A DNA stretch of 12,472 bases from a virus. Its lineage: Duplodnaviria; Heunggongvirae; Uroviricota; Caudoviricetes. Both the position numbers and the translations under genes were made by a program. Under the pieces are notes generated by a model that did no database searches, was not told the DNA's origin, and saw only the letters and a list, made by a program, of their open reading frames with translations. Where the stretch lies: IMG/VR virus record IMGVR_UViG_3300037421_000106. One strand, 5' to 3'. Shown piece by piece: positions 1-12,472 of this stretch; the stretch's first letter is position 1; each line of letters starts with the position of its first letter.

Positions 1-138
1 TCACTCTTCGTCGTCGTCATGTTCCCAGATCCGGCGAAGGAATGGCGGCAGCCAGATCGCAACGAGCACGATGACGGCGATGCCGAACACGGCGATGGCG
101 CCGACCGTGAGGGCGATGACGATCTCATCGGCTGCCAT
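1..138 (-). CDS. Small single-pass membrane protein (45 aa), not in the ORF track
   Basis: Manual translation gives MAADEIVIALTVGAIAVFGIAVIVLVAIWLPPFLRRIWEHDDDEE*. It has one long hydrophobic helix, then RR and an acidic tail. The stop TGA is at 3..1 and the start overlaps the end of the upstream ORF (125..322) by 14 nt. Confidence 0.7.
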   Translation of the reverse strand: MAADEIVIALTVGAIAVFGIAVIVLVAIWLPPFLRRIWEHDDDEE

Positions 139-322
139 TGCGCGGTTTCATGCGCCAGGCGTGGTTGCCGGGCGTCTGGTTCATGCCGAGGGCGCGCATT
201 TCCTCGGGCGTGCGGCAGCGCTTCGGCGCATCGCGCTCCGGTCGCCGTTTGCCGGTCGCATGCAGGTCGAAGGCCTCGCCGGATGCGAAGTGCTCGCCGC
301 AGCCGATGCAGCGCAGCGCCAT
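125..322 (-). CDS. Small phage zinc-binding protein (CxxC...FDxH...RC)
   Basis: CIGC-EHFASGEAFDLH-ATG...RCRTPEEMRALGM matches a recurrent phage small Zn-binding family (FDxHR-type motif, here FDLHA). Its ATG overlaps the stop of the upstream ORF at 322. Confidence 0.7.
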   Translation of the reverse strand: MALRCIGCGEHFASGEAFDLHATGKRRPERDAPKRCRTPEEMRALGMNQTPGNHAWRMKPRNGSR

Positions 323-654
323 CAGGGCTCGCGGTAGGTGAAAAGCAGCGACTTGCGGCGCGGCCCGCGCAGCAGGAATTCGGCGATCTGGCGTTCGGTC
401 ATGTCGGCGATTTCGGCGTCCAGGATCTCGATGCGGTAGACCTTGACGAGGGAACTGTCATTCGACGGCGTGCGTACGCGGAAGATGAACTCGCGCGAGG
501 AAAACGGCCGGTGCGTCGTGGTGTGGTCGATGATGACCGCGATTTCGCCGAACGTGTGCAGCGGGGCCGGTGGCGGAGTCACGGGCGGAAATGATACCGC
601 CTGTGCGTTACGGTTTCGGCGATTTCGCGAGGCCCACGGCGCGCAAGGCATCAT
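322..654 (-). CDS. Hypothetical protein (start uncertain, alternative GTG at 582)
   Basis: It fills the gap between coupled genes and its stop overlaps the next start at 322. The C-terminal two thirds looks globular. The first ~20 codons overlap the VRR-NUC gene. Confidence 0.55.
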   Translation of the reverse strand: MMPCAPWASRNRRNRNAQAVSFPPVTPPPAPLHTFGEIAVIIDHTTTHRPFSSREFIFRVRTPSNDSSLVKVYRIEILDAEIADMTERQIAEFLLRGPRRKSLLFTYREP

Positions 655-889
655 CCACGCTGCGCACGACGTGGACCTTGGCGTTCCAGGCGTTGATCCA
701 GGCGATCTGAGACTGGGCGAGCTCGCTGTCGGCCTTCAGCTCGAGCAGCCACATCTGGCCGGAGCGGGCCACGAGCAGGTCCGGGCATCCGTTGCCGATC
801 GACGTGAGGCTGAGCGTCGTGCAGCCGGCGCGGTTCAGGGCCTCGACGATGGCGGCCTGGTTGGCGTCAACGCGGTGCAGGTGCCGCAT
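608..889 (-). CDS. PD-(D/E)XK nuclease, VRR-NUC / Holliday-junction-resolvase-like
   Basis: RVDANQAAIVEAL...GNGCPDLLV...LLELK...SQIAW...VHVVRSVDDAL contains the PD...ExK catalytic motif and the stand-alone phage VRR-NUC pattern. It is coupled to the upstream ORF at 889. Confidence 0.8.
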   Translation of the reverse strand: MRHLHRVDANQAAIVEALNRAGCTTLSLTSIGNGCPDLLVARSGQMWLLELKADSELAQSQIAWINAWNAKVHVVRSVDDALRAVGLAKSPKP

Positions 890-1059
890 CAGCGCGTGTC
901 CGCGGCCACGGCGATCGCAGCGCGCATCTTCAGCCGCGCGACTTCTTCGCGCACCGCCTGCATCTGCTGCTCGGTGACGCCGTGCTCATGCAGCCGATCG
1001 ATGAACTCGACCATGTGCAATATGTCGGCGCGCACCTGCTCGAGCTGGAATGCGTTCAT
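889..1059 (-). CDS. Small helical hypothetical protein (56 aa)
   Basis: The start is placed at MNAFQ (ATG 1059) because GAGG lies just upstream and it overlaps the stop of 1056..1175 (ATGA). Its own stop overlaps the VRR-NUC start. Confidence 0.65.
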   Translation of the reverse strand: MNAFQLEQVRADILHMVEFIDRLHEHGVTEQQMQAVREEVARLKMRAAIAVAADTR

Positions 1060-1175
1060 CGCGGCCTCGGAGCATCGAACCGGGCGCACACGAGCGCGGC
1101 CTCGAGCGCGACGCGGCGGGAGCAGCCGAGTTCGCGCCAGCGGCGGAAGGAGCGGTACAGGCGCAGGAGGATCAT
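1056..1175 (-). CDS. Small basic hypothetical protein (39 aa), not in the ORF track
   Basis: Translation: MILLRLYRSFRRWRELGCSRRVALEAALVCARFDAPRPR*. It starts 3 nt after the initiator stop and ends in an ATGA overlap with the next gene, filling the gap exactly. Confidence 0.6.
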   Translation of the reverse strand: MILLRLYRSFRRWRELGCSRRVALEAALVCARFDAPRPR

Positions 1176-1178
1176 CGG

Positions 1179-1907
1179 TCAGTCCCAGTGCTCGGCCGGC
1201 TCAGCTTGGCCGATCGTAGGTTTTTTCGTCAGGATCGCCATTGCGTACGCTTTCGGATCGTCCGCGCTCAGAGACGCCCGCAACGCGGCTAGGATCGTGT
1301 CGGCGGGCCACTGCTTTACCAGCGATCCGAGGAAATTCCGGGCGGTCTTTTCGGTGATCGGCTTAAGGCCGGCGGTTGTCAGGAACTCGACGCCGAAGGC
1401 GAAAACCTCGGCAGCTGCATCAACCGGACCGCCGTCAGGCGGGGTGTTGTTCTTTTTCTTTTCGGTTAGCGGTTTCGGTAAGCGGTTAGCGGTTTCGTGC
1501 TCCGATGCAGTGCGTTTGCTACTCACACGCGTAGCAGATGCACTGCGTTTTTCCTGTAATGCTTTGATTTCACTGAGAAGTGGTTCAGGCGGAAGCGGCC
1601 ATTTTGGCTTAAAAGCGCGCGGCCAGTTGTAGAATTTCGGGATACAGGCGAAGGTCGCTCCGGACTCTGATTTGTAACAAACCGCCATTTGCTGCGTTGC
1701 GATTTGCTCCAGCAGGCCGGCGATCGCCTGCGCGCTCTTGCCTTCGCAGCTGGGGCAATGCCGCTTCAGGTACAGGTCGCCGACCGGCACCAGCCCGTAA
1801 TCGTCGGCGTTCAGCAGCAGCTCGAAGTAGAGGCAGCGCGCGTCGATCGACAATGCATGGTAGCGCTCACTATCAAGGATGGCCTCGCGGATAATGCGGT
1901 TTGGCAT
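1179..1907 (-). CDS. Phage replication initiator protein (242 aa)
   Basis: The N-terminus MPNRIIREAILDSERYHALSIDARCLYFELLLNADDYG matches prophage initiator N-terminal domains. It is followed by a low-complexity linker carrying DNA repeats and a small helical C-terminal domain. The start is set at 1907 by the TGATG overlap with the helicase stop. Confidence 0.7.
   Translation of the reverse strand: MPNRIIREAILDSERYHALSIDARCLYFELLLNADDYGLVPVGDLYLKRHCPSCEGKSAQAIAGLLEQIATQQMAVCYKSESGATFACIPKFYNWPRAFKPKWPLPPEPLLSEIKALQEKRSASATRVSSKRTASEHETANRLPKPLTEKKKNNTPPDGGPVDAAAEVFAFGVEFLTTAGLKPITEKTARNFLGSLVKQWPADTILAALRASLSADDPKAYAMAILTKKPTIGQAEPAEHWD
1451..1550. repeat. Iteron-like repeats plus an A-rich tract (candidate replication origin) inside the initiator gene
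   Basis: CGGTTAGCGGTTTCG is at 1463-1477 and 1483-1497 (period 20). GATGCA[G/C]TGCGTTT is at 1504-1517 and 1537-1550. The inverted pair TGCTAC/GTAGCA is at 1517-1522 and 1531-1536. TCTTTTTCTTTTC is at 1451-1463. Confidence 0.6.
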
Positions 1908-2836
1908 CAACGGTCCCAACAGGAAAAGTCGTCCGGATTGAACCGCAGCGCATCGTCGCCAAGGTGTTGCACGAGCTGCAGCGCGGCGGCCCGCCACCAG
2001 AAGCCGAGCCGGCCGCGATACTCGCCGTTCCTCTGCTTGTCCACGGCAATGGTGACGTCGGGCTCGCCGGCGTGCTTGACGTCACCCGTTTCCTCGGAGC
2101 GGCGCTTTTTGTCGTTGCCGTAGACAATCAGGACGTTGTGCACCAGATCCGGACAGGCGCCGGTGCCGCGCCAGTCGTAGCGGGACGGCGCGCGCTGCTC
2201 GTCGGGCTTGCGCACGTGCCCGATAAGGTGGATGTGGCAGCCGGTATCACGCGCGATTTCGACCAGGCCCCGCACGAAGACGACGGACGACTCGTCCGAC
2301 GAGCGCCCCGGCGGCACGATCAGCGTCAGGTTGTCGATCACGATATGGCGGAACTTTTCGGCCCAGCCGCGCACGTGGCGCAGCATTAGGAGCGGAGCGA
2401 CGTGGCCCACATAGTCGGCGAAGTACAGGTGCAACAGACGCGCCAGCAGCATTTCGAATTCGCGCTTGTCCGGCTGCGCGGTGCACAGGAACTGCCGCGT
2501 CAGGCGCTTGATCTGGATGCCAACGTCCATTTCGAGCGAGCAGATCAGCACCGGTGTTTCCTGGATCGCCCAGTGCGCCACAACATAATTCACAAGTAAG
2601 GACTTACCGTCCCCATTCGGCCCGATCCAGGCTGTCACCTCGTGCGGCCGGAAGCGGATCTTCTCGTGCGTCTTGGACCACGGCAGCGCATCGCCGTGCA
2701 GCAGATCGGACTGCTGGATCTTGGCCCAGGCTCGATCCTCGAATGTGCCATGCATCGCGCTGCCCAGCGCCGGGATGTCCTCGAGGCGGCGCGGCTCGCC
2801 GCTGGCGCCGCGGAACTGCAGGACGGCGGCCATCAC
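1907..2836 (-). CDS. SF4 replicative helicase (T7 gp4/Twinkle/DnaB-like), helicase domain only
   Basis: Walker A GPNGDGKS, H1a ICSLEM, Walker B HIVIDNL, H3 HIHLIGHVRK, H4 DWRGTGACPDLVHNV and the arginine finger region VDKQRNGE are all present. Confidence 0.88.
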   Translation of the reverse strand: MMAAVLQFRGASGEPRRLEDIPALGSAMHGTFEDRAWAKIQQSDLLHGDALPWSKTHEKIRFRPHEVTAWIGPNGDGKSLLVNYVVAHWAIQETPVLICSLEMDVGIQIKRLTRQFLCTAQPDKREFEMLLARLLHLYFADYVGHVAPLLMLRHVRGWAEKFRHIVIDNLTLIVPPGRSSDESSVVFVRGLVEIARDTGCHIHLIGHVRKPDEQRAPSRYDWRGTGACPDLVHNVLIVYGNDKKRRSEETGDVKHAGEPDVTIAVDKQRNGEYRGRLGFWWRAAALQLVQHLGDDALRFNPDDFSCWDR

Positions 2837-2952
2837 AGCCCCAGCGAGCGCGCTAAAGCCATCATGGCTGCGTCGTACTCGGCCGGCGTGGCGTGTGGGT
2901 GCGTTTGGATCCAGGCGCGCTTGCAGAGCTCGTACAGCGCCCAGCCGGTCAT
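2833..2952 (-). CDS. Small phage hypothetical protein (39 aa)
   Basis: MTGWALYELCKRAWIQTHPHATPAEYDAAMMALARSLGL resembles a common phage micro-protein (YE.K..W...HP.ATP.EY). It has 4-nt overlaps at both ends. The longer 2833..3246 call is not supported. Confidence 0.7.
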   Translation of the reverse strand: MTGWALYELCKRAWIQTHPHATPAEYDAAMMALARSLGL

Positions 2953-3143
2953 GCGCCCACCCCCAGCAGCTTTTCCGCCATCACCGCAAACGCCTGCGCC
3001 CGCTCGCCAAGCTTCGGCTCCGGATGCGCGTCGTCCCACAGGAACTTCGCCACGCGCAACAGGTGCTCGGCGCGCGGACGGTCGGCCAGCGCCGTGTACG
3101 GGCGGCCGGGGATGAAGACGGGAAGTGCCGAAAGGCTTGACAT
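2949..3143 (-). CDS. Hypothetical protein (64 aa), first gene of the replication operon
   Basis: GGAG SD lies 6 nt upstream of ATG 3143 (MSSLSALP). The stop forms an ATGA overlap with the next gene. Confidence 0.65.
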   Translation of the reverse strand: MSSLSALPVFIPGRPYTALADRPRAEHLLRVAKFLWDDAHPEPKLGERAQAFAVMAEKLLGVGA

Positions 3144-3238
3144 GGACGACTCCCGAAAAGTCGAAAGCGAGCGGGGCGCAGTGTTTCGGGCACTGCGCGG
3201 CGATGGTGGCGGCCAAACCACCCCGCGCGGCCCGCTCA
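3144..3238 (-). ncRNA. Candidate structured 5' leader (cis-regulatory RNA)
   Basis: Stems: GAGCGGG/CCCGCTC (3237-3231 with 3175-3169), GGTGG/CCACC (3222-3218 with 3209-3205), GCGCAGTG/CACTGCGC (3198-3191 with 3183-3176), plus CGACTTTTCGGGAGTCG, which covers the SD. Confidence 0.4.
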
Positions 3239-3244
3239 GGCCGC

Positions 3245-3274
3245 ATTATGCGCGGTAAGTGTCCGCCTTGACAA
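3245..3274 (-). promoter_or_regulatory. Sigma70-like promoter for the replication operon
   Basis: The - strand reads TTGTCA (3274-3269), 18 nt, CATAAT (3250-3245). It overlaps the inverted repeat TTGAC-N10-GTCAA (3268-3287). Confidence 0.6.
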
Positions 3275-3297
3275 CGGGGACAGTCAACCGGTTTACG

Positions 3298-4116
3298 CTA
3301 CAGCTCAAATCCTTGCTGCGCCGTTCGCCTGGCCTGCAGCGGCGCGTACGCTTCCTGCAGGTCGCAGCCGATCCACTTGCGGCCGAGCCTCTGCGCAACC
3401 TCGCCGACCGTCCCGCTTCCGAAGAACGGATCGAGCACCACGTCGCCGACGTGCGAACCGGCCATGAGGCATCGCTCAACTAATCCTAACGGCATCACTG
3501 CCGGGTGCTGCGCATTGCTGCCGATTGGGATAGTCCAAACGCTGCGATTCCAATCACCATTTTCAAGATATCGGACAAAGTACTGTTCCTCCTTAGACAT
3601 AAGGAACACGTACTCATGGCTGGTCGCAGGACGATCAACTCTAGTCGGCTCTATTGCCGAGGGCTTCGACCAGATGATTGTCTGTCTCAAGTACCATCCG
3701 TCACAACGCAGCGCATGTGCAACCTGAAACGGAATCAAAGTCAGATCCTTCATCTTATAGCCATTCGGCGGCATTCGAAAGCCCTTGCGTTCTCGCACCG
3801 AGTCCCAACAAGCGCGATCACCCGCAGATCCGCCTCCACCCTTCCCGCTCGCCGCAAATACGTCGCCCAGGTTCAACCATAGCGTACCGTTGTCGCCTAC
3901 TAACTCGCGTACTAGACGGAACACATCTACAAGCGTCGCCACGTATTCGCTAGGATCGCGCTCAAGCCCAATCTGTGATGCGTGGCCGTAGTCTCTGAGA
4001 CCTCCCCAGTAAGGCGGACTCGTCACACACATCTGCACCCGCACGCCATCAACGATCATCTGGCGCATGGAATCTCGGCAGTCGCCGATCAGGCAGCGGT
4101 TGTCGTAAGCGGTCAC
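3298..4116 (-). CDS. DNA methyltransferase, beta class N4/N6 family (SPPY, probably m4C)
   Basis: Motif IV CVTSPPYW is near the N-terminus, followed by WLNLGD, WSKP, HEYVFLMSK and HPAVMP. Motif I VLDPFFGSGT is near the C-terminus, then WIGCDL. The GTG start overlaps the HTH stop. Confidence 0.92.
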   Translation of the reverse strand: MTAYDNRCLIGDCRDSMRQMIVDGVRVQMCVTSPPYWGGLRDYGHASQIGLERDPSEYVATLVDVFRLVRELVGDNGTLWLNLGDVFAASGKGGGGSAGDRACWDSVRERKGFRMPPNGYKMKDLTLIPFQVAHALRCDGWYLRQTIIWSKPSAIEPTRVDRPATSHEYVFLMSKEEQYFVRYLENGDWNRSVWTIPIGSNAQHPAVMPLGLVERCLMAGSHVGDVVLDPFFGSGTVGEVAQRLGRKWIGCDLQEAYAPLQARRTAQQGFEL

Positions 4117-4340
4117 TTCGCCCGCCCGTTCTTAACCAATCGAAGCTCATAGCCGAGTGCCCGCGCGAGCTGGACAATACTGCCGAAGCGCTGCGACCCG
4201 TCCGGATTGGTGCCGATACGGCTGAGCATCGATTTGTTGATGCCTGTCTCCACTTCCAGCACGCGTAAGCTCTTGCCGCTTAAGGAGATTTCTCTGCCAA
4301 GGCGGGCGATGATCGGGTGAACCTCTGAATTACCGGGCAT
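4113..4340 (-). CDS. XRE/Cro-CI-type helix-turn-helix regulator (75 aa)
   Basis: SLRVLEVETGINKSMLSRI...FGSIVQLARALGYEL is a typical XRE HTH. The start is moved to MPGNSEV (4340) because the predicted promoter lies within the longer 4400 call. Confidence 0.75.
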   Translation of the reverse strand: MPGNSEVHPIIARLGREISLSGKSLRVLEVETGINKSMLSRIGTNPDGSQRFGSIVQLARALGYELRLVKNGRAK

Positions 4341-4357
4341 TTCAGCAAGTCTCACGC

Positions 4358-4386
4358 TTGACACAGTTTCAATTATGGGACAATAT
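4358..4386 (+). promoter_or_regulatory. Rightward sigma70-like promoter interdigitated with the leftward one
   Basis: TTGACA is at 4358-4363. The -10 is either TG-G-GACAAT (4379-4384) or CAATAT (4381-4386, 17-nt spacer). AGGAG SD and ATG 4424 follow. Confidence 0.5.
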
Positions 4387-4400
4387 GCAGGCGTTGTCAA
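4372..4400 (-). promoter_or_regulatory. Strong sigma70 promoter (leftward; HTH and MTase)
   Basis: The - strand reads TTGACA (4400-4395), 17 nt, CATAAT (4377-4372). Confidence 0.75.
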
Positions 4401-4423
4401 ACAAGCACACAGGAGAAGCCGCC

Positions 4424-4561
4424 ATGACCCTCGCCCAGATCGTAACCCTCGCCCGAAGCATGATGGCCACGTTGCGTAACGGCTGCACTCGTGCGATCCA
4501 TTACCTCCGCCAGCTCCGGCTGACGGACGAGTTCATCCGCTGGGCGCTGCTGGGGCGGTGA
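4424..4561 (+). CDS. Small hypothetical protein (45 aa), first gene of the rightward operon
   Basis: AGGAG at 4411-4415 precedes ATG 4424, giving MTLAQIVTLARSMMATLRNGCTRAIHYLRQLRLTDEFIRWALLGR. Confidence 0.65.
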   Translation: MTLAQIVTLARSMMATLRNGCTRAIHYLRQLRLTDEFIRWALLGR

Positions 4562-4563
4562 GC

Positions 4564-4809
4564 ATGGCGCACTCTCCAGCCCCCTGGCACGCCGACGAGC
4601 ACATGCGCGTCGTGGGCGCCAACGGCGACGTAATCTGCGACGTTGATCCGTTTGACGAGCATCCAGACGCAAAGGCGAATCTCGCGCTGATCGCGGCGGC
4701 GCCGGAGTTGCTTCACGCGCTGAAAGCGGTAATGCACGGCAACGACAACGACGATAGCGTTCCGGCGGTTCAAGCCCGCGCCGCAATCGCCAAAGCGGAG
4801 GCCGCATGA
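4564..4809 (+). CDS. Conserved phage hypothetical protein (xPxPW...ANxxLIAAAPELLxAL family)
   Basis: HSPAPW...ANLALIAAAPELLHALK...ARAAIAKAE matches a very widespread phage early-protein pattern. It ends in an ATGA overlap. Alternative start GTG 4558. Confidence 0.8.
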   Translation: MAHSPAPWHADEHMRVVGANGDVICDVDPFDEHPDAKANLALIAAAPELLHALKAVMHGNDNDDSVPAVQARAAIAKAEAA

Positions 4810-5156
4810 GCACCGAGCTGATTATCGATGGCAGCGTCCTCGCCCATGAAGGCCACAAGTACAAGGTGAGCCTGTACCTTACGCTGCCAGACTGGTCCGA
4901 GCACCTGAAGGTCGAAGTCACCGTGCGCGCCCTCGACGATGACGGCTCCGACCTCGGCAGCTACTACGACAACGGCGCCTGTGACGACGATCCGGAGTCG
5001 ATCGAGGATTGCGTCTTCGGCATCATCTACGAGCTGGCCGCGAAGTGCTGGCCGGAGCATGAGCGGATCGAGCGCGAGCGGGCGGAGGTGCGATTGCAGC
5101 GGATCGTCGGTAGCCACATTGATTTCTCGTACGAAGATTTCGATTTGAGACGCTGA
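4806..5156 (+). CDS. Acidic hypothetical protein (116 aa)
   Basis: It is coupled at both ends (ATGA, TGATG), has GC-rich third positions, and has 27 D/E against 12 K/R by hand count. Confidence 0.7.
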   Translation: MSTELIIDGSVLAHEGHKYKVSLYLTLPDWSEHLKVEVTVRALDDDGSDLGSYYDNGACDDDPESIEDCVFGIIYELAAKCWPEHERIERERAEVRLQRIVGSHIDFSYEDFDLRR

Positions 5157-5350
5157 TGGCCTGTGAATTCATCTGCGACGGTTGCGGCAAGCGCGCGCCG
5201 GGTTGGGCGAATCGCACCGGCGAGTGGTTCAAGCCGCACCTTTGGTATATGAGAGGAGATGAGGACGGGACTCAAATCGCGTGCTCCCGCGAGTGCATAG
5301 ACAAGATTTCCAAGACAACCGGCAAGACGAATGTGGTGATACCAATATGA
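5156..5350 (+). CDS. Small Zn-binding protein (CDGC...CSREC)
   Basis: Two CxxC/CxxxC pairs resemble a treble-clef/TRASH-like site. It is coupled at both ends. Confidence 0.7.
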   Translation: MACEFICDGCGKRAPGWANRTGEWFKPHLWYMRGDEDGTQIACSRECIDKISKTTGKTNVVIPI

Positions 5351-5697
5351 CCGCCCCGACCGCCGCACCGCCTGATGTGCGCGAACTGCTTGAACGCTGC
5401 AAGTCGGTCATGTTCACGGTTACGCTTGCGAAAGTCGGCTTCGATTTCACCGAGCTGTTAGATGACATTGGTACGGTCCTCTCCCAGCCCCCGGACGCGA
5501 AGCCGGTCTATTGGGATCCGCCCTCAGATTGGCTGAAAGATCATGAGATACCGCCCATGGGGTCCGCTTTGCAAAAGCTTGGATCGCGCCTCGCCGACAT
5601 GCTGCAAGATGACGACTGGAACAACATCGAGCAGATGCTATTCGACGTGGCGCGAGAGTGCGCCGCCCCTCAACCGCCAGCCGGGAAGAGCAAGTAA
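5347..5697 (+). CDS. Hypothetical protein (116 aa)
   Basis: The start MTAPTAAP at 5347 forms an ATGA overlap with the upstream stop. The core is helical and acidic. Confidence 0.65.
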   Translation: MTAPTAAPPDVRELLERCKSVMFTVTLAKVGFDFTELLDDIGTVLSQPPDAKPVYWDPPSDWLKDHEIPPMGSALQKLGSRLADMLQDDDWNNIEQMLFDVARECAAPQPPAGKSK

Positions 5698-5786
5698 TGA
5701 AAAAATCATATTCATGTCCGGCCTGCGGGCGCACTAACTGCCCGTGCCGATTTCCGGTGCCAACTTATAGGAGTCCGAAAGCATGA
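5697..5786 (+). CDS. Cys-rich micro-protein (29 aa), not in the ORF track
   Basis: Translation: MKKSYSCPACGRTNCPCRFPVPTYRSPKA*. It has a TAATG overlap upstream and an ATGA overlap downstream. Confidence 0.5.
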   Translation: MKKSYSCPACGRTNCPCRFPVPTYRSPKA

Positions 5787-6643
5787 ACGATCTATGTGAA
5801 GGCGGCGATCTGCGAGAGGGGGGTCAATGGCCGCTAGCTTTCAACGGCGAGAACGGAGAATTCTGGTATGCGGAGTACATCACGTTAGCGCGCTCGAACA
5901 TAGACGCACTGATGATGCAGTACGGGTGCGCAACGAGCTCCAGACCATGCTTGAAGCAAGCCGAATCGCCCACGACGCCTGCACCGGCCGAATTGCTGCT
6001 GTCTCCGAAGACATCGGACAGCTCGACGAACTACTCGGACAAAGTGTCGGACTTCTTGAGCAAGGTCAAGCAGAGGTCACAAGGCTCCGCAGCGAAAACG
6101 AGCGCCTCGCAGGCCAGATCCGCGAAAGCATCAGGTTCTGAACATTTCATAGCCGATGCATGCAAACATGCCCATTCAGGATTGCGCTACGTGAGTGATA
6201 TGTATTGTGTAGAATGCCGCATAATCAGGAACCGAAATCAACGTCCCCGAGATCGTGCGCAATATCAAAAAGAATATAGAGCAACATGCGATGCCAAAGC
6301 ATGTGAGCGCCTTAGAAATGTTAAAAGGCGGCATGACGATTTCATAATGTCTATCATGTACAACATTCGAGTTCGTTGTAAACAAAAAGCTATTCCGTAC
6401 AATTTAAGTCGAGAAGATTTCGCGTCGGTACCGGATCTTTGTCCGATATTAGGTATTCCTTTAATAATCGGAGCAGGTAAAAATCATCCTAATCTTCCTA
6501 GCATAGATAGAATTCGTCCATATTTGGGCTATGTAGTTGGAAATATCAGGTGGATTTCATTACGAGCTAATACGCTTAAACGTGATGCCACCGCTGCGGA
6601 GTTGCAAATGGTGGCCGATGATGCTAAGAAATTAGGCTATTGA
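5783..6643 (+). CDS. HNH/His-Me finger endonuclease (homing-endonuclease-like) with a 122-aa N-terminal extension of doubtful origin
   Basis: The C-terminal part shows CKHAH...RYVS..CVEC (Zn module) and CPILGIPL...PSIDRI.P.LGYVVGNIRWISLRANTLK (beta-beta-alpha-metal core). DNA from about 6140 to 6640 is visibly AT-rich. AGGAG SD precedes 5783. Confidence 0.75.
   Translation: MNDLCEGGDLREGGQWPLAFNGENGEFWYAEYITLARSNIDALMMQYGCATSSRPCLKQAESPTTPAPAELLLSPKTSDSSTNYSDKVSDFLSKVKQRSQGSAAKTSASQARSAKASGSEHFIADACKHAHSGLRYVSDMYCVECRIIRNRNQRPRDRAQYQKEYRATCDAKACERLRNVKRRHDDFIMSIMYNIRVRCKQKAIPYNLSREDFASVPDLCPILGIPLIIGAGKNHPNLPSIDRIRPYLGYVVGNIRWISLRANTLKRDATAAELQMVADDAKKLGY
5827..6141 (+). CDS. Coiled-coil protein nested in another frame of 5783..6643 (only the ~5926-6141 part looks natively coding)
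   Basis: ELQTMLEAS...LDELLGQSVGLLEQGQAEVTRLRSENERLAGQI has heptad character. GAGAGGGGGG lies upstream of ATG 5827. Confidence 0.5.
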   Translation: MAASFQRRERRILVCGVHHVSALEHRRTDDAVRVRNELQTMLEASRIAHDACTGRIAAVSEDIGQLDELLGQSVGLLEQGQAEVTRLRSENERLAGQIRESIRF

Positions 6644-6668
6644 CGAACCCGTCATTTCGTGTCAGAAT
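6640..6668 (+). promoter_or_regulatory. Promoter/operator element, copy 1
   Basis: TTGACG, 17 nt, CAGAAT with extended TG. It contains TTGAC-N6-GTCAT, and the -35 contains the HNH stop TGA (6641-6643). Confidence 0.65.
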
Positions 6669-6693
6669 TGGCCAACTTCCTAGGAGATCACAC

Positions 6694-7845
6694 GTGGGCA
6701 TGAAGATCATTCTGACTGGCGATGATGCGCGGGAGTACCTCGCGTGGGTGCAACCGACGCAACGGGAACGTTCGGCGAAACGGCTTTTCGAGCATCTGGC
6801 CGACGAACAAATCCAGACCGGGTCGACCGCCGAATTGCAGAAGGAAATCGATGCCCATTGGGCGGCGAAAGGTGTGCGATCGGAAGAGATTCTGACCAGC
6901 CCCGAAGATGCTGCCCGCATTCTGGCGGAAATGGGTGCCCCCGTGCCTGTGACGCTGGTCGGCGCAGATCCCACGGGTGAAACGGATTGCACGGCAGCAT
7001 TCCAGGCAGCAGTCGATGCACTGCCGCAAAACGCGTCCGTCGAGCTCGATACCGCGGCGCTGTTTGGCGGTCAGCCGCCGGGCAATCACGAGGAACGATT
7101 CCCCGTAACGGCCGTCGTAACCGACAACGCCGTAGGGCAGGCGCTCGCGCAAAAGCTTCAAGCTGCAGGTGTACCGACCGTAACTGCACCCCCGGGACCC
7201 CCAGCCATCGTGGCTATCGCGCCGACGCTGGACAAAGACGGTTTCCCCTGGGATCAACGCATCCACTCGGGCTCGAAAGCGATCAACAAAGACGGCACGT
7301 GGCGCACCAAGAAGAATCTGGATCCGGCCACGCTGGCTGTCGTCACGGCTGAACTCAAACAACTAATGGGTATCCCTTCGCCGGTCGCCTCGACCAACAT
7401 CCCGCAGCCTCCCACCAACGCGGCGCCGGCACCATTCCAACCTCCCGTGGGTCCTGCCGCGGTTGTGGGTGATGCGGCGGCTGCGTTTGCTGCCAAGCAA
7501 ATTCCGCTCATTCCGCCGGTTCCCGCTGTCCCTTTTGCCCCTGCGGTTCCGGTTCCCCCGCCATCTGGTGCCGCGCCTATCACGAGCTCCGTCCAGGAGA
7601 ACTCGGCGGTGTTGCCGTTGCCGCCTACCACTGCGATCACTGCATCCCTTTCTAATACTCCGCCCACGCTGTCATTCGGTGAGCTCATCTTCAAGGTCAG
7701 CCAGGGTGTTGCACAGGGCACGCTGACGGATGCCAGGGTGACAGAAGTGTGTGCGAAGCATGGCCTGCCCGGCGGACAGATCGTGCTGATCGGATCGCGG
7801 CCGGATCTGATTCCGCAAGTTGCCAAAGACCTGGGGCTGATGTGA
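6694..7845 (+). CDS. Conserved phage protein with a PWDxRIH motif and Pro/Ala-rich linkers (DUF2800 neighbour)
   Basis: DKDGFPWDQRIHSGSKAINKDGTWRTKKNLD and the C-terminal ...RPDLIPQVAKDL are patterns I recall from genes upstream of DUF2800 nucleases. The start is GTG 6694 (AGGAG 7 nt upstream) or ATG 6700. Confidence 0.65.
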   Translation: MGMKIILTGDDAREYLAWVQPTQRERSAKRLFEHLADEQIQTGSTAELQKEIDAHWAAKGVRSEEILTSPEDAARILAEMGAPVPVTLVGADPTGETDCTAAFQAAVDALPQNASVELDTAALFGGQPPGNHEERFPVTAVVTDNAVGQALAQKLQAAGVPTVTAPPGPPAIVAIAPTLDKDGFPWDQRIHSGSKAINKDGTWRTKKNLDPATLAVVTAELKQLMGIPSPVASTNIPQPPTNAAPAPFQPPVGPAAVVGDAAAAFAAKQIPLIPPVPAVPFAPAVPVPPPSGAAPITSSVQENSAVLPLPPTTAITASLSNTPPTLSFGELIFKVSQGVAQGTLTDARVTEVCAKHGLPGGQIVLIGSRPDLIPQVAKDLGLM

Positions 7846-8987
7846 CCATTGCCGACCACGCAGAGCACGCACCCTCCTCGATCTCGCGGATCATTCAATG
7901 CCCGGGATCGAGGAAGTTGTGTAAGCAATTCCCGGGTGTCGTTCTCGACGGCACCCGGGAAGCTGCGATCGAGGGTGAAACCGGGCACTGGGTCGCGGCA
8001 CGCACTGCCCGCGGCGAACTCACGCCACTCGGAACGATCTGTCCGACTACGAGCCTACCGGTCACCGAGGAAATGATCGAAGGCGCCGAGCTCTGGGCGG
8101 AAACGATCGGCACTCCGCAGCATATCGAAGAGCGTCTGCCGCCGAGCGAAGAATTCGGCCCAAATTGTTGGGGCACGCCCGACTCATGGAAGTTCGGGCC
8201 CGAGCAATGGCCTGAGGGTTTCACGTACACGCTTCGCGTGTCGGACTACAAGTTCGGCCATCGTTACGTGGACGTCTTCGAGAATTGGCAGCTGGTCTGC
8301 TATGCATGCCTGATCATCGATGGCGTCCTGCGACTGAATGGTCTGCAGGACCAGGCCGTCAAATGCGTGTTCGACATCGTGCAGCCGCGTAATTTCACGC
8401 CCGAGGGACCCGTGCGCACGTGGTCATGCATGGCGTCCGATTTGCGTCCGTTGCGCAACCGAATCAAGGCAGCAATTGCCGCCTCGGAGAAGGATGACGC
8501 ACCGTGCGTGGTTGGATACGAATGCCGAGATTGCAGCGCTCGCGCGCATTGCGGCACTCTGCAGCGCGCCGCCATGTCTGCGATCGAGGAGTCGACCAAG
8601 ATCACGCCGCTGGTGCTGAAGCCCGAGGCGCTTGGCCTGGAGCTTCGCATGCTGGAGCGCGCAGGAATGCTGATCAAGGCGCGCGCGGCCGGTCTGCGTG
8701 AAGTGGCCATGGAAACCATCACCAGCGGTGTGATGGTACCGGGCTTTCGGACGGAAACCGGCCTGGGCCGCCAGCGCTGGAAAGTGCCGATGCCGCAGGT
8801 TGTGGCGCTCGAAGCGGTCATCGGCAAGAAGTTGACCGAGCCGAAGGCCGTCACTCCGAAGCAGGCCATCAAACTCGGCGTGCCCGAAGAAGTCGTGGCC
8901 ATGTTCAGCGAGACGCCGAACGGGGAAACCCGATTGGTAGAGGATGACAGCACGTTGACCCGTCGCATTTTTGGCGGTGCGCGTTGA
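7842..8987 (+). CDS. DUF2800-like / Cas4-like PD-(D/E)XK exonuclease
   Basis: HAPSSISRIIQCPGS, EG..GH, WGTPD, SDYKFG, NWQLVCYA, IVQPR and ECRDCSARAHC (Fe-S-type Cys) are present. The GTG start at 7842 overlaps the upstream TGA. Confidence 0.85.
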   Translation: MTIADHAEHAPSSISRIIQCPGSRKLCKQFPGVVLDGTREAAIEGETGHWVAARTARGELTPLGTICPTTSLPVTEEMIEGAELWAETIGTPQHIEERLPPSEEFGPNCWGTPDSWKFGPEQWPEGFTYTLRVSDYKFGHRYVDVFENWQLVCYACLIIDGVLRLNGLQDQAVKCVFDIVQPRNFTPEGPVRTWSCMASDLRPLRNRIKAAIAASEKDDAPCVVGYECRDCSARAHCGTLQRAAMSAIEESTKITPLVLKPEALGLELRMLERAGMLIKARAAGLREVAMETITSGVMVPGFRTETGLGRQRWKVPMPQVVALEAVIGKKLTEPKAVTPKQAIKLGVPEEVVAMFSETPNGETRLVEDDSTLTRRIFGGAR

Positions 8988-9898
8988 TTTACGTCGTGCC
9001 GGTAAGCGGCGGCAAGGATAGTCAAGCATGCGTGAAATACGCGCTTGAGCGACATGCTCACGAGCGGCATCGTCTTCGATTCGTGCATCAGAACACGGGT
9101 TACGATCACCCCGACACGTATGCCCATTTGAAAGTTATGGAACAGCATTATGGTATCGCGATTGAAGATTGCAAGGCTGAAGAATATTTCGAAAGCGATA
9201 ATCGTTTTGAGAACGGCGTATTCGCTGTCGTGAAATCTGCCGGCTATTTTCCAAATACTATCGCTCGCAATTGTACTTCTACGCTTAAACAAAAACCATT
9301 TGGAGATTGGCTGGTCACACAAGCCCATGCTCTCGGTAAATTGAATTTGGTAAATAAGCGTATTAAAATTGCATCACAAACAATTTGGATTTACATGGGT
9401 ATGCGGGCAGATGAATCCAACGATAGAAAAACAAAATACGGAGATCTTGATGACGACTCATTCATTCCATTGAATCAACTTTCAACTAAATACGACGAAA
9501 CTTTTGAAAATGTTCTAGTTCAATTGCCATTAGTCCACAAGACTAAAGATGAAGTGTTTGCAATGCTTAAAGGGGACCCTATCAATCCGTTGTATTCAAA
9601 AGGTGCTAAACGAGTTGGATGTTTCCCATGTCTTCTTGCCGGGCGTGAAGATTGGGATATGGCCCGAAAAGACCCCGAAGGACTTAAACACATTGATCGT
9701 CTTCTCGAACTCGAACGCGACTTTGAAAAAAATGGCAGCTTCAAAAAGAACGGCGAGTCTCGAAAGCTGATTAAAATTCATACGAGTCGAGATGTGGCAC
9801 ATTGGCGGCAGACGGGGGAATGGCGAAATCTTAAAGATCGTCCGCCTGAAGAGAAAATGTCTGAATGCGGATGGTGTCAAACTGAGAGCGAAAATTGA
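8984..9898 (+). CDS. PAPS-reductase-like PP-loop protein (DndC/SspD/IbrA superfamily)
   Basis: VVPVSGGKDS (PP-loop), NTGYDHPDTY, RNCT..LK..P, GMRADES..R, NPLY..G..RVGCFPC and the C-terminal ECGWC are present. The gene is markedly AT-rich and starts with TTG overlapping the upstream TGA. Confidence 0.88.
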   Translation: MIYVVPVSGGKDSQACVKYALERHAHERHRLRFVHQNTGYDHPDTYAHLKVMEQHYGIAIEDCKAEEYFESDNRFENGVFAVVKSAGYFPNTIARNCTSTLKQKPFGDWLVTQAHALGKLNLVNKRIKIASQTIWIYMGMRADESNDRKTKYGDLDDDSFIPLNQLSTKYDETFENVLVQLPLVHKTKDEVFAMLKGDPINPLYSKGAKRVGCFPCLLAGREDWDMARKDPEGLKHIDRLLELERDFEKNGSFKKNGESRKLIKIHTSRDVAHWRQTGEWRNLKDRPPEEKMSECGWCQTESEN

Positions 9899-10221
9899 AA
9901 ACCGCGCAATGCGAAACCTATTGGGCCCGCATTTATATTGCAGGGCCTGTCGAGATTGCCAAACAGATTCTCCGTGAGGAATGCCTGCGCGAAGGCCTCT
10001 GCGTGACGATCGAACCTACCACATTCATCTATACCGGCGGCGAAGAGAGCGGTTACGTGGTTGGTCTGATTAACTATCCGCGCTTTCCGGCGTCTTTCGA
10101 ATCCCTGGATACCAGGGCGCGCAAAGTCATGAATTTGCTGCTGGAAAATACCTTTCAGCATTCTGCGTTGTTTATGACCCCGGTTTCCACTGAATGGATA
10201 ACCAAACGAGAAAGTAATTAA
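9895..10221 (+). CDS. Conserved phage hypothetical protein (IYIAG...GLCVT...FIYTGGEE.G..VGLINYPRFP)
   Basis: I recognise the motif string as a recurrent phage family of unknown function. It has a TTGA overlap with the PAPS-reductase-like gene. Confidence 0.75.
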   Translation: MKTAQCETYWARIYIAGPVEIAKQILREECLREGLCVTIEPTTFIYTGGEESGYVVGLINYPRFPASFESLDTRARKVMNLLLENTFQHSALFMTPVSTEWITKRESN

Positions 10222-10246
10222 CACGACCGTCAATAAGTGGTATATT
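10218..10246 (+). promoter_or_regulatory. Promoter/operator element, copy 2
   Basis: TTAACA, 17 nt, TATATT with extended TG. It contains TTAAC-N6-GTCAA, and the -35 contains the stop TAA (10219-10221) of the upstream gene. Confidence 0.65.
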
Positions 10247-10282
10247 TGACGAATCGATTTTCCACTACTAGGAGATTTCACT

Positions 10283-11191
10283 GTGATCAAGCGTCAGATC
10301 GTGTTGGTTACTCCGAAGCTGGCTACCGAATGGCTTGGGTACAATTCGGACAATCGAAAAGTCAACAATTCTAAGGTTGCGCAATATTCTGCCGACATGC
10401 GTGCCGGAAATTGGGGCTATTGCGACACATCGATAGTATTCCTCGATACGGGCAAATTGGCAAGCGGCCAACATCGGTTGCTTGCCGTGATTGCGTCCGG
10501 AGTGTCGATTGAATTTCAGGTGGTTCGCGGCGTGGCCCCCGAATATGCCGCGAACATCGACCGCCTGTACGGGCGAAGCGATGTCGACAATGCTCGCATG
10601 ACAGGGCTCGATCCTGATTTGGATCGATTCACAATGACCTTGTCACTCGCGATTTTCAGCGGAGACACCAAAGGCGGCGTTCTCGGAGACAATGTCACTA
10701 TGCGTCCCACCGACTCTGAAAAATACGAAATGCGGGCCTCGGTTCGTAAGGCCGTCGAATGGACCATTGAACACGGACCCAAGGGGCGCTCGCTGAAGAA
10801 TGCGGTGGTTTATGCTGCAATCGCGCGTGCATGGATGAACGGCGTCGAAGAATATCGACTGCTGAGTTTCATCAACATCATTCAAAATCCACATCTGTCG
10901 GAAGGTGCAAGACATTCGGCGGCTGTCCTGCTCTTCAAGCATTTCGCCGTGAACAAGGCGTCATCGGATCCGCGGGGTAATTTCCTTCGTACGCAGAATA
11001 TGATCCGAGCCTTCGTAGCCGAGCGTTCCCGCGACATCGTCACGAAGCTCTCCGAAGAACCGTATCCGCTTCCCGCCGCGCAGATGATTCTGGTTCGAAA
11101 AATCAAAGAAAATCATAATACGCGTACAATTGTCGCCAAACCGTCGAAACGCGACGGCGCGTTTAAAGAGCTCGATAGTATTCGGGCTTGA
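10283..11191 (+). CDS. ParB/Srx-like DGQHR-family protein (SGQHR variant)
   Basis: VTPKLATEWLGYN..NR......V..Y..DM..G.W......I.F...G.L.SGQHRLLAVIASG....F.V..G is the typical N-terminal domain of this family. AGGAG SD precedes the GTG start. Confidence 0.75.
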   Translation: MIKRQIVLVTPKLATEWLGYNSDNRKVNNSKVAQYSADMRAGNWGYCDTSIVFLDTGKLASGQHRLLAVIASGVSIEFQVVRGVAPEYAANIDRLYGRSDVDNARMTGLDPDLDRFTMTLSLAIFSGDTKGGVLGDNVTMRPTDSEKYEMRASVRKAVEWTIEHGPKGRSLKNAVVYAAIARAWMNGVEEYRLLSFINIIQNPHLSEGARHSAAVLLFKHFAVNKASSDPRGNFLRTQNMIRAFVAERSRDIVTKLSEEPYPLPAAQMILVRKIKENHNTRTIVAKPSKRDGAFKELDSIRA

Positions 11192-11215
11192 CATTCCCGT
11201 CAATAGTGGTACAAT
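11188..11215 (+). promoter_or_regulatory. Promoter/operator element, copy 3
   Basis: TTGACA, 16 nt, TACAAT with extended TG. It contains the perfect TTGAC-N6-GTCAA, and the -35 contains the stop TGA (11189-11191) of the upstream gene. Confidence 0.72.
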
Positions 11216-11241
11216 TCATCACCCTCAACAGGAGCATTTGA

Positions 11242-11433
11242 ATGAATGTCGGCGATATCGTTAAATTGAAATCAGGCGGCCCGAGTATGACCGTGGACGC
11301 GATCGGACCGGATCTTGACAATGGCGACGAAACTGTCGCATTTTGCCAATGGTTCGGCAGCAGCATCGGGCCCGCTGGGTTGTACAGCGACACATTCAAT
11401 GTTAAAACTCTGACGATTCAGGAGAAGCAATAA
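11242..11433 (+). CDS. YodC / DUF2158 family protein
   Basis: GDIVKLKSGGPSMTV...CQWF...F....L is the DUF2158 signature. AGGAG SD is present and the stop forms a TAATG overlap with the SSB gene. Confidence 0.85.
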   Translation: MNVGDIVKLKSGGPSMTVDAIGPDLDNGDETVAFCQWFGSSIGPAGLYSDTFNVKTLTIQEKQ

Positions 11434-12362
11434 TGGCAAACGAGAAAGTCCGAATCCTCACCCCCAAGCAGCCGATCGGTCGCCTGGTCGGCGGTTCCGT
11501 GTCGAAGGCGCGGGACAAAGACGCCGACGGCAAGCCGTACACGATCAAGACCGGTCCGAATGCCGGTCAGCCGACGGTCAAGTACTACATCGCGCTCGCC
11601 ATCCCGAAGCAGGGTGAGGCGCATTGGGCGTCCACGGAATGGGGCGCGAAGGTGTGGCAAGTCGGTCACACGGCGTTTCCGGGCGTCGCCCAGAACCCGA
11701 CGTTCGCCTGGAAGATCGAAGACGGCGACAGCACGATTCCGAACACTAAGGGTAAGACTAACGCCTCGAACCCGAATCTGCGCGGATGTTGGGTCCTGCA
11801 CATGACGACGTCGCTGCCGATCAAGGCATGCAACGCCGACGGAAGTGCGGCGATCAATCCCGAGCAGATCAAGTGCGGGTACTACGTCCAGGTCTCGATC
11901 ATGTGCCAGGGCAACAGCAGCACGCAGAAACCGGGCGTGTATCTGAATCCCGAGGCCGTGGCGTTGGCCGGGATCGGCGAGGAGATCGTTCAGGGTCTGG
12001 ACACGGCGGCTGTCGGTTTCGGCGGTGGCGTCCTGCCCGCGGGCGCAAGCGCCCCTCCGAACCTGCTGACCGGTGCGCCAGCTGCCCCTGCAGCCCCTGG
12101 CGTGGCTGTTCCGACCCCTGCGGCCTACGTTCCGCCGGTTACGGTCGCAGCAGCCCCGCCCCCGCCCAATGTGGCGATCCTGGCCCCGCCGCCGGTTCCG
12201 GGCGTTGCCGTGGCACCTCCGGCTCCGCCAGCGCCCCCTGCGCCTCCTGCAGCCCCAGTGGGCCCGCAGCTGACGGCAAAAGCGGCAGGTTTCACATACG
12301 CGCAATTGATTGGCGCGGGATGGACAGACGCCACGTTGCGTCAGAACGGCATGATGGTTTAA
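11433..12362 (+). CDS. Phage ssDNA-binding protein (DUF2815-like OB fold) with a Pro/Ala-rich tail
   Basis: GRLVGGSV, FAWKIEDGD, GCWVLHMTT, IKCGYYV.V and PGVYLNP match SSBs of DUF2800-associated modules. The long PA-rich tail ends in QLTAKAAGFTYAQLIGAGWTDATLRQNGMM. Confidence 0.78.
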   Translation: MANEKVRILTPKQPIGRLVGGSVSKARDKDADGKPYTIKTGPNAGQPTVKYYIALAIPKQGEAHWASTEWGAKVWQVGHTAFPGVAQNPTFAWKIEDGDSTIPNTKGKTNASNPNLRGCWVLHMTTSLPIKACNADGSAAINPEQIKCGYYVQVSIMCQGNSSTQKPGVYLNPEAVALAGIGEEIVQGLDTAAVGFGGGVLPAGASAPPNLLTGAPAAPAAPGVAVPTPAAYVPPVTVAAAPPPPNVAILAPPPVPGVAVAPPAPPAPPAPPAAPVGPQLTAKAAGFTYAQLIGAGWTDATLRQNGMMV

Positions 12363-12388
12363 AACGCAGCCTCCATTGATCGGGAGGC

Positions 12389-12413
12389 CTCGGGTGGGTT
12401 ATCACCCGAGTTT
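12389..12413 (+). terminator. Possible intrinsic terminator (weak U tract) within a hairpin cluster
   Basis: The stem CTCGGGTG/CACCCGAG (8 bp, 6-nt loop) is followed by only TTT, 27 nt after the SSB stop. Confidence 0.35.
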
Positions 12414-12472
12414 CCCCTGGCGCGGTCCAACACGCCGCAGATATTCCGTCCATGGAATGTCGGCCGTTAAAG

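Follow-up and report, generated by a model that had tools for sequence, protein, structure and literature searches.

Morons, as described in lambdoid and HK97-like phages, are extra genes of deviant composition that lie between conserved neighbours, and free-standing homing HNH endonucleases are also known in phages. Palindromes of the form 5-N6-5 are known among the operators of TetR-family proteins, for instance the McbR site. The PeSLs (promoter-early stem-loops) known from T4-type phages (Arbiol et al. 2010, PMC2839356; Comeau et al. 2014, PMC4122927) are built on a repeated sigma-70-like early promoter that has the stop codon of the upstream gene at its start and the SD sequence and start codon of the next gene at its end; a dyad may overlap their -35, and the accessory genes nearby differ between close relatives. 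A PeSL also forms a stable, GC-rich terminator hairpin and is conserved over ~100 bp; a genome contains ~50 copies, and their circles have been experimentally demonstrated. The locus described here shares the first set of features, as all three of its promoters are bounded by an upstream stop and a downstream SD and start, but a stable terminating stem-loop is missing. Its dyad is a weak hairpin that looks like an operator, the shared core spans 16-30 nt, and most inserts are flanked by a single copy.

We analysed a window of 12,472 nucleotides from a Caudoviricetes virus, in which the first-pass annotation had placed three copies of a promoter-like element on the + strand, at 6640, 10218 and 11188. 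All three are present, and at each of them the reported TTGAC-N6-GTCA palindrome overlaps the promoter. P1 (6640-6668) has its -35, TTGACG, at 6640-6645, the palindrome at 6640-6655, a TGn at 6660-6662 and the -10, CAGAAT, at 6663-6668, with a 17-nt spacer. P2 (10218-10246) has the -35 TTAACA, a 17-nt spacer, a TGn and the -10 TATATT at 10241-10246, and its palindrome has one arm mismatch. P3 (11174-11215) begins with an upstream ATAGTA element at 11174-11179, followed by the -35 TTGACA at 11188-11193, the palindrome at 11188-11203, a TGn and the -10 TACAAT at 11210-11215, with a spacer of 16 nt. A consensus promoter scan detected P1, P2 and P3 with 9-11/12 hexamer matches and spacers of 17, 17 and 16 nt, and flagged a TG before the -10 at all three, which can be read directly at 6660, 10238 and 11207; what had been taken for a conserved "GTG" before the -10 is thus an extended -10 TGn element. 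The pattern TTRAC-N4-CCGTCAW, which was derived from these same sites, has three matches in the window against 0.17 expected, and a scan with a looser pattern found no further perfect TTGAC-N6-GTCA site in the window. P1, P2 and P3 would be sigma-70 promoters read by the host RNA polymerase through a TGn-extended -10, a reading in which we have fair confidence as part of the joint operator, repressor and compaction model developed below.

The end of the P1 leader (6680-6702, +), with the RBS CTAGGAGAT at 6680-6688 and candidate starts GTG 6694 and ATG 6700, is kept in the related loci L001, L012, L013 and L034. P1 itself is identical in L012 and L013 and has two changes in L001, and a P1-type promoter also occurs in L034. 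Downstream of P2, an RBS at 10268-10276 precedes a GTG start at 10283, and CTAGGAGAT precedes the GTG starts after both P1 and P2, as the earlier annotation had it. P3 shares only 83% identity with its counterparts in relatives, against 94-100% in its flanks.

The gene predicted to be driven by P1 is phrog_11133 (6694-7845, +), a core gene with a hypervariable middle at 6966-7194, followed by a second core gene for a DUF2800 PD-(D/E)XK exonuclease (7842-8987, +). An accessory block (8981-11421, +) comes next, comprising PAPS reductase, 4848, P2, 5931, the P3 variant and DUF2158; it is absent from L001, L012 and L013 and is found in L035, in L036 (with an identical junction) and in a Logan contig. 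Its PAPS-reductase-like gene (8984-9898, +) has a TTG start that overlaps the exonuclease stop, and it is followed by the phrog_4848 gene (9895-10221, +; 108 aa) and by phrog_5931 (10283-11191, +; first described as an SGQHR protein), the predicted target of P2. P3 is predicted to drive the SSB gene, which encodes a core Gp2.5-like ssDNA-binding/annealing protein (11433-12362, +), and the small DUF2158 gene (11242-11433, +), an insertion that separates this SSB gene from the P3 RBS/ATG. Upstream of P1 lies HNH-B, an AT-rich HNH endonuclease block (6120-6639, +) that matches phrog_3322 and phrog_1035; its gene probably starts at 6191 or 6200 in a frame open from 5783. HNH-B is shared with L012 from 6120 on, which places the left-arm junction of the window at 6120, within the 5'-terminal part of the HNH gene; HNH-B is absent from L001, and L013 has a different HNH instead. 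The GC content is ~40-43% for HNH, 37-46% for PAPS and ~47-55% for 4848 and 5931, against 60-65% for core genes, and the blocks upstream of the promoters are indeed AT-richer than the core. We found no near-identical phage in GenBank, and neither a search of genome contigs with the exonuclease nor a viral-sequence search with 5931 gave a match.

Support for the palindrome that is independent of the window comes from 137 promoter-like sites of related loci, defined without using its right arm: 25 of them have GTCA at positions 12-15, where ~0.5 would be expected and the next 4-mer occurs 4 times. At the P1 and P3 positions of L003-L006, L020, L022-L029, JD001, PEAT2 and Vibrio 138 the dyad is kept, but the sequence separating its arms differs. 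Whole genomes contain 2-14 dyad sites each, compared with 0-1 for a reversed control pattern; the window has three, and one complete 72-kb relative has five. The palindrome marks promoters in 12/12 related phage genomes that encode a TetR-type protein of ~100 residues, among them Klebsiella JD001, Pectobacterium PEAT2, Vibrio 138 and Edwardsiella PEi21, and drops to background (0-2 sites) in 4/4 related phages in which no TetR-like gene was found. SppYZU01 has the TetR gene, yet only two perfect dyads. In the Klebsiella phage KpV79 (MF663761.1), 7 or 8 of 12 dyad sites coincide with promoters annotated by the depositors, including the P1 and P3 orthologues, although that annotation mentions neither the palindrome nor a tie to the TetR-family gene. 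The palindrome is kept at orthologous promoters even though the phage proteins are only 30-50% identical, which supports the proposal of a regulon under one dimeric regulator. Judged by sequence comparison, the dyad promoters are a conserved early-gene regulon across the phage group that carries the phrog_11133, DUF2800 exonuclease and Gp2.5-like SSB module.

The regulator of this regulon is most likely a TetR_N-type protein of ~100 residues (phrog_8723), which we call mini-TetR. Its gene matches Pfam TetR_N in L001 (4778-5080) and is conserved in 14 loci; it is found in all 12 dyad-bearing genomes, which are not phylogenetically independent, two of the matches falling below the Pfam cut-off. 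The protein has 92-119 residues and no recognisable ligand-binding domain, and a dyad lies no more than about 110 nt upstream of its gene in at least nine genomes. The arrangement resembles TetR-tetO-type systems in its TetR_N HTH, in a palindromic operator placed over a promoter and in a regulator gene that, in the relatives, sits behind its own operator. Unlike those systems, the phage protein would control a phage-wide set of early promoters, through binding that is predicted, and not one efflux or metabolic operon. A 16-20-bp operator, TTGACG-N4-CGTCAA, would overlie the -35 and spacer of each promoter, and a mini-TetR dimer bound to it would block access of sigma-70, silence the promoter of its own gene and bring early transcription to a stop. 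P1, P2 and P3 would, on this account, drive early/replication genes of a soil phage of ~76 kb. Searching the 12.5-kb window with hmmsearch gave no mini-TetR, and we infer the regulator of P1-P3 from the relatives; the left arm of the window comes from a different replication module, and a mini-TetR gene of this phage would lie outside the window. Comeau et al. 2012 (PMC3391216) reported tetR-like genes in CP-T1 and 138 and gave no promoter motif, and in the literature searched we found nothing specific on a phage mini-TetR regulon or promoter motif and no description of the link between dyad promoters and mini-TetR.

That the window has dyads but lacks mini-TetR, and that the link to TetR is one of co-occurrence, would fit a dyad that serves as the operator of another protein: the HTH encoded at 4113-4343, a factor supplied by the host or some other conserved DNA-binding protein of the phages. 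The HTH at 4113, which the first-pass annotation had named as the possible regulator and which heads a divergent early control region, does not survive comparison: it has no homologue in L001, L012 and L013, which share P1 and P3 with the window, and its own control region has no dyad, so we rejected it. A single host factor is hard to reconcile with hosts that include soil bacteria as well as Klebsiella, Vibrio, Pseudomonas and Shewanella, and with phage GC contents of 43-66%. Given also that the dyads vanish together with the TetR gene in four related phages, we consider an operator for any of these other proteins improbable. The palindrome could also act as an RNA or DNA hairpin, a terminator or attenuator of upstream transcription as in PeSLs, and a scan does mark 6641-6654 with its T-rich tail as terminator-like. 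The hairpins, however, have 5-6 bp, about -6 to -11 kcal/mol and z-scores of -0.4 to -1.6 against shuffled sequences, P2 lacks a dyad hairpin and most copies lack a U tract; this weakness led us to reject the terminator reading, which appears very improbable.

As described in the first-pass annotation, all three copies in the window carry the upstream stop codon within the -35 hexamer: the ORFs that end at 6643 (TGA; 6641-6643, HNH-B), 10221 (TAA; 10219-10221, 4848) and 11191 (TGA; 11189-11191, 5931) use bases 2-4 of the hexamer. Across the family, ~33 dyad promoters have an upstream ORF that ends nearby; in 10-12 of them (~1/3) the stop falls on these bases, core genes such as the exonuclease in L005 and L022 included, and six further dyad promoters use a TAG at -6 as the upstream stop. 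The promoter element lies flush against the preceding gene and supplies its own stops, TAG in the upstream ATAGT, TGA or TAA in the -35 and TAG in CTAGGAG, which makes the stop inside the -35 a probable by-product of compaction. The family rate of ~1/3 is about what tight packing would predict. Three of three in one window is somewhat above this prediction (roughly p = 0.05), and pure packing does not easily account for the 4848 gene, whose stop lies within the -35 of one promoter in one genome and of another promoter in a second genome. Homologues of 4848 in unrelated phages have their own stops and no dyads.

Around these promoters, gene content varies among relatives. The slot between primase and P1 has three states, namely empty, HNH-A and HNH-B, the two HNH genes being unrelated, and homology with L001 sets in exactly where the P1 -35 starts. 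The slot between exonuclease and P3 holds a 2.2-kb PAPS block that ends at the P3 element. The diverged L036 has the identical exonuclease/PAPS junction, which suggests a single insertion that spread through homology in the flanks. Tracts of 100% and of 85-95% identity alternate among the relatives, indicating frequent homologous recombination. From these comparisons, accessory genes tend to gather in the slots upstream of P1 and P3, as the two unrelated HNH genes and the PAPS block show. The short gaps just 5' of dyad promoters would be operon boundaries and hence tolerant insertion slots, in which putative homing HNH and other accessory genes may accumulate and from which they may spread by homologous recombination in flanking core genes. 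The primase/P1 slot, with one AT-rich HNH gene or another and a third relative empty, recalls homing HNH endonucleases, a comparison that covers the HNH inserts only and in which homing is putative. The extra genes of the window also recall morons in their deviant composition and in their position between genes that are adjacent in relatives, and 5931 has its own promoter, P2. In contrast to morons, the HNH and PAPS genes lack their own promoters, the one at the downstream edge serves the next core gene, and a scan of the window found no terminator after any gene. Taken as a whole, the model of sigma-70 early promoters with a shared operator, mini-TetR, compaction and tolerant slots is the one we favour with fair confidence.

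The first-pass annotation had gone further, suggesting that the elements may be joints at which promoter-bounded cassettes are gained or lost and that comparison of breakpoints with relatives would bear on this. As an addition to the favoured model, the promoter cores could be substrates of PeSL-like recombination, so that exchange moves promoter-bounded cassettes between slots, possibly via circles, for which the PeSLs themselves offer a precedent. Part of the proposal stands: besides the L001 and PAPS edges at P1 and P3 and the HNH genes sharing one slot, L034 carries homologues of 5931 and PAPS and a 4848 remnant at the primase/P1 slot. They are flanked there by two dyad promoters, compared with a single one in L001, an arrangement that fits PeSL-like shuffling. 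In both the window and L034 the 3' end of 4848 abuts a -35, but the downstream promoter half and gene differ (P2 to 5931 versus a P1-type promoter to phrog_11133), which places a breakpoint at or inside the promoter core. Furthermore, 5931 is flanked by P2 and P3, and in JD001 dyad promoters head accessory islands on the opposite strand. Gene order in L034 is permuted relative to the window, although with only two units this is weak evidence for a circle. The rest of the proposal fared less well, as HNH-A, HNH-B and the exonuclease/PAPS junction are bordered by a promoter copy only on their right and the longest exact match among P1, P2 and P3 is ~9 nt, within a shared core of only about 16-30 nt. 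Because the P3 of the window has diverged from that of the relatives, this exchange did not take place inside P3, and further indels of these relatives lie away from dyads. Across four Jedunavirus genomes, 25 of the 256 edges of variable segments are found no more than 60 nt from a dyad. This is ~3 times the random rate, yet it does not exceed the 12-15% of gene junctions that carry one. Promoter-driven cassette exchange is thus possible but unproven; PeSL-like joints seem to us on balance doubtful, and a version in which the phage's own exonuclease/annealing pair recombines the promoter-operator cores and moves the PAPS-4848 and 5931 cassettes between the P1 and P3 slots, possibly via circles, rather unlikely.

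If such joints were confirmed, PeSL-like shuffling would exist outside T4-like phages, with an operator in the place of the terminator, and one genome pair with the same genes in two promoter slots makes this testable. The slot map points to places where homing nucleases and a PAPS-reductase/ParB-like module are taken up. One compact promoter-operator element, together with a candidate minimal TetR-type repressor, would provide a testable early-gene logic for a large and mostly uncharacterised phage group, which includes cultivable Klebsiella, Pectobacterium, Vibrio, Edwardsiella and Pseudomonas phages.

The window, phage DNA of about 59% GC, carries a leftward operon (an HTH_3 protein with a weak match at 4113-4343, an N6/N4 methyltransferase, a DnaB-like helicase and a DnaD-like loader), small genes in a divergent rightward operon with an HNH endonuclease after them, and a replication/recombination module with, in order, phrog_11133, a DUF2800 exonuclease, a PAPS reductase, phrog_4848, phrog_5931, DUF2158 and a Gp2.5-like SSB. 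The three plus-strand promoters P1, P2 and P3 lie where the first-pass annotation placed them, at 6640, 10218 and 11188. A consensus scan finds TG before each -10, so the GTG that had been noted there is present but corresponds to an extended -10 element. [quoted passage not shown]

The proposal that these promoters form a regulon is supported by related phages, many of which share the dyad (the TTGAC-N6-GTCA palindrome) as part of a conserved promoter-operator system. Among loci encoding relatives of the SSB and exonuclease, the same architecture (TTGAC, six bases, GTCA, and a -10 at 17 nt) is found where phage proteins share only 30-50% identity. When 137 promoter-like sites were defined in these loci without the right arm of the palindrome, GTCA occupied positions 12-15 in 25 of them, against 0.5 expected, and the next 4-mer occurred 4 times. 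At the P3 position, between exonuclease and SSB, the dyad is kept in around 15 lineages, either in the gap or within the 3′ end of the exonuclease gene, while the bases between its arms vary freely. Distinct dyad sites number 5 in the complete 71.8-kb record of the close relative L001, 9 in G002 (the record holding L006), 8 in G003 (the record holding L004), 7 in Pseudomonas MR14, 2 in Shewanella SppYZU01, 11, 12, 12 and 14 in Klebsiella JD001, KpV79, MEW1 and IME346, 8 in Vibrio 138, 14 in Pectobacterium PEAT2 and 12 in Edwardsiella PEi21; the reversed pattern, used as a control, gives 0-1 per genome in all 12. In KpV79, most dyad sites carry a promoter annotation from the depositors. Given that the RNA hairpins possible from the dyads are weak, a predicted operator is the better reading.

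Regarding the protein that might bind it, the HTH at 4113 had been suggested, but it is missing from the close relatives L001 and L012, and no TTGAC-N6-GTCA dyad was found in its own control region (4343-4424). This region separates the HTH gene from the rightward operon and contains two completely overlapping face-to-face promoters, one on the minus strand (4400 to 4372, matching 11/12 consensus positions) and a weaker one on the plus strand (-35 at 4358); RNA polymerase would be able to occupy only one of them at a time, making this a possible switch. Clustering of all ORFs in the loci yielded, besides the replication genes, a single small family conserved throughout this phage group, a TetR-type family of 92-119 residues that matches Pfam TetR_N and phrog_8723 (for example, L001:4778-5080, L034:93-395 and JD001 gp45 at 29581-29859) and is too short to accommodate the usual ligand-binding domain. 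Exactly one such gene is present in each of the 12 dyad-rich genomes (two matches are below the Pfam cut-off), while four related DUF2800 phages without it have no dyads (Sergei, Sano and Vibrio 1.194.O) or two (Achromobacter 83-24). In at least nine genomes, a dyad lies no more than about 110 nt upstream of the TetR-type gene, the layout usual for autoregulation. It is plausible that this protein is a minimal repressor acting at the dyads, a candidate resting on a correlation among related genomes, which is not proof. The gene was not found in the 12.5-kb window, whose whole left arm is unlike that of L001 and L012; in these two, the gene's neighbours are a nuclease-like gene and the primase. 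We found no description of the dyad regulon or its link to a mini-TetR in searchable papers.

The overlap of stop codons with the -35 is best read as compaction, since stops fall on bases 2-4 in 10-12 of the approximately 33 dyad promoters with an upstream ORF end nearby, and one-third is the random-frame expectation for an upstream gene that ends flush with the promoter; three out of three in the window is a mildly unusual draw. Core genes also stop there, namely the exonuclease (L005, L022) and a 154-aa gene before the L001 TetR promoter. At six further dyad promoters, the upstream stop is a TAG six bases 5′, within a conserved A/T-rich ATAGT element, and it is this TAG, not the -35, that ends the primase and exonuclease genes of L001, L012 and L013. 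In many lineages, this element (consensus approximately AAATAGT(T/A); L001:7647-7655, L038:2885-2893, window 11174-11179) occupies bases -9 to -1, 5′ of the -35, and is a frequent source of the upstream stop; it could be a UP-like element or an operator extension.

L001, L012 and L013 share 86-100% identity over the core genes, with tracts of 100% alternating with tracts of 85-95%, a pattern that reads as the signature of frequent homologous recombination. The middle of the phrog_11133 gene (6966-7194) shows 33-54% identity to L001 and L012 between flanks of 90-100% and matches L013 at 100% throughout; it is a segment swapped within a core gene. All three relatives lack 8981-11186 and the DUF2158 gene, the exonuclease stop being followed by three bases, P3 and the SSB gene. 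The P3 of the window matches theirs at only 83% and carries 6 extra nt after ATAGTA, and therefore came along with the accessory block. The more diverged L036 has an exonuclease/PAPS junction identical to the window's, which points to one insertion that spread via flanking homology. Within the block, 8984-11191 holds the PAPS-reductase-like gene, its very widespread phrog_4848 partner (107-109 aa; 1693 database relatives at 60-74% identity, some in Pseudomonas genomes) and an SGQHR protein in which no Pfam domain was found, a set that resembles IbrA/IbrB-type PAPS-reductase plus ParB-like pairs. DUF2158 (11242-11433, with an RBS duplicated at both ends) precedes the SSB gene in the window and follows it in JD001 (36867-37031) and IME346, and is a small gene mobile within the module.

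The primase/P1 junction exists in three states: empty (L001), with the 566-bp HNH-B insert (L012, window) or with the unrelated 612-bp HNH-A insert (L013), whose stop codon likewise lies in the -35. In the 8303-8420 region of L012, HNH-B, which encodes 187 aa, starts at an ATG of its own that overlaps the primase stop. In the window (5783-6200), its first 15 or so codons are replaced, homology begins at 6120, and the frame is open back to 5783, overlapping ORF 5827-6141; the resulting 286-aa ORF is probably not a designed fusion but a scar of recombination. L013 has a long perfect terminator-like hairpin (5640-5710) between its SSB and DNA polymerase genes, where L001 (11080-12383) and L012 have 1.3 kb with two extra ORFs, and no dyad adjoins this indel.

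That the promoters serve as joints for cassette exchange, as the first-pass annotation proposed, is a minority reading, though a reasonable one: one good example favours it and several counter-examples speak against it. The example is L034, which reads TetR, primase, stop, three bases, dyad promoter, a phrog_5931 homologue (80% aa identity), a small ORF, a PAPS homologue, a phrog_4848 remnant (its first 19 or so codons and last 22 or so nt), a P1-type promoter and phrog_11133. Accessory genes that are at the P3 slot in the window are therefore at the P1 slot in L034, where two dyad promoters flank them; L001 has a single dyad promoter there. The last codon of phrog_4848 enters the -35 in both, while the downstream half of the promoter and the gene it drives differ, a difference that a breakpoint at or inside the promoter core would most simply account for; such a breakpoint is what the promoter-early stem-loop (PeSL) model of T4-type phages predicts. 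However, the window's left-arm junction falls at 6120, within the 5′ end of HNH-B and not at P1, and two other indels in L001, L012 and L013 are away from dyads. Moreover, neither the HNH inserts nor the exonuclease/PAPS junction has a second promoter copy, and P1, P2 and P3 share no exact match longer than around 9 nt. A crude blastn-gap method called 256 edges of variable segments in four Jedunavirus genomes, of which 25 lie within 60 nt of a dyad. This is around three times the random-position rate, yet not above the 12-15% of gene junctions that carry one. Nevertheless, in JD001, dyad promoters (4781, 9863, 15454, 16431 and 18563) head small plus-strand gene islands inside minus-strand structural operons, a layout reminiscent of the hyperplastic regions of T4-like phages. 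Thus, the element is linked to accessory DNA, whether via mechanism or selection.
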